Shown here one piece after another: positions 1 through 64,000 of a stretch of 64,000 bases of DNA. The stretch is from Escherichia coli. Lineage in GTDB: Bacteria > Pseudomonadota > Gammaproteobacteria > Enterobacterales > Enterobacteriaceae. A model generated the notes under the pieces. The model made no database searches. It was not told where the DNA came from and saw nothing but the letters and a program-made list of their open reading frames with translations. The DNA lies in assembly GCF_030013595.1 (NCBI RefSeq), contig NZ_CP122768.1, one strand, 5' to 3'. Positions within the stretch are counted from its first letter, which is position 1; each line of letters starts with the position of its first letter. The position numbers and the translations under genes are program-made.

Positions 1-1507
1 GCCTTGATGGTGATCTTCTGCTCTTTACCGCTGTTTTTATCTTTCGCGGAAACGTGCAGGATACCGTCAGCATCGATATCGAAGGTAACTTCGATCTGCG
101 GCATACCGCGCGGTGCCGGGTTGATACCATCCAGGTTGAACTGACCCAGAGATTTGTTATCAGCCGCACGTTTACGTTCACCCTGCAGCACGTGGATGGT
201 TACCGCAGACTGGTTGTCTTCAGCGGTAGAGAACACCTGGCTGTGCTTGGTCGGGATAGTGGTGTTTTTCGCGATCAGCGTCGTCATCACACCGCCCATG
301 GTTTCGATACCCAGTGACAGCGGGGTAACGTCCAGCAGCAGTACGTCTTTTACGTCACCAGTCAGAACACCACCCTGAACAGCAGCACCGATTGCTACAG
401 CTTCGTCCGGGTTAACGTCTTTACGCGGCTCTTTACCAAAGAACTCAGCAACTTTCTTCTGAACCATTGGCATACGAGTCTGACCACCAACGAGGATAAC
501 GTCGTCGATATCAGATACGGACAGGCCAGCGTCCTGCAGTGCAACTTTCAGCGGCTCAATGGAACGGTTTACCAGATCTTCAACCAGGCTTTCCAGTTTC
601 GCACGAGTCACTTTGATGTTCATGTGTTTCGGACCGGTCGCGTCTGCAGTGATGTACGGCAGGTTAACGTCGGTCTGCTGAGCGGAAGACAGCTCGATTT
701 TCGCTTTTTCTGCCGCTTCTTTCAGGCGCTGCATTGCCAGCGGATCGTTGCGCAGGTCAATGCCCTGATCTTTCTTGAATTCTTCAACCAGGTAGTTGAT
801 CAGACGGCTGTCGAAGTCTTCACCACCCAGGTGGGTATCACCGTTGGTTGCCAGAACTTCGAAGGTTTTTTCGCCGTCAACTTCGTCGATTTCGATAATA
901 GAAATATCGAAAGTACCACCACCCAGGTCATAAACCGCGATAGTACGGTTGCCAGTACCTTTGTCCAGACCGTAAGCCAGCGCAGCTGCGGTCGGTTCGT
1001 TGATGATACGTTTTACTTCCAGACCAGCGATACGGCCTGCGTCTTTGGTTGCCTGACGCTGAGCATCGTTAAAGTATGCCGGTACGGTGATAACAGCTTC
1101 AGTTACCGGTTCACCCAGGTAATCTTCAGCGGTTTTCTTCATTTTTTTCAGCACTTCAGCAGAAATCTGCGGCGGTGCCATTTTCTGGCCTTTAACTTCG
1201 ACCCATGCGTCGCCGTTATCAGCAGCAATAATTTTGAACGGCATGATGGAAACATCACGCTGTACTTCTTCGTCCTGGAAGCGGCGGCCAATCAGGCGTT
1301 TAATCGCAAACAGGGTGTTTTGCGGGTTCGTCACTGCCTGACGTTTAGCCGGCTGACCAACCAGAGTTTCACCATCCTGGGTATAGGCAATGATAGAAGG
1401 CGTGGTGCGATCGCCTTCGGCGTTCTCCAGTACACGAGGAGTGGTGCCATCCATAATCGCTACACAAGAGTTGGTAGTACCCAGGTCGATACCAATTATT
1501 TTACCCA
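1..1507 (-). CDS. dnaK: Chaperone DnaK (Hsp70), N-terminal ~502 codons; 3-prime end outside window
   Basis: Minus-strand frame open to window edge; translation begins [23 protein letters not shown] and includes [23 protein letters not shown]; start codon complement at 1505-1507. The plus-strand 308-aa ORF 624-1550 is antisense to it. Confidence 0.95.
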
Positions 1508-1555
1508 TCTAAACGTCTCCACTATATATTCGGTCATCATGTGGTTGTGAGTCTG

Positions 1556-1662
1556 TAATAGGGGCGAAACGTCTGGTTTCAACTGCCCAATTTCATTTTT
1601 TTGCAGACTCACTCACTGCGGTTGACTACTAAATGGGGTCGTAACCCACGTCATCAAGGGGG
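1556..1662 (-). promoter_or_regulatory. Two sigma-32 heat-shock promoters upstream of dnaK
   Basis: On the minus strand: CCCCCTTGATGA (comp. 1651-1662) with CCCCATTT (comp. 1631-1638), and TTGAAA (comp. 1577-1582) with CCCCTATT (comp. 1556-1563, 13-nt spacer); both fit the sigma-32 consensus. Confidence 0.6.
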
Positions 1663-1883
1663 AGATGCAAAAATTTTTTGTGCTTTTGCGCAGAAATTTC
1701 GCGATATGCCAGAACAAGACACGAAACTGACAGCAATTTTATTCATATAAAGAATGAATGACAGCCAAGACATTCATAGAAAAATTGTAATAAAAAGAAA
1801 ATATTACGTACCTGAATCTTCTCTTTATCAGCAGTAAACTAGTGGGTATTCATCCCCTACCTCTCCCCACTAAGAGAATCCTT

Positions 1884-2288
1884 ATGAAATCCGTTTTTAC
1901 GCTTTCCGCCAGCCTGGCGATTAGCCTGCTGCTGTGCTGCACGGCGCAGGCAAACAACCATAAAATCCTCGGCGTCATTGCGATGCCGCGTAACGAAACC
2001 AACGATCTGGCGCTGAAACTTCCTGTTTGTCGCATTGTTAAACGTATTCAACTCACTGCCGACCATGGCGATTTACAGTTAAGCGGTGCATCGGTTTATT
2101 TCAAAGCCGCCCGTAGCGCCAGTCAGAGCCTGAATATTCCTTCAGAAATAAAAGAAGGGCAAACCACTGACTGGATCAACATTAACAGCGATAACGACAA
2201 TAAACGCTGCGTCTCAAAAATCACCTTTTCCGGCCATACGGTGAACTCATCGGATATGGCCACGCTGAAAATTATCGGCGACGACTAA
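1884..2288 (+). CDS. yaaI: Secreted protein YaaI (DUF2541)
   Basis: ATG at 1884 ([23 protein letters not shown], signal-peptide-like); 134 codons; position next to dnaK. Confidence 0.85.
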
Positions 2289-2313
2289 CGCCAGAATATA
2301 GAAGCCACAAAAA

Positions 2314-3027
2314 ATGAATGTTAATTACCTGAATGATTCAGATTTGGATTTTCTCCAGCATTGTAGTGAGGAACAATTGGCAAATTTCGCCCGGCTGCTC
2401 ACTCATAATGAAAAAGGCAAAACTCGCCTCTCCAGCGTACTGATGCGCAACGAACTGTTTAAATCGATGGAAGGACATCCCGAGCAACACCGCCGAAACT
2501 GGCAGCTGATTGCCGGAGAATTACAACATTTTGGTGGCGATAGTATCGCCAACAAATTGCGCGGACACGGTAAATTGTATCGGGCCATTTTGCTCGATGT
2601 TTCAAAACGATTGAAGCTGAAAGCCGACAAAGAGATGTCTACGTTTGAAATTGAGCAACAGTTACTGGAACAATTTCTGCGTAATACCTGGAAGAAAATG
2701 GACGAGGAACATAAGCAGGAGTTTCTGCACGCGGTCGATGCCAGGGTGAATGAGCTGGAAGAGCTGCTGCCGCTGCTGATGAAAGACAAATTATTGGCAA
2801 AAGGCGTGTCGCATTTGCTTTCCAGCCAATTGACCCGCATTTTGCGCACCCACGCAGCAATGAGCGTACTTGGGCATGGTTTGCTGCGCGGCGCGGGGCT
2901 GGGAGGCCCTGTAGGCGCGGCACTAAATGGGGTTAAAGCGGTCAGCGGCAGCGCCTATCGAGTGACGATTCCAGCCGTACTGCAAATCGCCTGCCTGCGC
3001 CGGATGGTTAGTGCCACTCAGGTCTGA
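2314..3027 (+). CDS. yaaW: YaaW family protein
   Basis: 237-aa ORF; synteny between yaaI and satP. Confidence 0.8.
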   Translation: MNVNYLNDSDLDFLQHCSEEQLANFARLLTHNEKGKTRLSSVLMRNELFKSMEGHPEQHRRNWQLIAGELQHFGGDSIANKLRGHGKLYRAILLDVSKRLKLKADKEMSTFEIEQQLLEQFLRNTWKKMDEEHKQEFLHAVDARVNELEELLPLLMKDKLLAKGVSHLLSSQLTRILRTHAAMSVLGHGLLRGAGLGGPVGAALNGVKAVSGSAYRVTIPAVLQIACLRRMVSATQV

Positions 3028-3175
3028 TACCGGAAACCGGGGAAAATTTTCATTTTCCCTTCAAAAGATCGTAGACACTGCCCCACTGGCTGATTATTAT
3101 GCCGCGCCCTGAAAACACTACAGTTATTCAGGGAAATTATTTCACCATTCATTCGATGATGATTTTTGAGGAATT

Positions 3176-3742
3176 ATGGGCAACACTAAGTTGGCTAATC
3201 CGGCACCGCTGGGCCTGATGGGCTTCGGCATGACCACCATTCTGCTTAACCTGCACAACGTGGGTTATTTCGCTCTGGACGGTATTATTCTTGCCATGGG
3301 CATTTTCTACGGCGGCATCGCGCAAATTTTTGCTGGTCTGCTGGAGTACAAAAAAGGCAACACTTTCGGTTTAACCGCATTCACCTCTTACGGTTCTTTC
3401 TGGCTGACGCTGGTTGCGATTCTGCTGATGCCGAAACTGGGTCTGACCGATGCGCCAAATGCACAGTTCCTTGGTGTCTACCTGGGTCTGTGGGGCGTAT
3501 TTACGCTGTTTATGTTCTTCGGCACGCTGAAAGGCGCACGCGTTCTGCAATTCGTTTTCTTTAGCCTGACCGTGCTGTTTGCCCTGCTGGCGATCGGTAA
3601 CATTGTCGGTAATGCCGCGATCATCCACTTTGCCGGCTGGATTGGTCTGATCTGCGGTGCCAGCGCAATCTATCTGGCGATGGGTGAAGTACTGAACGAG
3701 CAGTTTGGTCGCACCGTTCTGCCGATTGGTGAATCGCACTAA
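3176..3742 (+). CDS. satP: Succinate/acetate:H+ symporter SatP (YaaH)
   Basis: 188-aa polytopic membrane ORF; RBS GAGGAA upstream; synteny. Confidence 0.9.
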   Translation: MGNTKLANPAPLGLMGFGMTTILLNLHNVGYFALDGIILAMGIFYGGIAQIFAGLLEYKKGNTFGLTAFTSYGSFWLTLVAILLMPKLGLTDAPNAQFLGVYLGLWGVFTLFMFFGTLKGARVLQFVFFSLTVLFALLAIGNIVGNAAIIHFAGWIGLICGASAIYLAMGEVLNEQFGRTVLPIGESH

Positions 3743-3752
3743 TTGTTTTGAG

Positions 3753-3779
3753 ATCCCCCCGCTCGGGGGGATTTTTTTA
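3753..3779. terminator. Bidirectional intrinsic terminator between satP and mog
   Basis: CCCCCC-GCTC-GGGGGG hairpin (3755-3770) followed by T7 run. Confidence 0.5.
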
Positions 3780-4364
3780 TTCGCTAACTTCGCGTCTTGC
3801 ACTCTTCGGTCTGAATGCAGCAACCACTTCCGGTGCCGTTTCAACGTATGGCCCTTCCAGCAACTGAATGCAGTACGGTACGCTGGCAAAAATACCGTGC
3901 ACCATAACGTTACCCTCAGCGTCCTTTACACCTTCCAGCGTCTCTTTAATAGACTTCGGCTGACCGGGTAAGTTAAGGATCAGCGCCTGTTTGCGAATCA
4001 CACCCACCTGACGCGAAAGGATCGCAGTTGGTACAAAATGCAGGCTGATCTGGCGCATCTGTTCACCAAAGCCAGGCATCTCGCGGTCCGCTACTGCCAG
4101 CGTCGCATCGGGCGTTACGTCACGACGCGCCGGGCCAGTTCCGCCCGTGGTGAGCACCAGATGGCAACTCATTTCATCCACCAGCTCACACAACGTTTGC
4201 TCGATGATCGCCTGCTCATCGGGGATTAAGCGGGTTTCCAGTTCAAACGGCGTGGTTAGCGCCGATGTCAGCCATTCTTCCAGCGCAGGGATGCCTTTAT
4301 CCTGATAAACGCCGCTGGATGCGCGATCAGAGATGGAAACTAAGCCAATACGTAAAGTATTCAT
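3777..4364 (-). CDS. mog: Molybdopterin adenylyltransferase Mog
   Basis: Translation MNTLRIGLVSISDRASSGVYQDKGIPALEEWL; 195 aa from second Met of the track ORF. Confidence 0.9.
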   Translation of the reverse strand: MNTLRIGLVSISDRASSGVYQDKGIPALEEWLTSALTTPFELETRLIPDEQAIIEQTLCELVDEMSCHLVLTTGGTGPARRDVTPDATLAVADREMPGFGEQMRQISLHFVPTAILSRQVGVIRKQALILNLPGQPKSIKETLEGVKDAEGNVMVHGIFASVPYCIQLLEGPYVETAPEVVAAFRPKSARREVSE

Positions 4365-4478
4365 CAAGATTTTTCCGTTTAAACAGTCTCGTTAAACAGA
4401 ATGATACACTGCGAAGGGAGTGACAGACAGGCTTCAGAAGAGGTAGCGTGACCGACTTCCCGGTCACGCTAAGAATGA

Positions 4479-5432
4479 TTACAGCAGATCGCCGATCATT
4501 TTTTCCAGTTTTTCTTGGTCAACAGCAAACTTACGGATACCTTCCGCCAGTTTATCTACTGCCATTGGATCCTGGTTGTGCTGCCACAGGAACTCGGACT
4601 CAGTGATACGCGCCGGACGCGCTTTCACTTCGCCGGTGTAAGACAGTTTACGTTCGATAGCCCCTTCGCTCTCAGCCAGCTCTTTCAGCAGTGCCGGTGC
4701 GATGGTCAGACGGTCGCAACCTGCCAGTTCCAGAATTTCGCCGATGTTACGGAAGCTTGCGCCCATAACCACGGTTTCATAACCGTGCTCTTTGTAGTAC
4801 TGGTAGATTTCAGATACAGAAACCACGCCCGGATCTTCTGCCGGAGCGTACTCTTTCTTGTCGGTATTCGCTTTGTACCAGTCAAGAATACGGCCAACAA
4901 ACGGCGAGATCAGGAACACGCCCGCTTCCGCACAAGCACGAGCCTGAGCGAAGGAGAACAGCAGTGTCAGGTTACAGTTAATACCTTCTTTTTCCAGCTG
5001 TTCTGCAGCACGGATACCCTGCCAGGTAGAAGCCAGTTTGATCAGAATACGATCGTTGCTAATCCCTGCATCGTTGTAGAGTTTGATCAGGCGTTTTGCT
5101 TTCGCAATTGACGCTTCGGTGTCATAGGAAAGACGCGCATCAACTTCAGTTGAGATACGGCCCGGAACCAGTTTCAGGATTTCCAGACCAATATTTACTG
5201 CCAGTTTGTCGGTCGCGTCCACGATCTGCTGCGCGCGATCGTTGCTCTGCTGTTTCGCCCAGGCGACAGCATCATCAATCAACTTACGGTATTCCGGAAT
5301 CTGCGCTGCGTTAAGAATGAGAGAAGGGTTGGTTGTGGCATCCTGCGGTTGATACAGCTTCATTGCCGCGATGTCCCCAGTGTCGGCCACTACGGTGGTG
5401 TACTGACGAAGGGAGGTCAATTTGTCCGTCAT
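4479..5432 (-). CDS. talB: Transaldolase B
   Basis: Translation [40 protein letters not shown]; 317 aa from internal Met of the 338-aa track ORF. Confidence 0.95.
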
Positions 5433-5710
5433 GATAGTATTTCTCTTTAAACAGCTTGTTAGGGGGATGTAACCGGTCTGCCCTGATGATATCACGACGC
5501 AACGTCAGCGCAACCGCCGACAAGACGGTTATCGCCAGGCGAGACTGTTTCGGATTTCTGACACTGCGTTGATATCGCCCGCCATTTTTATACAAAACCT
5601 CATGTATGCTACGCAGAAGTTATCAAGTACCTCGTAGCGTATATACTTCTTAAACAATTGGTAACGTTTACACAGGAAAGTCATCGCGACCGGCAATAAG
5701 AGGGATATGC

Positions 5711-7141
5711 ATGCCAGATTTTTTCTCCTTTATTAACAGCGTCCTTTGGGGATCGGTAATGATTTACCTGCTCTTCGGCGCAGGTTGTTGGTTCACTTTT
5801 CGCACCGGATTTGTGCAGTTTCGCTACATCCGCCAGTTTGGCAAAAGTCTTAAAAATAGCATTCATCCACAGCCAGGCGGTTTAACCTCATTTCAATCAT
5901 TGTGTACCAGTCTTGCGGCGCGCGTGGGTAGCGGCAACCTGGCTGGCGTTGCGCTGGCTATTACCGCCGGTGGACCAGGTGCCGTCTTCTGGATGTGGGT
6001 TGCCGCGTTTATCGGCATGGCGACCTCGTTTGCCGAATGTTCCCTTGCACAACTTTATAAAGAACGTGACGTTAATGGGCAGTTTCGTGGCGGACCGGCA
6101 TGGTATATGGCGCGCGGGCTGGGGATGCGCTGGATGGGCGTTCTGTTCGCCCTCTTTTTGCTCATCGCCTACGGCATAATTTTCAGCGGAGTTCAGGCGA
6201 ACGCCGTTGCCCGAGCCCTGAGTTTTTCTTTTGATTTTCCCCCGCTGGTGACAGGCATTATTCTTGCTGTCTTTGCTCTGCTGGCAATCACTCGCGGTCT
6301 TCATGGCGTCGCCCGGCTCATGCAAGGGTTTGTCCCGTTGATGGCGATAATCTGGGTACTGACCAGCCTGGTAATTTGCGTAATGAATATCGGGCAACTT
6401 CCCCACGTCATTTGGTCTATTTTTGAGAGTGCTTTTGGCTGGCAGGAAGCGGCAGGCGGCGCGGCGGGATATACCTTAAGCCAGGCGATTACTAACGGTT
6501 TTCAGCGCAGTATGTTTTCCAATGAGGCGGGAATGGGGTCGACGCCAAACGCGGCAGCGGCGGCTGCGTCCTGGCCTCCGCATCCCGCAGCGCAAGGAAT
6601 TGTCCAGATGATTGGCATTTTTATCGACACCCTGGTCATCTGTACGGCAAGCGCCATGCTGATATTACTGGCGGGTAACGGCACAACCTACATGCCGCTG
6701 GAAGGTATTCAGCTTATCCAGAAGGCGATGCGGGTGTTAATGGGTTCCTGGGGTGCGGAGTTTGTTACCCTCGTGGTTATTCTGTTTGCCTTCAGCTCCA
6801 TCGTTGCCAATTACATTTATGCCGAAAACAATCTCTTCTTCTTACGCCTGAACAACCCTAAAGCGATCTGGTGTCTGCGAATCTGCACCTTCGCAACGGT
6901 CATCGGCGGCACCTTGCTAAGTCTTCCGCTGATGTGGCAACTGGCAGATATCATTATGGCCTGCATGGCTATTACCAATTTGACCGCCATATTACTGCTC
7001 TCGCCTGTGGTTCATACCATTGCCAGTGATTATCTACGCCAGCGTAAACTCGGCGTGCGCCCGGTGTTTGATCCGTTGCGTTATCCGGATATCGGTCGCC
7101 AGCTTTCTCCGGACGCGTGGGATGATGTTTCGCAGGAGTAA
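5711..7141 (+). CDS. yaaJ: Na+/alanine symporter family transporter YaaJ
   Basis: 476-aa polytopic membrane ORF; synteny. Confidence 0.9.
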   Translation: MPDFFSFINSVLWGSVMIYLLFGAGCWFTFRTGFVQFRYIRQFGKSLKNSIHPQPGGLTSFQSLCTSLAARVGSGNLAGVALAITAGGPGAVFWMWVAAFIGMATSFAECSLAQLYKERDVNGQFRGGPAWYMARGLGMRWMGVLFALFLLIAYGIIFSGVQANAVARALSFSFDFPPLVTGIILAVFALLAITRGLHGVARLMQGFVPLMAIIWVLTSLVICVMNIGQLPHVIWSIFESAFGWQEAAGGAAGYTLSQAITNGFQRSMFSNEAGMGSTPNAAAAAASWPPHPAAQGIVQMIGIFIDTLVICTASAMLILLAGNGTTYMPLEGIQLIQKAMRVLMGSWGAEFVTLVVILFAFSSIVANYIYAENNLFFLRLNNPKAIWCLRICTFATVIGGTLLSLPLMWQLADIIMACMAITNLTAILLLSPVVHTIASDYLRQRKLGVRPVFDPLRYPDIGRQLSPDAWDDVSQE

Positions 7142-7210
7142 TCACAACTATCGATCAACTCATTCTCTTTTTTTGCTAAAGTCGGCATAAATTTCCTGCA
7201 AGGACTGGAT

Positions 7211-7987
7211 ATGCTGATTCTTATTTCACCTGCGAAAACGCTCGATTACCAAAGCCCGTTGCCCACCACGCGCTATACGCTGCCGGAGCTGTTAGACAAT
7301 TCCCAGCAGTTGATCCATGAAGCGCGGAAACTGACGCCTCCGCAGATTAGCACGCTGATGCGCATCAGCGACAAACTGGCGGGTATCAACGCCGCTCGCT
7401 TTCATGACTGGCAGCCAGATTTCACGCCGGAGAATGCCCGCCAGGCGATTCTGGCGTTTAAAGGTGATGTCTACACCGGCTTGCAGGCCGAAACCTTCAG
7501 CGAAGACGATTTCGATTTTGCCCAACAGCATTTGCGAATGCTTTCCGGCTTGTATGGCGTACTGCGCCCGCTCGATTTAATGCAGCCTTATCGTCTGGAA
7601 ATGGGGATCCGTCTTGAGAATGCCCGAGGGAAAGATCTGTATCAATTCTGGGGAGATATCATCACCAACAAGCTGAACGAGGCGCTCGCAGCACAAGGCG
7701 ATAATGTGGTGATTAATCTGGCGTCAGATGAGTATTTTAAATCGGTGAAGCCGAAGAAATTGAATGCCGAGATTATCAAGCCGGTGTTCCTCGATGAGAA
7801 GAACGGCAAATTTAAGATCATCAGCTTCTACGCTAAGAAAGCACGCGGTCTGATGAGTCGTTTCATTATTGAAAATCGGCTGACCAAACCAGAGCAACTG
7901 ACTGGTTTTAATAGCGAAGGTTACTTCTTTGATGAAGCTTCCTCCAGCAATGGTGAACTGGTGTTTAAACGCTACGAGCAGCGTTAA
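7211..7987 (+). CDS. yaaA: Peroxide stress protein YaaA (UPF0246)
   Basis: 258-aa ORF; synteny. Confidence 0.9.
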
Positions 7988-8026
7988 GTTTGTAGTCAAT
8001 GCCGGATGGCAATCCGGCATTGATAT

Positions 8027-8323
8027 TTAGCGATGATGTTTGTCAGGCCCCGGACGATGATCGCCACGATGATCATTGTGCTTGTTATGGCGCGGCGATG
8101 GCGGCGGTCCATATGGGTGCCAGCGATTGCCTCGCCATTCATAATGTTGTTTCCACCAGCCGTGGTCGCGCCAGTGACCGCCATCCCAGTAATAGCCACG
8201 ATTATCACGATCGCCTATCTGTAATTTTACTGACGGGACTAACGTAATTTCCGCAGCCTGCGCTGCCATGGGAGCGACCAGAACCAGGGAAAGTGCGAGT
8301 ACGATAGATTGCATCTTTTTCAC
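8027..8323 (-). CDS. yaaX: Secreted His/Trp/Arg-rich small protein YaaX
   Basis: 98-aa ORF with signal peptide [23 protein letters not shown]; overlapping ORFs in other frames are artefacts of the biased composition. Confidence 0.8.
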
Positions 8324-8536
8324 AGGTTACTCCTTTTATCATTGCCCGTTATGGGTCGATATCCGGAGATTACGCGATGAGAACGGCGGTTGTTATTCTC
8401 CGCAATCCTAATCTCTAAGTTACCGCATTTATTGAGAATTTCTCCTTTTTCCCTGTCGTTTCTCTCCATATTTTCTTCACAAAAAAGCCGGGCTGCATAA
8501 AAGCAAACTCGGCCTGATTGAGATAATGAATAGATA

Positions 8537-9823
8537 TTACTGATGATTCATCATCAATTTACGCAACGCAGCAAAATCGGCGGGCAGATTATGCGAAAGC
8601 AAGGGTAAATCGGCACGTTCTGCCAGCTCTTTTGGCAGATCCAACGTTTCACCGAGAATCGCTTCCACGCTCTCTTTAAATTTCGCCGGATGCGCGGTGC
8701 CGAGGAACAAGCCATATTCGCCTGGATTCAACTGGTCACGCAGCGCACGATAAGCTACGGCAGCGTGCGGCTCCGAGGTGTAGCCCAGTTCTTTTAACTC
8801 ACGCATTGTCTGTTGCGTGGTTTCATCATCCACGGCTGCATAACCCAGCTCTTTCAGTTGCCAGATTTTGCGGCGGAACAACTCTTCCACACGCGGCCAG
8901 TTGTTCGGCTGACTCACGTCCATCGCGTTGGATAACGTCGCCTGAGTCGCTTTGGGGGACCACTGACCGTCGTGCAGGAAACGTGGCACGGTATCGTTCA
9001 CGTTGGTCGCAGCAATAAAACGTTTCACCGGCAGACCGAGTGACTTCGCCAGCAGACCCGCCGTCAAATCGCCGAAGTTACCGCTCGGCACCGAGACAAC
9101 CAGCTGGTTGCGCGCTTCCTGCGGCAACTGCGCCACGGCTTCAAAGTAGTAGCAAATCTGCGCCAGCAAACGGCTGATGTTAATGGAGTTAGCAGAGTTT
9201 AACCCCAGCGCCACTTTCAGTTCTTCATCATCAAACGCCTGCTTCACCAGCGCCTGACAGGCATCGAAATCGCCGTCGATGGCAACAGTTTCAATATTGC
9301 CGCCCAATGTACAGAACAGTTTTTCTTGCAGTGGACTGATTTTGCCTCGTGGATAGAGGATAACCACTTTCACATTCGGCAAACCGTAGAAAGCATGAGC
9401 CACTGCCGCTCCGGTATCACCGGAGGTCGCGGTCAGAATGGTCACTGGCTTATCGCCCGCAATATGGGTCAGCATTTGTGCCATAAAGCGACCGCCGAAA
9501 TCTTTAAATGCCAGCGTTGGCCCGTGGAACAACTCCAGACAACCGACATCGCTTTCAACATTGGCGACCGGAGCCGGGAAGGCAAACGCCGCGCGTACGC
9601 GCTCTTCCAGGATTTCCTGCGGGATTTCATCACCAATAAACGCCGAGAGGATCTTCGCACTGCGGGTGACAAAATCCAGCTTCAGCATCTCATCAATTTC
9701 AGTCAGGCTGAATTCCGGCAGGTCGTGCGGGAAAAACAGCCCCTGATTTTTGCCCAACCCCTGGGTTACGGCTTGCGCAAAGCTGACCTGCTCATTGTGA
9801 TCTTTAAGATTGTAGAGTTTCAT
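8537..9823 (-). CDS. thrC: Threonine synthase
   Basis: 428-aa ORF MKLYNLKDHNEQVSFAQAVTQGLGKNQGLFFP; thrABC operon order. Confidence 0.95.
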   Translation of the reverse strand: MKLYNLKDHNEQVSFAQAVTQGLGKNQGLFFPHDLPEFSLTEIDEMLKLDFVTRSAKILSAFIGDEIPQEILEERVRAAFAFPAPVANVESDVGCLELFHGPTLAFKDFGGRFMAQMLTHIAGDKPVTILTATSGDTGAAVAHAFYGLPNVKVVILYPRGKISPLQEKLFCTLGGNIETVAIDGDFDACQALVKQAFDDEELKVALGLNSANSINISRLLAQICYYFEAVAQLPQEARNQLVVSVPSGNFGDLTAGLLAKSLGLPVKRFIAATNVNDTVPRFLHDGQWSPKATQATLSNAMDVSQPNNWPRVEELFRRKIWQLKELGYAAVDDETTQQTMRELKELGYTSEPHAAVAYRALRDQLNPGEYGLFLGTAHPAKFKESVEAILGETLDLPKELAERADLPLLSHNLPADFAALRKLMMNHQ

Positions 9824-10756
9824 TTAGTTTTCCAGTACTCGTGCGCCCGCCGTATCCAGCCGGCAAATATGAACAAAACCTTCCTGATTTTGCAGGTAGT
9901 TCTTACCCAACCAGTCGGCAACGCGCTGGGCGGTATCCGGCTTGTCACACAGAGCGAACAAAGTCGGGCCGGAGCCGGAGATACCGCTCGCTACCGCGCC
10001 GATTTCCGCGACCGCCTGCCGCGCCTGCCGGAAGCCTGGCAGTAACCGTTCACGGTAGGGTTCAGCGATAACATCTTTCATCAGCTTCGCGGCAAGCTCA
10101 GGCTGACGGGAATAGCAGGCGTGAATAAAGCCTGCCAGATGTCGCCCGTGCGCAATGCAATCCTGGCGGCGATACTGCGCCGGTAAAATAGCCCTGGCTT
10201 CTGCCGTCGAGACTTTAATCCCCGGATACGCCAGCACCCACAGCCACTCATCAAACCCTGGCACTTGCTGGCTGATGATGTCGTTTTCTTCGATCATCAA
10301 CTGCATACCACCAAGAAAACACGGTGCCACGTTGTCGTAATGAATGCTGCCGGAGATACGCCCTTCCAGCTCGCCCATCAAAGCCAGCAAACGGGTGCCA
10401 TTAAGCGGCTTGCCGCAGTGTTCATTCATCGCCATCAGCGCCGCGACCACTGAGCAGGCGCTGGAGCCTAAGCCCGAGCCGATCGGCATATTCTTTTCCA
10501 GGGTCATCGCCACTGGAATTTGCTTACCCAGCTCCTGGCAAAAACGCTCCCAACACTGATAAACGATATTTTCCCGAGGTTCTGACGGCAGCTTATCGGC
10601 AAAGCGTCCGAGGTTATTGAGACTGAATGTCTCTGCCGCCTCAACCGTGACTACATCTCCGAGCAATGCACCATCAACGGGTGTCACCGCCGCCCCGAGC
10701 ACATCAAACCCGACGCTCATATTGGCACTGGAAGCCGGGGCATAAACTTTAACCAT
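9824..10756 (-). CDS. thrB: Homoserine kinase
   Basis: 310-aa [29 protein letters not shown]; abuts thrC. Confidence 0.95.
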
Positions 10757-10757
10757 G

Positions 10758-13220
10758 TCAGACTCCTAACTTCCATGAGAGGGTACGTAGTAGATCGGCA
10801 AAAACACCGGCAGCTGTAACGTCATTGCCCGCACCATATCCGCGCAGCACCAACGGCAGCGGCTGATAATAGTGGCTATAGAAGGCCAGGGCGTTTTCGC
10901 CATTTTTCACTTTGAACAGCGGATCATTACCATCCACTTCGGCAATCTTCACGCGACAGACGCCATCTTCATCAATATTGCCAACATAGCGTAAAACTTT
11001 TCCTTCATCACGGGCCTTCGCCACGCGCGCGGCAAAGAGATCGTCGAGCTGTGACAGATTCGCCATAAAAGCGGTAACATCACCCTCGGCGTTAAACTCA
11101 GCAGGCAGCACAGGTTCAATTTCAATATCCGCCAGCTCCAGTTCACGTCCCGTTTCACGAGCGAGAATCAAAAGTTTACGCGCCACATCCATACCAGAAA
11201 GATCATCTCGCGGATCCGGTTCGGTATAACCCATTTCCCGCGCCAGCGTGGTCGCCTCGGAGAAACTCATGCCTTCGTCTAACTTGCCGAAGATATAAGA
11301 AAGCGAACCAGAAAGAATGCCGGAGAACTTCATCAATTCATCACCTGCATTGAGCAGATTTTGCAGGTTCTCAATAACCGGTAATCCAGCCCCAACGTTG
11401 GTGTCATAGAGGAATTTACGCCGCGATTTTTCCGCCGCATGACGCAACAGATGGTAGTAATCCATCGACGAGGTGTTAGCCTTTTTGTTCGGCGTAACAA
11501 CGTGGAAACCTTCGCGCAGGAAGTCGGCATATTGATCCGCCACTGCCTGGCTGGAGGTGCAGTCAACAATGACCGGGTTTAGCAGATGATATTCTTTCAC
11601 GAGGCGAATTAAGCGCCCGAGATTAAACGGCTCTTTGGCTTGCGCCAGTTCTTCCTGCCAGTTTTCCAGATTAAGGCCATGTACATTGGTGAGCAGAGCC
11701 TTCGAGTTGGCAACACCGCAGACACGTAAGTCGATATGTTTATTCTTCAGCCAGCTTTGCTGACGCTTCAGTTGCTCCAGCAGCGCACCGCCAACGCCAC
11801 CGACGCCAATCACAAACACTTCGATAACCTGATCGGTATTGAACAGCATCTGATGAGTAACGCGCACGCCAGTGGTCGCATCATCGTTATTTACCACGAC
11901 AGAGATTGAGCGTTCAGAAGATCCCTGAGCAATGGCGACAATGTTGATATTGGCGCGGGCCAGCGCGGCAAAGAATTTCGCCGAGATCCCACGCAAGGTG
12001 CGCATACCATCACCTACCACCGAGATAATGGCCAGCCGTTCCGTCACTGCCAGCGGCTCCAGTAAGCCTTCTTTCAGTTCCAGGTAGAACTCTTCCTGCA
12101 TTGCCCGTTCAGCTCGCACACAGTCGCTTTGTGGAACGCAGAAACTGATACTGTATTCAGAAGATGATTGCGTAATCAGCACCACGGAAATACGGGCGCG
12201 TGACATCGCTGCAAAGACGCGCGCCGCCATGCCGACCATCCCTTTCATCCCCGGACCAGAAACGCTGAACATTGCCATGTTATTCAGATTGGAAATGCCC
12301 TTGACCGGTAATTCGTCTTCATCACGGCTGGCACCAATGAGCGTACCTGGTGCTTGAGGATTTCCGGTATTTTTAATCAGGCAAGGGATCTGGAACTGGG
12401 CGATGGGGGTAATGGTGCGGGGGTGAAGAACTTTAGCGCCGAAGTAGGAAAGCTCCATCGCTTCCTGGTAGGACATCGACTTCAACAACCTCGCATCGGG
12501 CACCTGACGCGGGTCGCAGGTATAGACCCCGTCAACGTCTGTCCAAATCTCGCAACAATCGGCGCGTAAACAGGCAGCCAGCACCGCCGCGGAGTAGTCG
12601 GAACCGTTGCGTCCAAGCACCACCAGTTCGCCTTTTTCATTACCGGCGGTGAAACCTGCCATCAGCACCATGTGATCAGCCGGAATACGACTTGCCGCAA
12701 TACGGCGGGTGGACTCAGCAATATCGACGGTAGATTCGAGGTAATGCCCCACTGCCAGCAGTTTTTCGACCGGATCGATAACGGTAACGTTGTGACCGCG
12801 CGCTTCTAATACGCCGGCCATAATGGCGATCGACATTTTCTCGCCACGGCAAATCAGCGCAGCGTTGATGCTATCCGGGCACTGCCCCAACAAACTAATG
12901 CCATGCAGGACATGTTTTATTTGGGCAAATTCCTGATCGACGAAAGTTTTCAATTGCGCCAGCGGGAACCCCGGCTGGGCGGCGGCGAGTCCCGTCAAAA
13001 GTTCGGCAAAAATACGTTCGGCATCGCTGATATTGGGTAAAGCATCCTGGCCGCTAATGGTTTTTTCAATCATCGCCACCAGGTGGTTGGTGATTTTGGC
13101 GGGGGCAGAGAGGACGGTGGCCACCTGCCCCTGCCTGGCATTGCTTTCCAGAATATCGGCAACCCGCAGAAAACGTTCTGCATTTGCCACTGATGTACCG
13201 CCGAACTTCAACACTCGCAT
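10758..13220 (-). CDS. thrA: Bifunctional aspartokinase I / homoserine dehydrogenase I
   Basis: Translation [32 protein letters not shown]; 820 aa from internal Met of the 834-aa track ORF; start complement at 13218-13220. Confidence 0.95.
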
Positions 13221-13246
13221 GGTTGTTACCTCGTTACCTTTGGTCG

Positions 13247-13282
13247 AAAAAAAAGCCCGCACTGTCAGGTGCGGGCTTTTTT
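13247..13282 (-). terminator. thr operon attenuator terminator
   Basis: GCCCGCA/TGCGGGC hairpin (13255-13276) flanked by A8 and T6, between thrL and thrA. Confidence 0.8.
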
Positions 13283-13300
13283 CTGTGTTTCCTGTACGCG

Positions 13301-13369
<69 letters not shown>

Positions 13370-13579
13370 TGTTGTGTACTCTGTAATTTTTAACTGTCTG
13401 TGCGCTATGCCTATATTGGTTAAAGTATTTAGTGACCTAAGTCAATAAAATTTTAATTTACTCACGGCAGGTAACCAGTTCAGAAGCTGCTATCAGACAC
13501 TCTTTTTTTAATCCACACAGAGACATATTGCCCGTTGCAGTCAGAATGAAAAGCTGAAAAATACTTACTAAGGCGTTTT

Positions 13580-14266
13580 TTATTTGGTGATATTTTTTTC
13601 AATATCATGCAGCAAACGGTGCAACATTGCCGTGTCTCGTTGCTCTAAAAGCCCCAGACGTTGTTGTAACCAGTCGACCAGTTTTGTGTCATCTGCCACT
13701 GCCAGAGTCGTCAGCAATGCCATGGCTCGTTCGCGTAAAGCTTGCAGTTGATGTTGGTCTGCCATTGTGTCACTTTTCGCCGGTTGTTGTATTAATGTTG
13801 CTAATTGATAGCAATAGACCATCACCGCCTGCCCCAGATTGAGCGAAGGATAATCCGCCACCATCGGCACACCAGTAAGAACGTCAGCCAACGCTAACTC
13901 TTCGTTAGTCAACCCGGAATCTTCGCGACCAAACACCAGCGCGGCATGGCTCATCCATGAAGATTTTTCCTCTAACAGCGGCACCAGTTCTACTGGCGTA
14001 GCGTAGTAATGATATTTCGCCCGACTGCGCGCAGTGGTGGCGACAGTGAAATCGACATCGTGTAACGATTCAGCCAGTGTCGGGAAAACTTTAATATTAT
14101 CAATAATATCACCAGATCCATGTGCGACCCAGCGGGTGGCTGGCTCCAGGTGTGCCTGACTATCGACAATCCGCAGCTCGCTAAACCCCATCGTTTTCAT
14201 TGCCCGCGCCGCTGCCCCAATATTTTCTGCTCTGGCGGGTGCAACCAGAATAATCGTTATACGCAT
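13580..14266 (-). CDS. lasT: SpoU/TrmH-family tRNA/rRNA methyltransferase LasT (YjtD)
   Basis: Translation MRITIILVAPARAENIGAAARAMKTMGF from internal Met of track ORF; 228 aa. Confidence 0.85.
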   Translation of the reverse strand: MRITIILVAPARAENIGAAARAMKTMGFSELRIVDSQAHLEPATRWVAHGSGDIIDNIKVFPTLAESLHDVDFTVATTARSRAKYHYYATPVELVPLLEEKSSWMSHAALVFGREDSGLTNEELALADVLTGVPMVADYPSLNLGQAVMVYCYQLATLIQQPAKSDTMADQHQLQALRERAMALLTTLAVADDTKLVDWLQQRLGLLEQRDTAMLHRLLHDIEKNITK

Positions 14267-14665
14267 ATTGCCACTCTTCTTGATCAAATAACCGCGAACC
14301 GAATGATCACTGTCAACTTATTACGCGGTGCGAATTTACAAATTCTTAACGTAAGTCGCAGAAAAAGCCCTTTACTTAGCTTAAAAAAGGCTAAACTATT
14401 TCCTGACTGTACTAACGGTTGAATTGTTAAAAAATGCTACATATCCTTCTGTTTACTTAGGATAATTTTATAAAAAATAAATCTCGACAATTGGATTCAC
14501 CACGTTTATTAGTTGTATGATGCAACTAGTTGGATTATTAAAATAATGTGACGAAAGCTAGCATTTAGATACGATGATTTCATCAAACTGTTAACGTGCT
14601 ACAATTGAACTTGATATATGTCAACGAAGCGTAGTTTTATTGGGTGTCCGGCCCCTCTTAGCCTG

Positions 14666-14806
14666 TTATGTTGCTGTTAAAATGGTTAGGATGACAGCCG
14701 TTTTTGACACTGTCGGGTCCTGAGGGAAAGTACCCACGACCAAGCTAATGATGTTGTTGACGTTGATGGAAAGTGCATCAAGAACGCAATTACGTACTTT
14801 AGTCAT
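14666..14806 (-). CDS. yjjY: Small protein YjjY
   Basis: Reverse complement reads MTKVRNCVLDALSINVNNIISLVVGTFPQDPTVSKTAVILTILTAT (46 aa); below the 60-aa track cutoff; between lasT and arcA. Confidence 0.55.
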   Translation of the reverse strand: MTKVRNCVLDALSINVNNIISLVVGTFPQDPTVSKTAVILTILTAT

Positions 14807-14901
14807 GTTACGCCGATCATGTTAATTTGCAGCATGCATCAGGCAGGTCAGGGACTTTTGTACTTCCTGTTTCGATTTAGTTGGCAATTTAGGTAGCAAA
14901 C

Positions 14902-15618
14902 ATGCAGACCCCGCACATTCTTATCGTTGAAGACGAGTTGGTAACACGCAACACGTTGAAAAGTATTTTCGAAGCGGAAGGCTATGATGTTTTCGAAGCG
15001 ACAGATGGCGCGGAAATGCATCAGATCCTCTCTGAATATGACATCAACCTGGTGATCATGGATATCAATCTGCCGGGTAAGAACGGTCTTCTGTTAGCGC
15101 GTGAACTGCGCGAGCAGGCGAATGTTGCGTTGATGTTCCTGACTGGCCGTGACAACGAAGTCGATAAAATTCTCGGCCTCGAAATCGGTGCAGATGACTA
15201 CATCACCAAACCGTTCAACCCGCGTGAACTGACGATTCGTGCACGCAACCTGCTGTCCCGTACCATGAATCTGGGTACTGTCAGCGAAGAACGTCGTAGC
15301 GTTGAAAGCTACAAGTTCAATGGTTGGGAACTGGACATCAACAGCCGTTCGTTGATCGGCCCTGATGGCGAGCAGTACAAGCTGCCGCGCAGTGAGTTCC
15401 GCGCCATGCTTCACTTCTGTGAAAACCCAGGCAAAATTCAGTCCCGTGCTGAACTGCTGAAGAAAATGACCGGCCGTGAGCTGAAACCGCACGACCGTAC
15501 TGTAGACGTGACGATCCGCCGTATTCGTAAACATTTCGAATCTACGCCGGATACGCCGGAAATCATCGCCACCATTCACGGTGAAGGTTATCGCTTCTGC
15601 GGTGATCTGGAAGATTAA
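14902..15618 (+). CDS. arcA: Aerobic respiration control response regulator ArcA
   Basis: 238-aa [33 protein letters not shown]; OmpR-family receiver plus winged helix. Confidence 0.95.
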
Positions 15619-15636
15619 TCGGCTTTACCACCGTCA

Positions 15637-15672
15637 AAAAAACGGCGCTTTTTAGCGCCGTTTTTATTTTTC
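15637..15672. terminator. Bidirectional terminator between arcA and creD
   Basis: AAAAAACGGCGCTTTTTAGCGCCGTTTTTATTTTT: GC stem with A/T runs on both sides. Confidence 0.6.
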
Positions 15673-15676
15673 AACC

Positions 15677-17029
15677 TTATTTCCAGATACGTAATTCATC
15701 GTCCGTTGTAACTTCTTTACTGGCTTTCATTTTCGGCAGTGAAAACGCATACCAGTCGATATTACGGGTCACAAACATCATGCCGGCCAGCGCCACCACC
15801 AGCACACTGGTTCCCAACAACAGCGCGCTATCGGCAGAGTTGAGCAGTCCCCACATCACACCATCCAGCAACAACAGCGCGAGGGTAAACAACATGCTGT
15901 TGCACCAACCTTTCAATACCGCCTGCAAATAAATACCGTTCATTATCGCCCCAATCAGACTGGCGATTATCCATGCCACGGTAAAACCGGTATGTTCAGA
16001 AAGCGCCAGCAAGAGCAAATAAAACATCACCAATGAAAGCCCCACCAGCAAATATTGCATTGGGTGTAAACGTTGCGCGGTGAGCGTTTCAAAAACAAAG
16101 AACGCCATAAAAGTCAGTGCAATCAGCAGAATGGCGTACTTAGTCGCCCGGTCAGTTAATTGGTATTGATCGGCTGGCGTCGTTACTGCGACGCTAAACG
16201 CCGGGAAGTTTTCCCAGCCGGTATCATTGCCTGAAGCAAAACGCTCACCGAGATTATTAGCAAACCAGCTGCTTTGCCAGTGCGCCTGAAAACCTGACTC
16301 GCTAACTTCCCGTTTGGCTGGTAGAAAATCACCTAAAAAACTGGGATGCGGCCAGTTGCTGGTTAAGGTCATTTCGCTATTACGCCCGCCAGGCACCACA
16401 GAAAGATCGCCGGTACCGCTTAAATTCAGGGCCATATTCAGCTTCAGGTTCTGCTTCCGCCAGTCCCCTTCAGGTAAAGGGATATGCACGCCCTGCCCGC
16501 CTTGCTCTAACCCGGTGCCGGGTTCAATGGTCAGCGCCGTTCCGTTAACTTCAGGCGCTTTCACCACACCAATACCACGCGCATCCCCGACGCTAATCAC
16601 AATAAATGGCTTGCCTAAGGTGATATTTGGCGCGTTGAGTTCGCTAAGACGCGAAACATCGAAATCGGCTTTTAGCGTTAAATCACTGTGCCAGACCTGA
16701 CCGGTATAAATCCCTATCTTGCGTTCTTCCACGTTCTGATTGCCATCAACCATCAATGACTCAGGTAACCAAAAATGGATAAAACTTCGTTTCCGCTCCA
16801 CGGTTTTATCCTCTTCCTGCACCGTATAAAGCTCGGTCACAGGAATAGCGATGAGCGGCCCAACGAGTTTTTGCGGCCCGCTGGTACTTTGGCGAATCGC
16901 ATCTTCCACATCGCTACGGTAATCAGCACGTTCGACAATCACCTGCCGAATCAGCATTATCGGAATCAACAACAGCAATACTGCACCAAACAGGGTGGTC
17001 ATTTTCCAGAACAGGGGGGATTTCAACAT
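15677..17029 (-). CDS. creD: Inner membrane protein CreD
   Basis: 450-aa membrane ORF; last gene of creABCD. Confidence 0.9.
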   Translation of the reverse strand: MLKSPLFWKMTTLFGAVLLLLIPIMLIRQVIVERADYRSDVEDAIRQSTSGPQKLVGPLIAIPVTELYTVQEEDKTVERKRSFIHFWLPESLMVDGNQNVEERKIGIYTGQVWHSDLTLKADFDVSRLSELNAPNITLGKPFIVISVGDARGIGVVKAPEVNGTALTIEPGTGLEQGGQGVHIPLPEGDWRKQNLKLNMALNLSGTGDLSVVPGGRNSEMTLTSNWPHPSFLGDFLPAKREVSESGFQAHWQSSWFANNLGERFASGNDTGWENFPAFSVAVTTPADQYQLTDRATKYAILLIALTFMAFFVFETLTAQRLHPMQYLLVGLSLVMFYLLLLALSEHTGFTVAWIIASLIGAIMNGIYLQAVLKGWCNSMLFTLALLLLDGVMWGLLNSADSALLLGTSVLVVALAGMMFVTRNIDWYAFSLPKMKASKEVTTDDELRIWK

Positions 17030-17086
17030 AGTCTTCTCCTTTGCAATGGCAGCAGGATACGAAGGCTATGTGGGAAGAATTTGAAG

Positions 17087-18511
17087 CTATGTGAAGTGAC
17101 GGTGAAGTCGAAGCGAAGCCAGCACGCCACCTTCCTGCACGTTGCGCAGCGTGACTTCGCCGTTAAACAAACGGGCGACCTCACTGACGAACGCCAACCC
17201 CAGACCGCTGCTTTTTTGCCCATTTGCACGCGGCAAAGAGTAAAAGCGTTCAAAAATACGTGAAAGCGCGTAGTCAGGAATACCACTACCGGTATCCAGC
17301 ACCTTAAGCGTGACGTGTTCCTGATCCACTTCGGCGCTTAGCGTGATGCAACCGCTCTCGGGGGTAAAATCGATGGCGTTATCCAGTAAATTCCCCAGCG
17401 CCTGATCCAGTAACGCCGGTTCAGCAGCAACATTAACCTCGGTGGGCATAACATGCAAAGTGATGTTTTTTTCTGCCAACTGCACGGTACGCGCTTCGCT
17501 GACGCGGCGAAATAATGCCGCCACATCAACAGCAGTCAGAACGACTTCCTGACGATTCTCCAGTCTTGCCTGGCATAGTAACGTTTCCACCAGCGCCTGC
17601 ATTCGCGCATTTTGCGTCAGAATGTTGTCAGTAAAACGAGCCACCACTTCCGGCGGCGGACCTTCGCGTAAAATTTCCGCCGCTCCACGAATCGCCGCCA
17701 GTGGGCTTTTTAGCTCATGAGTTAATGCGTAAACATACTGCTCAATATAGTTTTTCCCTTCCAGCTTCACGCGCATACTTTCCAGCGCCTGCGCGAGTTT
17801 ACGCAGCTCGCTACTACCGAGATCGGGGAGAGGAACGGGCTTATTGTCAGTGACGGAATCAGCATAGCGAGTGAGCCGGGCAATGGAGCGGTTGATCCAC
17901 CAAACCATGCCTGCGCCAATCACCAGTGCAATCCCCAACAAAATGGCGCTGGCCCATAAAATTCGCCGCTCGCTGCGCTTAATGACCGGAGCCATCGCCG
18001 CGTTCGGTTTGCCTACGCTCAAAACGCCAATAAGCCGCGAGCCGTCCATAATCGGCGCGGCAACATACATCACCGAACTTTCGGGATCGGCAGGATTTTG
18101 CAACGTGCTGCGCGCACCATACTGACCACGCAACGTTAGCCAGACGTCATTCCAGCGCGAATAATCCTGTCCAACGGCTTTATTTGCCGAATCGAACAAT
18201 ACTTTGCCCTGCGCATCGGTCATATAGACATGATATTCATTGCGCACTTTGTTAATGCCACCGATATTGGCGCGAAACGGGCGATGTTGTAGCTGATTAA
18301 ACGCCTGCGCCAGTTGCCCATGCGTTGTGTCCCCAGAGAGCAAATCGGGACGCGCCAGCTCCGCCAGCAACGTTGCGGTGTCGATCAACGTCCCCTCCGT
18401 TGCTCTTCGCACGCCCGGTTTAACTTCTTTGACAAAAATAGCCAGTACGAACCAGGCCGCCACCGCCACCAGTAAAAAATAGCCCAGCAGCAACCGCATG
18501 CCGATACGCAT
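17087..18511 (-). CDS. creC: Sensor histidine kinase CreC
   Basis: 474-aa ORF with N-terminal TM segments and HisKA/HATPase region; start overlaps creB stop. Confidence 0.9.
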   Translation of the reverse strand: MRIGMRLLLGYFLLVAVAAWFVLAIFVKEVKPGVRRATEGTLIDTATLLAELARPDLLSGDTTHGQLAQAFNQLQHRPFRANIGGINKVRNEYHVYMTDAQGKVLFDSANKAVGQDYSRWNDVWLTLRGQYGARSTLQNPADPESSVMYVAAPIMDGSRLIGVLSVGKPNAAMAPVIKRSERRILWASAILLGIALVIGAGMVWWINRSIARLTRYADSVTDNKPVPLPDLGSSELRKLAQALESMRVKLEGKNYIEQYVYALTHELKSPLAAIRGAAEILREGPPPEVVARFTDNILTQNARMQALVETLLCQARLENRQEVVLTAVDVAALFRRVSEARTVQLAEKNITLHVMPTEVNVAAEPALLDQALGNLLDNAIDFTPESGCITLSAEVDQEHVTLKVLDTGSGIPDYALSRIFERFYSLPRANGQKSSGLGLAFVSEVARLFNGEVTLRNVQEGGVLASLRLHRHFT

Positions 18512-19200
18512 TACAGGCCCCTCAGGCTATATCCCATGCCGCGATGAGTATTAATCGGTGAAAGATCGGGGTTGATGGCGCGCAGCTTGGCACGCAGCGT
18601 TTTAATGTGGGTATCGACGGTGCGATCGTAGGTGTCCTGCGCATCTTCCCACACGCTATCCATCAGTTGCTGGCGGGACCAGACGCGGCCCGGTGACTTG
18701 AGTAACGTCTTCAACAATAAAAACTCATACCGAGTCAGCGCTAATGGCGTGTCAAACCAGCTGATCTGCGCCGCGGGTTCATTCAATTCAAAATGTCCAA
18801 TACGGATGACGGGAGACGGCGTCGAGAACTTCTTCACCCGACGCAGTAAGGTGCGCACCCTGGCGCACACTTCGCGGGGTGAAAACGGTTTAGCCACATA
18901 GTCGTCAGCGCCAATTTCCAGCCCAAGCAGGCGATCGACCTCTTCACTTCGGGCCGTCAGGAACAGTACAGGTAACGCCGGATGGAGCGCCAGTAACTGG
19001 CGGCACAATTCAAAGCCGCTAATATCCGGCAGACCAACATCGAGAATCATGACGTCGGGTACCTGCTGGCGAGCTTTATCCAGCACCGGCAAGCCTCGCT
19101 CAAAGACCTCGACGGCAAAACCTTCCTGCTGCAACATGTAGACCAGCGTGTCGGCTATCCCTTGCTCATCTTCCACTAACCAGACCGTTTCCCGTTGCAT
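18511..19200 (-). CDS. creB: Response regulator CreB
   Basis: 229-aa OmpR-family ORF MQRETVWLVEDEQGIADTLVYMLQQEGF. Confidence 0.9.
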   Translation of the reverse strand: MQRETVWLVEDEQGIADTLVYMLQQEGFAVEVFERGLPVLDKARQQVPDVMILDVGLPDISGFELCRQLLALHPALPVLFLTARSEEVDRLLGLEIGADDYVAKPFSPREVCARVRTLLRRVKKFSTPSPVIRIGHFELNEPAAQISWFDTPLALTRYEFLLLKTLLKSPGRVWSRQQLMDSVWEDAQDTYDRTVDTHIKTLRAKLRAINPDLSPINTHRGMGYSLRGL

Positions 19201-19212
19201 AAATCGCCTCTG

Positions 19213-19686
19213 TTATTGCCGCCACGGCATGACAGGAACCGCGCTAATCGCGTTTTTCGGCGAACCTTCTACAACTTTGTCGGAGTAAGCCAGATAAGCG
19301 AGCGCGTTGCGTTTGGCATCATAAAAGCGCACGACCTGTAACGACTTAAAGACCAGGGACGTGCGTTTTTTGAATACTACCTCGCCCTGAGCTTTGCCGT
19401 TTTTAATACGATCCGACAGTTCAATCGGCCCGACTTGCTGACAAGAAATGGCCGCATCGGAGGTATCTTCTGCCAGGCCCAATCCCCCTTTAATACCACC
19501 GGTTTTCGCCCGGCTCACATAACAGGTGACATTTTTCACATCGGGATCGTCAAAGGCTTCCACAACAATTTTGTGATCCGGGCCGATCATTTTAAATACG
19601 GTGTCGACCGAACCAATCTCTTCTGCATGAGCCAATGGCCCCAGCATTATCAGGCTTAAAGACAGGATCAAATGCTTGTATTTCAT
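19213..19686 (-). CDS. creA: Periplasmic protein CreA
   Basis: 157-aa ORF with signal peptide [21 protein letters not shown]. Confidence 0.85.
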
Positions 19687-19896
19687 ATTGTTACCATTTT
19701 TATCTATTACACGAGCAATTAGTTCGTCACGGTAAATAACATATTGATTAAGAACAAAATCTCAATACTTTTATTTCCGTCAAGTCCTAAAACATACTCT
19801 ACTAAGAAAAAAACACTGAATGCTAAAACAGCAAAAAATGCTATTATCCAATTACCTGATGTCAGGTGCTCGTTGTTGAAAGGATGAGGATATTTT

Positions 19897-20766
19897 ATGG
19901 ATCAGGCCGGCATTATTCGCGACCTTTTAATCTGGCTGGAAGGTCATCTGGATCAGCCCCTGTCGCTCGACAATGTAGCGGCGAAAGCAGGTTATTCCAA
20001 GTGGCACTTACAGAGAATGTTTAAAGATGTCACTGGCCATGCTATTGGCGCGTATATTCGTGCTCGTCGTTTGTCGAAATCGGCGGTCGCACTACGCCTG
20101 ACTGCGCGTCCGATTCTGGACATCGCGCTGCAATACCGCTTCGACTCTCAACAGACATTTACCCGCGCATTCAAGAAGCAGTTTGCCCAGACTCCTGCAC
20201 TTTACCGCCGTTCTCCTGAATGGAGCGCCTTTGGTATTCGCCCGCCGCTACGCCTGGGTGAATTCACTATGCCAGAGCACAAATTTGTCACCCTGGAAGA
20301 TACGCCGCTGATTGGTGTTACCCAGAGCTACTCCTGTTCGCTGGAGCAAATCTCTGATTTCCGCCATGAAATGCGTTATCAGTTCTGGCACGATTTTCTC
20401 GGCAACGCGCCGACCATTCCGCCGGTGCTCTACGGCCTGAATGAAACGCGTCCGAGTCAGGATAAAGACGACGAACAAGAAGTATTCTATACCACCGCGT
20501 TAGCCCAGGATCAGGCAGATGGCTATGTACTGACGGGGCATCCGGTGATGCTGCAGGGCGGCGAATATGTGATGTTTACCTATGAAGGTCTGGGAACCGG
20601 CGTGCAGGAGTTTATCCTGACGGTATACGGAACGTGTATGCCAATGCTCAACCTGACGCGCCGTAAAGGTCAGGATATTGAGCGATACTACCCGGCAGAA
20701 GATGCCAAAGCGGGAGATCGCCCAATTAATCTGCGCTGTGAACTGCTGATTCCGATCCGTCGTTAA
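19897..20766 (+). CDS. rob: AraC/XylS-family right-origin-binding protein Rob
   Basis: 289-aa ORF MDQAGIIRDLLIWLEGHLDQPLSLDNVAAKAGYSKWHLQRMFK; N-terminal HTH_AraC. Confidence 0.9.
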   Translation: MDQAGIIRDLLIWLEGHLDQPLSLDNVAAKAGYSKWHLQRMFKDVTGHAIGAYIRARRLSKSAVALRLTARPILDIALQYRFDSQQTFTRAFKKQFAQTPALYRRSPEWSAFGIRPPLRLGEFTMPEHKFVTLEDTPLIGVTQSYSCSLEQISDFRHEMRYQFWHDFLGNAPTIPPVLYGLNETRPSQDKDDEQEVFYTTALAQDQADGYVLTGHPVMLQGGEYVMFTYEGLGTGVQEFILTVYGTCMPMLNLTRRKGQDIERYYPAEDAKAGDRPINLRCELLIPIRR

Positions 20767-21410
20767 CGCTGCAGCTCATCTAATGCAGGGGCGTCCAGAT
20801 GCGAGATGTCCCCTGCGGTTTCAACGACCCAACCAGACGCCAGCCACAGGCTTTCCTGATAATCCACGCGCGAAATAGAACAGTTACGCAGACGTAAGCG
20901 ACGCTCTGCCCATGCTGGTAATCCGAGAATCGTACTCACCAGGCATCCCAGTGCAATACCGTGGCTCACCAGCAGCGGTCGGCTTCCCTGCGGTAAGTCC
21001 CGGCAAGATTCCAGTGCCGCATTGACGCGATCGCTGAGCTCCTGCATTGACTCGCCTTCAGGAATACGCCCGTCAACGGTGCCATTGACCAGCTGCCGAC
21101 GCCAGTTCTCTTCTTCTTCGGTCAGAGAATCGATATGTCTTTTTTCCAGCACACCCATGTTTAATTCACGCAGGCGAGAATCAAAGATGATGTCACAGCC
21201 GCAGGCCTGGGCGATGATTTCCGCCGTACGCCGGGTGCGTCCTAAATCGCTACTGATGATATGCGTAATGCCAAGCTCTTTGGCACGGGTTGCCACCTGC
21301 ATCGCCTGTTGCTCACCTTTGGCGGTCAGCGGGCTGTCAGACTGGCCCTGAATACGTCGCTCGGCGTTCCACTGCGTTTCACCGTGGCGGACTAGGTATA
21401 CCTGTAACAT
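20763..21410 (-). CDS. gpmB: Phosphoglycerate mutase family phosphatase GpmB (YtjC)
   Basis: 215-aa ORF MLQVYLVRHGETQWNAERRIQGQSDSPLT; His-phosphatase RHGE motif. Confidence 0.9.
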   Translation of the reverse strand: MLQVYLVRHGETQWNAERRIQGQSDSPLTAKGEQQAMQVATRAKELGITHIISSDLGRTRRTAEIIAQACGCDIIFDSRLRELNMGVLEKRHIDSLTEEEENWRRQLVNGTVDGRIPEGESMQELSDRVNAALESCRDLPQGSRPLLVSHGIALGCLVSTILGLPAWAERRLRLRNCSISRVDYQESLWLASGWVVETAGDISHLDAPALDELQR

Positions 21411-21449
21411 GCTTTTTTTCCGTATACTGCTGTAACGTTAATTTTCTGA

Positions 21450-22312
<863 letters not shown>

Positions 22313-22386
22313 TTAGCGGGGGAAGCAAAATGCCTCCCCCGGTTGTACTCGCTAAAGAGTACGATAGCATATCATAAACGTGCGGA

Positions 22387-34422: not shown

Positions 34423-34452
34423 TCAAATTTAAATGATCAGATCAGTATACCG

Positions 34453-35775
34453 TTATTCACTGATACGACGATAGACAGTTGGTGTGCTTTCCGGTGCTTT
34501 ATCGGCAAGTTTAATTGCCGCTTTCACCGCTTTAGCCGCTTCCTGCCAGCTGTTTTCGTCTTTCGCGTGGATAACCGCCAGCGGACGCTGACCGTCTACC
34601 TGGTCGCCCAGACGCGCCATATCAGTAAAGCCGACGCTGTAATCGATGGTGTCAGATGCCTGACGGCGTCCGCCGCCCATTGCAACCACTGCCATCCCCA
34701 GCGCACGGGTATCCATTTCACTGACAAAACCTTCGGTATCAGCATAGACTGCTTTCGTCAGCATCGCTGTCGGTAGATACTTCGCGTAGTTCTCAACGAA
34801 GTCAGTCGGGCCTTTTTGTGCCGCTACCATACGACCAAAGACTTCTGCCGCTTTACCGTTGTCCAGCACCGCCTGCAATTTCGCGCGCGCTTCGGCGTCA
34901 TCTTTCGCCAGTTTGCCGGAGATAAGCATCTCTACGCACAGCGCCATCGTGACATCAAACAGACGCGGGTTACGATACTCACCCGTCAGGAACTGCACCG
35001 CTTCACGAACTTCAACCGCGTTACCTGCACTGGAGGCCAGTACCTGATTCATATCGGTGAGCAGCGCGGTGGTACGCACGCCAGCGCCGTTAGCCACGCC
35101 AACAATCGCTTCGGCAAGGGCTTCAGAGAGTTCGTAGGTCGGCATAAACGCGCCGCTACCCACTTTCACGTCCATCACCAGCGCGTCCAGACCTTCCGCC
35201 AGTTTCTTCGCCAGAATAGAGGCGGTGATCAGCGGGATGGAGTCCACGGTTGCGGTAATATCACGGGTCGCGTAGAAACGTTTATCCGCCGGAGCCAGTG
35301 AGCTGGTCTGGCCGATAATCGCCACGCCGACGTCTTTAATAATTTCGCGGAAACGGTTGTCATCCGGGAAAATGTCGAAGCCAGGGATGGATTCCAGTTT
35401 GTCGAGCGTACCGCCAGTATGACCGAGGCCGCGACCGGAGATCATCGGAATATAGCCGCCGCAGGCTGCGACCATCGGCCCCAACATCAGCGAAGTCACA
35501 TCGCCGACGCCACCGGTGGAGTGTTTATCAACAATTGGGCCATTCAGATGCAGGCTTTTCCAGTCGAGAACGGTTCCTGAATCTCGCATCGCCATGGTCA
35601 GCGAGACACGCTCAGGCATTGTCATATCGTGGAAGAAAATGGTCATCGCGAGAGCGGCAATCTGCCCTTCGGAGATAGTGTTGTCGCGAATACCGTTGAT
35701 AAAGAAACGAATTTCTTCATCGCTCAGCGCATGACCATCACGTTTTTTACGAATAATTTCTTGTGCGAGAAACAA
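34453..35775 (-). CDS. deoA: Thymidine phosphorylase DeoA
   Basis: Translation (L)[43 protein letters not shown]; probable TTG start preceded by GGGAGG; 440 aa. Confidence 0.9.
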
Positions 35776-35852
35776 GGTAACCTCCCGTGGAAAAGAGACG
35801 AGGTAATCGGGGAACCGGATGAGCATCGCTGCGTCATCCGGCAAATCAAGCC

Positions 35853-36632
35853 TTAGTAGCTGCTGGCGCTCTTACCGTCGCCGTGGCCCAGAGCCTTCAG
35901 CAGGCTTGCCAGCAGGCTGGAAGCGCCAAAGCGGTAGTGACGCGCATCGGCCCAATCAGCGCCGAACAGTTCATCGGCGATGGCGAGATATTTCTGCGCA
36001 TCTTCCGCAGTACGCACGCCGCCCGCCGGTTTGAAACCAACGGTTTTTTCTACGCCCATATCACGGATCACTTCCATCATGATGCGCGCGCTTTCCGGCG
36101 TCGCGTTCACTGCCACTTTACCGGTAGAGGTTTTGATGAAGTCAGCACCCGCTTTGATGGAGATTTCAGACGCTTTACGGATCAGCGCTTCGTCTTTCAG
36201 TTCGCCGGTTTCGATGATCACTTTCAGCAGTACATTCGCTGCCGCACAAGCATCTTTACAGGCTTTCACCAGGTCAAAACCAACCTGCTCGTTACCTGCC
36301 ATCAGCGCACGGTACGGGAACACTACGTCAACTTCATCGGCACCGTAGGCGATTGCCGCACGGGTTTCTGCCAGCGCGATGTCGATGTCATCGTTACCGT
36401 GTGGGAAATTAGTTACCGTAGCGATACGGATTTCCGGGGTGCCCTGCTCTTTCAGCGTTTTGCGAGCAATCGGGATAAAGCGAGGATAGATACAGATAGC
36501 GGCGGTATTGCCGACCGGAGTTTTGGCCTGATGACACAGAGCAATTACTTTCTCGTCGGTGTCGTCGTCATTCAGGGTGGTCAGGTCCATCAATTTCAGT
36601 GCACGCAGGCTGCTTGCTTTCAGATCAGTCAT
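35853..36632 (-). CDS. deoC: Deoxyribose-phosphate aldolase DeoC
   Basis: Translation [49 protein letters not shown] from internal Met; 259 aa. Confidence 0.95.
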
Positions 36633-36889
36633 TTCATTCTCCTGGCTTGTCGCCAATAAAATTCACCTTGCGAGTTTGTTAGTATTCTAACATCTACTCC
36701 GCAACACACTTCGATATACATCACAATTAAGGAAATCTACTTACAAGTTTGCATCACTGTAATGCGATCTGGTTCAAATAATTCACTTTCAAATGAATGC
36801 GTCAGTGGTGGCAAACGCATCAGGATCAAAGTGAACATCACGAAACTTCTTACAATGGCGCATCACCTTCGGCATAAAAGGAAAAGAAG

Positions 36890-38440
36890 ATGCCCACTTC
36901 TCATGAGATTGCACTGCAACAACGTTGCCAGCAAATTGTCACCAGTCCGGTACTTAGCCCGGAGCAGAAGCGCCATTTTCTGGCGCTGGAAGCAGAAAAC
37001 AATCTGCCTTATCCGCAGCTTCCTGCCGAAGCCCGCCGCGCGCTGGATGAGGGTGTAATCTGCGATATGTTTGAAGGTCATGCGCCGTACAAACCGCGCT
37101 ATGTCTTACCCGATTACGCCCGTTTTCTGGCGAACGGTTCCGAATGGCTGGAGCTGGAAGGCGCGAAAGATCTTGATGATGCACTCTCTCTGCTGACCAT
37201 TCTTTACCACCACGTACCGTCGGTCACATCGATGCCGGTCTACCTGGGGCAACTAGATGCGTTGTTGCAACCGTATGTTAGAATTCTAACACAAGACGAG
37301 ATCGATATTCGAATAAAACGTTTCTGGCGTTACCTCGACAGAACCCTGCCAGACGCCTTTATGCACGCCAATATCGGCCCGTCTGATTCGCCCATCACCC
37401 GTGCAATCTTACGTGCAGATGCAGAGCTGAAGCAGGTTTCACCGAACCTGACCTTTATCTACGATCCTGAAATCACCCCTGATGACCTGCTGCAGGAAGT
37501 GGCGAAGAACATCTGTGAATGTAGCAAACCGCACATCGCCAACGGTCCGGTGCATGATAAAATTTTCACAAAAGGGGGCTACGGGATTGTGAGCTGTTAC
37601 AACTCACTGCCGCTGGCGGGTGGTGGCAGCACGCTGGTACGCCTTAACCTGAAAGCCATTGCCGAGCGCAGCGAATCGCTGGAAGACTTCTTTACGCGCA
37701 CTCTACCGCACTACTGCCAGCAGCAGATCGCCATCATCGATGCGCGGTGTGAATTCCTCTATCAACAATCACACTTCTTTGAGAATAGCTTCCTGGTGAA
37801 AGAAGGGCTGATTAACCCTGAACGTTTTGTGCCAATGTTTGGCATGTATGGGCTGGCGGAAGCGGTTAACTTGCTGTGTGAAAAAGAAGGGATTGCCGCG
37901 CGCTACGGTAAAGAGGCCGCCGCAAATGAAGTGGGTTATCGCATCAGCGCGCAACTGGCGGAGTTTGTCGCCAATACCCCCGTGAAATATGGCTGGCAAA
38001 AACGCGCCATGTTGCACGCACAGTCGGGGATCAGTTCTGATATCGGCACCACGCCGGGCGCACGCTTGCCGTATGGCGATGAGCCAGATCCGATCACCCA
38101 TCTGCAAACTGTCGCCCCGCATCATGCTTATTATTATTCCGGCATCAGCGACATTCTGACGCTCGACGAAACCATCAAACGTAATCCGCAGGCGCTGGTA
38201 CAGCTTTGCCTCGGTGCCTTTAAAGCCGGAATGCGTGAATTTACCGCCAATGTCAGCGGTAACGATCTGGTTCGCGTTACCGGTTATATGGTGCGTTTGT
38301 CGGATTTAGAAAAATATCGCGCCGAAGGTTCACGTACCAACACCACCTGGCTGGGCGAAGAGGCCGCACGCAATACTCGTATTCTGGAACGCCAGCCGCG
38401 CGTGATAAGCCATGAACAGCAGATGCGCTTTAGTCAGTAA
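36890..38440 (+). CDS. yjjI: Glycyl-radical-enzyme-like protein YjjI
   Basis: 516-aa ORF; overlaps downstream activase gene by 29 nt. Confidence 0.85.
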
Positions 38441-39275
38441 GATTATCCCCTTCTCCTGCGTTGACGGGCCAGGCAGTCGTCTGGCTCTGTTTTTGCAGGG
38501 CTGCAATCTGCGTTGCAAAAATTGTCACAATCCGTGGACGATGGGACGCTGCAATGACTGTGGAGAGTGCGTGCCGCAGTGTCCGCATCAGGCGTTGCAG
38601 ATTGTTGACGGCAAAGTGGTGTGGAACGCTGTGGTTTGCGAGCAATGTGATACCTGCCTGAAGAGGTGTCCGCAACATGCCACGCCAATGGCGCAATCCA
38701 TGAGCGTGGATGAGGTGCTTAGCCATATCCGCAAAGCGGTGCTGTTTATTGAAGGGATAACGGTAAGCGGCGGCGAAGCCACGACCCAACTGCCGTTTGT
38801 AGTGGCGCTGTTTACTGCTATCAAAAACGATCCGCAACTGCGCCACCTCACCTGCCTGGTGGACAGTAACGGTATGTTGAGCGAAACCGGCTGGGAAAAA
38901 TTGCTCCCGGTGTGCGACGGCGCAATGCTCGATCTCAAAGCGTGGGGGAGCGAATGTCATCAGCAATTAACCGGACGCGATAATCAGCAGATTAAGCGCA
39001 GCATCTGTTTGCTGGCAGAGCGCGGTAAGCTGGCGGAACTGCGTTTGCTGGTAATCCCTGGCCAGGTGGATTATTTGCAACACATCGAAGAACTGGCGGC
39101 GTTTATCAAGGGACTTGGCGATGTTCCGGTACGCCTGAACGCGTTTCATGCCCACGGCGTGTATGGCGAAGCGCAAAGCTGGCCGAGCGCCACACCGGAA
39201 GATGTTGAGCAGTTGGCTGATGCGTTAAAGGTGCGCGGGGTGAGCCGGTTGATATTTCCGGCGCTGTATTTGTGA
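38412..39275 (+). CDS. yjjW: Radical SAM glycyl-radical activating enzyme YjjW
   Basis: 287-aa ORF with CxxxCxxC cluster ([11 protein letters not shown]) and ferredoxin-like Cys motifs. Confidence 0.85.
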
Positions 39276-39278
39276 CAT

Positions 39279-39312
39279 GCCGGATGTGGCGTAAACGCCT
39301 TGTCCGGCCTAC
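39279..39312. repeat. REP element
   Basis: GCCGGATGTGGCGTAAACGCCTTGTCCGGCCTAC between yjjW and yjjV. Confidence 0.7.
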
Positions 39313-40088
39313 GGCACGTTAAACACTGCATACGTGTTATTAAGCAACACTTCGGCAATCTCATCTTCTGGTTCCGGGCGTAACTCGCAAAGCACGGCAA
39401 ACACCCGCGCGGCCTGTTCCGGGCGATTAGGCTGCCCCTGAAAACCGTTGAGCGGCATATCCGGCGCGTCGGTTTCCAGCAACAACGATGCCAGCGGTAA
39501 TTTTGCGATGACATCGCGGGTTTTACTGGCGCGTGGATAGGTGATAGTACCGCCTACGCCGATTTTGTAGCCCAGCTGTACAAACCGCTCGGCCTGTTGC
39601 AGGCTGCCGGAAAAACCGTGAACCACGCCAGTGCGCGATAAATCGTGGCGTTTAAGATGCATCGCCAGTTTGTCGTGCGTGCGCCGTGAATGCAGGATCA
39701 CCGGCAGATCGTAGCGTTTCGCCAGTTTCAGTTGTTCGTCGAGTAACCACTGCTGCCTCTCAAATTGCGGATCGTCGCCGAAGAGATCCAGACCGATCTC
39801 CCCCACTGCCACCACCTTCGCCGGACGCCTTTCCAGCGCCTGCTGTAGCTGATCAAGAGACACATCGCTATGTTTTTCTAACATCCCCGGATGCAACCCT
39901 AACGAGGCATACAGCGGTTGATAATTTTCCGCTAATGCCAACACACGGGCAAAATTTGCCGCCTCTGTCGCCGGAACAATGATCTTGCCTACGCCCGCTT
40001 GTGCCGCGCGTTGCAGGCTGGCCTCTTCATCGCCACTAAAAGGCGGGAAATCAAAATGGCAGTGGGTATCGATAAAACGGCAAATCAA
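39309..40088 (-). CDS. yjjV: TatD-family metal-dependent hydrolase YjjV
   Basis: 259-aa ORF MICRFIDTHCHFDFPPF (TatD HxH motif). Confidence 0.85.
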   Translation of the reverse strand: MICRFIDTHCHFDFPPFSGDEEASLQRAAQAGVGKIIVPATEAANFARVLALAENYQPLYASLGLHPGMLEKHSDVSLDQLQQALERRPAKVVAVGEIGLDLFGDDPQFERQQWLLDEQLKLAKRYDLPVILHSRRTHDKLAMHLKRHDLSRTGVVHGFSGSLQQAERFVQLGYKIGVGGTITYPRASKTRDVIAKLPLASLLLETDAPDMPLNGFQGQPNRPEQAARVFAVLCELRPEPEDEIAEVLLNNTYAVFNVP

Positions 40089-41194
40089 GCCAGATCCTCA
40101 TTGTTAAATGTCGGGTCGTTCGCCTGCGGAGCGTCGCTCACTTCGGCAACCAGCGTATCGTTGGCGACTGGCGCAGGCGGAATGACAATCGATTCCGGCG
40201 TCACCACTGGCACCAGATGGCGGGTTAGCGGCGCTTTTTCAGTTAATAGCTTGCCAACCGTTGCCAGGAAATAACGACCGCATAAACGCCCAAGTTTATA
40301 GTCTTCACGCAGCGCCGGAATCCGACTGCCAAGCGCGATACTATGCAATGGCTTCGGCGGATAAATTTCGAATATCCGCAGTTTGCCCGGTGGTTTCTCA
40401 ATAAATTGCTGAATGTCACGATAGCTGGTTTCATGATGCTGCACCAGATTGACCAGCGGCTGCAGGCTACTGTCACCCAGCCAGCGTTCCATGCGTTTGA
40501 ACCACTGCGGCGTGTAGTACATTTGCGACGGCACGGTGCGGATGACGACCAAGGTTTTTGCTCCCTGCCTTGCCGCCTCTTTAACCGGAATCGCATCACT
40601 GATCCCGCCATCCAGGTAGTTAATGCCTTCCAGCGACACTCCGCTACGATAAAAGCCAGGTATCGCACTGGAGGCGCGAATCACATCCAGCCAGTTTTGT
40701 TTGGTTGGTAAAAAGTAATTCGGCGCATAGTCATCCTGACGACAGGCGCACATATAAAACGATTTGCCGCTGTCAAACAACCGCGCGGCGGTATCCATTT
40801 GCAACGGCATCTGGCTTGCAGTGGCCTCCACCAGCCAGTCGAGATCGATAAGATTTCCTCCACGGACAAAGCGCAATGGATCGAAAAATTCGCGTTTTGT
40901 GGTATAGCGCATGATGACTTTGCGCGCGTAACCGGGCTGATTGCAGATATACGCCGAGAGGTTCTGCGCCCCGGCAGATGTGCCGAGATAAAGATCGAAA
41001 GGATTAAACTGCGCGCGCATAAACTCATCCAGCACGCCAGCCGTGAAAATTCCACGCTGTCCGCCGCCTTCGCACACCAGAGCTATTCGTCCAGGCTGGA
41101 ACGGCCTTAGCGACAACGGCGCAATATTACCAAGCGTTACAGGTATTCGCTGCCCCACCTCTGCCTTCCTGTTTTTGTTGTGAAAGAATGACAA
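40085..41194 (-). CDS. yjjU: Patatin-like phospholipase family protein YjjU
   Basis: Patatin motifs GGGQRG and GTSAGA; track ORF 369 aa, true start may be about 12 codons downstream. Confidence 0.85.
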   Translation of the reverse strand: MSFFHNKNRKAEVGQRIPVTLGNIAPLSLRPFQPGRIALVCEGGGQRGIFTAGVLDEFMRAQFNPFDLYLGTSAGAQNLSAYICNQPGYARKVIMRYTTKREFFDPLRFVRGGNLIDLDWLVEATASQMPLQMDTAARLFDSGKSFYMCACRQDDYAPNYFLPTKQNWLDVIRASSAIPGFYRSGVSLEGINYLDGGISDAIPVKEAARQGAKTLVVIRTVPSQMYYTPQWFKRMERWLGDSSLQPLVNLVQHHETSYRDIQQFIEKPPGKLRIFEIYPPKPLHSIALGSRIPALREDYKLGRLCGRYFLATVGKLLTEKAPLTRHLVPVVTPESIVIPPAPVANDTLVAEVSDAPQANDPTFNNEDLA

Positions 41195-41279
41195 AGTAAC
41201 GCAATTTATTATTCGCTAAAACCGCAAAAGCCAGTCCGCTGGACTGGCTTTGGATAAAATTTTCTTAATGGTCTGAAAT

Positions 41280-41441
41280 CTAGGGTCGTTTTCGGCCCAT
41301 GAACAAACTCACCAGGAACAGAATAATCCCGACGACAAAGACAATTTTAGCTGCGCCTGCAGCGGTACCGGCCAGACCACCAAACCCAAGTGCGGCGGCG
41401 ATTAACGCGATAACCAGAAATATGATGCCCCAACGAAACAT
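41280..41441 (-). CDS. ytjA: Small membrane protein YtjA
   Basis: [53 protein letters not shown] (53 aa) from internal Met of track ORF. Confidence 0.8.
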
Positions 41442-41567
41442 AAGCGTCTCCTTTACCATAGTTAATGTCACCGCTTGATATGAGCGTGAAAATCACACAA
41501 TGCGATATTTTTAGTGTGGTGCACATCGCGCCTCCCGACAAAGTTCGGGAGGACGAATTACGACGAA

Positions 41568-42173
41568 TTACTTAGTTTTCAGATCATTTTTAACGCTTTT
41601 CACACCATCTACCGCTTTGGCGATACTTTCAGCACGGTCGCTCTGTGCCTGGGAATCGACGGTACCGGAGAGCTGAACCACGCCGTCGGTGGTTTCAACT
41701 TTCACATGACGGGAAGGGACGATATCGTCCGCCAGCAGTTTGGCTTTGATTTCACTGGTGGTGGCGGTGTCACCCGCGTAGCCCTTCACAGAGCCTTCTT
41801 TAGCGTCGCGAACGTGCAGTTTGTCGCTGACAGAGGTCACGCCTTCAACGCCTTTCGCCACTTTCACTGCCTCTTCGGCCTGGGCCTGGCTTTCAACGAA
41901 ACCGCTCAGGGTCACGACTTTTTGATCGGTTTTGACAGAGATATCGGTGCTCTTGATGTTGTCATGATCCACCAGGGCCGCCTTCACTTTCGCGGTGATG
42001 GCGCTGTCATCCATGAAATTACCGACTTTATTCATAGAGCTATCGACTTTTTGCCCTGCGCTTTCATTGGTAGTCTGCGCGTTGTTTTCTGCGTAGGCAG
42101 AGCCGGTCGCGACGGCAGAGGTCAACATTACAGCCAGCAGAGTTTTCGAAATCTTCAGTCTTGTCATAGTCAT
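41568..42173 (-). CDS. osmY: Osmotically inducible periplasmic protein OsmY
   Basis: Translation [28 protein letters not shown] then two BON-like repeats; 201 aa. Confidence 0.9.
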
Positions 42174-42565
42174 CGATTTATTCCTGTATGTTTGCTCGTA
42201 ATTTGAGCCTGGCAACACGAGGTTGCATTGCTGAATAGGGAGAGACTTCACCCTCTACAGAAGTCAATGGTCGCCATCACAAAAGCGATGGGTGATGAAT
42301 AACGACCATTACAGCCTCTGAATCAGTTATTAATATCGGTAGAATGACAATCGACGGCTTTAGATACTAATATCTACGCATTGAACGGTATTTAATGCCG
42401 TCAGAAATGTCATTACTTTGTTAAATATAGATCACAATTTTGAAACCGCTCGTGATATCAGCGAAAACATAAGCAAAAGTGAATGTTTTAAGAACATTCC
42501 GTAAGCGGCTAATAAGGAAGGGAAATTGACAGGGCGCAGCGGCTACCGCGCCCTAGAGGCAAGAA

Positions 42566-44152
42566 TTAATGCTCGCGGGTCTGGTGGAACTGAACGTCCG
42601 GATAACGTTCCTGCGCCAGACGCAGGTTGACCATGCTGGTAGCGATGTAAGCGAGGTTATCGCCGCCATCAAGCGCCAGTTGGCTTTCGTTCTTACGCTT
42701 GAACTCTTCGAATTTCTTCGCGTCCGCACATTCTACCCAGCGGGCAGTGGCAACGTTGACTGACTCATACACTGCTTCAACGTTGTATTCGCTCTTCAGG
42801 CGCGCTACCACCACATCAAACTGCAGCACACCAACTGCACCAACGATCAGGTCGTTGTTGGAGATCGGACGGAACACCTGCACCGCGCCCTCTTCGGAAA
42901 GCTGTACCAGCCCTTTGAGCAGCTGTTTTTGCTTCAGCGGATCTTTCAGGCGGATACGACGGAACAGTTCCGGTGCGAAGTTCGGAATACCGGTGAACTT
43001 CATCATCTCCCCCTGGGTAAAGGTGTCACCGATCTGAATAGTGCCGTGGTTGTGCAGGCCGAGGATATCGCCCGGATACGCTTCTTCAACGTGCGAACGG
43101 TCGCCCGCCATAAAGGTCAGCGCGTCGGAGATCACCACATCTTTCGCGGTGCGCACCTGGCGCAGCTTCATGCCTTTTTCATATTTACCGGATACCACGC
43201 GCATAAACGCCACGCGGTCGCGGTGTTTCGGGTCCATGTTGGCCTGAATTTTAAATACGAAGCCGGTAAATTTGTCTTCGCTCGCTTCTACGGTACGGGT
43301 ATCAGTCTGACGCGGCATCGGCGCAGGTGCCCACTCCACCAGGCCATCCAACATATGATCGACGCCGAAGTTACCTAGCGCAGTACCGAAGAATACCGGA
43401 GTGATTTCGCCCGCAAGGAATAATTCTTTGTCGAACTCGTTAGACGCGCCTTTCACCAGTTCCAGTTCGTCACGCAGCTGCTGCGCCAGATCTTCACCAA
43501 CCGCAGCATCGAGATCCGGGTTATTCAGCCCTTTAACAATGCGGACTTCCTGAATGGTGTGGCCTTTACCACTCTGATAAAGATAGGTTTCATCTTTATA
43601 AAGGTGGTAAACGCCTTTAAACAGCTTGCCGCAGCCAATCGGCCAGGTGATCGGCGCACAGCCGATTTTCAGCTCGTTCTCAACTTCATCGAGCAGTTCC
43701 ATCGGGTCGCGGATATCACGGTCAAGTTTGTTCATAAAGGTGAGGATCGGCGTGTCACGCAGACGGGTAACTTCCATCAGCTTGCGGGTACGATCTTCAA
43801 CACCTTTTGCGGCGTCGATAACCATCAGGCAGCAGTCCACCGCCGTCAGGGTACGATAGGTATCTTCCGAGAAGTCTTCGTGCCCCGGGGTGTCGAGCAG
43901 GTTAACCAGGCAATCGTGATACGGAAACTGCATCACAGACGTAGTAATGGAGATCCCACGCTGCTTTTCCATCTCCATCCAGTCCGACTTAGCGTGCTGG
44001 TTGGAACCACGGCCTTTTACTGTACCGGCGGTCTGAATGGCCTGTCCGAACAGCAGCACCTTCTCGGTGATGGTAGTCTTACCGGCGTCTGGGTGAGAAA
44101 TAATTGCAAAGGTTCTTCTTTTCGCTACCTCTGCGGCCAAAAGGCTTGTCAT
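42566..44152 (-). CDS. prfC: Peptide chain release factor 3
   Basis: Translation [40 protein letters not shown] (GTPase G1); track ORF starts at an upstream TTG (44179). Confidence 0.9.
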
Positions 44153-44171
44153 AATTGTTGTCTCGTTGATT

Positions 44172-44288
44172 ATGTACAATCATATGTACAAAGAAAAATT
44201 CATGCCGCTGATTGTACATTTTGGAGGTATCAGAGCATAGCAGAACATGATCAGTAGGTGTATTTGTAGCCAAAGCTCATTTGTACAT
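44172..44288. repeat. Cluster of four TGTACA-core repeats near the prophage-host junction
   Basis: ATGTACAA at 44172-44179 and 44184-44191; inverse TTGTACAT at 44212-44219 and 44281-44288. Confidence 0.35.
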
Positions 44289-44305
44289 GCCGCAATCTTC
44301 GTTCT

Positions 44306-44356
44306 ATTGACACTGTTTATTCACCCAGTTAAAAATAAGACTGTATACAAACACAG
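44306..44356 (+). promoter_or_regulatory. SOS-type promoter with LexA box upstream of the dinI-like gene
   Basis: Consensus -35 TTGACA (44306-44311); CTGT-N8-ACAG box CTGTATACAAACACAG (44341-44356); RBS GAGGG (44361-44365). Confidence 0.6.
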
Positions 44357-44371
44357 TATAGAGGGAATTTT

Positions 44372-44648
44372 ATGCGTATTGAGATCTGCATAGCCAAAGA
44401 GAAAATGACTAAACTGCCAAACAGCGCTGTGGATGCGTTAGAAGGAAGAATTAACCCGACGCACCGGTAAGCGTTATGAAGATGTAGAGGTGATCGTAAA
44501 AGCCACCAGCAATGATGACCTTTCTGTTACACGCACCGCCGATAAAGATTCAGTTAAAATTTTTGTTCAGGACACTCTGAAAGATACCTAGGAATTTGCT
44601 GACGAGTGATTTAGTTCATCATCTCTGGACACAATTCACTTGTATTGA
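44372..44648 (+). pseudogene. dinI-like gene with one frameshift and two stops at Trp positions
   Basis: Frame 1 [23 protein letters not shown] ends at TAA after a 1-nt frame slip near 44441; next frame continues [49 protein letters not shown], then TAG (44589-44591), EFADE, TGA (44607-44609), FSSS; the two stops sit where DinI proteins have the TWESADDWF tryptophans. Confidence 0.65.
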
Positions 44649-44674
44649 CTTTAAGATCATTAAATTGTAATAAT
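44645..44674 (+). promoter_or_regulatory. Candidate sigma-70 promoter for the leader/SLATT/RT transcript
   Basis: -35 TTGACT (44645-44650), 18-nt spacer, extended -10 TGtAATAAT (44666-44674); predicted start near 44681. Confidence 0.45.
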
Positions 44675-44680
44675 TCAAAA

Positions 44681-44815
44681 GGATGGGGCAGTTTTTTCCT
44701 CTTGCGTATGCAAGGGCGGCTCTGATAATGAACAGTAATATTTTACTGTTGAGCTTATGCTCACTGATCCTGCCGAGCAGGATGTTCAACGGTTCCAATA
44801 TATCCTGCCCCTTCC
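44681..44815 (+). ncRNA. Candidate structured leader or ncRNA upstream of the SLATT-RT operon
   Basis: 11-nt inverted repeat GGATGGGGCAG (44681-44691) and CTGCCCCTTCC (44805-44815), 10 of 11 bp, enclosing four hairpins: 44701-44714 (5 bp), 44731-44750 (8 bp), 44751-44762 (4 bp), 44767-44783 (7 bp). Alternative reading is a leaderless 51-codon N-terminal extension from ATG 44683. Confidence 0.35.
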
Positions 44816-44835
44816 GCTTTTTAAAAGGATATTTT

Positions 44836-45387
44836 ATGCATGAAAATATTTGGTTTACATATAAAGCCCGTATTCAAGCGCACCATAGACTAGAATGGCT
44901 TGAAAAACACTCTCAATTTATCCTCGTTTGGTATGCTATATTGAGTGCGGTACTTTCAATTATAACGTTACGATTTCCAAAATTTCTAGGAGATAATACA
45001 GATATCGTTGCGGCAATACTTTCAGTGGCTCTACTGGGTATTTCTCTGATCGTATCTAACCTAGATTATCGTGGTCGAGCAATAGCCATGAGAAGGAATT
45101 ATATTGCACTACAGAGACTCTATTTTGATATTAATAACGGCCAACAGTTAACTCTTGAACAGAAAGAAAAATATTTTAATTTGCTCAATGAGGTTGAGAA
45201 TCATCGTGACATAGATGATAAAGTTTCAAGGGTAACTCAAGTTGGACTTACGACTAGACTCCCCACACAAAAAGAAAAAATAATTGTTAAATTATGGATA
45301 TTACGTCGAATGTTTATTACTGTCGGCCTTTATATCCTCCCATTAATATGTCTTTGGATTGACTATGAATGCAAGCAGAGTTTTTAA
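44836..45387 (+). CDS. SLATT-like multi-TM protein (putative membrane effector)
   Basis: ATG 44836 with RBS AAGGA (44824-44828, 7-nt spacer); 183 aa; two adjacent hydrophobic helices (FILVWYAILSAVLSIITL, IVAAILSVALLGISLIVSNL) flanked by amphipathic helices, plus C-terminal MFITVGLYILPLICLWI; stop 45385-45387 overlaps RT start. Confidence 0.7.
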   Translation: MHENIWFTYKARIQAHHRLEWLEKHSQFILVWYAILSAVLSIITLRFPKFLGDNTDIVAAILSVALLGISLIVSNLDYRGRAIAMRRNYIALQRLYFDINNGQQLTLEQKEKYFNLLNEVENHRDIDDKVSRVTQVGLTTRLPTQKEKIIVKLWILRRMFITVGLYILPLICLWIDYECKQSF

Positions 45388-46735
45388 AAAGTCATTCTCG
45401 AAAAAAAACCTTCTAAAAGTATACAATGAAAAAATCAAAGAATCAGGAGCGATTGGCATAGATCGGATTCGTCCATCAAAACTTGATTTAACAATAAAGA
45501 ATGAGATCACTTTTATTTTTGAAAAGGTTAATTGTGGAAATTATAAATTTACAGCATATAAAGAAAAATTAATATCTAAAGGGGCTAACTCTATCCCCAG
45601 ACAGATTTCCATACCAACTGCCAGGGACAGAATTACCCTTAGGGCTCTCTGTGAATGCCTTACAGAAATATATCCTAACTCCAGATTAAAACTACCACAT
45701 ACAGTAATTGACTTATTGAAAAATGCATTAAACAGCGATCTATATGCTGAATATGCAAAAATAGATCTCAAAAGTTTCTATCCTTCAATTGAACATAAAT
45801 TGATATTTAATGCAATAAAAAATAAGATTAGAAAAAAAGAAATTAGGCAGTTAATAACATCATCATTAATCGTGCCTACTGTAAGTGGAAGTACAGGAAG
45901 CAAAGGTGTCCCTAATAATACCAGAGGAGTACCTCAGGGGTTAGCAATATCAAACATTTTAGCTGAAATATCACTATCTGATTTCGACAATGAAATCAAT
46001 AAAATGCATGACATATGGTACATGCGATACGTTGATGACATTCTTATTTTAACGCAAAAAGATCAAGCAACAAAAATTGCATCTCATATCATTGATAAGC
46101 TTCAATCATTAAATTTAAACCCACATCCATTAAATGAAGAGAACTCAAAATCCAAAGTAGGCAGCTTGGATGAAAGTTTCAACTTTTTGGGCTACCACAT
46201 AAAAAATCGAGAATTATTGATAAAACATGAGAGCATTCTTAGATTTGAGTCATCCTTAGCAAAAATTTTTACTGCATATAGACACGCTCTACTACAAGCT
46301 AAAAATAAGCGCGATAAAGAACGAGCTGTTGCATATTGTCAGTGGAAACTAAATCTTAGAATTACGGGGTGTGTGTTTGAAGGTAAACGATTGGGATGGG
46401 TATCGTACTTCTCACAAATAACGTCAACAGCTCAACTTCGAGCTGTTAATCATACGATCAATAATCTTATCCGCCGATTCGGCCTTTCATCAGAAATAAA
46501 ACCAAAGTCTTTGATTAAAACTTTCTATGAACTCCGCAGGGGTAGAGCGGAGACTTTTAAATACATACCTAACTTTGACAATCTACATATATCTCAGAAA
46601 CGAGAAATTGTTTCTATGTGGATAGGGAAAGAGAATGAAAAAAAACTTAGCAATAGTGAAATAGAGAGAAAATTTAAATTTAAAATTGCGAAATCAGTAA
46701 AAGAGCTTGAAGAGGACATTTCAGGGATATCATAG
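45365..46735 (+). CDS. Reverse transcriptase (RT domain plus ~170-aa C-terminal extension), family unassigned
   Basis: RT motifs in order: GIDRIRPS...IPRQISIPTARDRITLRAL, YAKIDLKSFYPSI, GVPQGLAISNILAEISLSDFD, YMRYVDDILIL (YVDD at 46028-46039), FLGYHI; ATG 45365 (track ORF starts at TTG 45359); AT-rich. Confidence 0.85.
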   Translation: MNASRVFKKSFSKKNLLKVYNEKIKESGAIGIDRIRPSKLDLTIKNEITFIFEKVNCGNYKFTAYKEKLISKGANSIPRQISIPTARDRITLRALCECLTEIYPNSRLKLPHTVIDLLKNALNSDLYAEYAKIDLKSFYPSIEHKLIFNAIKNKIRKKEIRQLITSSLIVPTVSGSTGSKGVPNNTRGVPQGLAISNILAEISLSDFDNEINKMHDIWYMRYVDDILILTQKDQATKIASHIIDKLQSLNLNPHPLNEENSKSKVGSLDESFNFLGYHIKNRELLIKHESILRFESSLAKIFTAYRHALLQAKNKRDKERAVAYCQWKLNLRITGCVFEGKRLGWVSYFSQITSTAQLRAVNHTINNLIRRFGLSSEIKPKSLIKTFYELRRGRAETFKYIPNFDNLHISQKREIVSMWIGKENEKKLSNSEIERKFKFKIAKSVKELEEDISGIS

Positions 46736-46847
46736 ATATGTAATCCATTAAATCCTTTATATATAAAGCAATAAACACACTATTTAAATTCACAAATCAG
46801 CCGCAGTATCCTGCCATGACAAGTTGCTGCGGCATATCACAAAACGA

Positions 46848-47432
46848 TTACTCCATAACAGGGACCGCAGGCCACTCAATATCAGGTGCAGTTGATGTAT
46901 CAACACGGTTCAGCAACACCCGATACTTTTTCCAGGCTTCCAGCAATGAGTTTTCTTCCTCCGTTGCGATTTCCAGATCTACAGCATCCTGAAGTGGCGC
47001 AATATGCTCACTGGCTACCTGCATCAGGTTGTTTTTTGTTTCTTCCGCCTCCCGGATCCGGAACAGTTTTTCTGCTTCCGTATCCTTCAACCAGGCTGTG
47101 CCGTTCCACTTCTGATATTCCCCTTCCGGCGATAACCAGGTAACATTTTCCGGTAACGGACCGAGTTCAGAAATAAATAACGCGTCGCCGGAAGCCACGT
47201 CATAAACCGTTTTACCCCGATGATCTTCAACGAGATGCCACGATGACTCATCACTGTTGAAAACAGCCACGAAGCCAGCCGGAATATCTGGCGGTGCAAT
47301 ATCGGTACTGTTTGCTGGCAGACCTGTATGAGGCGGAATATATGCGTCACCTTCACCAATAAATTCATTAGTTCCGGCCAGCAGATTATAAATTTTTATG
47401 GTCCGTGGTTGTTCACTCATTCTGAATGCCAT
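46848..47432 (-). CDS. tfa: Tail fiber assembly protein Tfa
   Basis: 194-aa [61 protein letters not shown]; reads as lambda Tfa. Confidence 0.9.
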
Positions 47433-50400
47433 TATGCAAGCCTCACAATATAGTTAAATGCGATGTTTTTGACGGTGTTTTCCGCGTTACCAGCAGCGTT
47501 AACGGTGATGGTGTGTCCATGTGAACCAATCGCAACGGAGTGCGTGTGTGCACCAATACCGACAGTATGTGCGTGTGCACCTGCAGATGCTGCTGTGCCG
47601 GACAGTGAGTGGCTATGGTTACCATCTGTACTGGTATTAGCTAACGCCCCCGTAGACATACCTACTGAGCCTTGTACACCCCAGGTATTTTGACCTGAGC
47701 TTGTATAACCATATTGATAAGTATCTTTAAAAACACTGGGGTTAAATCGACGGCCATCTCTATGGCTGTGATTACCAGCTGCATTCGTGCTGCCACTTAA
47801 ACTATGGGTATGCGCACCAGTGTTATTCGTGGATTTAGTGCCGTAATCAAACGACGATGTGGTTTTCGTCCCCAAATCAGTACTGGATGCGCTGGCGCTG
47901 TGGGTATGCGATTTTATGCCGTCCTGTTCCTGAGACAATACGGCACGACCACTGGCGGGCTTGCCCTTAATCGTCCAGCCACGCATATCAGGGATCACGC
48001 CTGACGGATAAGCGGCTGCAAGTTTCGGGTAGGCAGATTTGTCAAAAGTCTGCCCCTGCATCAGGGCATAACCAGACGGAACGGTATCTGATGGCCACGG
48101 AATTGGTGCGCCAACTGGGTAGCTTTCTGGTGGAAGATTTTTCGAGGTATAAACTTCTGCCCAGCCTTCCTCAAAACCATAGCCATCTCTTGAGGAACGG
48201 TAGAACAGACCTCCATTTCTGTAATGCGCCTTCATCTGCAGGGTCCGGCAACTTCCGACTCCGGTATAGAAGTTAACCAGAATATAGCTGTCGCCAGAGC
48301 GGGTGACATTGTAAGCGCCTGATTCGGCATTCCAGGGAACGCCACCATCCGCATCGGCATATGTATCCGTTGCCCTTCTGGCAAAAGCAGCCACATGCGC
48401 GGCGGTTAAAGTAATATCTTTTGAACCATCAAACTCAACCCCAGAAACCAGTCTTGGCGTTTGCAGCTTTGTTGCTGTCAATGCGTTACCGTTCAGACTT
48501 GCAGACAGTTTGGTTCCAATAACCAGTTCGCCGGTTGCGTTATCAATAGCAAACGGTCTTAATGTATTCCAGCCACCATAAACATCACCTTGATTGGTAA
48601 GCAGCAGGTAAGTTTTAGCGCCATCATTACGCCATAATGCCCCATACTCCCCACCTATCATTCGAATCTGATTACCACCACGCGCTACAATTTCGTCTGT
48701 GGCAAAAAGTTTTTTGCACGACAAGTTATCGTTAACGATTAACGAATGGGACTCATAAAAACCACGCCCACTCTTAAAATCAAGGATAACGTCCGCCGCG
48801 ATACATTCAGTCGCCGGATTTGTTGCCCCAAACTTATAGGTCGTATCATTAACAACGAGATCAGCACCAGGTGCGGATATTGACAGGCCATCTTCGATAA
48901 ACGCAAAAACAGGGAAAGCAGCGCCATCAACATAGAACACAGAGCGCAAATCATCGCCCTTATTACTCATCATTATTGAGTGGATGGCTCGTTCATTGTT
49001 TTGATATTGCCAGAACATTCCATAAGCATAACGCCCCCTGTCAGTCCAGCCACCAGGCATAACAAATCCGTTAAACTCGCAGTTATTCATCGGATCGCCT
49101 GCGGTTCTCGTTGCCGTGGTGATAATGACCCTTGATGCCAGTTCGCTTACTGAGCCAGCAGAACGCATAACAACAACAGGGTAATATTTTCCAGATGTTG
49201 CACCTGCAGGAGCGTTAACCCGCACATAACGCATACCACGCTTATCAGCAAAGTCTGTTTTACTGACCGCGTTAATGTTGTTCAGGAAGCGTCCCTTATC
49301 GGGTATATCAGCGCCGTTCTGGTCTTTCTGCAGACGTTTCTCTGCATTGTCATAGGCTGATTTTACTGCCTTTGGCGTTGCCGCCAGCGTTTCAGACGAA
49401 CTGTTGGTCGCACAGCTGAGCTGTACTATCCCCTTTTTCGTCGTACTTGCATCCTCAAGCGCCACGGCGGATGCAATATCCTCTGCCCGTTTTGCCGCTG
49501 TCTCGGCGCGCGTTGCCGCGGATTCCGCCGTACTTTTGCTCTGTGCTGCCGCCGTCGCACTGCCAGCTGCCTCTGTCGCCTTCGTGGATGCTGTCGTGGC
49601 GCTGCCCTTCGCTGCGGACGCTTGTCTGGTCGCCTCATCTTTTGAAGCAGACGCCGATGATGCCGATGACGCCGCCGAACTGGCGGACGATGCAGCTGCC
49701 ATTTTTGAGGATTCTGCGCTGGTTTCCGACGCTTTCGCGTTCGTCTCGGATGTCTTCGCTGCGGAAGCAGACCTCGCTGCTGCGCTGGCCTGTTCAGTGG
49801 CTTCGCCAGCCTTCGTTGTGGCTGTTGAAGCAGACGATGCGGCACTTTCTGCCGATTTTCCGGCGGCGGTGGCACTGGCTGAGGCCTGCCCGGCACTTGT
49901 TGACGCGGCACTGGCAGACGACGCAGCCGCTGTTTTTGAGCCTGCCGCAGCCGAGGCGCTCTGTCCCGCTGCCGTTTCAGAAGACCTGGCGTTTGTCTCA
50001 GACGTCTTTGCCGCCTTCGCGGAATTGCCTGCCGCCGTTGCCGAGGAAGCGGCACTACTGGCGCTTGATGATGCGTTCGTTTCTGATGATTTCGCTGCCT
50101 CTTTTGAGGCCGCCGCATCCCGGGCTGAGGTGGCTGCTTCTGACGCCTTCGTGGTCGCGGCGGATGCAGAAGTTGCTGCTGATTGTTGTGACGCTGCCGC
50201 ATTCGTTTCTGACGTTTTCGCCGCAGCGGCACTGGTAGCTGCCGCGCTTTTTGAGGACTCTGCAGCAGCAGCACTTTTCGATGCTTCACTGGCCTTTGTT
50301 GATGCCGTTCCTGCGCTGGAAGATGCTGACTGAGCCGACGACGCGGCCTGTCCGGCTGACGTGCTGGCTGCGCGTGCTGAGCCTGCAGCATCAGTCGCAT

Positions 50401-50836
50401 GGGTTGCCGCCTCACGGGCTGATGTGCAGGCATCGCTGGCTGACTTCTTCGCGGCTGCCGTGTTCTGTGCCACCGCGGACGCGTTACGCGCCACCTCTTC
50501 CACCATCAGTTCAAAACGGCGCAGTGCCTCAGGACGGGCATCATCCTCCGTCATGGCACCGAGAAAATCATTCAGCGTACCGGGTCGGGAATCTTCATAC
50601 ACGGTGATGGTCCCGGCATGTGACGGCGGGAATCCCTCCACCAACAGAATAACGCTGTACTGCCCGTACTCAACGTCCATGCTGTAACGCCCGGCTTCAT
50701 CCGGATTTTCTGAGGCCAGCGTGTTCACCACCACCGTGGTGCTGTTACGTTTTGCTTTCAGCTGGATTGTGCAGTTCTGTACCGGTTTTCCTGTGCCGTC
50801 TTTCAGTACACCTGAAATCTTTACTGCCATATTCAC
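47432..50836 (-). CDS. stf: Side tail fiber protein Stf with expanded Ala/Ser/Thr-rich repeat region
   Basis: N-terminus [36 protein letters not shown] (lambda Stf-like; track ORF starts 2 codons earlier); 1134-aa track ORF; repeats such as AAKTSETNA; C-terminal fibre domain. Confidence 0.85.
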
Positions 50837-50841
50837 CCCAC

Positions 50842-50868
50842 AAAAAAGCCCGCCTGAACCGGCGGGCT
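50842..50868 (-). terminator. Intrinsic terminator downstream of lom
   Basis: Minus strand reads AGCCCGCCGGTTCAGGCGGGCT followed by a T run. Confidence 0.5.
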
Positions 50869-50894
50869 GTCATAACACTGTGTTACCTGGCTAA

Positions 50895-51494
50895 TCAGAA
50901 TTTATAACCGACACCCACAATGAAACCGTCAGTGCGCCAGTCACCACTGCCGGAGCCTTCATAAGCAATATCAATGGCCACGGATTCGGTCGGGTTAACC
51001 TGCACGCCAGCTCCCCACGCCAGAGACGTGTTGCTGTGGCGACCGTCATCACTTCCGGTCAGCACGTCGTGCGTTTTCCCCTTGTTGTCAGTTACGCGGA
51101 GATAATCCCCGGAGAAAGTCGACACACGGCTGTAAGCCACACCCGCCATCGCATACGCGCTGAACCATTCATTCACGCGCACAGACGGCCCCGCCATTAC
51201 GCTGAACCAGCGGTTACGAACGGAATCTTCATGCCAGCTGGTATCGCTGTAATGCGTTTTTTGCTCATCTCCAGCGTTGGCATAACTGAATGACGTAATC
51301 AGCCCCAGCGTGTCCGTAAACTCATAACGGTATTTCACGTTAATCCCGTTCAGATTATCGCTGCCGGGAGCGTTCGTACGGGCATGAAGATACCCTGCGC
51401 TCAGTGTGGCCTGCTGCTCAGACGCCCATGCAGGCGCACCGGATACGGCCAGACAGATGGCTGCGGACAAAATGGCTGCACAAACTTTACGCAT
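50895..51494 (-). CDS. lom: Ail/Lom-family outer membrane protein
   Basis: 199-aa ORF with signal peptide MRKVCAAILSAAICLAVSGAPAWA and C-terminal GYKF; lambda lom position. Confidence 0.85.
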   Translation of the reverse strand: MRKVCAAILSAAICLAVSGAPAWASEQQATLSAGYLHARTNAPGSDNLNGINVKYRYEFTDTLGLITSFSYANAGDEQKTHYSDTSWHEDSVRNRWFSVMAGPSVRVNEWFSAYAMAGVAYSRVSTFSGDYLRVTDNKGKTHDVLTGSDDGRHSNTSLAWGAGVQVNPTESVAIDIAYEGSGSGDWRTDGFIVGVGYKF

Positions 51495-51561
51495 AATTAC
51501 CTCTCGCTTTTCTGCAATAAAAAAGGCGCCATTTCTGGCGCCCGTATATGGGTTATAAAAT

Positions 51562-54500
51562 TCAGCTGATACTGATGCCTGCGGTGGCTTTCTTCATCAC
51601 CACAACCAGCAAATCGCTGATACTTGCTGTGGGATACCAGTCATTTACCAGCCATGATGACACCGAAAACTCCAGCGTCATGTGGCCGCGACCAGCTGGC
51701 ATATCAATAACACCACTGTAAATCAGCGTATTATCCAGCGCGGTACGGTTATAAATTTCAGCACCGTTTTTCCGTACTATCAGGCGGCATGACGAATAAA
51801 TATCGTTATTCTCCCTCTCATGTTTAGCGCCGCTGAATGCCACCGCCGGAATAACAATCTGCCGGTCAAACGGCTGATCGTCATAAACCCTGACGGTGAT
51901 GGTCCCTGATGGCCACCGTTCCGGTGCACGGGAGTCCCGGGGGAAAGCTTTGCCCACTGTTTTAACGAGATCGCCTTCAATCTGGTTGGCGGACAGTTTT
52001 CCCAGAACCCGACAGTTCTCGTTAATCGTGACGTTGTTGAGCGTCCCGGAGTTCGCATTCACGTTACCGCTGATATCGGCATTTTTCGCCGTCAGCCGCC
52101 CGTCCGGTGTCAGGGAAAATACCGGAGGATTACCGCCGCTGGTAATGGTGGGAGCCGTCAGGCGTTTCAGGAACACGTCGTTCATGAATATCTGATCGCC
52201 CTGCCCAACAAACATCGGCTTTGTGTTGCCATTCGCAGGATTAATCATCGCAATCCTGTCTGCCGCCAGCAGCACCTGACTCTGCATGCCGTCAGGGGTG
52301 TTCTCAATACCGGCACCAATACCCGCGATATAAAGGCGTCCGTCCTGCATCTGCTGCAGCTTCACAGCCCACATGCTGTTCAGGTTATTATTTGTATCAA
52401 CCTGAACCTGCTGTATCTGCTGAATTGCCGCACTCTGGTCTTCCAGTTTCTTATTGACGGTCTGCGTGATTTCATTGCTGACATCCGTAATGGACGTCCT
52501 GATTTCAGCCAGGTCAGGCGCAAGCTGACCGTTATCAATCTGCGTCCACAGCTCCTGAGCCAGATGGGTTTTCCCTATCTCGCCTTTGAAAAAATCCAGA
52601 TAGCCGGATGCGTCATCACTCGGCTGACCAACAGCCTCCACGAATGCCGATTTGCCAACGGTGTTCACACTGCGAACGTAAAAATAATAATTATGGCCCG
52701 GCCTGATATTGATACTGGCGGCTATCCAGTACAGCGCCGTGCCAAGATAGCGTGCTGTGGTTTCAACCTGCCTGATATCCGCAATCCGCTTTTCCGAGAA
52801 CCAGAACTCAAACTGTACCGTCGGATCATAAACCGCAAGATGCGGCGTGGCGGTTATCTGAAAATAGCCCGGCGTCAGCTCAATCCGCGACGGCGCTGCC
52901 GGTGCGGCAATCCGGAACGATACCGACGCCGGATCGCCCTGCTGCCCCCACGCATTTACTGCCCGGACTGTCAGCCTGTAGTTCCCCAGCGCCAGTTGTG
53001 TGAAGCAGTAAGTGGTTTCCGTCGTCCGGGCCGTGCTGACCAGCCGCTCACTGCCGTCATCCGCTGCCACGGTCAGGCGAAGCAGGAAGCTCACGCCCTT
53101 CACCACCTTCGGCGTGTCCCAGCGCGCCAGCACCTGATATTCCCCGCTGTCTGCGGTGACTTCGGCAGTCAGGTGCTGCACTGCTGGCGGCGTGACACCA
53201 TTCACCGTGGCGCTCTGGTCACCGTCAAAGTGCGCCCCGTTATCCACGATGGCTTCTTTTTCCGGTACATGCTGCACGGCGGTGATGGCATACGTGCCGC
53301 CGTCGTTCTCACGGATACTCACGCAGCGGAACAGGCGCTGGCGCAGCGTCGGCAGCTTCAGCCCCCACACGCTGTATTCAGCAACACCGTCAGGAACACG
53401 GCTCACTTTCACCTTCACGCCGTCGGTGACGGACTGAACCTCCACGCTGACCGGATTGCCACTTCCGTCAACCAGGCTTATCAGCGTGGTACCGGAGGAT
53501 GGCAGCGTGATTTCACGGTCGAGCGTCAGCGTCCGGGTCTGGCTGTTCACCGCCAGCACGCGCCCGCCGGTGCTGATACCGGCATAGTCATCATCGCAGA
53601 TTTCAATGACATCGCCCGGTACATGGCGAAGCCCCTCAGCACCCACGCTGAAGTCCACGGTCTGCGTTTCCAGCAGCTCCGTTTTAATCAGCCACAGCCC
53701 GGCGCGGTGTGCCTGCCCCCGGCTGGTACAGCCAAAGGCATCCATCTTCGTGACGTTACGACCGTAACGGACAATGGCCTGCGTATCCTCCACAAGCTCT
53801 GTCGCCGTCTCCTGGCCGTTGTTCGGGTCAATCCAGTTCACCTCAACGGCATTATGGCGGTCCTTCAGGGCGCTGAAGCTGTAGCGGAACGGCGCGCCAT
53901 CATCCGGCATCACCACATTACTGCGGTTATAGGTCCACACCTTATCCGACGGTCGGTCCTGCACGAACGTCAGCGTCTGCCCGTTCCATACCGGCATACA
54001 GCGCATCGCCGAGCAGAAATCACTGAGTACATCCCACGCCTTGCGCTGTGTGGTCAGGTAAGCGTTACAGGTGATGCGCGGCTCCGTGCCGCCAGAGCCG
54101 TCCGGCACCAACTGGTCGCAGTACTGACCGATGACATACAGTGCCCATTTATCCACATCTGCCGCACCAAGACGTTTCCCCATGCCGTAGCGCGGATGGG
54201 TCAGCATATCCCACAGACACCAGGCCATGTTGTTGCTGTATGCTGGCTTTAACGTTCCGTCCCAGATACCGCTGTATTGCCGCGTCTGCGGGTTATAGTT
54301 CGACGGCACCTGCAGAATGCGCCCGCGAAGATGATAATTACGGCTCACCTGCTGGCTGCCGAACTGCTCCGAGTCCACCTGCACGCCAACCAGTGCCGTG
54401 TTCGGGTAGCACTGTTTCACATCGATGATTTCGGTGTATGACGACCAGAGCGTTTTGTTCTGCAGCTGGTCTGTGGTGCTGTCCGGCGTCATCCTGCGCA

Positions 54501-55041
54501 TCCGGATATTAAACGGACGCGGCGGCAGATTATCCACCACTACCGAGGCCAGATACTGCGAGGTGGTTTTGCCCTTAATGGTGATGTCTTTTTCCGTCAC
54601 CCAGCCACCGTTACGCTGTATCTGAACCAGCAGGCGAACTTCCGACGGATTCCGGTCCCCCTTTGAGGTGGTTTCCACCAGTGCCTGCACGCCGAAAGTA
54701 AAACGCAGACGGTCAATGTTTGCCGACGTGATGGTCCGGGTGATCGGCGTGTCATATTTCACTTCCGTACCCAGCACCGTCTCGGAGCCGGAGGATTCAA
54801 ACCCCTCCGGCGGTATCTGCTCCTGCTCACCGGCCCGGAACACCACCGTGACACCGGAGATGTTGGTATTCCCCTCACTGTCCAGCACCGGCGTGCTGTT
54901 CAGCAGCACGCTTTTTAATCCATCCACCGGACCTTCAATCGGCCCTTCGCTGATTGCATCAATCACACTCAGCAACTGCGTGGACTTCAGATTGTCCTTC
55001 GCTTCGCGCGGGGTATGCCCCTTACTGCTGCCTTTACCCAT
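51562..55041 (-). CDS. J: Host specificity (central tail fibre) protein J
   Basis: 1159-aa [51 protein letters not shown], matching lambda gpJ N-terminus. Confidence 0.9.
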
Positions 55042-55101
55042 GTCTCAGACCCCATAAACGACAAAACCGCCCGAAGGCGGTTTCACATAAAACATTTTGC
55101 A

Positions 55102-55749
55102 TCAGCGACCAATCACCACAACCGGACCACCGTCCCCTTCATCTGCCGTGCTGATCTCCTGAGAAACCACACGAGACCCCACACGCATTTCACCGTACAG
55201 AACGGGCAGAACATTGCCCTGGGCAACCATGTTATCCAGTGACGAGAAATACGTGTTCTGTTTGCCGTTATCTGTACTGGCTGCCGTGGGCGTCCTGGCT
55301 TTCGGTGCCAGCATCTGCGCCACACCACCCAGGATCATACTGGCCCCTGCTGCATACAGACCCGATACAGCCGCGGCCCCCAGCCAGCCAACAGGGCTCC
55401 ACCATGCCACCGCAATCAGCGCCGCACCCAGCACCGCCTGAAACACACCGCCACTTTTGGCACCCGCCAGACGCGGCACGATGTGGATCACGGCACCATT
55501 TGCCAGCGGCTCATTAAGACGGGCAGACAATTCGGTTTCACCTGCATCACGCCCGGCAATGCGTACCTGGTACCAGCCGTCGCTCAGTTTCTGACGAAAC
55601 GCCGGGATCTGCATAGCCAGCGCCCGGATGGCTTCGGCCCCCGTTTTCACTCGAAGGTCGATGCGGCGGCCAAATCGTTGTAAATCCCCGTAAAGGCAGA
55701 TGCGTGCCATGCCCGGTGACGCCAGAGGGAGTGTGTGCGTCGCTGCCAT
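55102..55749 (-). CDS. I: Tail assembly protein I
   Basis: 215-aa ORF MAATHTLPLASPGMARICLYGDLQRFGRRIDLRVKTGAEAIRALA; overlaps the 3-prime end of the K ORF, start uncertain. Confidence 0.8.
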   Translation of the reverse strand: MAATHTLPLASPGMARICLYGDLQRFGRRIDLRVKTGAEAIRALAMQIPAFRQKLSDGWYQVRIAGRDAGETELSARLNEPLANGAVIHIVPRLAGAKSGGVFQAVLGAALIAVAWWSPVGWLGAAAVSGLYAAGASMILGGVAQMLAPKARTPTAASTDNGKQNTYFSSLDNMVAQGNVLPVLYGEMRVGSRVVSQEISTADEGDGGPVVVIGR

Positions 55750-56390
55750 TTGTCGGTGTACCTCTCTCGTTTGCTCAGTTGTTCAGGAATATGGTGCAGC
55801 AGCTCGCTGTCACCACAGTAAATGGCGGCATGATTCGGCACCGATGAACCAAAACAGCACAGCAGCACATCGCCCGGCTGCGCCGCTGACAACGGCACCT
55901 GATACAGCCCTGTGGCCTCCAGATTATCCAGATAGAGATTCTGACCGTTACGCCACCAGTCATCCCCGCGATGAAAATCCGGCATCTCAATCCCCGCCAG
56001 ATGGTAAGCATCCCGGAACAGCGTGTAACAGTCCGTCACCCCGTGCTCAAAGCGCCGCCCGGTGAGATGCGGCACACAGCGGAATTTATGAATCTCACCC
56101 CGGCAGACCAGCCACCACGGCAAATCACTCTGCACCTGCAGCCGCCGGTCAGCCTCACTCAGCCAGGGCAGACCACCGGGGTGGCTGTGGACCAGCGCCA
56201 CAATCTCACCCTGCATTTCTGCCCGCAGCCAGTCCTCCGGCGACATCCGGAAATACTCCTCCGGCTCACCGGAGATATTCACGCAGGGAAAATATCTTTC
56301 TCCCTCCGGCGTTCTCACCACGAAGCCGCACGACTCCGCTGGCGCACATCGCCGGGCGTGCGCCAGAATCGCTGATTCTGTTTCTGTCAT
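55647..56390 (-). CDS. K: Tail assembly protein K (NlpC/P60-like)
   Basis: 247-aa ORF MTETESAILAHARRCAPAESCGFVV with catalytic-type Cys/His context. Confidence 0.85.
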   Translation of the reverse strand: MTETESAILAHARRCAPAESCGFVVRTPEGERYFPCVNISGEPEEYFRMSPEDWLRAEMQGEIVALVHSHPGGLPWLSEADRRLQVQSDLPWWLVCRGEIHKFRCVPHLTGRRFEHGVTDCYTLFRDAYHLAGIEMPDFHRGDDWWRNGQNLYLDNLEATGLYQVPLSAAQPGDVLLCCFGSSVPNHAAIYCGDSELLHHIPEQLSKRERYTDKWQRRTHSLWRHRAWHASAFTGIYNDLAAASTFE

Positions 56391-56395
56391 GGGAT

Positions 56396-57094
56396 TTACT
56401 GCGAAAGTTTGTTAATGGAAAGGAAGCCGCCAAAGTTGCCGACGTTATTGCGGAACTTACAACCGCTCAGGCATTTGCTGCATTTATCCTTCGTGATATC
56501 GGAGGTCGGCTGGTCATATTCATCCGCGACCGCCGGACCGTGATAACCGCACTCATCGCCGCGATAGGTCCAGGTGCAGGTGTTGGCCAGCATGATACGC
56601 CCCGGAAAAACAGCGCCGTCCGTTTCCGTCGGCGTGGCCAGTACAAAAGAGGCACTGACCGCGCTCAGTTCGCTGCACTGCTCGATGCGCCAGCGGCTGA
56701 TCACCTCCTGCTCCGGGTCGGCGTCACTGTTTCCGTTGACGAAGTTCACCGCATCCAGAAAACGGGCGTAAACCTTACGCCGGACCACCGTTCCGCCGAC
56801 CAGACTCTGCAGATCTTCCGCCATCCCGGTGACCATACCGTGCAGGTTAGAAACCGTCAGTGTCGGACGGGCAGCACTGCCCTTGCCGTTCAGTTCAAAT
56901 CCTGTCCCCTGAATGGGGTATGCCTGATACTGCCGCCCCTGCCAGGTAACCGGCTCACCTTTTTCGTTCTGCTCATTACAGAAAAAATAACGTTCACCAC
57001 CGACCTCTGTCAGATCGATTTCCCAGAGCACCACCTGGGCTGACTGAGTGAGGCGTGTCGTCTCATGATGTGTTTCCTGTGGAATATCCTGCAT
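56396..57094 (-). CDS. L: Minor tail protein L
   Basis: 232-aa ORF MQDIPQETHHETTRLTQSAQVVLWEIDLTEVGGERYFFCNEQNEKGEP; lambda gpL-like. Confidence 0.85.
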   Translation of the reverse strand: MQDIPQETHHETTRLTQSAQVVLWEIDLTEVGGERYFFCNEQNEKGEPVTWQGRQYQAYPIQGTGFELNGKGSAARPTLTVSNLHGMVTGMAEDLQSLVGGTVVRRKVYARFLDAVNFVNGNSDADPEQEVISRWRIEQCSELSAVSASFVLATPTETDGAVFPGRIMLANTCTWTYRGDECGYHGPAVADEYDQPTSDITKDKCSKCLSGCKFRNNVGNFGGFLSINKLSQ

Positions 57095-57103
57095 CAGAGC
57101 CTC

Positions 57104-57433
57104 CTATGCCACGACCTGTTCAAAATCTGCCGTTATGGTTACCCACAGCGCCCCCACGCTTGCCGACCATTTACGACAAACCACCCTAATCGGTTTCCAG
57201 TCATAAGGTGGCGTCCACTGAAATGCGCGGACGCCACCGTGCCGTTCCAGAAAGGCTTTTAAAGATGGGTGTTCACATTTACGAACACGTATCGTCACGC
57301 TGTAAGTCGACAACTGGTTATTCAGTCCCGCCGCACGACGCTGTTCATAACCATCGCCCAGCTTCACTGTCACCACTTTCGGCTCTGATACCACATTCAT
57401 ATCCGGGCGCACTTTCCAGTGAAACGTCTCCAT
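57104..57433 (-). CDS. M: Minor tail protein M
   Basis: 109-aa ORF METFHWKVRPDMNVVSEPKVVTVKLGDGYEQRRAAGL; lambda gpM-like. Confidence 0.85.
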   Translation of the reverse strand: METFHWKVRPDMNVVSEPKVVTVKLGDGYEQRRAAGLNNQLSTYSVTIRVRKCEHPSLKAFLERHGGVRAFQWTPPYDWKPIRVVCRKWSASVGALWVTITADFEQVVA

Positions 57434-60400
57434 TACCGATATGCTCCACTTAACCGACCACCATCACGGGCCTGCTGTTGCATAAAGTCCGCTGCCGCTT
57501 TTTTCCCAAGGTCATAAACCACCTTCAGGGCAGCCGGACCTATCTGCCCGTTCGTGCCATCGTTATTGATCTCAATGTTGTACTGCGGGGCAAACATCGC
57601 CATACCTGAACCACCAATATCCGCCACAACCCCCAGCTTACCGTCAGCACCACGACGCAGTGGCAGAATGGCTTCAGGTCCAGCTTCCCCCATCACACCC
57701 GCGCCTTTTGCAAAAGCAAAAAACGTCGGACGGTTAACCACCGTGCCACTGTAACGACTCAAATCAGCAGACTGATAAATCCCCCCATTGGCATTCAGGG
57801 AAAGGCTGCTGAGATCAAATCCCAGTACACTGCCAATCCCTTTTATCGATTTCATCATGGTTGCCTGCGCCAGGATTTTCGCCATATCTGACAGCACCGA
57901 AGAGGTGAAGGATTTGAAGTTGAGTTTGCCGGTAGTGACAAAAGTTGCCAGGCCATTTCCCATGTTGCTGAAGGCTGATGAGAACACCTGTTCTGCTGTT
58001 CCTGCCGTATTGTCTGCATCCACGGTAAAATCCTGAAATGCACGCAGGACTCCGTTTTTCCAGTTACCCTGCACAACTTCAAGCTGTTGCCAGTAACGGC
58101 GATTCTCATTCAGTTGTCGGTTCAGGCTCTCCGTCAGCGCCTGCTCGGCCTTTCTGTAGTCATCCGTGTTATATGTCCCTTTCTGCTCACTATCCCGCCT
58201 CAACTGCTCCAGCTGTTGCTGGTATTTCTGGCGAAGACTCAGTTGTACCTGATATCGCTGCCGCTGCTGATCACCCATACCCACCGTGGCGATATCCAGG
58301 TCATGTTGCTGACGCTGAGCGCGCTCTTCTTCAGCCAGTTGACTGGTCAGCTGAATTGTTTTTTTCTTCAGATCGTTGAGTGCCGTCTGTTTCTGAAGCT
58401 CCTGCTGTTTTACATCCAGCAGCGTCAGTGCCTGAATCAGTTCATCTTTACGGGCCAGCACACTCTTTTCATCTGCCGTCAGTTTTTTCCCGTCCAGATC
58501 GCTGATGCGCTGCTGCAGAGCCAGAAGCTGTTTATGCGCTTCTGTCATCTTTTCAGTGGCAATGCCTGCTGACTGTCTTGCAGCAGCAATCTGTCCTTCC
58601 ACCTGTGCCTGTTGCTGACTGTACTGCAGCAATAACCGGGTGGCCTCATCATTACGGGGTTCGCGTGTTTTTTTCTTACCGGATGCCAGGGCTTTCTCGT
58701 AACGTTCATTTTCACGTTGTATCGCCGCATCCCTGACAGCCTGATCGGCGTACTGCATGGCATTAATACGCGCAATTTCACGCTGATGTCGTGCTGCTTC
58801 CGTTTCATTCATCCGGTTCAGTGCAGCATTTTCAGCATTACGGCGTTTCTGTTGCTCCTGATAATTCCGCTCTGCCTGCTCTTTTGCATCCTGCAAATCC
58901 TTCTGGCGTTTTTTCTCCTGAAGCTCGTTAAGACGCTGCTGATCGTACTCAACCTGAGAAGATGATGCCGTCCAGGGGAGTCTTTTCGCCCGCGACACTT
59001 TCTCCTGTAAAGCGGCAATCTGTTCATCCAGCGAGTCTTCACGACCAATATTCATGGCCGCATCCCAGAAACGACTCCATAAATCAGACAGATACTTCAG
59101 CGTACTGCCCAGCGCATTGAGGTTATTATCAATATCCGCAGTACGCCGACCGGTTTCCTCTGCCAGTGCAGACATGGCTATCCGTGCCGCATCACTGGAC
59201 CGCCCCTGTTCCCCAAGGACGCGTATCTGTTCAAGCTGAGTGGCAGTAAGAAAATGCAGCTCATTGTCCAGAGCCTTCGCGGCATTTACAGGATCATCCT
59301 TCAGCCGCTTAAACTGATTTATGGTATCGCTGACCGACTGGCCAACCGATCGCTCCATCTGTGCGGCAGCTCTCGCCACCATACCGATATCGTTTCCACG
59401 AAATGCACCACTCCCCACCACCTGAGCCAGCGCACCGGCTGCAGCATGTTGCGTAATACCATTCCCGGAAATAGCACGACTGAGCGTCCACAGCTGCCCG
59501 GCAGTGACTCCGGCATAATGCCCCGTCAGCGACAACTGGCGGTTAAATTCTTCCCCCTCCTTCTGACCATCATACCAGGCTTTACCCAGACCATAGACGG
59601 CCGCGGCAATACCGCCAATAACCCCACCTGGCATCATGCCTTTCGGTGACATCAGTGTGTCTATCCATCCGGCACGGTTAGCCAGCGTTATCCCGGATCC
59701 CCTCAGCGCACCTAAATTGCCGCGAGCCAGTTCACCTATCAGAACGCCTATCTCCTGGCGGGCCGCTGCACTTTTCAGACCCAGCGAATGCGTGGCTTTT
59801 CCTGCCTGCTCCATTTTGCGGATATACACTTCTGCAGCACTGCTTACCCCCAGCTGGGCAGCCTTAGCACGAAGCAACTCAGAAGAAGAAAGATTCTGGC
59901 GGGTTGCCTGCTCTTTAAGCTGACGGATAAACGCCACTTTCTGTCGGGTAGCCTCTGCCTCAGCCTGCGTAAGAACACGGGTTTTCGCCGTAACCTCAGA
60001 AATCAGCGCCAGATAATCCTGCTGACCAATCCCGCCACTGTTTCTGGCCTGTCGGATCTGCTGCTGAATACGCTGTAATTCCTGCAGCCCCGCACTGGCC
60101 TGTTTCACACTGTCAATCTGACGATAAAACGCAGCAGCCGCTTTATCCTGAGCCTCCGCCAGAGCCATGGCCTGCGCCTGTTCCTCGCGCATTTTCTGGC
60201 TCAGTGCCTCCATACGCTGGCGGGTTTGCTCCACCTCGCGGGCCATGCGTTCATGAGCCTGTGCGCTCTTCTCCACCGTCTGCGCATGGACGGATGCGGC
60301 TGTTGCAGCCGAAGAAGCCGCCTGCATTGTCTGCCGGGCGGCCTGAGTCTGACGCTCCATAAAACGCTGCATACGGGCAGAAGACCGTTCTGCATCGCTG

Positions 60401-60507
60401 GCTGTACCATTCAGAAGGTTTTTGATACGGGGAATTTCATTTTTAAACTCTGCCGCATCAATCCCCAAATCAATGACCAGGTTGGCTATCTGGTCCATAA
60501 CGCACAC
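57433..60507 (-). CDS. H: Tail tape measure protein H
   Basis: 1024-aa ORF, coiled-coil-rich (Q/E/R/A-rich) with glycine-rich C-terminal region; lambda gpH position. Confidence 0.85.
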   Translation of the reverse strand: MCVMDQIANLVIDLGIDAAEFKNEIPRIKNLLNGTASDAERSSARMQRFMERQTQAARQTMQAASSAATAASVHAQTVEKSAQAHERMAREVEQTRQRMEALSQKMREEQAQAMALAEAQDKAAAAFYRQIDSVKQASAGLQELQRIQQQIRQARNSGGIGQQDYLALISEVTAKTRVLTQAEAEATRQKVAFIRQLKEQATRQNLSSSELLRAKAAQLGVSSAAEVYIRKMEQAGKATHSLGLKSAAARQEIGVLIGELARGNLGALRGSGITLANRAGWIDTLMSPKGMMPGGVIGGIAAAVYGLGKAWYDGQKEGEEFNRQLSLTGHYAGVTAGQLWTLSRAISGNGITQHAAAGALAQVVGSGAFRGNDIGMVARAAAQMERSVGQSVSDTINQFKRLKDDPVNAAKALDNELHFLTATQLEQIRVLGEQGRSSDAARIAMSALAEETGRRTADIDNNLNALGSTLKYLSDLWSRFWDAAMNIGREDSLDEQIAALQEKVSRAKRLPWTASSSQVEYDQQRLNELQEKKRQKDLQDAKEQAERNYQEQQKRRNAENAALNRMNETEAARHQREIARINAMQYADQAVRDAAIQRENERYEKALASGKKKTREPRNDEATRLLLQYSQQQAQVEGQIAAARQSAGIATEKMTEAHKQLLALQQRISDLDGKKLTADEKSVLARKDELIQALTLLDVKQQELQKQTALNDLKKKTIQLTSQLAEEERAQRQQHDLDIATVGMGDQQRQRYQVQLSLRQKYQQQLEQLRRDSEQKGTYNTDDYRKAEQALTESLNRQLNENRRYWQQLEVVQGNWKNGVLRAFQDFTVDADNTAGTAEQVFSSAFSNMGNGLATFVTTGKLNFKSFTSSVLSDMAKILAQATMMKSIKGIGSVLGFDLSSLSLNANGGIYQSADLSRYSGTVVNRPTFFAFAKGAGVMGEAGPEAILPLRRGADGKLGVVADIGGSGMAMFAPQYNIEINNDGTNGQIGPAALKVVYDLGKKAAADFMQQQARDGGRLSGAYR

Positions 60508-60799
60508 CTCCGGAAATACCTTCCCCCAGATGCATCAGTTCTTCGTCCGTTCGCTCCGGTATCCCGTTCTCTTCCGGTAAAAGGCTGAAATCAGCCACCG
60601 CAGCATCACTGCTACCGGACACCATTCTCACGATCAATGCCTTCAGCGAGGCAAACTGCGCATCCATCCACACATCACTGAAGCTCTGCATCCGGAAATA
60701 ATCGCCCCACTCACCAAGCTCAGTGGCCGACATTTCCGACAGCATCCGCCGCCAGTCTGCCCGCCGGAACTCCCGGGCAAGCCGCATGACAAACTGCAT
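60470..60799 (-). CDS. T: Tail assembly chaperone T segment (expected to be expressed as G-T fusion by -1 frameshift)
   Basis: ORF in the -1 frame relative to G and overlapping its end; lambda G/GT arrangement. Confidence 0.65.
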   Translation of the reverse strand: MQFVMRLAREFRRADWRRMLSEMSATELGEWGDYFRMQSFSDVWMDAQFASLKALIVRMVSGSSDAAVADFSLLPEENGIPERTDEELMHLGEGISGGVRYGPDSQPGH

Positions 60800-60807
60800 T
60801 TCCCGCG

Positions 60808-61236
60808 TCAGGACTTTTCCGGCGTCAGCACCTCATGCTCCAAATCCCCGGCATTCTCAATGGCTCCCATACCGCTCAGCGACAGAACCATCTCCGCCCC
60901 CGCTCCCAGGGCATCATACGACCATGTTGTAATAACGGATGCGCAAAGCGTCTCAACATCCTGAGACTGTTCCGCATTCCACAGTGAGCGGGAAACCAGC
61001 CAGGCATTGATATCCATCCCCATCCGCAGAAAAGCAATCTGTCGTTCAGCCTCCGGCAGTTCTCCCTCTTCGGCATCAAACTTTGCCGTTCGCTGCTGAA
61101 CAAACGCCAGATATTCAATTCTCTGCAGCCCGGACAGCTCACTGAGCACCACGGACTGCTTTTCATAATTAAACGTGCCCTGTTTCAGAAACATCATGTT
61201 CTCCACCTGCAAAAAAGCCCCGGATAACCGGGGCAA
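60808..61236 (-). CDS. G: Tail assembly chaperone G
   Basis: 142-aa ORF ending EHEVLTPEKS; position between V and T. Confidence 0.8.
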   Translation of the reverse strand: MPRLSGAFLQVENMMFLKQGTFNYEKQSVVLSELSGLQRIEYLAFVQQRTAKFDAEEGELPEAERQIAFLRMGMDINAWLVSRSLWNAEQSQDVETLCASVITTWSYDALGAGAEMVLSLSGMGAIENAGDLEHEVLTPEKS

Positions 61237-61254
61237 ATGATGAGTATCGTCCTG

Positions 61255-61998
61255 TTAACCTGCGGCGCTGACAGCCACCGCAGCCACTGCCACAAAATCG
61301 CCGTCAGAAGTCATGCCCACAATGCTGACACTGCCCTGCTTCACGCCTTTCACCGTGGCCACAAGCCCGTTCAGGGTCACCGTGGCAGTCTGTGGATCTG
61401 TCGAATGCACACTGATCGCTTTGTCACTGGCTCCGTCAGGTTTTACTGTAAAGGTCAGCGTGGTGGTTGCTCCCACTTTTACACTGGCAGATGCCGGTGA
61501 TACTGTCAGCCCGGTAACGCTCACGGTTTCAGTGCCTTCCTCTGCCAGATACGGACGCCCCACACCGCTGATTTTCACTGTGCGGGTCATCACGTCTTTT
61601 GAGGCAATGGTTTTACCCAGTGAGCTCAGCCAGCCACGGAAAACATCAACAGTGCCGTTGGGATATTTGATACGAAACGCGCAGACTTCACCGGAGTCGA
61701 ACAACTGAACCAGTTTTTTCTGCCCGCTGTCACCCGGACGCCAGGCCAGCGTCGCCGAAGTATCACCGACGGATTTCTGCCCCTGGGTTGTCGTTTTCCA
61801 GTCTGCATCTTCATCATCGAGATAAGTGTCATCTTCTGCATCAGCGGTCATTTCGCCAGGTTGCAGATCCTTCACCATCGCAAGACGCAGCCAGTCAGTG
61901 TCCGATAAAGGGTTCGCAAACGCATCGCCCTTGCCGGTGTACATCCAGAACGTCGTTCCCGCACCTTTCGTTTTTGCCAGTGGATTTGGTGTGGTCAT
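61255..61998 (-). CDS. V: Major tail protein V with C-terminal Ig-like domain
   Basis: From internal Met: MTTPNPLAKTKGAGTTFWMYTGKGDAFANPLSDTDWLRLAMVKDL (lambda gpV-like), C-terminal Ig-like segment; track ORF starts 25 codons earlier. Confidence 0.85.
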   Translation of the reverse strand: MTTPNPLAKTKGAGTTFWMYTGKGDAFANPLSDTDWLRLAMVKDLQPGEMTADAEDDTYLDDEDADWKTTTQGQKSVGDTSATLAWRPGDSGQKKLVQLFDSGEVCAFRIKYPNGTVDVFRGWLSSLGKTIASKDVMTRTVKISGVGRPYLAEEGTETVSVTGLTVSPASASVKVGATTTLTFTVKPDGASDKAISVHSTDPQTATVTLNGLVATVKGVKQGSVSIVGMTSDGDFVAVAAVAVSAAG

Positions 61999-62008
61999 TG
62001 CCACCTCC

Positions 62009-62409
62009 TTAATTCGTGTACGTGATCTGGTACGTGATTTCCGCCATCGCCCAGGTGGCCATCTCATTATCACGTTGATAGTTAAAACCGAGTGGGATCA
62101 GGGTGTCGATGAGTCCGGAAAGTGCCGGTACATCATTCAGGGCCGGGAAAATGGTGCTCTCCATCCACATATCCAGCTCTGAATCCGGTGCCTGTGCCCG
62201 GATGAAGACAGCAATATGCAGAACAGCCTGCCAGTCATCTTCATCCGTCATTTTTCCGGTGTACTGAGCATCACTCAGCCACACCGCCACGGCAGGCAGT
62301 TCCTGCGCATCAACAAATGCCGGAAGCCCGTCAAAAAACGTGGCGCTGTCTCCACACTGTTCCCGAAGGCGTGCCAGTACGACCTGCGGATTTGTGTATG
62401 TCGGTTCAT
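62009..62409 (-). pseudogene. U: Tail terminator protein U, apparently frameshifted near codon 9
   Basis: ATG overlapping the Z stop (62407-62409) opens a frame reading MNRHTQIRR... that ends after 43 codons; the U-like body (VVLARLREQCGDSATFFDGLPAFVDAQELPAVAVWLSDAQYTGK...ITYQITYTN) is in the -1 frame with no ATG/GTG/TTG before the GTG at 62290. Confidence 0.5.
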
Positions 62410-62984
62410 CGGGTCAGCCATAACCTCAGTTGTTGTTTCAGTGCATACCCCAGCTGTTTCGGCATTTCCGCAGCAATGATGCGGTCGCGGGCATCTTCAA
62501 ATGCCTGTGTCAGCTGTCCGGACAGAGGGATTTTCACCACATCAATGGGGTAACGATTTTTGCCATCAATACGCCGCATCACATGCCAGCGACCATTCGC
62601 CAGTTGCTGAATAAACGCATCCCGGAAAAGATATTTACCCACCTTCAGCACGCTGCCACGGTACTGCAGTTTTCCACCACGCCGGGTCAGTCTGACCCGG
62701 GCGGTCCCCAGCTTAATGGCAGGCAGATTGCCCCGGTTAACGCGGATCCTGGCCGTCATTTTTCCTGACGGACTGGCTTTAAACACCCGGACACGCTGAC
62801 GTACCAGTTTCAGGGGGATCCCTTTCACCTGGTTATCTCCCGCAACGGTATTCCCGGCAACCTGCCGGGTGGCAACCGAGACCGCTTTCTGTGCCACACG
62901 GTTTATCGCCCATGCGCTGGCCTGTGGCACCATACGGGTATCAAGGCTGTTCAGATTGCGGATGGCATTCTCAAGCCCCTTCAT
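62406..62984 (-). CDS. Z: Tail completion protein Z
   Basis: 192-aa ORF in lambda gpZ position and size. Confidence 0.75.
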   Translation of the reverse strand: MKGLENAIRNLNSLDTRMVPQASAWAINRVAQKAVSVATRQVAGNTVAGDNQVKGIPLKLVRQRVRVFKASPSGKMTARIRVNRGNLPAIKLGTARVRLTRRGGKLQYRGSVLKVGKYLFRDAFIQQLANGRWHVMRRIDGKNRYPIDVVKIPLSGQLTQAFEDARDRIIAAEMPKQLGYALKQQLRLWLTR

Positions 62985-62995
62985 CCCACACCTCT

Positions 62996-63271
62996 TTACT
63001 CAATAAAGATCATTGGCTTACCGTTAAAGCGTTCATGCCGTGTGACCGTCCAATGTTGTCCGTCATAAACAACGCGATCCCCGCGCCGTGGGCGGTATCC
63101 CGAAGAAAACACCACCAGAGAGACCGCAGGTCCGGACAGAGCATTCAGCTCTGCCAGTGTTTCTCCCGGGATCACAGTCATATCGACATCATTAATCGAG
63201 GCTGTCTTTCCCATCTTTCTGACCGTGATCGCATCCATACGCGCTGCCAGCCGGGAAAAGGGATCAGACAT
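62996..63271 (-). CDS. Head-tail joining protein (FII-like)
   Basis: 91-aa ORF MSDPFSRLAARMDAITVRKMGKTASINDVDMTVIPGETLAELNALSGP; position upstream of Z. Confidence 0.55.
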   Translation of the reverse strand: MSDPFSRLAARMDAITVRKMGKTASINDVDMTVIPGETLAELNALSGPAVSLVVFSSGYRPRRGDRVVYDGQHWTVTRHERFNGKPMIFIE

Positions 63272-63587
63272 TGAGTTTTACCGGCACTTCTTCTGCACTG
63301 GTTCCGGCATCTGCCCAGACAACCCCGACCAGCGGATCAGAGCCGCTGTTAGTCAGCTGAACTTTTCCGGACTTCAGATAAACCTTCTTACCCGTTTTCA
63401 TGTCATCCGTTTTCAGCTTAGGCAGCATAAACACACCTTCGGTCAGGCCGTCGCCTGTTTCACCCTGTGGAATATCGGTCAGCGCCACCGCAAAAACATC
63501 ACCCACCTGCACCAGGTCTCCGCTGCTGATGGCTGCACTGGCAACAATCGCCACCGTTTTTCCTTCTTCTACAAAATTCTTTGCCAT
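63264..63587 (-). CDS. Small phage head-associated protein (DUF2190-like)
   Basis: From internal Met: MAKNFVEEGKTVAIVASAAISSGDLVQVGDVFAVALTDIPQGETGDGLTEGVFMLPK; track ORF extends upstream across a terminator. Confidence 0.45.
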   Translation of the reverse strand: MAKNFVEEGKTVAIVASAAISSGDLVQVGDVFAVALTDIPQGETGDGLTEGVFMLPKLKTDDMKTGKKVYLKSGKVQLTNSGSDPLVGVVWADAGTSAEEVPVKLNV

Positions 63588-63630
63588 AACTGTCTCCGCA
63601 CAGCCTCGTTCAGGGGCTGATTTCAGGTAC

Positions 63631-63650
63631 AAAAAAAGCCCTTACGGGCC
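63631..63650 (-). terminator. Intrinsic terminator after the upstream head gene
   Basis: Minus strand reads GGCCC-GTAA-GGGC (GNRA-type loop) followed by T7. Confidence 0.5.
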
Positions 63651-63673
63651 ATCAGAGTTGTTGTCTGCGACGT

Positions 63674-64000
63674 TTACGCCGTACATTTCACCAGACCGCG
63701 GTGATCAACTGGCGCGACACCGGCGTCAATACGCACTTTCGTTGTCACGCCATCCACACTGAAGCCCTCCATCTGATCAATATATGGCGTATCCACACCG
63801 TTGAGATAAGCCACTTCAATCGTATCGGAGCCTTTTGACGCAGCCAGGTAGAAGGTGGTCTGGCTGTTATCATCAAGACGGGGCTCTGCAATAACGGTCG
63901 CAAAATCTTTCACCGGGTTAATAATACCGGCGTTAATGTCAGCCCCCTTGACACTTGAGGAGCGAATGACCTGGTTAGCAACAGACTCCATCGCCGTCGG
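63674..64000 (-). CDS. Phage structural protein, probable major capsid C-terminal fragment; 5-prime end outside window
   Basis: Minus-strand frame open to the window edge, ending ...GVAPVDHRGLVKCTA; followed by a strong terminator as is common after capsid genes. Confidence 0.4.
   Translation of the reverse strand, partial: PTAMESVANQVIRSSSVKGADINAGIINPVKDFATVIAEPRLDDNSQTTFYLAASKGSDTIEVAYLNGVDTPYIDQMEGFSVDGVTTKVRIDAGVAPVDHRGLVKCTA

What the first reader, a model, noticed from the sequence alone, without database searches (positions are those of the whole stretch)
44153..44300. Four TGTACA-core repeats between the prfC start and the prophage accessory region: putative attachment-site arm or operator sites
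ATGTACAA occurs twice in direct orientation (44172-44179, 44184-44191) and its complement TTGTACAT twice (44212-44219, 44281-44288), all within 120 bp upstream of prfC. This density and orientation pattern resembles integrase arm-type or repressor binding sites at a prophage end. The prfC N-terminus here reads [13 protein letters not shown], which I believe differs in the first few residues from the K-12 protein, consistent with integration into the 5-prime end of prfC with phage-supplied initial codons. prfC is, to my recollection, a known lambdoid integration site.
Basis: inference. Interest (0 to 1): 0.5.

Follow-up and report, generated by a model that had tools for sequence, protein, structure and literature searches.

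The report
Integrase arm sites beside prfC
The four TGTACA repeats lie in phage DNA at the right end of a lambda-like prophage inserted in the start of prfC, and are most likely docking ("arm-type") sites for the phage integrase; this is ordinary attachment-site anatomy, although I found no published description of this integrase group's arm motif.

Summary
ATGTACAA/TTGTACAT occurs four times in 44172-44288 and nowhere else in the 64 kb window.

prfC runs on the minus strand, with its ATG at 44152-44150. A lambdoid prophage of the cdtI/2H10/Ayreon/Stx1a-Stx2c type is inserted inside it.
- The 14-bp crossover core ATTATTTCTCACCC is at 44091-44104.
- Codons 1-16 (44105-44152) and everything upstream are phage DNA.
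- The repeats therefore sit in the int-distal arm of attR.

In the near-identical ETEC-2265 prophage, the other end carries four more TGTACA sites directly upstream of a tyrosine integrase that has an N-terminal arm-DNA-binding domain. Joining the two ends rebuilds an attP that is contiguous in free phage genomes.

Across about 60 integrase relatives in alpha-, beta- and gamma-proteobacteria, TGTACA is about 50-fold enriched in the 125 bp upstream of int, in a fixed layout. Where attP is contiguous, both arms carry a tandem pair. Drifted motifs (GTGTCCA, GTACCAAA) change in both arms together.

Best reading: integrase arm-type sites (confidence 0.8), with no binding data. This is a new member of a known kind, of modest interest.

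The parts
44091..44104 (-). 14-bp core (crossover) sequence ATTATTTCTCACCC, covering prfC codons 17-21 (I-I-S-H-P)
   Evidence: It is the only block identical in attR (window), attL (ETEC-2265) and attB (K-12). GenBank Stx2c phage record LC727876 annotates the same 14 bp as 'duplication due to insertion'. There is a single copy in the window.
44105..44152 (-). Phage-supplied prfC start codon and codons 1-16 ([16 protein letters not shown]), replacing the native 5' end
   Evidence: It differs from K-12 by an altered N-terminus and by synonymous changes. It is identical in the free phage genomes cdtI and 2H10. The displaced native 5' end is retained at attL of ETEC-2265.
42566..44090 (-). Host-derived remainder of prfC (B' side), from codon 21 to the stop
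   Evidence: It matches essentially all E. coli genomes at 94-97% identity. PGAP annotates it as prfC in ETEC-2265.
44172..44179 (-). R1: proposed Int arm-type site, TTGTACATAA read in the prfC/int direction; inner member of the tandem pair, 68 bp from the core
   Evidence: Invariant in 7 relatives. It has the same TGTACATAA form as the second site of the conserved int-proximal pair across the clade. Salmonella phage SPN3UB has its variant site at the same 68-bp offset.
44184..44191 (-). R2: proposed Int arm-type site, TTGTACATAT; outer member of the tandem pair, in 12-bp register with R1
   Evidence: Invariant in 7 relatives. A tandem pair in 12-bp register is seen in both arms of the E. coli-type attP, SPN3UB, HK140 and IMG/VR loci L161 and L184.
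44212..44219 (+). R3: proposed Int arm-type site in inverted orientation (TTGTACATTT on the + strand)
   Evidence: Shares 11 nt with R1 as an inverted repeat. Invariant in 7 close relatives. No counterpart was seen in distant relatives.
44281..44288 (+). R4: outermost proposed arm-type site, inverted orientation (TTGTACATGC on the + strand)
   Evidence: Present in cdtI, 2H10, Ayreon and the Stx2c phage; carries a G>A change in E. coli EC147566 and is deleted in the O157:H16 prophage. This is the weakest of the four assignments.
44105..44318 (-). Int-distal arm of attP as retained in attR (the 'P arm' in lambda nomenclature); outer limit approximate
   Evidence: The block conserved with phage Ayreon, whose flanking genes are unrelated, begins about 30 bp beyond R4, near window 44318. 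The reconstructed attP is contiguous in free phages.

Best explanation
The four repeats are arm-type binding sites for the N-terminal arm-binding domain of the prophage's tyrosine integrase. They lie in the int-distal arm of the attachment site, retained as attR next to prfC.

The phage's attP reads, in the prfC/int direction: R4(<-) R3(<-) R2(->) R1(->), a mimic of prfC codons 1-16, the 14-bp core, candidate Xis repeats, L1(->) L2(->) L3(<-) L4, then int.

The catalytic and core-binding domains of Int act at the core inside prfC. Meanwhile its N-terminal domain holds the TGTACA sites of both arms. By analogy with lambda and Gifsy-1, bending proteins help fold the arms into the intasome.

After integration, the R1-R4 arm stays at the prfC side. 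It would be needed again, together with the int-proximal arm and an excisionase, for excision. Integration leaves prfC intact because the phage supplies a new start codon, 16 codons and the upstream sequence.

Shown: the junction anatomy, the core, the two-arm motif distribution, the Int domain content and the conservation across the clade. Inferred: that Int is the protein that binds, and which sites serve integration and which serve excision.
For: (1) Location. K-12 homology breaks down within the first 21 codons. The 14-bp core is shared by attR, attL and attB, and K-12's upstream region has no TGTACA.

(2) attP reconstruction. Joining the window's attR arm to ETEC-2265's attL arm gives a 619-nt sequence that is contiguous at 94.8-96.4% identity in the free phages 2H10 and cdtI, and over 84% of its length in Ayreon. 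Stx phage records annotate the same 14-bp duplication.

(3) The same motif is in the other arm. Four TGTACA sites lie at -66, -54, -45 and -15 from the int ATG. They include a tandem pair CTGTACATATGCTTGTACATAA that mirrors R2-R1 (TTGTACATATGATTGTACATAA) and sits 264 bp from it.

(4) The integrase has a Pfam Arm-DNA-bind_3 domain at residues 3-90 (E 5e-16), plus central and catalytic domains.

(5) Clade-wide footprint. In 62 int loci (33-98% identity) from alpha-, beta- and gamma-proteobacteria, TGTACA occurs at 4.77/kb in the 350 bp upstream of int. The rate is 0.10/kb in int plus downstream sequence and 0.06/kb further upstream. Nearly all sites fall within -125 to -1, as a 12-bp tandem pair plus a third site. 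In five enterobacterial relatives the invariant columns outside the core are concentrated in the TGTACA sites.

(6) The two arms change together. SPN3UB (lepA target) uses GTGTCCA in both arms, HK140 uses GTACCA in both arms, and IMG/VR loci L161 and L184 use GTGTACA pairs 262 bp apart.

(7) R1-R3 are invariant in 7 relatives, and the block conserved with Ayreon ends just beyond R4.
Against: - There are no binding or recombination data for this integrase. I found no published arm-site description for it or for Gifsy-1 Int; PMC2603039 says only the Xis sites were characterised.
- A 6-bp palindromic core is more typical of dimeric helix-turn-helix proteins than of monomeric arm-binding domains.
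- Evidence for the int-distal arm, which is where the finding lies, rests on near-identical E. coli phages plus three distant lineages. The large comparative set covers only the int-proximal arm.
- R3 and R4 have no counterparts in distant relatives. R4 is mutated in one prophage and deleted in another.
- No strict IHF consensus lies in the arm.
- The int-proximal cluster sits where an int promoter or operator would be. Conservation there could partly reflect transcriptional control.
Confidence: 0.8

Rival explanations
1. The repeats are primarily transcriptional elements. On this reading they form a phage-supplied promoter/operator for the rebuilt prfC, and in the other arm for int. They would be bound by RNA polymerase and by Int or another regulator. 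This does not exclude arm-site function.
For: Integration displaces the native prfC promoter, so some phage sequence in 44153-44372 must drive prfC. R2-R1 lie 20-39 bp upstream of the new ATG. The best promoter-like matches on the prfC strand overlap them: TTTTCT-17-CATAAT and GCGGCA-18-TATGAT, each 8/12. The same pair module sits upstream of int. In KplE1 and P4, arm-type sites that overlap the int promoter cause autoregulation (PMC2951348).
Against: No site on the prfC strand reaches the scan threshold of 9/12. The -35 matches are poor. R3 and R4 lie 60-136 bp upstream of the ATG, where they have no obvious promoter role. The two-arm geometry around a recombination core is what recombination predicts, not what promoters predict.
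Confidence: 0.12
2. The repeats bind a different element-encoded protein, such as the excisionase (recombination directionality factor), the prophage repressor or an antirepressor, rather than Int.
For: The palindromic TGTACA core would suit a dimeric DNA-binding protein. Excisionases bind repeated sites within att arms; Gifsy-1 Xis has a tripartite site (PMC2603039).
Against: Int is the only gene that consistently accompanies the motif across about 60 elements, which include ICE-like and phage-like contexts in three proteobacterial classes. A separate set of direct imperfect repeats (CATGTAACTT, 3-4 copies) in the int-proximal arm fits the Xis pattern better. Immunity regions of these mosaic phages differ while the att module stays constant.
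Confidence: 0.06
3. The repeats are native E. coli prfC promoter or regulatory elements, or a chance cluster in AT-rich DNA.
For: The region is AT-rich (37% GC over 44105-44372), which favours A/T-rich words.
Against: K-12's prfC upstream region shares no similarity with this stretch and has no TGTACA in 3.2 kb. The sequence is phage DNA, present in free phage genomes. The expected number of such clusters is about 6e-9 per window. The motif recurs in unrelated hosts next to int.
Confidence: 0.01

Closest known systems
Lambdoid phages integrating at prfC: CDT-I phage cdtI (AB285204), 2H10, Ayreon, and the Stx1a/Stx2c phages of E. coli CC119
   Same: The attP sequence is 95-96% identical, including all eight TGTACA sites at the same positions. 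They share the 14-bp duplication and the integrase (97-98% identity to Ayreon, PhiR63_1 and the Stx phages). About 12% of complete E. coli genomes (637 of 5,426) carry this junction.
   Different: The cargo next to the arm differs. Here it is a frameshifted dinI-like gene plus a SLATT/reverse-transcriptase cassette, where cdtI carries cdtABC. None of the records or papers I could read annotates the arm sites.
[quoted passage not shown]
   Same: The target gene end is the same (PMC4344509, PMC5812530). From my own recollection of Hochhut & Waldor 1999, which I could not read here, SXT also supplies a replacement 5' end for prfC. The cdtI phage integrase is placed in the 'SXT cluster' of the IntSXT subgroup, defined by the DUF4102 (Arm-DNA-bind_3) N-terminal domain (PMC8138268). 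That domain is present here.
   Different: This is a lambdoid phage, not a conjugative element. In SXT, int expression depends on SetCD (PMC4344509). I did not verify which of my related loci are SXT/R391, and I did not examine SXT's own attP.
Gifsy-1 / SPN3UB-type Salmonella phages integrating in lepA
   Same: The integrase is related (46.6% identity). There is a 14-bp core in the 5' coding region of a translational GTPase gene, and the phage supplies the first codons (PMC2603039). A tandem site pair lies 68 bp from the core in the int-distal arm, and there are four sites upstream of int. Gifsy-1 recombination needs Int, IHF and Xis (PMC2603039).
   Different: The target is lepA, not prfC. 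The arm motif is GTGTCCAY instead of TTGTACAT. The spacing on the int-proximal side is 30 bp shorter.
KplE1 (IntS/TorI), HK620 and P4 recombination modules
   Same: int is transcribed away from attL, so arm-type sites overlap the int promoter region. [quoted passage not shown]
   Different: Those elements target tRNA genes and use other motifs. Autoregulation has been shown there and is only inferred here. The finding concerns the opposite arm (attR).
Bacteriophage lambda attP (P1, P2, P'1-P'3 arm-type sites)
   Same: A heterobivalent integrase, with repeated arm sites in both arms in mixed orientation, distinct from the core.
   Different: The arm-binding domain belongs to a different family. 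The attP is much larger here (about 470 bp from R4 to int, against 240 bp). In lambda, int points towards att; here it points away. The core lies inside a protein-coding gene whose 5' end the phage replaces.

Membership tests
attR of a cdtI/2H10-type lambdoid prophage integrated in prfC | The left part of attR plus the right part of attL rebuild an attP that is contiguous in free phage genomes | tested here: met
   The 619-nt reconstruction matches 2H10 (96.4%) and cdtI (94.8%) over 100% of its length, and Ayreon over 84%.
attR of a cdtI/2H10-type lambdoid prophage integrated in prfC | A short core shared by attB, attL and attR, duplicated at both prophage ends | tested here: met
   ATTATTTCTCACCC is in the window at 44091-44104, in ETEC-2265 attL and in K-12 attB. 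It is annotated as an insertion duplication in LC727876. The window itself holds only one copy; the other end is outside it.
attR of a cdtI/2H10-type lambdoid prophage integrated in prfC | A tyrosine integrase gene at the other prophage end | tested here: met
   This was shown in the near-identical ETEC-2265 prophage, where int lies 228 bp from the core next to yjjG and a prfC 5' remnant. It cannot be tested for the window's own genome.
Arm-type sites of a heterobivalent tyrosine integrase | The integrase carries a separate N-terminal arm-DNA-binding domain | tested here: met
   Pfam Arm-DNA-bind_3 (PF13356), residues 3-90, E 5.1e-16.
Arm-type sites of a heterobivalent tyrosine integrase | A repeated motif, distinct from the core, on both sides of the core in attP | tested here: met
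   Four sites lie in each arm, with tandem pairs at -330/-318 and -66/-54 relative to the int ATG. The core is at -244 to -231.
Arm-type sites of a heterobivalent tyrosine integrase | The motif tracks the integrase lineage rather than the host, and changes in both arms together | tested here: met
   TGTACA is about 50-fold enriched upstream of int in 62 loci across three proteobacterial classes. The variants GTGTCCA (SPN3UB) and GTACCA (HK140) are each present in both arms.
Arm-type sites of a heterobivalent tyrosine integrase | Int physically binds the sites, and the sites are required for recombination | not testable with these tools
   This needs gel-shift or footprinting and recombination assays with mutated sites.
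IntSXT subgroup, SXT cluster (prfC-targeting integrases) | N-terminal DUF4102/Arm-DNA-bind_3 domain and insertion in the 5' end of prfC | tested here: met
   Native prfC remnants ending in [10 protein letters not shown] lie 199-238 bp upstream of int in most relatives.
IntSXT subgroup, SXT cluster (prfC-targeting integrases) | Phylogenetic grouping with IntSXT itself | not tested
   This rests on PMC8138268, which places the cdtI phage integrase there. I made no direct comparison with IntSXT.
Sigma-70 promoter for the rebuilt prfC | -35/-10 hexamers with at least 9 of 12 matches at 16-18 nt spacing on the prfC strand | tested here: not met
   There is none on the minus strand in 44000-44700. 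The best are 8/12 and overlap R1/R2.
LexA (SOS) operator | CTGT-N8-ACAG palindrome | tested here: not met
   The TGTACA sites do not fit the pattern. The only LexA-box-like sequence is at 44339-44358, upstream of the dinI-like gene.

The most novel reading that the evidence does not exclude
The tandem arm-site pair R2-R1, placed 20-39 bp upstream of the phage-supplied prfC start codon, may double as a weak promoter/operator. It is identical in form to the pair upstream of int. If so, integrase occupancy would set RF3 expression in lysogens. The phage would then not merely repair prfC but bring a translation-termination factor under its own recombination protein's control, in about 12% of complete E. 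coli genomes.
Probability: 0.1. Interest if true: 0.55.

Novelty: new member of a known kind. Interest (0 to 1): 0.3.

Why it matters
- It fixes the real boundary of a very common E. coli prophage family, which includes CDT- and Shiga-toxin-converting phages. The boundary is a 14-bp core inside prfC.
- It shows that prfC is rebuilt rather than disrupted. One comparative study (PMC3603311) listed prfC among genes disrupted by phage integration.
- It gives a testable arm-site motif and geometry for a large integrase clade: a GTAC-core site in tandem pairs with 12-bp register in both arms, with the pairs about 234-264 bp apart. This clade includes the medically important SXT/R391 group. The motif could sharpen att-site prediction and guide engineering of these integrases.
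- It is not surprising in kind. Heterobivalent integrases are expected to have arm sites.

Tried and rejected
- Native prfC promoter elements: rejected, because K-12's upstream region is unrelated and has no TGTACA.
- LexA operator: rejected, because the pattern does not fit. The real LexA-like box is at 44339-44358.
- Strong sigma-70 promoter on the prfC strand: none found. A relaxed scan gives only 8/12 matches.
- IHF consensus WATCARNNNNTTR: no match in the att region. This is uninformative, because IHF sites are degenerate.
- The first viral-contig search with the integrase returned only 97-99% identical relatives, which are useless for footprinting. I replaced it with a genome-contig scan using a three-sequence alignment and a DNA-pattern scan of viral contigs. 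In the pattern scan, 14 of the 80 loci examined had an int homologue adjacent; I did not examine the other 66, many of which are probably chance matches.
- HK140 and Stx2 phage 86 were intended as negative controls at about 32-33% integrase identity. They were not negative: they show the same two-arm layout with drifted motifs.
- An ungapped window versus ETEC-2265 comparison over 40 kb was meaningless because of indels.
- Literature: Asakura 2007 and Burrus & Waldor 2003 are not held. A full-text search for TGTACA with attP and integrase listed nothing relevant among the top 15 of 138 hits, which were mostly transgenesis and cloning papers.

Full report
**Observation.** The sequence is as described. 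ATGTACAA is at 44172-44179 and 44184-44191, and its complement TTGTACAT is at 44212-44219 and 44281-44288. These are the only four matches to the 8-mer on either strand in 64 kb, where shuffles give 1.53. They are also 4 of the 9 TGTACA hexamers in the window. A Poisson estimate for such a cluster is about 6e-9 per window. The repeats extend beyond the 8-mer: R1 and R3 share 11 nt, and R2 and R4 share 9 nt. prfC is on the minus strand and its ATG is at 44152-44150, which corresponds to the start codon PGAP annotates in ETEC-2265.

**Where the junction is.**
- Nearly all complete E. coli genomes match the prfC body. K-12-type genomes stop matching at window 44132, while 637 of 5,426 genomes match through the repeats into the dinI-like gene.
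- A base-level alignment with K-12 shows that the window differs from the ATG down to 44090. The N-terminus is altered ([13 protein letters not shown] against MTLSPYLQEVAKRR), followed by a run of synonymous changes. Beyond that the two are identical. K-12's upstream region is unrelated and has no TGTACA in 3.2 kb.
- The genome of ETEC-2265 is 99.9% identical to the window over the 801-nt query. There the prophage runs about 45 kb from prfC to yjjG. Next to yjjG are the displaced native prfC start (23 codons), a 228-bp spacer and a 407-aa tyrosine integrase transcribed away from the junction.
- Comparing attR, attL and attB leaves one shared block, ATTATTTCTCACCC, at window 44091-44104, which covers prfC codons 17-21. 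The window holds only this one copy, so the other prophage end and int are outside it.

**Proof that this is an attachment site.** I joined the window's phage-side sequence to the core and to the ETEC-2265 attL phage-side sequence. This 619-nt reconstruction is contiguous in the free phage genomes 2H10 (96.4%) and cdtI (94.8%), and over 84% of its length in Ayreon. It also matches both ends of Stx1a- and Stx2c-converting prophage records. One of those records annotates exactly the same 14 bp as the 'duplication due to insertion'. The literature lists prfC as an integration site of Stx phages (PMC8065619), including long-tailed Stx1a/Stx2c phages (PMC10132054). It also places the cdtI phage integrase with SXT-type integrases, which all insert at prfC (PMC8138268). 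So 44105-44152 (prfC codons 1-16) and everything upstream, including the four repeats, is phage DNA. prfC is rebuilt, not destroyed.

**What the repeats are.**
- The other arm of attP carries the same motif. TGTACA lies at -66, -54, -45 and -15 from the int ATG, and the window's sites map to -427, -358, -330 and -318.
- Each arm has a tandem pair in 12-bp register and the same orientation: TTGTACATATGATTGTACATAA in the window and CTGTACATATGCTTGTACATAA next to int. The two pairs are 264 bp apart with the core between them.
- Reading the asymmetric consensus TTGTACAT(A/T), the order is R4(<-) R3(<-) R2(->) R1(->), prfC' and core, then L1(->) L2(->) L3(<-) L4 (a palindrome), then int.
- The integrase has an N-terminal Arm-DNA-bind_3 domain (PF13356, E 5e-16) ahead of the central and catalytic domains. 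It is therefore expected to bind arm sites distinct from the core.

**Comparative test.**
- A scan of one genome per species with an alignment of three integrases returned 66 loci at 33-98% identity. They come from Enterobacterales, Pseudomonas, Acinetobacter, Shewanella, Marinobacterium, Burkholderiaceae, Micavibrio and others.
- In most of them a native prfC remnant ending in [10 protein letters not shown] stops 199-238 bp upstream of int. In a second group the remnant is the lepA start, MKNIRNFSIIAHID, at about -210.
- Over 62 loci, TGTACA occurs at 4.77/kb in the 350 bp upstream of int, against 0.10/kb in int and downstream and 0.06/kb further upstream. Nearly all sites lie between -125 and -1.
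- The layout is constant: a tandem pair TGTACAnnnnnnTGTACATAA around -75 to -50, and an inverted third site near -25.
- Among five enterobacterial relatives (57-100% integrase identity), the spacer between core and int is otherwise unalignable, yet the second site of the pair and the site nearest int are invariant.
- The enterobacterial lepA group uses GTGTCCA instead.

**Evidence for the int-distal arm, where the finding lies.** This arm can be examined only where attP is contiguous.
- In Salmonella phage SPN3UB (46.6% integrase identity, lepA target), the variant motif appears in both arms. Its int-distal pair sits 68 bp from the core, the same offset as R1.
- In two IMG/VR phage contigs (37% identity), GTGTACA pairs lie at -339/-327 and -77/-65, which is 262 bp apart.
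- In HK140 (33% identity), GTACCA pairs lie at -301/-289 and -50/-39, flanking the annotated putative attP. There are no other copies in the locus.
- So the motif drifts with the integrase but always changes in both arms together. That is what binding by one element-encoded protein predicts.
- Among seven close relatives, R1-R3 are invariant. R4 carries a G>A change in one prophage and is deleted in another. The block shared with Ayreon, whose neighbouring genes are unrelated, ends about 30 bp beyond R4, which marks the outer edge of the conserved att module near 44318.

**Mechanism.** The best-supported reading is that R1-R4 are arm-type sites of the integrase (confidence 0.8).
- Shown: the junction, the core, the phage origin of the repeats, the two-arm distribution, the domain content of Int and the conservation across the clade.
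- Inferred from lambda, KplE1 and Gifsy-1 (PMC2951348, PMC2603039): the N-terminal domain of Int holds these sites while the C-terminal domains cut and rejoin at the core. Host bending proteins and an excisionase shape the complex. The attR arm is needed for excision.
- Confidence is highest for R1 and R2, good for R3 and moderate for R4.

**Rival readings.**
- Promoter/operator role. The phage must provide some promoter for prfC, and the best candidates on that strand overlap R1/R2. However, they reach only 8 of 12 consensus positions. A dual role is possible and is my 'novel case'.
- Another binding protein (Xis or repressor). This is less likely, because int is the only constant neighbour of the motif. 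A separate set of CATGTAACTT repeats in the int-proximal arm fits the tripartite Xis pattern described for Gifsy-1 better (PMC2603039).
- Native prfC elements and chance are both excluded.

**Novelty.** Integration of lambdoid phages at prfC and the 14-bp duplication are already on record. I found no description of the arm sites of this integrase group in the literature I could search. PMC2603039 states that for Gifsy-1 only the Xis sites had been characterised. I therefore file this as a new member of a known kind. The finding is correct and well explained, and it yields a useful clade-wide motif and geometry, but it is not surprising in principle.

Noticed in passing
window 44307-44592: A promoter-like site (TTGACA-18-AAAAAT, 44307-44336) is followed by a LexA-box-like sequence, GACTGTATACAAACACAGTA, at 44339-44358. 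That is the only such site in the 64 kb. Next comes a frameshifted DinI-like gene (44373-44592), divergent from prfC. Relatives such as EC147566 and 2H10 have an intact 249-nt dinI-like gene.
   Followed up: partly
window 44683-46735: A two-gene cassette lies between the dinI-like gene and the tail-fibre assembly gene. It encodes a SLATT-domain protein (PADLOC RTasSLATT, E 2e-57) and a reverse transcriptase (PADLOC RT_UG17, E 8e-159), at 34% GC. This looks like a candidate DRT-class anti-phage defence moron. In cdtI the same position carries cdtABC.
   Followed up: partly
window 44267-44275 and 44391-44399; L155: A 9-bp direct repeat, TAGCCAAAG, brackets exactly the 124-bp segment missing in E. 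coli O157:H16 Res13-Lact-PEA12-26. The likely repeat-mediated deletion removes R4, the LexA box and the dinI start. That prophage also carries an IS1 nearby.
   Followed up: partly
L089-L153, L087 (about 200-240 bp upstream of int): This integrase clade crosses over at the same codons of two paralogous translational GTPase genes: prfC (...[10 protein letters not shown]) and lepA (MKNIRNFSIIAHID). These are in the region encoding the start of the G1/P-loop. Acinetobacter johnsonii has a lepA-targeting member that keeps the TGTACA arm motif. Other members (IMG/VR loci L172, L207, L214) sit at a different, unidentified site.
   Followed up: partly
L003 21198-21285 (ETEC-2265 attL, outside the window): There are three to four direct imperfect repeats (TCATGTAACTTA, TTATGTGACTTC, TCATGTAACTTT, CAGGTTACTTTC) between the core and the int-proximal TGTACA sites. 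By analogy with the tripartite Gifsy-1 Xis site, these are candidate excisionase sites. I did not identify an xis gene.
   Followed up: no
window 44105-44152: The phage-supplied RF3 N-terminus ([16 protein letters not shown]) matches the Pseudomonas-type native N-termini seen in related loci (…[17 protein letters not shown]) better than the E. coli one (…YLQEVAKRR). It also uses different synonymous codons from E. coli prfC. This hints that the mimic was captured from, or evolved in, another host.
   Followed up: no
window 44089-44096 and 44321-44328: An 8-nt inverted repeat, CTGGGTGA / TCACCCAG, links the core's edge with the outer end of the arm. About one such match is expected by chance in 400 bp, so it is probably not meaningful.
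   Followed up: no

What the first reader, a model, noticed from the sequence alone, without database searches (positions are those of the whole stretch)
44306..44648. dinI-like gene inactivated by a frameshift and two Trp-to-stop codons while its SOS promoter and LexA box remain intact, directly upstream of the RT module
The promoter has a perfect -35 TTGACA and a canonical LexA box CTGTATACAAACACAG, but the coding sequence needs a 1-nt frame correction near 44441 and carries TAG (44589-44591) and TGA (44607-44609) exactly where the DinI family has its conserved tryptophans (TWESADDWF versus T*EFADE*F). Both stops are G-to-A changes from TGG. No terminator is apparent between this decayed gene and the SLATT-RT operon 190 nt downstream, so DNA damage could drive read-through transcription into the RT module. 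Two identical-type lesions at functionally equivalent codons is unusual for random decay.
Basis: partly seen in the sequence, partly recalled or inferred. Interest (0 to 1): 0.5.

Follow-up and report, generated by a model that had tools for sequence, protein, structure and literature searches.

The report
Decayed prophage dinI gene beside DRT10
This is an ordinary, already-annotated dead copy of a phage dinI gene whose "odd" stop codons are explained by common mutation bias, and it sits just upstream of a known anti-phage reverse-transcriptase system (DRT10) that has its own promoter and guide RNA.

Summary
Compared with intact alleles, the dinI-like gene at 44372-44612 carries a +1 G (44441), TGG>TAG (44590) and TGG>TGA (44609). 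The -35, -10 and LexA box are intact. NCBI's PGAP already annotates this allele as a frameshifted DinI-like pseudogene.

The "unusual" double Trp-to-stop is not unusual. Four of the six transition routes to a stop in this ORF lie in the two TGG codons. The TAG sits at the gene's only Dcm site (CCTGG), a classic deamination hotspot. Nine of 15 lineage-specific substitutions are GC>AT.

An apparent intermediate allele has both stops and the deletion but no frameshift, so the frameshift probably came last.

The "RT module" is DRT10 (UG17 RT, SLATT and ncRNA), an allelic variant of the published Eco3DRT10. The 190-nt "gap" holds its promoter (44645-44674) and 137-nt ncRNA (44681-44817).

dinI is a conserved backbone gene next to attP in lambdoid phages, flanking a variable cargo slot. 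No canonical terminator follows dinI, so SOS read-through into DRT10 is possible but untested, and it is not specific to the decayed allele. Low interest.

The parts
44307..44336 (+). sigma-70 promoter of the dinI-like gene: -35 TTGACA (44307-44312), 18-nt spacer, -10 AAAAAT (44331-44336). Homology between prophages at different att sites starts at the -35, so this is essentially the prophage end.
   Evidence: 10/12 match; conserved across alleles; upstream sequence differs between the prfC, yecD and ssrA sites
44341..44356 (+). LexA (SOS) box CTGTATACAAACACAG, between the -10 and the Shine-Dalgarno sequence
   Evidence: unique; 0/100 shuffles for the 18-mer with at most 3 mismatches; invariant in six of seven alleles; CFT073 has two substitutions but keeps the CTG-N10-CAG core; precedent for LexA control of prophage dinI homologues, PMC3121763
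44372..44612 (+). dinI-like pseudogene: remnant of an 82-codon ORF (PGAP pseudo-CDS = 44372-44591)
   Evidence: repaired translation 88% identical to 82-aa DinI-like proteins carrying PF06183
44441..44441 (+). +1 G insertion (frameshift at codon 24; the shifted frame stops at TAA 44468-44470). Probably the latest lesion.
   Evidence: absent from the otherwise identical alleles L008/L009
44589..44591 (+). TAG replacing Trp73 TGG. The G>A is at the methylated position of the only Dcm site (CCTGG>CCTAG) in the ORF.
44607..44609 (+). TGA replacing Trp79 TGG (G>A)
44612..44613 (+). junction of an 8-bp deletion (GTTCATTA) that removes codons 81-82 and part of the native stop
44645..44674 (+). DRT10 promoter: TTGACT, 18 nt, TG-AATAAT (extended -10). 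It places the transcription start at about 44681.
   Evidence: 10/12 match with a TG before the -10; 100% conserved in all DRT10-bearing alleles; the published ncRNA is independently transcribed from its native promoter
44681..44817 (+). DRT10 ncRNA (137 nt): a basal stem (GGAUGGGGCAG...CUGCCCCUUCC) enclosing four stem-loops and a template loop, followed by U5 (44818-44822)
   Evidence: MFE -54.2 kcal/mol, z = -4.2. The residue numbers in Tang et al. (U15, U62-64, U110, C116, A117, U119) all fit when position 1 = 44681. The IHE3034 allele carries the published Eco3DRT10 template CAAUGAUUC-CAAU.
44787..44799 (+). template A-B-A' of the ncRNA (nt 107-119): CAAC-GGUUC-CAAU here, against CAAU-GAUUC-CAAU in Eco3DRT10 (U110C, A112G)
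44836..45387 (+). SLATT (SLATT_5) effector gene, 183 aa
   Evidence: RTasSLATT 2.8e-57; PF18160; an identical protein is listed in Tang et al. Table S1 with 'ncRNA associated TRUE'
45365..46735 (+). UG17/DRT10 reverse transcriptase, 456 aa, YVDD motif, C-terminal Ser456. It overlaps SLATT by 23 nt.
   Evidence: RT_UG17 8.3e-159; sequence ...YVDD......SGIS end; Ser456 is the priming residue of Eco3DRT10

Best explanation
The region is the terminal backbone gene of a lambdoid prophage: a LexA-regulated dinI-like gene lying directly inside the att junction next to prfC. In this allele lineage it has died by ordinary neutral decay.

The first disabling hits were probably the C-terminal ones. These are a TGG>TAG change at a Dcm 5-methylcytosine deamination hotspot, a TGG>TGA transition and an 8-bp deletion. 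A +1 frameshift probably followed later (inferred from an intermediate allele). The promoter and LexA box look intact simply because the lineage is young and because the promoter segment recombines with intact prophage backbones.

Immediately 3' of dinI begins a variable cargo slot. Here it holds a complete DRT10 defence system: its own promoter, a 137-nt ncRNA, SLATT and a UG17 RT. This system is an allelic variant of the experimentally characterised Eco3DRT10 and is expressed from its own promoter.

The dead dinI has no demonstrated role in DRT10. SOS-induced transcripts from its promoter may run into DRT10, because no canonical terminator intervenes, but that is inference only.
For: Lesions and annotation:
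- The lesions were verified against intact alleles.
- PGAP already calls the gene a frameshifted pseudogene.

Mutation spectrum:
- The ORF offers only 6 transition routes to a stop, and 4 of them lie in the two TGG codons.
- The probability of one nonsense hit in each Trp codon is 0.05-0.09 at a realistic transition weighting, and 0.22 if only transitions count.
- The TAG lies in the only CCWGG site.
- Of 15 lineage-specific substitutions, 9 are GC>AT, 6 of them G>A.

Relaxed constraint:
- dN/dS is 0.47 for dinI, against 0.30 for the linked SLATT, 0.13 for the linked RT, and about 0.05-0.26 (mostly 0.05-0.15) between intact dinI alleles. dS is similar in all three genes (0.125-0.184).

Order of lesions:
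- An intermediate allele (72-aa product P0009; loci L008 and L009) has both stops and the deletion but no frameshift.

Independent decay:
- dinI is independently frameshifted in CFT073, which has no DRT10.

Backbone and cargo layout:
- dinI is conserved next to int/attP in phage cdtI and Stx phages.
- The cargo varies: DRT10, hypothetical genes, espM2/espW, ydfK/pin and cdtABC/cif.

DRT10 identity:
- PADLOC gives RT_UG17 at 8e-159 and RTasSLATT at 3e-57.
- The ncRNA fold has z = -4.2.
- The published Eco3 template and residue numbering match.
- An independent ncRNA promoter is reported and is found at 44645-44674.
Against: - Under a uniform model, 2 or more of 6 G>A changes landing on the 4 stop-making G positions has P = 0.04. 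The coincidence is therefore mildly improbable, though the test is post hoc and ignores the Dcm hotspot.
- The frameshift-free intermediate comes from two assemblies with adjacent accession numbers. One of them (L008) has homopolymer deletions in the RT, so an assembly error cannot be fully excluded. L009 is clean, and the G is not in a homopolymer.
- No expression data were examined. The activity of either promoter in this strain is inferred from sequence and from published work on close relatives.
Confidence: 0.85

Rival explanations
1. The retained SOS promoter is functional and selected. After DNA damage, LexA cleavage fires P_dinI, and transcription reads through the dead gene into the ncRNA-SLATT-RT unit. 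This makes DRT10 dosage SOS-inducible.
For: - dinI and DRT10 are in the same orientation, and no intrinsic terminator or stable structure lies between 44560 and 44700.
- The promoter has a perfect -35 and a strong LexA box.
- DRT10 activity is tied to ssDNA metabolism through SbcB and an SSB-like trigger, which gives a conceivable link to SOS.
Against: - DRT10 has its own conserved promoter, positioned exactly for the ncRNA 5' end fixed by the published residue numbering, and a related system's ncRNA is independently transcribed from its native promoter.
- Neither DRT10 paper mentions SOS, LexA or dinI.
- Conservation of the promoter is uninformative, because the pseudogene block is identical across genomes.
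- In other phages the cargo after dinI is on the opposite strand, for example cdtABC and espM2. P_dinI is therefore not a general cargo driver.
- The arrangement is the same with intact dinI.
Confidence: 0.15
2. Loss of DinI was adaptive. It removed a RecA modulator that interfered with the prophage or with DRT10, for example because the DRT10 ssDNA products engage RecA.
For: - There are four independent lesions in a 249-bp gene.
- The allele is widespread: at least 76 complete genomes and two att sites.
- dinI is also dead in CFT073.
Against: - Roughly 100 complete genomes keep an intact dinI directly upstream of the Eco3-type DRT10.
- The CFT073 pseudogene has no DRT10 next to it.
- Once the first lesion occurs, multiple further lesions are expected.
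- Non-polar dinI deletions in Gifsy prophages had no significant effect on induction.
Confidence: 0.05
3. The stops are sequencing errors, programmed recoding, or RT-mediated (DGR-like) targeted mutagenesis.
For: Both stops replace the same amino acid, and an RT gene lies nearby.
Against: - The sequence is identical in at least 76 complete genomes from many projects.
- The frameshift and the 8-bp deletion rule out a translatable recoded ORF.
- There is no template/variable repeat pair around the RT.
- DGR mutagenesis targets adenines, not G>A.
- The RT is UG17, not a DGR RT.
Confidence: 0.01

Closest known systems
DinI-like family proteins (Pfam PF06183) of lambdoid phages, e.g. WP_001217550.1 (E. 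coli IHE3034 prophage) and YP_001272543.1 (phage cdtI 'RecA filament binding protein DinI')
   Same: - Same gene, in the same position next to attP/int.
- Same promoter and LexA box.
- The repaired translation is 88% identical over all 82 residues, and both Trp are conserved.
   Different: - This allele is dead: a +1 frameshift, two nonsense codons and an 8-bp deletion.
- It also carries about 10 lineage-specific amino-acid changes.
Eco3DRT10 (UG17 RT OKX54664, SLATT and 137-nt ncRNA; Tang et al. 2025, PMC12632851)
   Same: - Same architecture and length.
- The ncRNA numbering fits exactly.
- The RT is 456 aa and ends in the priming Ser456.
- SLATT and RT overlap.
- The IHE3034-type allele at the same locus has the published CAAUGAUUC-CAAU template.
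   Different: - The window allele is about 94-95% identical at the DNA level (dS 0.15-0.18).
- It has two template substitutions (U110C, A112G), so the predicted cDNA repeat is GAACCGTTG rather than GAATCATTG.
LexA-regulated dinI-antirepressor-irsA operon of Salmonella Gifsy prophages (Lemire et al. 2011, PMC3121763)
   Same: - A prophage dinI homologue is preceded by a promoter and a LexA box.
- It is followed by co-oriented genes.
   Different: - The location in the prophage is different.
- No antirepressor ORF follows dinI here.
- The downstream unit is a defence system with its own promoter.
- The Gifsy LexA boxes are preceded by terminator-like palindromes; that feature was not examined here. 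Here the prophage end lies directly upstream of the -35.
Amber-mutation hotspots at Dcm sites (5-methylcytosine deamination at CCWGG; classic lacI work, recalled from memory)
   Same: The change CCTGG>CCTAG is exactly the C>T product at the methylated inner cytosine of the complementary strand.
   Different: The second stop (TGG>TGA at 44609) is not in a Dcm site. It is a plain G:C>A:T transition.

Membership tests
DinI family (PF06183), as a pseudogene | Full-length sequence similarity to DinI-like proteins | tested here: met
   The repaired translation hits 82-aa DinI-like proteins at 88% identity and E = 2e-39. All hits carry PF06183. DNA identity to intact alleles is 90-94%.
DinI family (PF06183), as a pseudogene | Uninterrupted ORF encoding the C-terminal acidic helix with the two Trp | tested here: not met
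   There is a +1 G at 44441, TAG at 44589, TGA at 44607 and an 8-bp deletion after 44612. It is therefore a pseudogene, as PGAP annotates it.
DinI family (PF06183), as a pseudogene | SOS (LexA) control | tested here: inconclusive
   The sequence motif is present, well placed and conserved. LexA binding and induction could not be tested here.
DRT10 / UG17 defence system | UG17-clade reverse transcriptase with a YVDD catalytic motif | tested here: met
   RT_UG17 scores 8.3e-159 over the full-length profile. YVDD is present in the ORF.
DRT10 / UG17 defence system | Adjacent, overlapping SLATT_5 gene (SLATT-RT order, subtype A) | tested here: met
   RTasSLATT scores 2.8e-57. The PF18160 hit is on the identical gene in L008/L009. 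The overlap is 45365-45387.
DRT10 / UG17 defence system | Structured ~137-143-nt ncRNA immediately upstream of SLATT, with a basal stem and internal stem-loops | tested here: met
   The fold has z = -4.2, with a basal stem and four stem-loops. The published residue numbers fit. No covariation test was possible, because the alleles are too similar.
DRT10 / UG17 defence system | [quoted passage not shown] | tested here: met
   The template CAAC-GGUUC-CAAU lies at nt 107-119, 3 nt after SL5. A and A' match at 3 of 4 positions. The fourth position is reported as tolerant.
DRT10 / UG17 defence system | Tandem-repeat cDNA synthesis and phage defence | not testable with these tools
   This is shown only for the close relative Eco3DRT10.
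LexA-regulated dinI-led operon (Gifsy type) | Small antirepressor gene downstream of dinI in the same transcript | tested here: not met
   Cargo begins about 6 nt after the dinI stop. The only features before SLATT are a promoter and the ncRNA.
Diversity-generating retroelement (considered as a cause of the stops) | Template/variable repeat pair and adenine-specific changes | tested here: not met
   No such repeats occur in 44200-47000. The changes are G>A. The RT is UG17.

The most novel reading that the evidence does not exclude
The LexA-controlled dinI promoter, kept at the prophage end whether or not dinI itself is alive, feeds SOS-induced read-through transcription into the DRT10 ncRNA-SLATT-RT unit. 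DNA damage or accumulation of phage-derived or cDNA-derived ssDNA would then raise DRT10 dosage through RecA and LexA. This would be a feed-forward link between the SOS response and a telomerase-like defence RT.
Probability: 0.12. Interest if true: 0.45.

Novelty: already known. Interest (0 to 1): 0.12.

Why it matters
It matters little as a discovery. The pseudogene is already flagged in RefSeq, and the adjacent system is the published DRT10.

The useful outcomes are corrective:
- The apparent "targeted" Trp>stop pattern is a textbook effect of codon structure, transition bias and a Dcm hotspot.
- The supposed empty spacer contains the DRT10 promoter and ncRNA.
- The dinI gene marks the fixed edge of a cargo slot in lambdoid prophages, which variously carries DRT10, T3SS effectors or Cdt toxin.

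The only open question worth an experiment is whether SOS-induced transcription from P_dinI reaches DRT10.

Tried and rejected
- **Intact or partly decayed ancestor in complete genomes.** I searched 5,426 complete E. coli genomes with a "repaired" query. The best hit was 97.1% identical, which is the fully decayed allele, so there was no intermediate there. The protein search then found a 72-aa intermediate in two other assemblies.
- **Rfam scan of 44150-47000.** No curated family covers the ncRNA. The only hits were a partial IS009 match in the tail-fibre-assembly gene and a chance miRNA hit.
- **Terminator scans.** Scans after dinI in the window and in three other prophages found nothing relevant. 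Folding 44560-44700 gave no significant structure (z = -0.13).
- **My first reading of the template.** I initially read it as an 8-nt GUUC-AACG-GUUC register. I dropped this once the numbering in Tang et al. showed that the canonical 9-nt register is preserved with a tolerated fourth-base mismatch.
- **DGR-like mutagenesis.** No repeats were found.
- **Literature on a dinI/tail-fibre-assembly defence hotspot.** The search returned nothing relevant.
- **Sequenced phages.** None carries this DRT10 module. Only the dinI segment matches.

Full report
**Context**

The window is E. coli chromosome. The genes yjjU, ytjA, osmY and prfC (42566-44179, minus strand) are followed by the end of a lambdoid prophage. 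Reading rightwards from prfC, the features are:
- a dinI-like gene (44372 onwards, plus strand);
- a SLATT gene (44836-45387);
- a reverse transcriptase (45365-46735);
- on the minus strand, a tail-fibre assembly gene, a tail-fibre gene and further tail genes.

**Check of the observation**

The intact allele in E. coli IHE3034 encodes an 82-aa DinI-like protein (WP_001217550.1), ending ...KDTWESADEWFVH. Aligned against it and five other alleles, the window carries these lesions:
- an extra G at 44441;
- TGG>TAG at 44589-44591 (Trp73);
- TGG>TGA at 44607-44609 (Trp79);

The promoter and LexA box are present as described:
- The promoter is TTGACA, 18 nt, AAAAAT at 44307-44336.
- The LexA box is at 44341-44356.
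- CTGT-N8-ACAG alone is expected about 0.8 times per window. The 18-mer within 3 mismatches of the palindromic consensus is unique and appeared in none of 100 shuffles.
- The box is invariant in six of the seven alleles aligned; the independently decayed CFT073 allele has two substitutions in it but keeps the CTG-N10-CAG core.

The lesions are real. The stretch from dinI to SLATT is at least 99% identical in 76 complete genomes. PGAP annotates it as 'DinI-like family protein, frameshifted' in IAI39 and in Ecol_AZ146.

**Is the pair of Trp>stop changes unusual?**

It is not. The ORF offers 32 single-base routes to a stop, but only 6 are transitions, and 4 of those lie in the two TGG codons.

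With transitions weighted 4-8 fold, the chance that two nonsense hits fall one in each Trp codon is 0.05-0.09. The observed allele differences are 14 transitions to 3 transversions. If only transitions are counted, the chance is 0.22.

The TAG arose in CCTGG>CCTAG, the only Dcm site in the gene. That change is what deamination of the methylated cytosine on the opposite strand produces. This rests on established knowledge recalled from memory.

Polarising the substitutions with five intact alleles gives 15 changes specific to this lineage. Nine are GC>AT, and six of those are G>A. Even under a uniform model, 2 or more of 6 G>A changes falling on the four stop-making G positions has P = 0.04. 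That figure is post hoc and ignores the hotspot.

**Depth and order of decay**

Synonymous divergence from the IHE3034-type allele is similar for all three genes: dinI 0.125, SLATT 0.149 and RT 0.184. The dN/dS ratio is 0.47 for dinI, against 0.30 for SLATT, 0.13 for the RT, and about 0.05-0.26 (mostly 0.05-0.15) between intact dinI alleles. This indicates relaxed constraint on dinI while the linked defence genes stayed under purifying selection.

A search of complete genomes with a repaired query found no intermediate. Its two source assemblies (L008 and L009, both at the prfC site) match the window across dinI, including TAG, TGA and the deletion, but lack the G at 44441.

L009 has no other indel in 8 kb, and the G is not in a homopolymer. 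L008 has two A-run deletions in the RT. The frameshift is therefore probably the most recent lesion, with the caveat that the two assemblies have adjacent accession numbers and may share a pipeline.

**What the neighbourhood is**

The same pseudogene-plus-DRT10 block also occurs in a prophage at yecD. There the SLATT gene is identical and the RT differs at 2 positions. Homology to the window starts exactly at the -35 hexamer. The promoter spacer differs at several positions, while the gene body is identical. The block has evidently moved between prophage backbones by recombination.

The dinI-like gene itself is in about 1,500 of 5,426 complete genomes. It is also in sequenced lambdoid phages (phage cdtI, Stx phages), where it lies next to int/attP.

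Homology stops about 6 nt after the dinI stop. What follows varies between prophages:

| Strain or phage | Cargo after dinI |
|---|---|
| Window, IHE3034 | DRT10 |
| UTI89 | two hypothetical genes |
| O157 | espM2/espW, with espM2 and the gene fragment next to dinI on the opposite strand |
| CFT073 | ydfK and a recombinase; dinI independently frameshifted |
| Phage cdtI | cdtABC and cif, on the opposite strand |

So dinI is the fixed edge of a cargo slot, not a component of the RT module.

**The RT module is DRT10**

PADLOC profiles give RT_UG17 (8.3e-159) and RTasSLATT (2.8e-57). UG17 has been characterised as DRT10. It is a three-part system of ncRNA, SLATT and RT, which makes protein-primed tandem-repeat cDNA (PMC12632851; bioRxiv 10.64898/2026.04.29.721553).

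The evidence that the 190-nt 'gap' is occupied:
- It contains a strong promoter-like site, TTGACT-18-TG-AATAAT, at 44645-44674.
- Starting at 44681, an RNA folds into a basal stem enclosing four stem-loops (MFE -54.2 kcal/mol, z = -4.2). This matches the published description.
- With position 1 set at 44681, every residue number quoted by Tang et al. fits: U15, U62-U64, U110, C116, A117 and U119.
- The IHE3034-type allele carries CAAUGAUUC-CAAU at nt 107-119, which is the published Eco3DRT10 template.
- The RT ends in Ser456, the published priming residue.
- The window's SLATT protein is listed in their Table S1 with an associated ncRNA.

The window allele differs in the template at two positions, U110C and A112G. 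It reads CAAC-GGUUC-CAAU. Given the published tolerance of the fourth A position, I predict GAACCGTTG repeats.

**Read-through**

No canonical terminator or stable structure lies between the dinI remnant and the DRT10 promoter. None follows dinI in three other prophages either. Transcripts from P_dinI could therefore enter DRT10. In Gifsy prophages a dinI homologue does head a LexA-regulated operon.

Several points weigh against a special role:
- DRT10 has its own promoter, and a related system's ncRNA is independently transcribed.
- The ncRNA ends in a stem plus U5, directly before SLATT.
- Neither DRT10 paper mentions SOS, LexA or dinI.
- The arrangement is identical when dinI is intact.

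Read-through is thus a plausible, untested side effect. It is not a feature linked to the decay.

**Verdict**

The feature is an ordinary, already-annotated pseudogene beside a known defence system. The one speculative element, SOS input into DRT10, needs transcript mapping.

Noticed in passing
window 44787-44799 (ncRNA nt 107-119); L002 4615-4627; L008 equivalent of 44791: The DRT10 template differs between near-identical alleles. The window reads CAAC-GGUUC-CAAU and the Eco3/IHE3034 type reads CAAU-GAUUC-CAAU. L008 has a further G111A. I predict GAACCGTTG cDNA repeats instead of the published GAATCATTG. An alternative GUUC-AACG-GUUC (8-nt) register is also created.
   Followed up: partly
window 44300-44312; L003 about 5000; L006/L007 about 3930: Homology between prophages at prfC, yecD and ssrA begins exactly at the -35 hexamer of the dinI promoter. 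The promoter therefore abuts the att junction, and everything upstream of -35 is host DNA in the lysogen (int/attP in the free phage, L010).
   Followed up: partly
window 44805-44822: The ncRNA's GC-rich basal stem closes at CUGCCCCUUCC and is followed by GC-UUUUU, only 14 nt before the SLATT start codon. This looks like a terminator or attenuator that SLATT-RT transcription must pass. The IHE3034 allele has U4 instead of U5.
   Followed up: no
window 46891-47000 (minus strand): An Rfam IS009 (candidate sRNA) match scores 119.9 bits against a gathering score of 117. It lies inside the 3' part of the tail-fibre assembly gene and was cut off by the end of my search range.
   Followed up: no
L007 4001-4248 (E. 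coli CFT073, ssrA-site prophage): An independent frameshifted dinI-like pseudogene, with changes in the promoter and LexA-box region as well. Recurrent loss suggests that dinI is dispensable in resident prophages.
   Followed up: partly
L005 4696-6587 (E. coli UTI89, prfC-site prophage): Two co-oriented hypothetical genes (344 and 252 aa) occupy the same cargo slot as DRT10. They may be an uncharacterised defence or moron cassette.
   Followed up: no
L008 equivalents of window 45401 and 45832: The RT of assembly GCA_974498255.1 is broken by two single-A deletions in A7-A8 runs. These are either assembly errors or real inactivation of DRT10 in that strain.
   Followed up: no
L004 1267-2852 (E. 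coli MS20654): prfC (release factor 3) is annotated as frameshifted in this blood isolate, next to the prophage.
   Followed up: no

Follow-up and report, generated by a model that had tools for sequence, protein, structure and literature searches.

Introduction

The window analysed here, a 64,000-nt stretch of an Escherichia coli chromosome (contig NZ_CP122768.1), carries a gene for a SLATT-domain protein that overlaps a reverse transcriptase (RT) gene. Directly 5' of the pair lies a promoter followed by a hairpin-rich leader bracketed by an inverted repeat. This arrangement raises the question of whether the leader functions as an RNA, and of which kind, or whether it belongs to a protein-coding sequence. 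A preliminary description, made from the letters of the sequence alone, had proposed an msr/msd-like or DRT-like non-coding RNA (ncRNA) and, as an alternative, an N-terminal extension of the SLATT protein. UG17 RTs and SLATT proteins are two of the three parts of the DRT10 defence system (Tang et al. 2025, PMC12632851; Sanchez-Nieto et al. 2026, bioRxiv). The results reported below make it highly probable that the interval 44645-44817 comprises the promoter and the gene of a DRT10 ncRNA, the third component of a prophage-borne SLATT and UG17-RT anti-phage module.

A SLATT-RT module at one end of a prophage

The coordinates of all features are collected in Table 1. Two minus-strand landmarks flank the module on the chromosome: prfC, at 42566-44179, and lambdoid tail-fibre genes, which begin at 46848. 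Strain ETEC-2265 carries an identical stretch, whose annotated gene order (prfC, frameshifted DinI-like gene, SLATT-domain protein, reverse-transcriptase protein, tail fibre assembly, tail fibre, Lom and J) places the ncRNA-SLATT-RT module in an accessory region at one prophage end. The RT gene starts inside the SLATT gene, with an overlap of 23 nt. Among 14 homologues of the UG17 RT with 59-100% identity, the YVDD motif (Y222-D225) and S456 were invariant, and the C-terminus of the window RT reads ...ISGIS. The ribosome-binding site of the SLATT gene has its counterpart in the homologues, which carry GGAG or AGGA at the equivalent position. The cassette was found in 187 of 5426 complete E. 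coli genomes.

Table 1. Coordinates of the features assigned to the module in the window
Feature	Position	Strand	Description and evidence
Sigma-70 promoter of the ncRNA	44645-44674	+	-35 TTGACT at 44645-44650; 18-nt spacer; extended -10 TG-T-AATAAT at 44666-44674
DRT10 (UG17-A, Eco3-like) non-coding RNA	44681-44817	+	137 nt; ends inferred by counting in the published Eco3DRT10 register
Basal stem (SL1/P1), 5' strand	44681-44691	+	GGAUGGGGCAG; fold; compensatory changes in 9 of 11 pairs
SL2	44699-44716	+	7-bp stem, GUAU loop; 3 of 7 pairs compensatory; 97.1% of cells pair; an invariant U.G pair fits only the plus strand
SL3	44731-44750	+	8-bp stem AACAGUAA/UUACUGUU; 100% of cells pair; 2 compensatory pairs
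SL4	44751-44762	+	GAGC-UUAU-GCUC; A-U to G-C in 8 sequences
SL5	44767-44783	+	AUCCUGC-CGA-GCAGGAU; 100% of cells pair; U-A to C-G in 10 sequences
Single-stranded template loop	44784-44804	+	GUUCAACGGUUCCAAUAUAUC; unpaired in MFE, centroid and consensus structures
Predicted template A-B	44787-44795	+	CAAC-GGUUC; RNA positions 107-115; positions match Eco3DRT10 CAAU-GAUUC
Predicted realignment segment A'	44796-44799	+	CAAU; RNA positions 116-119; identical to Eco3DRT10 A'
Basal stem, 3' strand	44805-44815	+	CUGCCCCUUCC; fold and covariation
Ribosome-binding site of the SLATT gene	44824-44829	+	AAAGGA, 6 nt 5' of ATG 44836
SLATT_5 two-transmembrane effector gene	44836-45387	+	183 aa; PADLOC RTasSLATT 2.4e-57; NCBIfam SLATT_5 132 bits against a cut-off of 60; PGAP coordinates
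UG17 / DRT10 reverse transcriptase gene	45365-46735	+	456 aa; YVDD motif; C-terminal Ser456; PADLOC RT_UG17 8.4e-159, 527 bits

Several observations concern the surroundings of the module. The DinI-like gene (window 44373-44592, plus strand), directly 5' of the ncRNA promoter, is frameshifted in the window allele (PGAP label 'frameshifted') and is intact, with 82 aa, in cassettes of 94-96% identity. Just 3' of the RT gene, a match to Rfam IS009 (RF02111; 226 bits, E 1e-56) spans 46891-47089 on the minus strand, within the tail fibre assembly gene (46848-47432, minus strand). The dinI-ncRNA-SLATT-RT-tfa cassette also occupies a second chromosomal site, adjoining dusA, in E. coli NT1F34 (L002), where a tyrosine integrase is present and phage tail genes survive only as remnants; at the prfC site the cassette was found with or without the full tail-fibre region. 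Two IMG/VR contigs (L021 and L029), whose cassettes are otherwise ~95% identical, have broken RT frames and a C-terminus that is no longer ...ISGIS, and represent pseudogenes or assembly errors.

The leader folds into a structure conserved by compensatory changes

Folding of 44681-44817 with RNAfold gave a minimum free energy (MFE) of -54.2 kcal/mol (z = -5.67), and none of 200 shuffled sequences folded as well; for the longer interval 44681-44836 the z value was -4.16. The MFE and centroid folds both consisted of a basal stem, P1, enclosing SL2-SL5 plus a single-stranded loop of ~21 nt. The 11-nt inverted repeat noticed in the preliminary description, GGATGGGGCAG (44681-44691) against CTGCCCCTTCC (44805-44815), pairs at 10 of 11 positions as it had claimed, and its four consecutive short hairpins are all present, the one placed at 44701-44714 being the core of the 7-bp stem 44699-44716.

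Homologous loci were gathered from IMG/VR, GTDB genomes and complete E. coli genomes. The alignment comprised 25 distinct upstream regions, ranging from Escherichia and Photorhabdus (names per records), through viral contigs whose RTs are 62-82% identical, as far as Pseudomonas and Stutzerimonas. The results showed that 97.1% of cells in the five-helix structure of these 25 sequences were standard pairs, compared with 90.9% in shuffled columns and 47-58% when the pairing partners were slid. Compensatory changes occurred in 16 of 33 pairs, and no shuffle out of 500 reached the observed values. From Escherichia to Pseudomonas, compensatory changes maintain each of the five helices, and invariant U.G pairs fix the ncRNA strand as plus. 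RNA folding and covariation across homologous loci, which the preliminary description had named among the ways to check an RNA at this site, thus placed the structure well above chance.

A covariance model built from the 25 homologues matched the window at 44674-44826 with 147 bits (E 9e-37); 38 loci returned a match, in every case a single one directly 5' of SLATT. A second match in the window (7732-7839, minus strand; 14.6 bits, E 0.05) was treated as chance and set aside as a second ncRNA, since its score is weak and it falls inside a 258-aa ORF on the opposite strand. Alphaproteobacterial UG17 loci (L047-L053; RT 31-34% identical) gave no match to this gammaproteobacterial ncRNA model; they are probably members of a different UG17 subtype that has an RNA of its own, and the null result is consistent with the report that an ncRNA model detects members of its own subtype only (Sanchez-Nieto et al. 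2026, bioRxiv). SLATT was only weakly detectable, in three of these loci, and in L053 it lies roughly 1.8 kb 5' of the RT match. A scan of 43800-47500 against Rfam 15 returned no match within 44600-44840 even at E <= 10. The DRT10 RNA has no Rfam 15 family, and membership rests on our own covariance model and the literature.

One consensus fold, obtained with RNAalifold, swapped SL4 for a GGCUC:GAGC helix. It was set aside and SL4 was kept, because SL4 changes from A-U to G-C in 8 sequences, whereas the exchanged helix pairs in 99% of cells with no compensatory change. The two segments concerned are GGCUC at 44718-44722, 3' of SL2, and the SL4 5' arm GAGC at 44751-44754; across the 25 homologues their pairing shows one-sided changes only, and the helix may be an alternative or transient one enclosing SL3.

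The ncRNA promoter and its relation to the operon

The near-consensus promoter of the preliminary description (TTGACT, 18 nt, TGtAATAAT) is present where it had been placed, and its position is conserved in homologues. The promoter scan scored it 10/12 with an extended -10 (TG at 44666-44667, AATAAT at 44669-44674). Promoter-like matches on their own were not above chance in this AT-rich stretch, where the scan found 16 against 11.4 expected. The window promoter is nevertheless credible, because the TGn-extended -10 lies 6-8 nt 5' of the basal stem in all 25 homologues. Enterobacterial homologues also retain TTGACT at -35, and the promoter on the Eco3DRT10 source contig is identical to that of the window.

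Between the end of the ncRNA and the SLATT ATG the window has 18 nt, holding just the ribosome-binding site; in the homologues the basal-stem end is 19-30 nt from the SLATT start codon, with only a Shine-Dalgarno sequence inside. Because of this short gap with only a ribosome-binding site, the SLATT-RT mRNA is probably made by read-through from the ncRNA promoter. A discrete 137-nt RNA would then come from processing or from protection within the RT complex.

Coding and other RNA explanations for the leader

The alternative put forward for the region was a 51-residue hydrophobic N-terminal extension of SLATT, translated from a near-leaderless ATG at 44683. The frame is open in the window from 44683 into SLATT, giving a 234-aa ORF, but the extension is refuted because in-frame stops interrupt the 44683 frame in 24 of 27 distinct homologous upstream sequences, in which indels are not multiples of three. 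Even E. coli alleles that are ~95% identical, the Eco3DRT10 source included, carry a TAA five codons 5' of the SLATT ATG; in the Eco3 allele the change from TTTTTAAAAGG to TTTTAAAAAGG creates a TAA in this frame. SLATT family models align from residue 51-53 of the 44683 ORF, and a ribosome-binding site precedes ATG 44836, where PGAP starts SLATT. Substitutions in the region preserve base pairs, not codons: homologues conserving the amino-acid frame over pairing, which the preliminary description had named as evidence against an RNA, were looked for, and the opposite was found. We give the extension practically no credence, and the long ORF from 44683 is shown to be an accident of one allele.

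Two further alternatives also treat the leader as RNA. A retron-type msr/msd RNA would use the inverted repeat as a1/a2 and serve an RT making branched msDNA primed from a guanosine 2'-OH; the order of terminal inverted repeat, internal hairpins, effector gene and RT gene resembles some retrons, and NCBI names some homologues 'retron-type RT'. The window RT, however, scores 62.9 bits with the retron_St85_RT model against a cut-off of 235, its best family being UG17 at 527 bits. The fold has only four short hairpins of 4-8 bp and no long msd hairpin, as the preliminary description had itself remarked, and the near-identical Eco3DRT10 makes no cDNA across its RNA but tandem 9-mers, protein-primed from S456 (PMC12632851). 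The analogy with msr/msd and a1/a2 thus fails on the RT clade and the absent msd stem, and a retron is extremely improbable here. A cis-acting leader of the attenuator or riboswitch-like kind would control SLATT-RT expression through GCAGGAU, which could pair with either 44767-44773 or 44802-44808. Both pairings are possible in the window, which upholds that part of the mutually exclusive folds proposed earlier for GCAGGAT and the second ATCCTGC; the ncRNA probably lies within the operon 5' untranslated region, 18 nt from the SLATT ATG, and E. coli alleles have a U-run after the basal stem. The alternative helix, though, is not conserved: pairing reaches 70.9% versus 70.1% in shuffled columns, and 150 of 500 shuffles do as well. 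Other genera lack the U-run, and the RNA of the published systems is bound by the RT and acts in trans (PMC12632851; Sanchez-Nieto et al. 2026). A cis-acting leader as the main function is therefore very unlikely, and a secondary cis effect of the ncRNA on operon expression is possible.

The window RNA is a close relative of the Eco3DRT10 RNA

The best comparison is with Eco3DRT10, in which the ncRNA, SLATT and the RT are all required for defence (PMC12632851). Its RT binds a 137-nt RNA located 5' of SLATT, with a large basal stem decorated with four stem-loops, and the loop after SL5 contains an A-B-A' template, CAAU-GAUUC-CAAU, at positions 107-119 (PMC12632851). The RT primes from its C-terminal S456 and copies A-B repeatedly into tandem GAATCATTG, realigning on A' each round in a telomerase-like manner; scrambling of SL5 abolished repeat synthesis (PMC12632851). 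DRT10 is described as protein-primed copying of a 7-11-nt template loop with no msDNA synthesis, and the template loop has been reported as the least conserved part of the RNA. An independent study of another UG17-A system arrived at an agreeing model: the RNA has its own promoter, and it no longer accumulated when the basal stem was disrupted, a defect repaired by compensatory mutations (Sanchez-Nieto et al. 2026). The two studies give opposite directions, a fall or a rise, for the change in cDNA upon infection (PMC12632851; Sanchez-Nieto et al. 2026).

The supplementary table rows listed from Tang et al. contained no match to the window RNA or the Eco3 RNA. We established the link through the Eco3DRT10 RT, named OKX54664 in the supplement of Tang et al. 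(PMC12632851), and its contig LRLX01000203.1 (L054). An exact-sequence look-up showed that the RTs of this contig and of one other locus (L004) are identical to OKX54664, and that the window RT is CAR20996 / WP_000994250, with 22 of 458 residues differing from OKX54664. The OKX54664 contig has the gene order of the window, and the template on it matches the published CAATGATTC-CAAT exactly. The RNA on this contig and the window RNA are identical at 131 of 137 nt (95.6%), with substitutions at positions 12, 25, 27, 94, 110 and 112. The register of the two RNAs argues for a 5' end at 44681 and a 3' end at 44817 in the window, because template positions 107-119 coincide with the published numbering; the transcript start of about 44681 predicted in the preliminary description agrees with it. 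The idea of a DRT-like ncRNA with its own promoter has proved right on the strength of the UG17 RT, the SLATT_5 protein and this match, and the reading made from sequence alone had located the ncRNA and its 5' end correctly.

The window RNA has what defines a DRT10 RNA of the UG17-A type, namely gene order, covarying stems, an A-B-A' loop, homology, and an RT with YVDD and the priming serine. The element is already known, as a near-identical allele of an experimentally characterised RNA. By analogy with that allele and with other homologues for which this has been shown, the RNA from the window allele would be a discrete species bound by the RT, would serve as the template for tandem-repeat cDNA and would be needed for phage defence. 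The RT would bind the ncRNA and prime from its own C-terminal serine S456, as does the near-identical Eco3DRT10 enzyme, and would copy the short template adjoining SL5, CAACGGUUC, at RNA positions 107-115. SL5 would be the template-boundary hairpin, as in Eco3DRT10. Copying would halt at this boundary, the nascent DNA end would unpair and re-anneal to the downstream CAAU (116-119), and the cycle would repeat. The expected product is single-stranded DNA in long tandem arrays, predicted as (GAACCGTTG)n and joined covalently to the RT, and this repeat DNA would in some way control the membrane effector SLATT.

The window allele carries a variant template

Counted from 44681 as position 1, CAAC occupies positions 107-110, GGUUC 111-115 and CAAU 116-119, so that the window template CAACGGUUC is predicted, in the Eco3DRT10 register, to give the cDNA repeat 5'-GAACCGTTG-3'. 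The A-B-A' scan found the pattern in 27 of 28 homologous template loops. A repeat of the form [U]CAA...[U]CAA, flanking a variable segment of 5-7 nt with a period of 9-11 nt, was present in 26 of 28 homologous upstream sequences and absent in L040 and L046. In the window allele A and A' share CAA and then differ, C against U, and the Eco3 register is weakened.

A different register has to be weighed for this reason. The RT could copy to the base of SL5 and realign on GUUC (44784-44787 and 44792-44795), giving an 8-nt repeat (CGTTGAAC)n or mixed 8/9-nt products. With the two changes from Eco3, U110C and A112G, the GUUC/GUUC match grows to 4 nt and the perfect CAA match shrinks to 3 nt, so that the window contains a competing 8-nt register, GUUC-AACG-GUUC; Eco1DRT10, whose repeats are imprecise due to a cryptic realignment site, offers a precedent (PMC12632851). 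Against this, the register conserved across genera is [U]CAA...[U]CAA, and SL5 and the GUU spacer are invariant; therefore the template boundary at C107 should equal that of Eco3. A dG opposite U119 still permits a wobble pair, and 3 nt of A-A' homology sufficed experimentally (PMC12632851). We consider the 8-nt or mixed register somewhat unlikely, and the 9-nt repeat remains the predicted product.

Among the loci retrieved, the window form of the template is the more frequent one in E. coli. The ncRNAs of two E. coli lineages (L003 and L020) differ only at template nucleotides 110 and 112, in keeping with the reported low conservation of the template loop. It is conceivable, at rather low probability, that the template is a hotspot of natural reprogramming, that the window substitutions shift the balance between 9-nt and 8-nt repeats, and that the sequence or length of the repeat is under diversifying selection. 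If so, such selection might act, for example, through matching to a faster-evolving SLATT protein or through evasion of phage counter-defence, and the window allele may make a different or mixed repeat. As a separate observation, SLATT is the most divergent component between the window and the other E. coli alleles (L001-L021), differing at about 20 of 183 residues (11%), compared with 22 of 456 residues (5%) in the RT and 3-7 of 137 nt in the RNA.

Comparison with known systems

DRT10 is a bacterial, telomerase-like, protein-primed repeat-adding RT in phage defence and was described in 2025-2026. The present analysis adds modestly to this picture: it gives precise coordinates for the ncRNA, its helices and its template in the window, and, the template CAACGGUUC differing from that of the studied allele, a concrete prediction for the cDNA repeat.

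Eco3DRT10 resides in the same prophage cassette (dinI-like gene, ncRNA, SLATT, RT and tail-fibre genes) adjoining prfC. The five helices, the template loop positions 107-119 and the A' segment CAAU are all common to the two RNAs, and the RTs are 95% identical, both with YVDD and S456. The two alleles differ in the template (CAAUGAUUC in Eco3DRT10 versus CAACGGUUC in the window, accounting for two of the six substitutions), in the repeat (GAATCATTG versus the predicted GAACCGTTG), in A-A' homology (4 nt versus 3 nt plus a wobble) and in the SLATT protein, which is about 89% identical. The UG17-A ncRNA of Escherichia sp. E3659 (10.64898/2026.04.29.721553) is likewise followed by SLATT and an overlapping RT, has an independent promoter, needs its basal stem for RNA stability and contains a template loop with two short direct repeats. 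Compared by description, it differs from the window RNA in being about 143 nt long and drawn with six stem-loops, and its template ACUUAUUACU yields 7-nt AGTAATA repeats.

More distant systems share parts of this organisation. Retron msr/msd RNAs resemble the window RNA in having several hairpins closed off by a terminal inverted repeat, and in lying next to genes for an RT and an effector, whereas the window RNA has neither an msd stem nor branching-G priming, its RT belongs to a different clade, and the retron product is single-copy msDNA while that of DRT10 is tandem repeats. The DRT9 (UG28) ncRNA is likewise structured and lies 5' of a class 2 UG RT; its template loop follows a stem-loop, synthesis is protein-primed, and Tang et al. 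noted that its architecture closely resembles that of the DRT10 RNA (PMC12632851). It differs in its conserved poly-U template, which gives poly-dA homopolymers from a tyrosine primer, whereas DRT10 uses a heteropolymeric A-B-A' template and a serine primer. Telomerase RNA with TERT shares with DRT10 a short template with an alignment segment downstream of it, a structured element that bounds the template on its 5' side, and cycles of extension, unpairing and realignment. Telomerase, however, extends the 3' end of chromosomal DNA and is not protein-primed, TERT is much larger, and the RNAs are unrelated in sequence; the function of telomerase is chromosome maintenance, whereas that of DRT10 is defence.

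Follow-up and report, generated by a model that had tools for sequence, protein, structure and literature searches.

The association of UG17 reverse transcriptases (RTs) with SLATT membrane proteins was described in 2022 (PMC9226505). The name DRT10 was given in 2025, and the mechanism was worked out in 2025-2026 (PMC12632851; 10.64898/2026.04.29.721553; 10.64898/2026.06.29.735271). Eco3DRT10 of E. coli 703491 (RT OKX54664.1) has been studied by genetics, biochemistry and cryo-EM, and consists of an ncRNA, a SLATT gene and an overlapping RT gene, an order shared with the locus described here (PMC12632851; 10.64898/2026.06.29.735271). Its template reads CAAU-GAUUC-CAAU (nt 107-119), and its cDNA product, GAATCATTG, has been sequenced (PMC12632851). 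The C-terminal domain bearing the priming serine lies beyond the thumb (10.64898/2026.06.29.735271); the priming residue is serine in the Eco3 type, whereas it is tyrosine in the Eco1 type. Phage defence was found to require the RT active site, SLATT and the ncRNA in Eco1-3DRT10 (PMC12632851) and in the UG17-A model system of Escherichia sp. E3659, where all three parts are needed (10.64898/2026.04.29.721553); the ncRNA is thus essential in the tested DRT10 systems. The E3659 system has 7-nt repeats, a different template and a shorter RT gene, and a dependence on SbcB and a trigger, the SSB-like Bas52_0087, were described for that system (10.64898/2026.04.29.721553).

DRT9 (UG28) and DRT2 (UG2) are likewise class 2 UG systems in which ncRNA-templated iterative reverse transcription gives repetitive cDNA (PMC12632851). 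DRT9 has an ncRNA fold resembling that of DRT10 and is protein-primed too (PMC12632851), but it makes poly-dA from a poly-U template, primes from tyrosine and forms a hexamer, whereas DRT2 performs rolling-circle synthesis of a gene. An analogy has also been drawn with telomerase (TERT + TR), based on the short A-B-A' template, the structured 5' template boundary and repeat-addition processivity. Unlike telomerase, DRT10 primes from its own serine instead of a chromosome end, has an RT of 456 aa versus ~1100 aa, works as a 2:1 RT:RNA complex and serves in phage defence; an evolutionary link is a proposal (PMC12632851). Telomerase-like repeat addition and serine-primed reverse transcription make DRT10 a system of high current interest. 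Its discovery is already in print, and what is new here is only a common natural template allele.

The window, a 64,000-nt stretch of E. coli DNA (contig NZ_CP122768.1), carries all three DRT10 parts on the + strand, intact and homologous to the experimentally tested system. We therefore read the gene pair and its upstream ncRNA as a complete tripartite DRT10 anti-phage system (UG17, SLATT-then-RT subtype) and a natural allele of Eco3DRT10, with a probability of about 0.93. Defence activity, protein priming and repeat synthesis are published for a system 95% identical to this one and would carry over. An earlier note had proposed a prophage-borne RT defence module with a translationally coupled SLATT partner, which the UG17 and SLATT_5 matches and the overlap of the two genes support. 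It had also left the family unassigned and held that a named system of the same architecture would speak against this. DRT10 is such a system, and the RT is UG17 (PADLOC RT_UG17, full length, E 8e-159), so that this part of the proposal was wrong.

The reverse transcriptase and its SLATT partner

The UG17 / DRT10 RT gene (45365..46735; ATG 45365, TAG 46733-46735) encodes 456 aa, or 458 aa from an alternative TTG start at 45359. Residues 1-456 aligned with positions 1-429 of 429 of the PADLOC profile RT_UG17 at 527 bits (E 8.3e-159). The next-best PADLOC profile, Drt3a, scored 127 bits, and those of DRT9 and DRT2 scored 85 and 64 bits; Pfam returned RVT_1 (E 1.6e-20). Over the 397 residues available for OKX54664, whose sequence was taken from Table S1, the window RT was 95% identical (377/397) to the Eco3DRT10 RT OKX54664.1. 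An exact-sequence lookup with the 458-aa form of the RT of allele L019 did not return OKX54664. The likeness to Eco3DRT10 extends to the length of 456 aa, the YVDD motif and the C-terminal S456. The catalytic YVDD (residues 222-225; 46028-46039) is intact in the translation, and the codon of Ser456, the predicted priming residue by homology to Eco3DRT10, occupies 46730-46732; both features expected of a DRT10 RT are thus present in the sequence. S456 is the last residue and did not vary among 16 RTs with identities as low as 60%. All RT motifs quoted in the earlier note (YMRYVDDILIL, GVPQGLAISNILAEISLSDFD, NALNS, RITG and FLGYHI) were found in the translation. The C-terminal extension of ~170 aa that it described also exists, although it is not devoid of nameable parts: by the Eco3DRT10 structure it comprises the thumb and the C-terminal domain with the priming serine.

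The SLATT_5 membrane effector gene (44836..45387; ATG 44836, TAA 45385-45387) encodes 183 aa and is preceded by an AAGGA Shine-Dalgarno sequence 8-12 nt 5' of its ATG. Its product matched PADLOC RTasSLATT PDLC03819 (E 2.8e-57), NCBIfam SLATT_5 (133.6 bits, cutoff 60) and Pfam SLATT_5 (E 2.7e-28), and was 90% identical (164/183) to the SLATT protein of Eco3DRT10. Kyte-Doolittle analysis gave two strong transmembrane segments (~28-46 and ~57-75) and, near the C terminus, another hydrophobic segment (~153-175), in agreement with the two-helix hairpin and third segment seen earlier. The SLATT stop and the RT start overlap by 23 nt, in the SLATT-then-RT order characteristic of DRT10. The positions originally given for both reading frames were confirmed by the ORF list and by the RefSeq CDSs of a 100%-identical genome, WP_000545005.1 and WP_000994250.1, which are the same two genes. 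In the profile-HMM searches that had been proposed, run for both proteins, RT_UG17 and RTasSLATT / SLATT_5 were the best-supported assignments. Sequence searches of the PDB copy used returned no match for SLATT; for the RT they returned no DRT10 entries, the nearest being group II intron RTs and Drt3a.

The upstream ncRNA and its predicted promoter

Directly 5' of SLATT, where DRT10 systems have a structured ncRNA of ~137-143 nt, we found a 137-nt ncRNA with five stems (44681..44817), identified by fold, covariation and a covariance model (CM). In the predicted fold, the basal stem SL1 is formed by 44681-44691 and 44805-44815, followed by SL2 (44699-44716), Loop A (44717-44730), SL3 (44731-44750), SL4 (44751-44762), SL5 (44767-44783) and the template loop, Loop B (44784-44804). 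The minimum free energy was -53.9 kcal/mol (z -4.8), and 0/200 shuffles were equally stable. The ncRNA of Eco3DRT10 agrees with it in length, in all five stems and in the numbering of the functional nucleotides: U43, G44, G111, C116, A117 and U119 fit exactly if nt 1 is placed at 44681. SL3 has 2/8 G-C pairs, agreeing with the published GC content of 25% (10.64898/2026.06.29.735271).

Three close E. coli alleles showed 3 ncRNA substitutions, all at unpaired positions and of no use for covariation, and viral-contig homologues (59-82% RT identity) were therefore used. Among 12 distinct homologues, 94.2% of cells were paired, compared with ~49% when the structure was slid; double-sided changes occurred at 17/36 pairs, a number reached by 0/500 shuffles, and RNAalifold reported 13/34 pairs as compensatory. 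A CM built from 9 distant homologues, with the window excluded, gave a single match in the 64 kb, at 44681-44818 (126.5 bits, E 2e-30). The two most distant loci, with RTs of 34-37% identity (L038 and L040), have SLATT upstream and gave no match to this CM, consistent with the subtype-specific ncRNAs of 10.64898/2026.04.29.721553. Outside the template, close alleles have almost the same ncRNA, and of the two proteins SLATT diverges more quickly (90% identity to Eco3, vs 95% for the RT). Judged from these sequences, the ncRNA is more strongly constrained than the proteins.

A sigma-70-like promoter of the ncRNA is predicted at 44645..44674 (TTGACT, 18-nt spacer, TG-extended AATAAT). In a consensus scan, which measures match to consensus only, it had 10/12 matches and a TG preceding the -10 element, placing the predicted transcription start near 44681, i.e. 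ncRNA nt 1. The promoter was unchanged in three E. coli alleles with RTs ~5% apart, and TTGACT stood at the equivalent relative position in 77-82% homologues. The interval originally delimited, 44836-46735, therefore holds both genes and leaves out the ncRNA and promoter at 44645-44817. The locus annotation should read DRT10 (UG17-A) and include the non-coding third gene, which is absent from RefSeq, Rfam 15 and the earlier note. Rfam 15 gave no ncRNA family at the locus, either in a permissive scan of 44100-47000 or in a gathering-threshold scan of the whole window.

These results also bear on other assignments of the RT. If it belonged to a retron, branched msDNA would be made from an msr/msd RNA and SLATT would be the retron effector. 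Relatives are labelled 'retron-type reverse transcriptase' in some databases, and the window RT weakly matches the retron St85 RT model, but at 63 bits (cutoff 235) against 527 bits for RT_UG17. The ncRNA is of the DRT10 five-stem type and not msr/msd, the Rfam scans gave no retron RNA match, and the motifs compared at first (YVDD, no NAxxH, no VTG) speak against a retron as well; this reading is refuted by the profile scores and hardly conceivable here. A group II intron RT/maturase or a DGR RT is equally hard to credit. TIGR04416 matched at E 1e-40 and the GsI-IIC RT is the nearest solved structure by sequence, yet the TIGR04416 score was 139.9 bits against a cutoff of 300, the match to the maturase domain (GIIM) was not significant (E 0.12), and neither the permissive nor the gathering-threshold Rfam scan found an intron RNA. 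As for a DGR, the region 43800-47600 contained no TR/VR-type pair and only two low-identity, AT-rich direct repeats of 21-26 nt, which are attributable to chance. Scores under the cutoff and the lack of intron RNA and of a TR/VR pair refute both, and the curated cutoffs bear out the original view that the RT does not fit with retron or group II intron RTs. Membership in a different class 2 UG system, for instance DRT3 (UG3+UG8), is the least probable of all: Drt3a is the second-best PADLOC match and SLATT association is possible for DRT3 too (PMC9226505), but Drt3a NF041747 scored 112 bits, short of the NCBIfam cutoff of 200, the PADLOC score lies 400 bits below RT_UG17, there is one RT ORF only and no second RT gene (Drt3b), and both the ncRNA and its template belong to the Eco3DRT10 type. 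DRT3 is thus refuted by scores and architecture.

Template loop and proposed mechanism

For the DRT10 system, the A-B-A' template was located in Loop B at 44787..44799, with A, CAA(C), at 44787-44790, B, GGUUC, at 44791-44795 and A', CAA(U), at 44796-44799. It begins 4 nt after SL5, in register with Eco3, and has the A-B-A' form typical of DRT10. The window loop reads CAACGGUUC-CAAU where Eco3 has CAAUGAUUC-CAAU at the same position, with C110 for U110 and G112 for A112. Due to these substitutions, the homologous template loop predicts (GAACCGTTG)n cDNA extended from Ser456, with the repeat 5'-GAACCGTTG-3' instead of GAATCATTG, and A and A' match exactly over 3 nt instead of 4, with a dG:rU wobble at the fourth position. 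Compared with L019, which has the exact Eco3 template, the window ncRNA carries three further substitutions, at unpaired positions. A CAA...CAA repeat at loop position 4 with a period of 9-10 was present in 16/16 homologue sequences in which the template loop was correctly extracted. The window loop also contains a second repeat, GUUC...GUUC, with period 8, which could give 8-nt (CGTTGAAC)n or imprecise addition should the RT read on for three more bases; with this competing register, the window allele could yield another product or a mixture.

At least four Loop B templates (CAACGGUUC, CAAUGAUUC, CAACGAUUC and CAAAGUAUC) occur at the same position in E. coli and related prophages. The exact Eco3 template was present in alleles L019 and L020, and the window template was the commoner one (17 fetched loci vs 2), so that the commonest natural template differs from the template studied. 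It is doubtful, though conceivable, that the polymorphism is functional; the variants would be specificity alleles if the repeat sequence were recognized by the SLATT effector or by a phage counter-defence.

By homology to Eco3DRT10, the 137-nt ncRNA would be transcribed from its own promoter and bound by two RT monomers. The Loop B monomer would use the hydroxyl of its own C-terminal Ser456 as the primer for DNA synthesis, begin opposite C116 and copy the 9-nt template back to C107, a boundary set by SL5. The cDNA 3' end (...GTTG) would then pair again with the A' repeat (CAAU) downstream, starting the next cycle and in this way giving kilobase-length single-stranded tandem repeats, predicted as (GAACCGTTG)n, covalently attached to the RT. 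Tandem-repeat cDNA synthesis has been demonstrated for Eco3DRT10, 95% identical to the window RT (PMC12632851). The Loop A monomer would make a short abortive product only. The cDNA pool may be modulated by host exonuclease I (SbcB) and phage SSB-like proteins, and the co-translated SLATT membrane protein would be the effector halting the infected cell. Whether cDNA falls or rises on infection is a point on which PMC12632851 and 10.64898/2026.04.29.721553 disagree, and any account of SLATT control by the cDNA is hypothetical, in the literature as well.

Prophage context and distribution

The cassette is AT-rich (GC 0.31-0.38 across 44250-47000 vs 0.46-0.63 in the flanks), as had been noticed, and lies at the tail-fibre end of a lambdoid prophage adjoining prfC. 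The gene order in the identical ETEC-2265 genome is yjjG, integrase, lambdoid head/tail genes, gpJ, lom, tail fibre, tfa, RT, SLATT, DinI-like pseudogene and prfC, which confirms the lambdoid setting near tfa. DRT10 cassettes are common E. coli prophage cargo: the cassette was found, as identical or nearly identical copies, in 187/5426 complete E. coli genomes (~3.4%) and at two or more integration sites, and the exact window RT on at least 1000 contigs. A 'distant' blastn search of the complete E. coli genomes found nothing outside the group of alleles with at least 94% identity, which puts Eco1/Eco2-type systems out of reach by DNA.

It is improbable that the DRT10 system, though present, has lost its activity or changed its output in the source strain, being silent or making imprecise or 8-nt repeats. 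Some decay of the region is indicated by the neighbouring DinI-like gene, a frameshifted pseudogene, and other copies of the cassette are visibly broken, by an IS1 within SLATT (strain 510016) or by truncated RTs (L020 and L030). UG17 is moreover toxic without SbcB (10.64898/2026.04.29.721553), the A-A' homology is down to CAA plus a wobble, and the 4-nt GUUC repeat competes with it. In the window, however, neither ORF is broken, and YVDD, S456, the promoter and the five stems are all preserved. Eco3DRT10 tolerated loss or mutation of the fourth base and a 3-nt A/A' homology, in other combinations than the window's (PMC12632851). The window template is not only the commoner allele but is also kept in homologues with only ~77-82% RT identity, which argues for selection.

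A DRT10 gene pair at the end of a lambdoid prophage

All three parts of a DRT10 system, namely a reverse transcriptase (RT), a SLATT protein and a noncoding RNA (ncRNA), are present in the window; they are intact and homologous to those of Eco3DRT10, an experimentally tested system of E. coli 703491. The SLATT gene (ATG 44836 to TAA 45385-45387, + strand, 183 aa) overlaps by 23 nt the RT gene, which runs from ATG 45365 to TAG 46733-46735 (+ strand) and encodes 456 aa, or 458 aa if TTG 45359 is used. The GC content is 0.31-0.38 over about 44250-47000 versus 0.46-0.63 in the flanks. Pfam domains RVT_1 and SLATT_5 were found in the pair, and a hydropathy scan of the SLATT protein revealed two strong TM segments and, at the C-terminus, a further hydrophobic stretch. 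E. coli ETEC-2265 carries a 100%-identical stretch with both CDSs annotated alike, in a lambdoid prophage (~45 kb) that is inserted between yjjG, on the integrase side, and prfC. At the prfC end is the cassette, past the tail fibre and tfa genes and adjoining a frameshifted DinI-like gene. The observation of the earlier note is thus confirmed: both ORFs were found at its coordinates and all quoted RT motifs in the translation, as were the AT-rich composition, the SLATT-like topology and the slot between tfa and the prophage end.

The same note had left the RT family unassigned. This did not hold, as the RT matched the PADLOC profile RT_UG17 over its full length (527 bits, E 8.3e-159; second-best profile Drt3a, 127 bits). 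The SLATT protein matched PADLOC RTasSLATT (E 2.8e-57) and NCBIfam SLATT_5 (133.6 bits, cutoff 60). A 2022 paper (PMC9226505) described the association of UG17 with SLATT, its frequent occurrence in defence islands and a toxicity linked to SbcB; phage defence was shown and the name DRT10 given in 2025 (PMC12632851), and two 2026 preprints added subtypes, regulation and cryo-EM structures (10.64898/2026.04.29.721553; 10.64898/2026.06.29.735271). The system is already known: its family, architecture and function are in print, as is much of its mechanism. Of interest are a common template allele unlike that of Eco3 and an ncRNA missing from standard annotation.

Other RT classes were weighed against this assignment, and the RT scored far under every curated cutoff of the group II intron, Drt3a, Drt2 and retron models. 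A retron fails at 63 bits (cutoff 235), and msr/msd RNA was absent from Rfam scans. A group II intron fails likewise, with 139.9 bits against a cutoff of 300, a maturase match of only E 0.12 and no intron RNA in the Rfam scans, while DRT3 (112 bits, cutoff 200) fails for want of a second RT as well. For a diversity-generating reading (DGR), a TR/VR repeat pair was looked for within 43800-47600 and was absent. Neither the group II intron maturase nor the DGR with TR/VR pair that the earlier note had set against its proposal was therefore found; a named system of the same architecture, which it had also set against it, was found in DRT10. A decayed or silent DRT10 copy is unlikely, because all parts are intact in the window and the cassette is widely conserved, occurring in 187 of 5426 complete E. 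coli genomes (74 of these at >=99% identity). The exact RT sequence was present on at least 1000 contigs.

The Eco3DRT10 sequences (RT OKX54664.1 and SLATT) were taken from Table S1 of PMC12632851, which also includes the exact SLATT of the window and RTs at most one residue from the window RT over their annotated, 5'-truncated length. Identity with Eco3DRT10 was 377/397 (95%) for the part of the RT given there and 164/183 (90%) for SLATT. The 458-aa annotation of OKX54664 is two residues too long, the true protein being 456 aa with the priming Ser456 last (PMC12632851). The window RT has the same TTG/ATG start pair and the same length and ends in ...EEDISGIS; S456 was invariant in 16 homologues with identity down to 60%.

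The ncRNA upstream of SLATT

DRT10 also requires an ncRNA whose gene immediately precedes SLATT (PMC12632851; 10.64898/2026.04.29.721553), a third part that falls outside the interval given in the earlier note. The segment 44678-44826 folded (-53.9 kcal/mol, z -4.8) into a junction closed by a basal stem and holding four small hairpins and an open loop of roughly 20 nt, the architecture described for the Eco3DRT10 ncRNA. With nt 1 at 44681, the functional nucleotides of Eco3DRT10 match identical window bases: U43 and G44 in Loop A, and G111, C116, A117 and U119 in Loop B. Its numbering also fits, with A at nt 107-110, A' at 116-119 and 137 nt in total. SL3 has two G-C pairs of eight, equal to the 25% GC reported for Eco3DRT10, and SL1 is G+C-rich.

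Among 38 fetched prophage or viral loci with RT relatives, a SLATT ORF abutted the RT in every locus with enough upstream sequence, and upstream regions were extracted. From a MAFFT-only alignment of 12 distinct sequences, RNAalifold recovered the basal stem, SL2, SL3 and SL5, with 13 of 34 pairs compensatory. When the window fold was projected on this alignment, 94.2% of cells were paired versus about 49% with slid partners, and 17 of 36 pairs had double-sided changes versus 0-5 (slid) and 6.9 +/- 1.8 (shuffled; 0/500 shuffles reached the observed value). A covariance model built only from nine distant homologues, with neither the window nor any E. coli allele among them, gave a single strong match in the 64-kb window, full length at 44681-44818 (+ strand; 126.5 bits, E 2e-30). 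Across the fetched loci it gave one match upstream of SLATT in 26 and none in two with RTs only 34-37% identical, which fits the subtype-specific ncRNAs reported (10.64898/2026.04.29.721553). One locus with 59% RT identity (L039, 2295-2444) has an extra hairpin between SL3 and SL4 and still matched (90 bits); the insertion seems to echo the published tolerance to SL4 addition or removal (10.64898/2026.06.29.735271).

A sigma-70-like promoter at 44645-44674 (+ strand; TTGACT, 18-nt spacer, TG-AATAAT), invariant among diverged E. coli alleles, would place the transcription start at about 44681. Within the ncRNA (44681-44817), 3 of 137 positions differ among E. coli alleles (fetched loci L002 and L003, the latter NZ_CP075474.1), all unpaired, compared with about 4-5% of the RT protein and about 10% of SLATT relative to Eco3. 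By this measure the RNA is under the tightest constraint of the three parts. At 44805-44830 (+ strand), the G+C-rich 3' arm of SL1 is followed by GCUUUUU and, a few bases on, by the SLATT Shine-Dalgarno AAGGA. SL1 may double as a leaky terminator, in which case SLATT and RT could be expressed from ncRNA-promoter transcripts that read through it; a consensus promoter scan showed no obvious promoter of SLATT's own.

Scans of the locus and the whole window with Rfam 15 gave no family for the DRT10 ncRNA. A full-length match to IS009 (RF02111; 46891-47089, - strand, 226 bits, gathering score 117) lies entirely within the tfa (tail fibre assembly) CDS, 46848-47432, and is probably a family built on prophage tfa sequence, not an independent RNA gene. 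Gathering-level matches elsewhere, the threonine operon leader and naRNA4 (CssrE) at 13246-13365 and 26281-26359 (both - strand), are ordinary E. coli core features.

Template alleles and predicted product

The mechanism is carried over from publications on Eco3DRT10, which is 95% identical. One ncRNA would be bound by two RT monomers. The monomer at Loop B, the loop with the A-B-A' template, would prime from Ser456 opposite C116 and copy the template as far as C107, where SL5 marks its boundary; realignment of the cDNA 3' end on A' would then yield tandem repeats, kilobases long and attached to the RT. The monomer at Loop A would give a ~10-nt abortive product. SLATT is required for defence and is the presumed membrane-disrupting effector (PMC12632851), SbcB keeps toxicity in check, and the trigger of one homologue is a phage SSB-like protein (10.64898/2026.04.29.721553). 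On the change in cDNA level upon infection the two studies conflict, one finding a fall and the other a rise.

Two E. coli loci with RTs about 95% identical (L019 and L020) carry CAATGATTCCAAT, the exact Eco3 template, from which the cDNA GAATCATTG was sequenced (PMC12632851). The window template is CAACGGTTCCAAT, also found in 17 fetched loci, among them homologues whose RTs are 77-82% identical, and its predicted cDNA is (GAACCGTTG)n. Realignment in this allele would involve three Watson-Crick pairs and a dG:rU wobble; changes at the fourth alignment position are tolerated by Eco3 (PMC12632851). A competing repeat, GUUC...GUUC with period 8, is present in the window loop. The 9-nt register is nevertheless probably favoured, because CAA...CAA occurs in 16/16 correctly extracted homologue loops and the GUUC register is missing from some homologues (L029, L032).

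Spread and broken copies

DinI-like, ncRNA, SLATT, RT, tfa and tail fibre form one co-travelling cassette. Immediately before the DRT10 promoter the window has a frameshifted DinI-like pseudogene (44372-44591, + strand); the PK6 and NT1N28 alleles have an intact version. Every one of the 189 copies counted in complete E. coli genomes is on the chromosome, with two genomes carrying two. A comparison of locus L003 with L001 and L002 showed the cassette in prophages at two chromosomal sites, beside prfC and beside dusA; at dusA the DinI-like gene is directly preceded by a tyrosine integrase. Broken copies were also observed: SLATT is split by an IS1A insertion in strain 510016 (NZ_CP025851.1), and the RT is truncated to 432 aa in L020 and 162 aa in L030. 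Such copies are consistent with selection acting now and then against a potentially toxic system.

Follow-up and report, generated by a model that had tools for sequence, protein, structure and literature searches.

A StfR-type side tail fibre of an Escherichia coli lambdoid prophage with a long Ala/Ser heptad region, very probably its proximal coiled-coil rod

A side tail fibre gene in the 64,000-nucleotide stretch of Escherichia coli DNA analysed here (the window) contains an Ala/Ser/Thr-rich run at 49429-50479, which corresponds to aa 120-469 in the 1134-aa numbering used throughout. An initial annotation described this run as an expanded, low-complexity repeat domain, and the question is whether it is a repeat expansion or an ordinary structural part of the fibre. 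The maximal stf open reading frame (47432-50836, minus strand) encodes 1134 aa from a GTG at 50836 and is, as had been stated, well above the c. 770 aa of Ur-lambda Stf, represented here by a reconstructed 774-aa reference with the Hendrix and Duda frameshift restored. The probable start is the ATG at 50830, two codons inside the GTG, which is equivalent to the lambda start and is preceded by GGGGTGA; homology and gene order then give a StfR-type side tail fibre of 1132 aa (47432-50830, minus strand). It is flanked by tfa, encoding the tail fibre assembly chaperone (46848-47432; Pfam Caudo_TAP, E 6.8e-44), by lom (50895-51494; Ail_Lom, E 5e-124) and by J (51562-55041) of a lambdoid tail module, and this J-lom-stf-tfa order, all on the minus strand, matches that of lambda and Rac. 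At the nucleotide level the gene is 98.7% identical to the Stf annotated in phage PhiR34_1, and its product is 94% identical to StfR (b1372, 1120 aa) of the cryptic Rac prophage of E. coli K-12 over its full length (1134 aligned positions), sharing with it the domain order, a 50-heptad coil and a tfa gene directly downstream. The alignment to StfR is gap-free before aa 1020; the differences are Ser to Cys changes at aa 137 and 475 and the replacement of about 45 tip residues (aa 1021-1065), where the window version is 12 aa longer. The gene is thus essentially the StfR of K-12.

Written out in rows of seven, the protein kept one register through 50 unbroken heptads (aa 115-464; 49445-50494, minus strand), the segment that had been called the repeat domain. 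Position 1 of the heptad was Ala in 47 and Val in 3 of the 50, position 4 was Ser in 37 and position 5 was Ala in 35; large hydrophobic residues were almost absent, and 134 Ala, 84 Ser and 38 Thr made up 73% of the 350 residues. The top 20 offsets in the protein autocorrelation were all multiples of 7, with a mean z of 8.3 for such offsets vs -1.1 for the others (500 shuffles), the top 20 offsets for the DNA were all multiples of 21, and the Fourier spectrum of Ala peaked at 3.5 and 7.0 residues. The initial annotation was therefore right that there is a long internal run of degenerate repeats, including three exact copies of AAKTSETNA and one of AAKSSETNA, and the self-comparison it suggested does reveal repeat structure in the autocorrelation of both protein and DNA (7 aa/21 nt). 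A super-period of 15 heptads was not apparent in that autocorrelation, in which 105 aa and 315 nt were no stronger than the remaining multiples of 7 or 21; separately, we note that 105 residues is about the length of one predicted supercoil turn. We propose that in this StfR-type side tail fibre of a lambdoid prophage the region is very probably the proximal coiled-coil rod. Some 50 consecutive small-residue heptads (Ala at 1 and 5, Ser at 4) would form a long alpha-helix, and three chains would most likely be wound together as a thin trimeric coiled coil. A core made almost wholly of Ala and Ser is atypical among coiled coils and counts against this reading.

The same composition, with its near absence of large hydrophobic residues, could instead indicate a disordered, flexible, low-complexity linker with no folded rod, and the moderate confidence of the AlphaFold2 (AF2) model could be taken to point the same way. 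We consider this very unlikely. Disorder does not require a seven-residue register that is invariant over 350 residues and across alleles, nor insertions and deletions in multiples of seven, and AF2 predicted helix at segment residues 6-185 and 192-370 (aa 100-279 and 286-464; pLDDT mostly 75-87), with non-helical structure across the GIVQLS junction that follows. The run was made on a monomer (mean pLDDT 75, pTM 0.37), and the hairpin at aa 280-285, where the helix folds back on itself, is probably an artefact of this. Homologous segments are, moreover, helical, trimeric and rod-like by experiment. Residues 102-393 of Ur-lambda Stf, which align with the coil region of the window protein, form a trimeric proximal coiled coil behind a collar of residues 1-91 and have the shape of a rod in cryo-ET (Yu et al. 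2025, PMC12617516), and the Ala/Ser-rich region behind the same N-terminal domain in EHEC prophage proteins is a trimeric coiled coil by CD, SEC-MALLS and EM (Ghosh et al. 2012, PMC3368898). That such a region is a trimeric coiled-coil shaft is accordingly known and ordinary, and 'low-complexity' is the wrong description for a strict 50-heptad coil. Register, composition, prediction and homology together place the shaft at 49445-50536 (minus strand), with the helix starting at about aa 100-101. For the window fibre, the trimeric state, rod length and role as a spacer are carried over by analogy with these homologues. At 0.148 nm per residue the 350 residues of the heptad part would extend for about 52 nm, some 15.5 nm beyond the 35-heptad part of lambda, and the rod would act as a spacer fixing the reach of the tip. 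Ur-lambda Stf sits on the tail as a trimer and, by way of an outer-membrane receptor, makes adsorption faster (PMC12617516), and by the same analogy the window Stf would do likewise.

The predicted rod would run from the N-terminal domain, by which the fibre is clamped to the tail, to a hinge or junction motif; beyond this lie a distal module that can be exchanged and a receptor-binding tip like that of T4 gp37, which Tfa helps to fold. The N-terminal tail-attachment (collar) domain (aa 3-96; 50549-50830, minus strand) was recognized through Pfam phage_tail_N (PF08400, E 1.6e-71, aa 3-136, whole profile covered) and the 94-aa chain of PDB 9e7m/9mgh 'Tail fiber protein' (E 2e-51). The coil is followed by a junction motif conserved among relatives, KGIVQLS...AATPKAVK (aa 468-492; 49361-49435, minus strand), directly after which those relatives change to differing distal modules; Mu tail fibre protein S (5yvq) matches across it, at aa 443-523. 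The central or distal module (aa 493-906; 48119-49360, minus strand) contains Pfam Gp34_trimer (aa 665-764), a PDB match to T4 gp34 (aa 708-779) and a match to Mu gpS 8ju3 (aa 815-909). Pfam and PDB matches likewise define the C-terminal receptor-binding tip (aa 907-1134; 47435-48118, minus strand), which carries a Collar domain and HxH repeats, matches the T4 gp37 tip (PDB 2xgf, E 3.7e-85) and has a variable loop at about aa 1021-1065 that is unlike StfR.

How much of the extra length comes from the coil was settled by the alignment with lambda stf. As had been anticipated, both ends are lambda-like: aa 3-305, 411-492 and 905-1134 align to Ur-lambda Stf, the last at 71% identity, and the two proteins share collar, linker, Ala/Ser heptad coil, GIVQLS...AATPKAVK junction, gp37-like tip and adjoining lom and tfa genes. 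The window shaft exceeds that of lambda by exactly 105 aa, or 15 heptads, absent from lambda Stf and present in both the window stf and StfR as heptads 28-42 (aa 311-415; 49592-49906, minus strand; placement ambiguous by about one heptad). These 105 residues are only part of the 358 by which the protein outgrows Ur-lambda Stf. A further 269 come from the central module, where the 145-aa distal segment of lambda (386-530) is replaced by an unrelated 414-aa module with a gp34-like trimerisation domain, and the C-terminus is 16 residues shorter. The claim that the repeat accounts for the extra length thus holds for 105 residues and fails for the remainder.

One explanation for these 105 residues is recent expansion, in which heptads were gained by tandem duplication from a lambda-like ancestor of 774 aa. 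The recurrence of motifs such as AAKTSETNA would fit this, as would the 15 heptads in excess of lambda and a length of 50-51 heptads at the top of the wider-family range, which runs from few to about 51 by an estimator of heptad runs that is crude, being broken by register shifts and picking up chance runs. We nevertheless regard expansion as improbable. Apart from the 269 residues that have another source, the coil of K-12 StfR is equally long, and of 5426 complete E. coli genomes 4104 contained coil DNA (median 1 place per genome, up to 7; roughly 6,600 copies in all). A search of protein databases with the N-domain was unusable for length statistics because nearly all matches were truncated fragments, and lengths were taken instead from viral contigs and cluster representatives. 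Among 80 related viral-contig loci, the best 80 of about 600 matches and hence biased to close relatives of the query, anchor-to-anchor distances were 244, 251, 342 or 356 aa, all 6 modulo 7, and the 50-heptad form was the commonest. Relatives with 96-100% identical N-domains had coils of 50, 48, 37, 35 or 34 whole heptads, and the 50-heptad length was constant across alleles differing by 5-10% in DNA. In five short alleles the missing blocks (2, 15, 15, 15 and 16 heptads) differed but all belonged to the same long sequence, a pattern that independent insertions cannot give and that makes the short forms look like deletions, although their polarity rests on parsimony in this biased sample. The short form of lambda therefore looks like a deletion derivative of the 50-heptad form, which would have lost a single block of 15 heptads. 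'Expanded' remains true only in the sense that the coil is 15 heptads longer than that of lambda; it has the length of K-12 StfR and of the commonest form.

The deletion junctions sit between similar heptads, in register, and beyond heptad 23 other alleles have another coil sequence with the register kept. These junctions and in-register module swaps indicate that the region has recombined over evolutionary time, and to this extent the proposed proneness to recombination is borne out. The proposed change in shaft length is also supported, both by the 105 aa beyond lambda and by whole-heptad variation among relatives, in line with the finding that coils of this type (PCoil) differ in length by multiples of seven (Ghosh et al. 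2012, PMC3368898). The mutual likeness of the heptads would allow deletions and module exchanges to occur in register and leave the fibre functional. Across alleles the stf frame had a pN/pS of 0.15, and 462 of 625 differences fell at third codon positions, which indicates purifying selection.

The DNA also argues against recent duplication. In-phase copies of repeat families were 60-85% identical, in-phase identity in the autocorrelation averaged 41-46%, and the longest exact internal repeat in the coil was 12 nt; head-to-tail copies of high identity, as in a recent VNTR-like array, were absent. Tandem Repeats Finder, applied to 47000-53000, returned three trivial arrays only, with scores for the coil of 43 or less. 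The periodicity appears only in the protein or in DNA autocorrelation, and because in-phase identity is this low and exact repeats this short, any duplications are ancient. For the same reasons assembly collapse, of which the initial annotation had warned, is unlikely. It could still be argued that the repeat count is wrong through collapse or expansion of reads, as the databases contain a great many truncated Stf proteins, N-terminal pieces of 130-230 aa whose contigs end near the coil start, which means that short-read assemblies do break there. A better explanation for these breaks is that several prophages in one genome share the coil sequence. The absence of exact repeats longer than 12 nt and of an array, the intact reading frame and heptad register, the identical 3405-nt gene length in phages PhiR34_1 and Kati (98% identity), the ungapped 1051/1051-nt coil matches in closed genomes and the identical coil length in K-12 MG1655 leave an assembly artefact with a next to negligible probability.

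Three long open reading frames overlap the coil, and the initial annotation had called all three spurious and antisense. Two are antisense (49404-50333, 309 aa, and 49447-50238, 263 aa, both plus strand); the third, an Arg/Gln/Pro-rich frame of 335 aa (49426-50433, minus strand), lies in an alternative frame on the stf strand, and none had coding evidence. That one of them is a real gene is suggested by their unusual length (263-335 aa), by the annotation in lambda of orf206b at the place of 49404-50333, by the pN/pS of 0.17 in that frame and by a shortage of stops in 49447-50238 (1 vs 7-9 expected; P ~0.001, shuffles). We nonetheless consider it most unlikely. The value of 0.17 is uninformative because this antisense frame shares wobble positions with stf, so that even a non-coding frame should score low, and the other two frames had pN/pS values of 2.95 (49447-50238) and 2.70 (49426-50433). 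From codon composition alone, two of the frames should contain 0-1.7 stops, with zero expected for 49426-50433 from protein and codon usage; stop counts differed among alleles (0-3 for 49404-50333, and 0-4); and the translations were monotonous strings of Ala/Asp/Phe/Val or Arg/Gln/Pro. The stop shortage in 49447-50238 was rejected as a sign of coding, given its pN/pS, and was traced to few NNT|ANN codon boundaries, which keep the frame open; the shuffles overstate its significance because scarce T|A boundaries can be inherited via duplicated heptads. On substitution pattern two of the frames are clearly non-coding, and all three are by-products of a composition rich in GCN, TCN and ACN codons. 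Long frames over such coils, lambda orf206b included, should stay unannotated.

Tail fibre genes are known to be mosaic, and the modules shared here with T4 and Mu illustrate this. The likeness to T4 gp37 and gp34 and to Mu gpS (P2 gpH-type) is one of sequence, in the gp37 tip, the gp34 trimerisation domain and the Mu S segments; virion attachment differs in those fibres, and their solved chains have no sequence match over the bulk of the coil (aa 115-442), the sole overlap being Mu gpS at aa 443-523. The EHEC prophage collagen-like proteins EPclA and EPclB (PMC3368898) share the N-terminal Pfam domain of the window Stf and continue into a seven-residue repeat rich in Ala and Ser, but their PCoil is far shorter (about residues 101-245) and leads into collagen triple helix and PfC domains, whereas the window Stf has a coil of about 350 aa followed by gp34-like and gp37-like modules. 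For fibre segments that look low in complexity, the heptad register should be checked before repeat expansion is called, and lambda should be treated as a shortened outlier and not as the length reference. For phage engineering, the in-register deletions and swaps indicate sites, already used in nature, where the length of the shaft and the distal module can be altered with the fibre left unbroken. For host range, which the initial annotation had linked to fibre length, the variable tip is a more plausible determinant than the length of the shaft.

A tentative and rather unlikely extension of the rod model is that shaft length is selected in discrete classes, with the coil serving as an in-register length switch and module-swapping linker. 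Three separate alleles carry different deletions of exactly 15 heptads (105 residues) each and a fourth one of 16, giving fibres of about 35 heptads. If this were true, the reach of the fibre (c. 36 vs 52 nm in its heptad part) would be under tuning, for example to match the thickness of O-antigen or capsule. Beyond the fibre genes, the window has a SLATT and reverse transcriptase pair downstream of tfa, where Rac has pinR.

The Ala/Ser/Thr-rich segment belongs to the side tail fibre gene stf (47432..50836, minus strand), an ORF of 1134 aa from GTG which holds the whole of 49429-50479 (Stf residues 120-469), the interval that the initial annotation had described as an expanded low-complexity repeat. 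The gene order J (51562-55041), lom (50895-51494), stf and tail fibre assembly gene (tfa, 46848-47432) is that of lambda, and the 3405-nt stf is also present at 98% identity in phages PhiR34_1 and Kati. On the 5' side of stf the lom terminator precedes GGGGTGA, which is followed by an ATG two codons within the ORF; as lambda Stf and StfR, the Rac prophage fibre of K-12, both begin at the equivalent ATG, 1132 aa is the most likely length of the protein (residues are numbered here from the GTG). Pfam places phage_tail_N at residues 3-136 (E 1.6e-71), Gp34_trimer at 665-764 and Collar at 909-956. Sequence matches to solved structures were a 94-residue 'Tail fiber protein' chain (9e7m/9mgh, 12 chains per entry) at residues 3-96, Mu tail fibre protein S at 443-523 and 815-909, T4 gp34 at 708-779 and the T4 gp37 receptor-binding tip at 904-1134 (E 3.7e-85).

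The claim of a repeat structure was borne out. Set out seven per row, residues 115-464 (49445-50494, minus strand; Ala 38%, Ser 24%, Thr 11%) form 50 heptads in one register with zero skips, with Ala (47) or Val (3) at position 1, Ser at position 4 in 37 of the 50 and Ala at position 5 in 35. In the protein, every one of the top 20 autocorrelation offsets is a multiple of 7 residues (mean z 8.3, compared with -1.1 at the remaining offsets), and in the coil DNA every one is a multiple of 21 nt; together with the heptad register, this demonstrates a real repeat, far in excess of chance. As DNA, the repeat is old; no notable array was reported at the coil by Tandem Repeats Finder, the repeat families are 60-85% identical and the longest exact repeat is 12 nt.

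Low complexity was nevertheless the wrong label, as the segment is, judged from its alignment with the lambda proximal coiled coil, the proximal rod of the fibre. Ur-lambda Stf, in which the laboratory frameshift is restored, has a collar domain (residues 1-91), a linker (92-101), a trimeric proximal coiled coil (102-393) and a hinge (394-422), beyond which lie the distal domain and a tip that binds OmpC (Yu et al. 2025, PMC12617516). In EHEC prophage fibres the Ala/Ser-rich PCoil region, a trimeric coiled coil, has an Ala-X-X-Ala/Ser-X-X-Ser period and varies in length by multiples of seven (Ghosh et al. 2012, PMC3368898). With Ala at positions 1 and 5, the Stf segment has the 3-4 spacing that marks a coiled-coil core, and its Ala content shows Fourier peaks at 3.5 and 7.0 residues. 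AlphaFold2, given an alignment of 12 alleles and modelling a single chain, predicted a helix from residue 100 to 464 (pLDDT mostly 75-87), then a non-helical GIVQLS...AATP junction and a short helix; the sole break, a fold-back at residues 280-285, is taken to be an artefact of single-chain modelling. For a shaft with rod-like heptads, a predicted helix and homology to structurally characterised rods, the homologues suggest that three Stf chains would wind as a parallel coiled coil, whose heptad part (350 residues) would span about 52 nm, and lambda's 245 residues about 36 nm. Such a rod would keep the gp37-like tip, which Tfa would help to fold, distant from the tail, its receptor being reached before J meets its own. 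This is an ordinary and already known StfR-type shaft.

Stf had been noted as longer than its lambda counterpart, with repeat expansion as the suggested change. When Ur-lambda Stf (774 aa) was reconstructed from lambda orf-401 and orf-314 and aligned, the window protein was indeed 358 residues longer, but the coil accounts for only 105 of these (exactly 15 heptads) and the repeat therefore for under one third of the excess; a different, larger module at residues 493-906, opposite Ur-lambda 386-530, adds 269, and the tip is 16 residues shorter. Nor does expansion describe the coil itself. K-12 StfR aligns end to end at 94% identity, ungapped before residue 1020, and its coil is therefore equally long. 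Of 5426 complete E. coli genomes, 4104 have coil DNA, usually annotated stfR, and 3599 have at least 80% of it. Among 80 viral contigs sharing the N-domain (the best 80 of about 600 matches), most have 50 heptads and the others 48, 37, 35 or 34, and all anchor-to-anchor distances are 6 mod 7. Aligned to the long form by heptad units, the lambda-type allele is without heptads 28-42, and other viral alleles are without 14-28 (L033), 13-27 (L073), 19-34 (L081) or 15-16 (L039), every junction lying between similar heptads (e.g. AKSSETN / AKTSETN). Because one common long form carries several different gaps, the short alleles are most simply read as deletions from it, and lambda, on the same reading, as a contracted variant. 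Relatives further away (N-domain identity 47-80%) have coils of anywhere between a few heptads and about 51; the window allele lies towards the upper limit of this range, yet is the common E. coli form. In-register deletions of 15 heptads were seen in three different versions, plus one of 16 (L033, L045, L066, L073, L081), and autocorrelation gave no 15-heptad super-period in the coil. This recurrence may be chance, or may come from common ancestry followed by conversion of the junction, L033 and L073 being one heptad apart; selection for a length class is an improbable cause.

Recombination within the coil, to which the repeat had been thought prone, is on comparison of the alleles real, with both swaps and deletions, but on an evolutionary timescale. 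Some alleles have the window coil up to heptad 23, then a different coil in register and other distal modules, and in many others the module switch is directly 3' of AATPKAVK. Assembly collapse, which had also been raised, is unlikely inside the repeat since exact repeats reach at most 12 nt, and the length is equal in the K-12 reference, closed genomes and isolated phages. Short-read assemblies do break at the coil start, where contigs end in thousands of N-terminal Stf fragments of 130-230 aa in the database (P0002-P0120 in our N-domain search). The coil sequence occurs in up to 7 places per genome, and the breaks are likely to come from multiple prophages with common sequence rather than from internal repeats. 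Some fragments are mislabelled, as 'short-chain fatty acid transporter, partial' (P0016, P0038, P0041) or 'peptidase S74' (P0031). One viral allele (L071, 345-aa product) is frameshifted within the coil after heptad 26 and continues in the alternative frame; in laboratory lambda (L001, orf-401/orf-314) the frameshift is 3' of the coil, past AATPKAVK, and orf-401 ends ...MDETNRKAHWTVRH.

Three overlapping ORFs had been described as antisense; 49404-50333 and 49447-50238 are, but 49426-50433 reads in a different frame of the stf strand. An equivalent overlapping ORF is annotated in lambda (orf206b). Among the 50-heptad alleles, differences at stf codon positions 1, 2 and 3 number 83, 80 and 462 and pN/pS in the stf frame is 0.15; the shaft varies in heptad units and is under purifying selection. 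For 49426-50433 and 49447-50238, pN/pS in the frame of the ORF is 2.70-2.95, while the 0.17 for 49404-50333 is uninformative because its wobble positions are common with stf. Stop number differs between alleles in both antisense frames. Codon composition by itself predicts near-zero stops in two frames; the third (antisense, 49447-50238) has 1 stop against 7-9 from shuffles, because NNT|ANN codon boundaries are threefold depleted in the coil (49445-50494, minus strand; 5 observed, 14.4 expected, Fisher p 0.0012). Elsewhere they are near expectation (rest of stf 0.91, J 0.87). As the heptads descend from one another, the depletion is probably context inherited with duplicated heptads rather than a result of selection for an antisense product.

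Stf differs substantially from K-12 StfR only in the tip loop at residues 1021-1065 (47640-47775, minus strand), where about 45 residues between HxH motifs are replaced and the loop is 12 aa longer than in StfR. We propose that this loop is a likely determinant of receptor specificity and that host range is probably set by the tip. Two Cys residues are Ser in all compared relatives, residue 137 (50426-50428, minus strand; ACTSARE) within the coil and residue 475 (49412-49414, minus strand) within the GIVQLS(S/C)ATNS junction motif; both could give rise to putative inter-chain disulfides if three chains assemble. At the prophage end, between prfC / a DinI-like gene and tfa, lies a plus-strand two-gene pair (44683-46735) comprising a SLATT domain-containing protein (RefSeq; 44683-45387, 234 aa) and a reverse transcriptase (45359-46735, 458 aa; PADLOC RT_UG17, E 8e-159; Pfam RVT_1, E 8e-21), the latter a candidate defence-associated accessory (moron) gene. 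Coverage of the surrounding stretch, 43000-47432, reaches 80% or more in only 78 of the 5426 complete E. coli genomes.

Follow-up and report, generated by a model that had tools for sequence, protein, structure and literature searches.

In phage lambda, the tail genes G and T are linked by a programmed −1 ribosomal frameshift, described by Levin, Hendrix and Casjens (1993) and by Xu, Hendrix and Duda (2004, 2013, 2014), as these studies are cited in PMC5009743, where the ratio of G to the GT fusion is given as approximately 30:1. Several other systems bear on how such a shift may proceed. The tetramer A_AAG is the most shift-prone in E. coli, at about 0.15% and barely over background when no stimulator is present; A_AA.G reaches 5.6% with a pseudoknot, and G_GG.A_AA.G is among the best heptamers (PMC4066793). 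The insertion sequence IS1222 carries a hexanucleotide site, G_CGA_AAG, that relies mainly on A_AAG and involves essentially no P-site re-pairing, and heptamers in which X_XX is G_GA form a recognised intermediate class (PMC5009743). For the E. coli dnaX site, A AAA AAG, a mutant series was produced by Tsuchihashi and Brown (1992), as tabulated in PMC6787027 (Supplementary Table 3); in the dnaX context in vivo, A AAA AAG (wild type) shifts at 81%, G GGA AAG at 57% and A GAA AAG at 20%. The locus analyzed here, which is compared with these systems below, lies in a 64,000-nucleotide stretch of an Escherichia coli genome (NZ_CP122768.1), referred to in its entirety as the window.

The window carries a lambdoid tail module

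The locus belongs to a lambdoid prophage tail module on the minus strand, in which the gene order is V-G-T-H. It shows 97.6-99.6% DNA identity to phages Ayreon, phi458, cdtI and mEp460, and the 821-bp segment comprising G and T is present, at 95% identity or above, in 1848 of the 5426 complete E. coli genomes. The relevant features, in the order of transcription, are as follows.

61255..61998, minus strand: V, the major tail tube gene, with a C-terminal Ig-like domain; lambda V homologue, directly upstream of G
61207..61234, minus strand: intrinsic-terminator-like hairpin between V and G, from a terminator scan
60808..61194, minus strand: G, tail assembly chaperone, 128 aa from the second ATG, stop TGA at 60810-60808
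60833..60835, minus strand: TGA closing the T frame upstream, from frame translation and computation of the overlap
60829..60834, minus strand: SD-like GAGGTG, separated from the heptamer downstream by 8 nt (9 nt when counted from the GAGGT core)
60814..60820, minus strand: candidate slippery heptamer G GAA AAG, read in the 0 frame as GAA (Glu) and AAG (Lys) and after a shift as GGA and AAA
60470..60814, minus strand: T segment, in the −1 frame from GTC onward, stop at 60472-60470; the G at 60814 would be read twice
57433..60498, minus strand: H, tape measure gene (Pfam TMP_2, Tape_meas_lam_C and TMP_4), start as annotated in Ayreon, mEp460 and RefSeq

The gene assignments rest on Pfam matches for V (Phage_TTP_12, 7.9e-67; Big_2, 4.8e-12), G (Phage_TAC_2, 1.8e-39) and the T-frame ORF (Phage_tail_T, 5e-15), with Ayreon and mEp460 labelling the 744-nt V coding sequence as major tail protein and RefSeq labelling G as gpG. 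Plus-strand ORFs at the coordinates of the locus had no family match, and Rfam and tRNA scans of the window gave none at the G/T locus. Elsewhere in the window, Rfam matches were obtained for the threonine operon leader (13246-13365, minus strand), naRNA4 (26281-26359, minus strand) and IS009 (46891-47089, minus strand); because of these matches, the window represents an E. coli chromosome carrying a prophage and not a free phage genome.

Some details of the gene boundaries were also recorded. The hairpin between V and G is a strong one and consists of GCCCCGG and CCGGGGC around a TTAT loop (61234-61217), forming seven G-C pairs, and is followed by TTTTTT. The same feature is annotated as a terminator in Ayreon, mEp460 and N15. 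Lying inside the late tail operon, the hairpin could lower the expression of G, T and H relative to V unless antiterminated. G starts with a tandem ATG ATG (61192-61197, minus strand, with the first ATG at 61197), and is annotated from the first ATG in Ayreon and from the second in RefSeq; the conserved N-terminus MFLK, and a distance of 6 nt to GGTGGAG, are obtained only with the second ATG. At the downstream boundary, the ATG of H sits 29 nt inside the 3' end of T (60470-60507, minus strand), where the codons for the conserved C-terminal GGVRYG of T (GGA GGT GTG CGT TAT GGA) also encode the H SD (GGAGGTG) and the H ATG.

A single candidate heptamer in the G/T overlap

The last codons of G are GAG GTG CTG ACG CCG GAA AAG TCC TGA. 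A previous sequence-only reading of this locus had singled out the CCG GAA AAG TCC TGA at the end of G and had placed T in the −1 frame relative to G, overlapping its end as in lambda; the codon listing confirms the former, and the Pfam matches of G and T, the 25-nt overlap and the V-G-T-H order bear out the latter. The T frame is open from 60832 and closed immediately upstream by the TGA at 60835-60833, and hence any shift must fall between that TGA and the G stop. When all in-phase heptamers of the 25-nt overlap were listed, an identical YYY triplet was present only in G GAA AAG, and none of the in-phase positions carried a canonical XXXYYYZ heptamer. The same reading had described the site as deviating from X_XXY_YYZ and had conceded that a canonical heptamer elsewhere in the overlap might have been overlooked; none exists. 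In G GAA AAG, bases 1-3 are G-G-A and not three identical bases, while the YYY triplet is AAA followed by G, allowing AAG to re-pair as AAA. By sequence the site falls in the intermediate G_GA class, in which a GAN codon in the P site re-pairs with GGA, keeping two of three pairs and adding a G.U pair or a mismatch. It shares this P-site exchange with the G_GA heptamers of insect-specific flaviviruses, umbra-, diantho- and mesoniviruses (PMC5009743), but those sites are from eukaryotic RNA viruses and combine U-rich A-site codons with strong 3' structures.

The motif in itself carries little information. GGAAAAG occurs 15 times on the two strands of the window, against 9.3 expected, and the chance of an in-phase instance in one given 25-nt overlap is about 1e-3. 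Since GGAAAAG is not rare in the window, the case for a frameshift site rests on its position and on its conservation across relatives, and not on the motif alone. A shift at this site would yield a GT fusion of approximately 241 aa, made up of G codons 1-127 and the T segment, with the junction ...TPEK followed by VLTREMQFVMRLAREF...

The heptamer is conserved across diverged relatives

The locus was compared with lambda and fifteen other annotated phage loci, and three main alleles were found to occupy the junction codon pair.

G GGA AAG: lambda, Turner, PhiR5_1, PhiR12_1, PhiR29_2
A AAA AAG: the two Stx-converting phages sampled, Stx2d_112808 and Stx1_9793
G GAA AAG: the window, Ayreon, mEp460, Gifsy-1, Gifsy-2, Fels-1, N15, HK225, mEp213, Eeyore

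The lambda heptamer G GGA AAG, to which the sequence-only reading had referred, is indeed present in lambda as GCG GGA AAG at the collinear position, one base different from the G GAA AAG of the window. The alignment of G and T with lambda that this reading had proposed as a check places the junctions of the GT fusions in register (...SAGK followed by VFDGELSFALKLAREM in lambda, ...TPEK followed by VLTREMQFVMRLAREF in the window), and the junction residue, Lys128, is invariant in 9 diverse GT fusions. The window and lambda have in common the Pfam families, the gene order, the −1 frame, the position of the junction (the invariant Lys, then V-F/L...LARE) and the A-site change from AAG to AAA. 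The two loci differ in that G and GT are only about 35% identical to their lambda counterparts, in that the G stop follows the site after one codon in the window and after five in lambda, and in the length of the G/T overlap, which is 25 nt in the window and 64 nt in lambda.

A protein-profile search of viral contigs extended the comparison to 80 loci with 34-100% identity, in 69 of which G could be called. An in-phase GGAAAAG inside the overlap was present in 62 of the 69, even though the 30 nt upstream are almost wholly diverged between lineages, and in an alignment of 24 sequences no stretch of seven adjacent columns other than the heptamer is fully invariant. Other junctions were rare among the 69 loci, with A GAA AAG TAA in two (L073, L074), G GCA AAA TAG in four (L070-L072 and L096) and a broken T frame in one. 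Six loci (L086-L091) carry both candidate sites, G GAA AAG and GCA AAA TAG. The T frame is shortened or broken in two viral contigs, L028 (62 aa) and L068 (20 aa), which probably reflect decaying prophages or sequencing errors.

The position and identity of the 0-frame stop vary around this constant site. In the clade of the window (60808-60813 in the window; L017-L096), the stop lies one codon past the heptamer in most loci, may be TGA, TAA or TAG, and is built from a −1-frame Leu codon plus the next base, whereas in lambda and N15 it lies five codons downstream and is built from the invariant Glu-Leu codons (GAG CTG A). Genes 14 and 15 of N15 have the identical GGAAAAG in the same phase and at the same junction as the window, as do HK225, mEp213 and Eeyore, but N15 GT is only about 36% identical to that of the window, its 0-frame stop is the more distant one and it has no upstream SD-like sequence. 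The Salmonella prophages Gifsy-1, Gifsy-2 and Fels-1 are closer: they carry CCG GAA AAG YCC TGA and belong to the same G/T protein clade (54-60% identity), with flanks that have diverged (68-70% nucleotide identity) and an upstream SD-like element weaker than that of the window. The N15 GenBank record (AF064539) has long marked the same GGAAAAG with a misc_feature as a 'slippery sequence for -1 translational frameshift', and in the records of Gifsy-1 and Gifsy-2 a frameshift product is said to include T. G GAA AAG is therefore an already known variant and not an anomaly. From its conservation, the heptamer is in all likelihood a functional −1 frameshift signal.

Probable two-tRNA slippage and alternative origins of the T product

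We consider it highly probable that T is expressed through programmed −1 ribosomal frameshifting as in lambda G/GT, most likely by a two-tRNA slip. Under this model, most ribosomes translating G would terminate at the TGA and release the chaperone G, while a few per cent would move back by one base at G GAA AAG, read on in the T frame and produce GT (...TPEK-VLTRE...), the product that would join tube and tape-measure proteins as the tail is assembled. In the A site, tRNA-Lys (mnm5s2UUU) would move from AAG to AAA, the classic shifty step in E. coli. In the P site, tRNA-Glu (3'-CUU-5') would move from GAA to GGA, where the Watson-Crick pairs at positions 1 and 3 (G:C and A:U) would be kept and the middle pair would become G.U; pairing of the anticodon agrees on this point with the wobble that the sequence-only reading had called for. 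The lambda P-site exchange is different, since there GGA becomes GGG and only the third position changes.

The −1-frame codons GGA and AAA would never be decoded as such, which leaves several positions of the heptamer free of coding constraint. Codon usage at these positions was examined in 37 non-redundant GGAAAAG loci, with the same genes as background. The first G of the heptamer, a synonymous third-codon position (X1), is G in all 37 loci against a background G3 of 0.36-0.72, and is carried by five different codons (CCG in 23 loci, GCG in 9, CTG in 2, GAG in 2 and GTG in 1). All 37 loci likewise encode the Glu with GAA (background GAA:GAG 269:223) and the Lys with AAG (background AAA:AAG 125:67). 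Selection would thus appear to act on the whole heptamer, including a base that is relevant only to P-site re-pairing, which favours a two-tRNA slip over a slip of tRNA-Lys alone. The 37-locus statistic rests on related sequences, however, and when the five codon families are taken as independent events the conservation of X1 has p of about 0.02, making it supportive rather than decisive with regard to two-tRNA slippage. Conservation of the −1-frame protein, in turn, begins exactly at the heptamer.

The alternative that fares best is a single-tRNA slip of tRNA-Lys on A_AAG, of the tetra- or hexanucleotide type exemplified by IS1222, in which the P-site tRNA-Glu does not re-pair. A_AAG is the minimal E. 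coli shift site, but heptamers are far more efficient than tetramers (PMC5009743, PMC4066793). A ACA AAG and A AUA AAG still shift at 22-29% in the dnaX context (PMC6787027). The relatives with A GAA AAG TAA and G GCA AAA TAG have poor P-site re-pairing, which shows that the family can do without it. Yet in every one of these relatives the stop codon directly abuts the slip site, a different and probably compensating context; the abutting stop may act as a 'shifty stop' that makes up for the poor P-site re-pairing. Together with the presence of G at X1 in 37 of 37 loci, at a synonymous position and across five codon families, these considerations make the single-tRNA slip unlikely for G GAA AAG.

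It is more improbable still that T is a gene in its own right, started at the ATG at 60799 with no frameshift, as GenBank and RefSeq entries have it. A 109-aa ATG ORF does exist (60470..60799), and it retains the entire Pfam Phage_tail_T match; in mEp460 and cdtI (L002, L097) and in the RefSeq PGAP annotation T is a stand-alone CDS, with no ribosomal-slippage join. The ATG, however, is absent in Gifsy-1 and Fels-1 (ELAFVM), in Gifsy-2, which has no Met there, and in N15 (ELKFAM), and the only purine-rich stretch upstream of it, GGGAA, abuts the ATG at a spacing of 1-2 nt and does not constitute a properly spaced SD. Moreover, the T-frame residues encoded 5' of the ATG, (V/A)-L-x-x-E, are conserved, with E133 invariant, and conservation of both the −1 overlap and the heptamer extends to synonymous sites. 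Independent initiation of T was rejected on this conservation evidence. Finally, productive transcriptional slippage in bacteria needs some 7-9 or more identical bases, so that an origin of GT by stuttering of RNA polymerase at the junction, where the A run is only four A's long and the conserved flanking GG and terminal G are in the codon phase that fits a tRNA re-pairing signature, has a negligible probability.

Stimulatory elements and expected efficiency

Programmed frameshift sites may be assisted by upstream SD-like sequences or by downstream RNA structure, as at dnaX, and both were sought here. The GAGGTG upstream of the heptamer in the window forms a duplex of −9.2 kcal/mol with the 3' end of 16S rRNA, within the top 8-13% of the background of the gene itself, and a stronger element, AAGGAGGTG, with a value of −14.5, is found in L030 and L039. 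No upstream SD-like element was detected in N15, HK225, mEp213, Eeyore, L092 and L093, despite the same heptamer being present in the first four. An SD-like stimulator is therefore unlikely to be a feature of the family as a whole, since it is missing in several lineages with the same heptamer. In the lineage of the window, the internal GAGGTG, 8-9 nt upstream of the site, may stimulate the shift somewhat, and would be at most a lineage-specific modulator.

Downstream of the heptamer, no conserved hairpin or pseudoknot was found by single-sequence folding, a local-hairpin test or RNAalifold. The 90 nt downstream fold no better than shuffled sequences (z = −1.09, single-sequence fold), local downstream hairpins in 48 loci have a mean quantile of 0.41 against the gene background, and RNAalifold on 24 loci returned −1.62 kcal/mol, with four pairs and zero compensatory changes. 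Conserved RNA structure would accordingly be expected to play no part in the shift. The comparison with dnaX illustrates the difference: the A-site exchange of tRNA-Lys from AAG to AAA is the same, and the dnaX mutant A GAA AAG also has the same P-site tRNA-Glu, but dnaX needs a conserved upstream SD and a downstream stem-loop to reach about 80%, whereas in the window a few per cent would be expected and no conserved stimulators were found.

No measured efficiency of G GAA AAG was found in the literature consulted, including the Sharma 2014 motif set (X_XXZ_ZZN only) and the Bock and Tsuchihashi tables; a full-text search on GGAAAAG frameshifting returned unrelated papers only, and the PRFect supplement does not list the slip sites. 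The efficiency was approached through published re-pairing costs. The fitted cost of the combined change [P1 G·C→A·C + P2 A·U→G·U] is 8.5 kJ/mol, compared to 3.8 for GGA→GGG (PMC6787027 supplement), with the authors' warning that position-1 and position-2 changes may be non-additive. G GAA AAG in the window pays the P2 term only, with one mismatch fewer than A GAA AAG. In a two-state calculation that reproduces the published values, G GAA AAG attains 0.3 times the G GGA AAG efficiency or more, and approximately equals it when the P1 mismatch is given the cost of other P1 mismatches. The published dnaX mutant data (A GAA AAG at 20%, G GGA AAG at 57%) suggest an efficiency similar to that of lambda, although the efficiency could be below lambda's, because bare A_AA.G is near background and no conserved stimulator was found.

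Distribution of the alleles and implications for the G/GT family

In a midpoint-rooted NJ tree of the GT fusions, GGAAAAG occurs to either side of the root and on almost every deep branch, with the lambda-type GGGAAAG and the Stx-type AAAAAAG confined to one nested clade; the tree is drawn from a sample biased to relatives of the window, without support values and with an uncertain root. Across the loci sampled, GGAAAAG is the prevailing allele of the G/GT family, and its distribution on the tree suggests that the textbook lambda site, GGGAAAG, may be the derived state. A broader proposal, which we put forward only tentatively and hold to be rather less likely than not to prove right as a whole, is that G GAA AAG is both ancestral and prevailing, that the tandem slip tolerates a middle G.U about as well as a third-position change, and that individual lineages, among them that of the window with its GAGGTG, tune the G:GT ratio by internal SD-like sequences and not by RNA structures.

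Recoding of this kind is well understood and the prophage module is very common in E. coli, so the frameshift at this locus matters little for discovery. Its consequences for annotation are more direct: the GT product is systematically absent from the annotation of an allele carried by about a third of complete E. coli genomes, and frameshift finders restricted to X_XXY_YYZ miss the commonest site of the family. The family also provides a natural one-position allelic series (G GGA AAG, G GAA AAG, A AAA AAG, A GAA AAG plus stop, and G GCA AAA plus stop), which could be used to calibrate models of P-site re-pairing.

Follow-up and report, generated by a model that had tools for sequence, protein, structure and literature searches.

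The closest described counterpart of the gene analysed here is the tail terminator gpU of phage lambda (PF06141; PDB 1Z1Z, 3FZ2 and 3FZB). Each lambda virion carries gpU as one hexameric ring, which brings polymerisation of the tail tube to a stop, and in the cryo-EM structure the O-loop of the protein (residues 25-37) docks gpFII while its E-loop (residues 45-58) contacts gpV (PMC10721106). Lambda without its tail terminator forms capsids and very long polytails (bioRxiv 10.1101/2024.10.16.618446). The tail genes of lambda stand in the order Z-U-V-G-T-H-M-L-K-I-J, and its gpU gene is uninterrupted. The 64-kb stretch of Escherichia coli DNA that was analysed as a whole, here called the window, contains a prophage with the same order, in full Z-U-V-G-T-H-M-L-K-I-J-lom-stf-tfa, adjoining prfC. 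But in this prophage a one-base deletion interrupts U behind its eighth codon, and no uninterrupted reading frame of about 131-133 codons was found for it in the window.

An earlier note, made from the letters of this DNA alone, had taken the gene for a lambda-type U, and this identity was supported. The restored protein matched the lambda gpU structures 3FZB, 1Z1Z and 3FZ2 over residues 3-131 with E values from 2.8e-42 to 3.7e-41 (best about 3e-42), and precomputed Pfam matches to PF06141 (Phage_tail_U) were present both for the intact 133-aa product and for a 93-aa product of the body of the gene. U also has Z (tail completion) on one side and V (tail tube) on the other. When the restored protein was modelled with AlphaFold from its single sequence (mean pLDDT 73), a helix at residues 3-22 was followed by a strand at 24-27, a loop at 28-40, and then a sheet and a second helix; this predicted succession of N-terminal helix, first strand, loop, sheet and second helix is like that of lambda gpU.

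A tail terminator gene in two frames

The features around the lesion are listed in Table 1. The TGA of Z and the start codon of U share the sequence ATGA, and the U start codon (62409-62407) opens a frame that we call frame 0. Its translation is MNRHTQIR RSYWHAFGNSVETAPRFLTGFRHLLMRRNCLPWRCG*, which is 44 codons with the stop at 62277-62275. The body of U was found in the -1 frame, which reads ...PQVVLARLREQCGDSATFFDG... (also given as ...PQVVLARLREQCGDSATFFDGLPAFVDAQELPAVAVWLSD...) and ends with TAA at 62011-62009. This body frame is open from 62413, but the earliest ATG, GTG or TTG in it is the GTG at 62290. This split over two frames follows deterministically from the letters, and chance plays no part in it. 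As written, U is a pseudogene, and no full-length product is encoded.

Table 1 Features of the Z-U-V region in window coordinates
Feature	Coordinates	Strand	Description	Basis
Gene Z	62406..62984	-	Tail completion protein, 192 aa, intact	ORFs; PF06763 Minor_tail_Z; relative annotated 'phage tail protein'
U 5' fragment	62275..62409	-	Frame 0; 8 native residues (MNRHTQIR), 36 out-of-frame residues, TGA	
U body	62009..62385	-	-1 frame; residues 10-133 of the intact protein and stop	DNA 100% identical to intact gene
Sole body-frame ORF with a start codon	62009..62290	-	GTG start, 93 aa, residues 41-133	
Lesion site	62383..62387		Plus strand CCTGC, against CCTGGC in relatives	Alignments
T TTT TTG heptamer	62332..62338	-	-1 phase in frame 0, codons 25-26, incidental	
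Gene V	61255..61998	-	Major tail tube protein, 247 aa, intact, own AAGGAGG ribosome-binding site	

To locate the lesion, 5,426 complete E. coli genomes were searched by megablast with the Z-U-V segment as query, and copies were found that align 702 bases to the 701 of the window. In the alignment with ETEC-2265 and IAI39 there was one gap, and everything else from 62440 to 62000, including all of U, was identical. The relatives read ATC CGC CAG GTC and the window reads ATC CGC AGG TC, which means that one C is missing at codons 8/9; the C of CGC-CAG that survives is window 62386. The loss of this one C/G breaks a Dcm motif (CCAGG/CCTGG). In the relatives the intact gene has 402 nt and encodes the 133-aa protein WP_001079419.1 ('phage minor tail U family protein').

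Most of what the earlier note had said about this layout stood. The ATG overlapping the stop codon of Z, the frame that it opens and a body in the -1 frame with no start codon before GTG 62290 were all borne out by the sequence and the reading of its ORFs, and the alignment with intact relatives agreed with a single-base deletion. Frame 0 has 44 codons, not the 43 that had been counted, and the frame switch had been placed at about 62383-62385, 1-3 nt away from the remaining C at 62386.

Rarity of the deletion and state of the prophage

When the deletion allele was sought in the 5,426 complete E. coli genomes with a 69-nt probe centred on the lesion, the probe matched 1,991 places in 1,826 genomes, and 0 of these places had the deletion. 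The best full-length matches to the probe had 98.6% identity, which equals one gap; the lone record with at least 99% identity ranked below these full-length matches and so was a partial match. The intact 70-mer had exact matches in 816 records. All 17 matching phage records, for example cdtI, mEp460, HannyBb, Tritos and phi458, had the intact form, and the two-frame U that the earlier note had thought of looking for in related phages occurred in none of them. The exact pattern of the deletion allele was not found in viral_contigs or genome_contigs, and look-up of the 44-aa and 48-aa frame-0 peptides returned no record. In the assembly collection, the exact intact 133-aa U was indexed in 27,123 blocks, while the 93-aa truncated product, which gene callers report from damaged copies, was indexed in 175.

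Other 5' lesions of U were seen in this material. In four assemblies (L004, L006, L007 and L011), codon 9 of U is changed from CAG to the amber codon TAG at about position 2905, which corresponds to window 62386. Here the second C of the same CCAGG has become T, as deamination of 5-methylcytosine would be expected to produce, and the change stands on two U haplotypes, the L004 type and the L006 type. The amber allele CGC-TAG had no exact 70-mer match in the complete RefSeq E. coli genomes and was seen only in the wider assembly collection. Further assemblies had deletions of 2 bp, 11 bp or 1 bp in the 5' part of U, and some of the assemblies with 5' lesions were visibly error-ridden. Since the amber change affects this C on two haplotypes and the deletion of the window falls in the same CC pair, the Dcm-methylated cytosine at codon 9 might be a recurrent knock-out hotspot, which we regard as unlikely. 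If it were one, Dcm methylation by the host would repeatedly disarm the tail terminator of a widespread prophage family.

The copies closest to that of the window were reached through its J protein, the exact sequence of which was present on eight contigs, two of them extending as far as U. L015 (GCA_900448395.1) was 100% identical to the window over 15,380 + 6,670 bp (22,050 bp) except for base 62386, and L016 (GCA_025624855.1) was 100% identical over 15,186 bp except for the same base. Both encode an intact 133-aa U. So 22 kb made up of the prophage end and the prfC-side flank is identical to sisters with intact U in all but one base. The lesion of U therefore postdates the divergence of the window from these two copies, and no other substitution has been seen between them. 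The lesion, its uniqueness, and the identity and intactness of its surroundings are shown directly by the searches and alignments.

Comparison with strain W150 gave a similar result for the rest of the 64 kb. The U deletion was the only coding indel found in the whole window. Between 39316 and 64000 there were three gap events, namely the U deletion and two gaps that compensate each other where I and J meet in the intergenic boundary. Every other indel of the window was intergenic, except for a single cluster of mutually compensating indels in the 3' end of yaaX. The genes Z, V, G, T, H, M, L, K, I, J, lom, stf and tfa were all full length. At about 44372-44591 (+) the prophage has a dinI-like pseudogene, which in W150 is annotated as 'DinI-like family protein, frameshifted' next to an intact U; no indel separates the window from W150 in this stretch, so the dinI-like lesion is old and shared, and it says nothing about this particular copy.

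Several side observations concern the same prophage and its host. L015 carries an insertion of about 1.43 kb (its positions 6671-8100) that splits tail gene L at a point corresponding to window 56937-56941. Of the two genes called in it, one has transposase-type HTH domains and the other an rve integrase domain, and at the junction the two alignments share 5 bp. This IS insertion is a second independent knock-out of a tail gene on the same sequence background. At window 44836-46735 (+), between prfC and the dinI-like pseudogene on one side and the tail-fibre assembly gene on the other, there is an intact pair, shared with W150 and L015, in which the gene of a SLATT-domain protein (183 aa; PADLOC RTasSLATT, E 3e-57) is followed by that of a UG17-class reverse transcriptase (456 aa; RT_UG17, E 8e-159). 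The stretch around the pair has a low GC content (36.5% in 44001-46000 and 42.5% in 46001-48000).

For the host chromosome, 108 substitutions between window 12400 and 39300, mostly transitions, were absent from all of the 10-22 E. coli relatives fetched. These outgroups were found through the sltY and radA proteins and were 97-99% identical. From the private substitutions and this level of identity, the host belongs to a comparatively divergent E. coli lineage that has no representative in the complete RefSeq set. Two intergenic stretches, 33138-33176 (deoD-deoB) and 35798-35852 (deoA-deoC), were 26 and 48 bp net shorter than in W150.

Recoding, decay, mutation or consensus error

We then weighed four explanations of the split gene. 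One is that it is compensated in translation, and that a -1 shift, for example at T TTT TTG, or re-initiation gives enough gpU. The earlier note had seen no slippery heptamer, which is not correct, as T TTT TTG does exist in -1 phase: it is an in-phase X XXY YYZ heptamer in frame 0 ahead of the stop. The body frame is open throughout the region, and with a single hexameric gpU ring only 6 copies per virion are needed. But U_UU.U_UU.G is outside the 18 E. coli motifs listed by Sharma et al. and outside their most efficient ones; those 18 are under-represented and give more than 0.1% frameshifting without stimulators in E. coli, and even when a pseudoknot was present, the U_UUG tetramer lay just 1.8- to 3.6-fold above background (PMC4066793). 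The 70 nt downstream had a minimum free energy of -26.3 kcal/mol, and shuffled versions of them had a mean of -24.0 (z = -0.76), which indicates no stimulatory fold. A shift at this heptamer would also leave residues 9-26, which is most of helix 1 and strand 1, as unrelated sequence, and the intact copies in the alignments have this T6 run too. At the lesion itself, re-pairing from CGC to CCG is expected to be poor, and a hungry-codon shift at the rare AGG made by the deletion was rejected since the CGC tRNA should not be able to re-pair on CCG. The two-frame arrangement occurs at 0 of the 1,991 E. coli places and in 0 of the 17 phage records. Programmed frameshifting was therefore rejected on the weak motif, the lack of a stimulatory structure, the garbled N-terminus and the missing conservation, and because all relatives examined have a single frame, the split is not a programmed one, in line with the earlier note, which had called this unlikely. 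Recoding of U is very unlikely, and we give almost no credence to the view that it supplies enough gpU. The programmed -1 frameshift of lambda G/GT (G GGA AAG) also joins overlapping frames in the same tail operon, but the G/T overlap is conserved, with separate G and T genes annotated in relatives, whereas the split of U is private and has no efficient signal. In the window, the G/T overlap lies at 60799-60822 (-), where G ends with TGA at 60810-60808 and T (ATG 60799) is in the -1 frame; just upstream there is CCG GAA AAG with an A_AAG tetramer instead of the G GGA AAG heptamer of lambda.

A further explanation, in line with the cryptic prophage that the earlier note had argued for, is an old element in decay in which the lesion of U is one of many and the RT defence module has been kept. 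This fits with the dinI-like pseudogene at the prophage end and the intact pair of SLATT protein and UG17 reverse transcriptase, and the head, lysis and regulatory half of the prophage, which lies outside the window, could hide further damage. But a decaying prophage should show several independent lesions and divergence from functional relatives, and we found one lesion in the visible tail half and 100% identity over 15-22 kb. The visible 22 kb matches sister copies with intact U, every other tail gene is full length, and the dinI-like frameshift that had been offered as support is common to W150, whose U is intact. The large excess of intact U over the truncated product in the assembly collection, and the INPHARED phage records that carry the same 5' sequence of U in intact form, also speak against decay. 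This single indel is thus no evidence of a cryptic prophage, its visible half being otherwise base-for-base identical to copies with intact U, and we consider decay of this kind quite improbable.

What is left is a choice between two explanations that differ in whether the base is missing from the DNA. We favour, with a probability of about 0.5, a genuine, very recent and non-programmed one-base deletion that leaves a null allele of U. Nearly as likely is an artefact of base calling or assembly, in which the DNA has an intact CCAGG, the consensus dropped one C at the 5-methylcytosine of this Dcm motif, and U is intact. The earlier note was right about the one-base deletion but had left sequencing error unweighed despite the Dcm-site context. 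This context makes an artefact a serious possibility, because the base was lost exactly within CCAGG/CCTGG and Dcm sites are a known hotspot of nanopore error: in consensus sequences made with default nanopore basecaller models, Dcm motifs held about 70% of the errors, and 20-30% of these were left after polishing (PMC6591954). In the 22 kb compared (41562-64000), there are 53 CCWGG motifs of 5 nt, about 1.2% of bases, so a random real mutation would fall in a Dcm motif roughly 1 time in 80. Among point differences from two assemblies that are 100% identical elsewhere, there is this one indel and not a single substitution, whereas most mutations in E. coli mutation-accumulation studies are substitutions. 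The allele was absent from every other copy and assembly searched, which gives no sign that it is inherited. Lambdoid tail genes are multi-copy, the Z-U-V segment being present twice in the median complete E. coli genome and as often as 7 times, and short-read polishing is weakest in repeats, so a residual nanopore-type error could have been left unpolished here.

On the other side, the remaining 52 Dcm motifs in 41562-64000, 6 of them within Z-U-V, are correct against the exact sisters. The 108 window-private differences over 26.5 kb of chromosome are all substitutions with 0 indels, and only 2 of them are near Dcm motifs. No core gene is frameshifted relative to W150, and an error of this type is confined to nanopore data. 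A generally error-ridden assembly was ruled out, as there is no other coding indel against W150 and there are no private chromosomal indels. The IS insertion in gene L of L015, beyond doubt a real event in otherwise identical sequence, shows that inactivating events do occur at this time depth. On this balance, true loss of the base from the DNA is only slightly the more probable reading. The finding comes down to a familiar gene with an unremarkable private lesion or, possibly, a consensus error, and U merits annotation at 62409..62009 as a frameshifted pseudogene with a flag for read-level verification.

Expected phenotype and comparison with lambda

If the base is indeed absent from the DNA, translation begun at the ATG coupled to Z would give a 44-residue nonsense peptide ending at the stop at 62277-62275. 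At best, slight re-initiation at GTG 62290 or 62284 would give a fragment from residue 41 onwards, which would have neither helix 1 nor strand 1 nor the gpFII-docking O-loop, and the allele would presumably be null. Little polarity on V is expected, given the separate ribosome-binding site of this gene. If the prophage behaves like the U mutants of lambda, induction would then yield DNA-filled heads and unterminated polytails and no infectious particles. An exception would be a host in which another lambdoid prophage supplies U in trans, which is conceivable given the number of related Z-U-V segments in one genome. The biological weight of the finding is small, since an isolated indel private to one copy of a well-studied phage gene is commonplace.

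Other close counterparts are the copies that encode WP_001079419.1, in lambdoid prophages and in the phages cdtI, HannyBb and Tritos. Their DNA is identical over the whole gene except for one base, and the prophage copies share the site by prfC and the SLATT and RT cargo with the window; they read CGC-CAG in a single 402-nt frame, whereas the window reads CGC-AG. The U-defective mutants of lambda likewise lose the terminator early in the gene, and the phenotype of heads with unterminated polytails expected here is the same as theirs, but the lambda phenotypes were shown experimentally, while that of the window is inferred from a lesion that is perhaps absent from the DNA. The stf frameshift of laboratory 'wild type' lambda is similar in another way, for there too one recently acquired frameshift affects a tail gene while the rest of the phage genome is fully functional (PMC10721106). 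However, lambda stf is dispensable in the laboratory, and U is needed for infectious particles.
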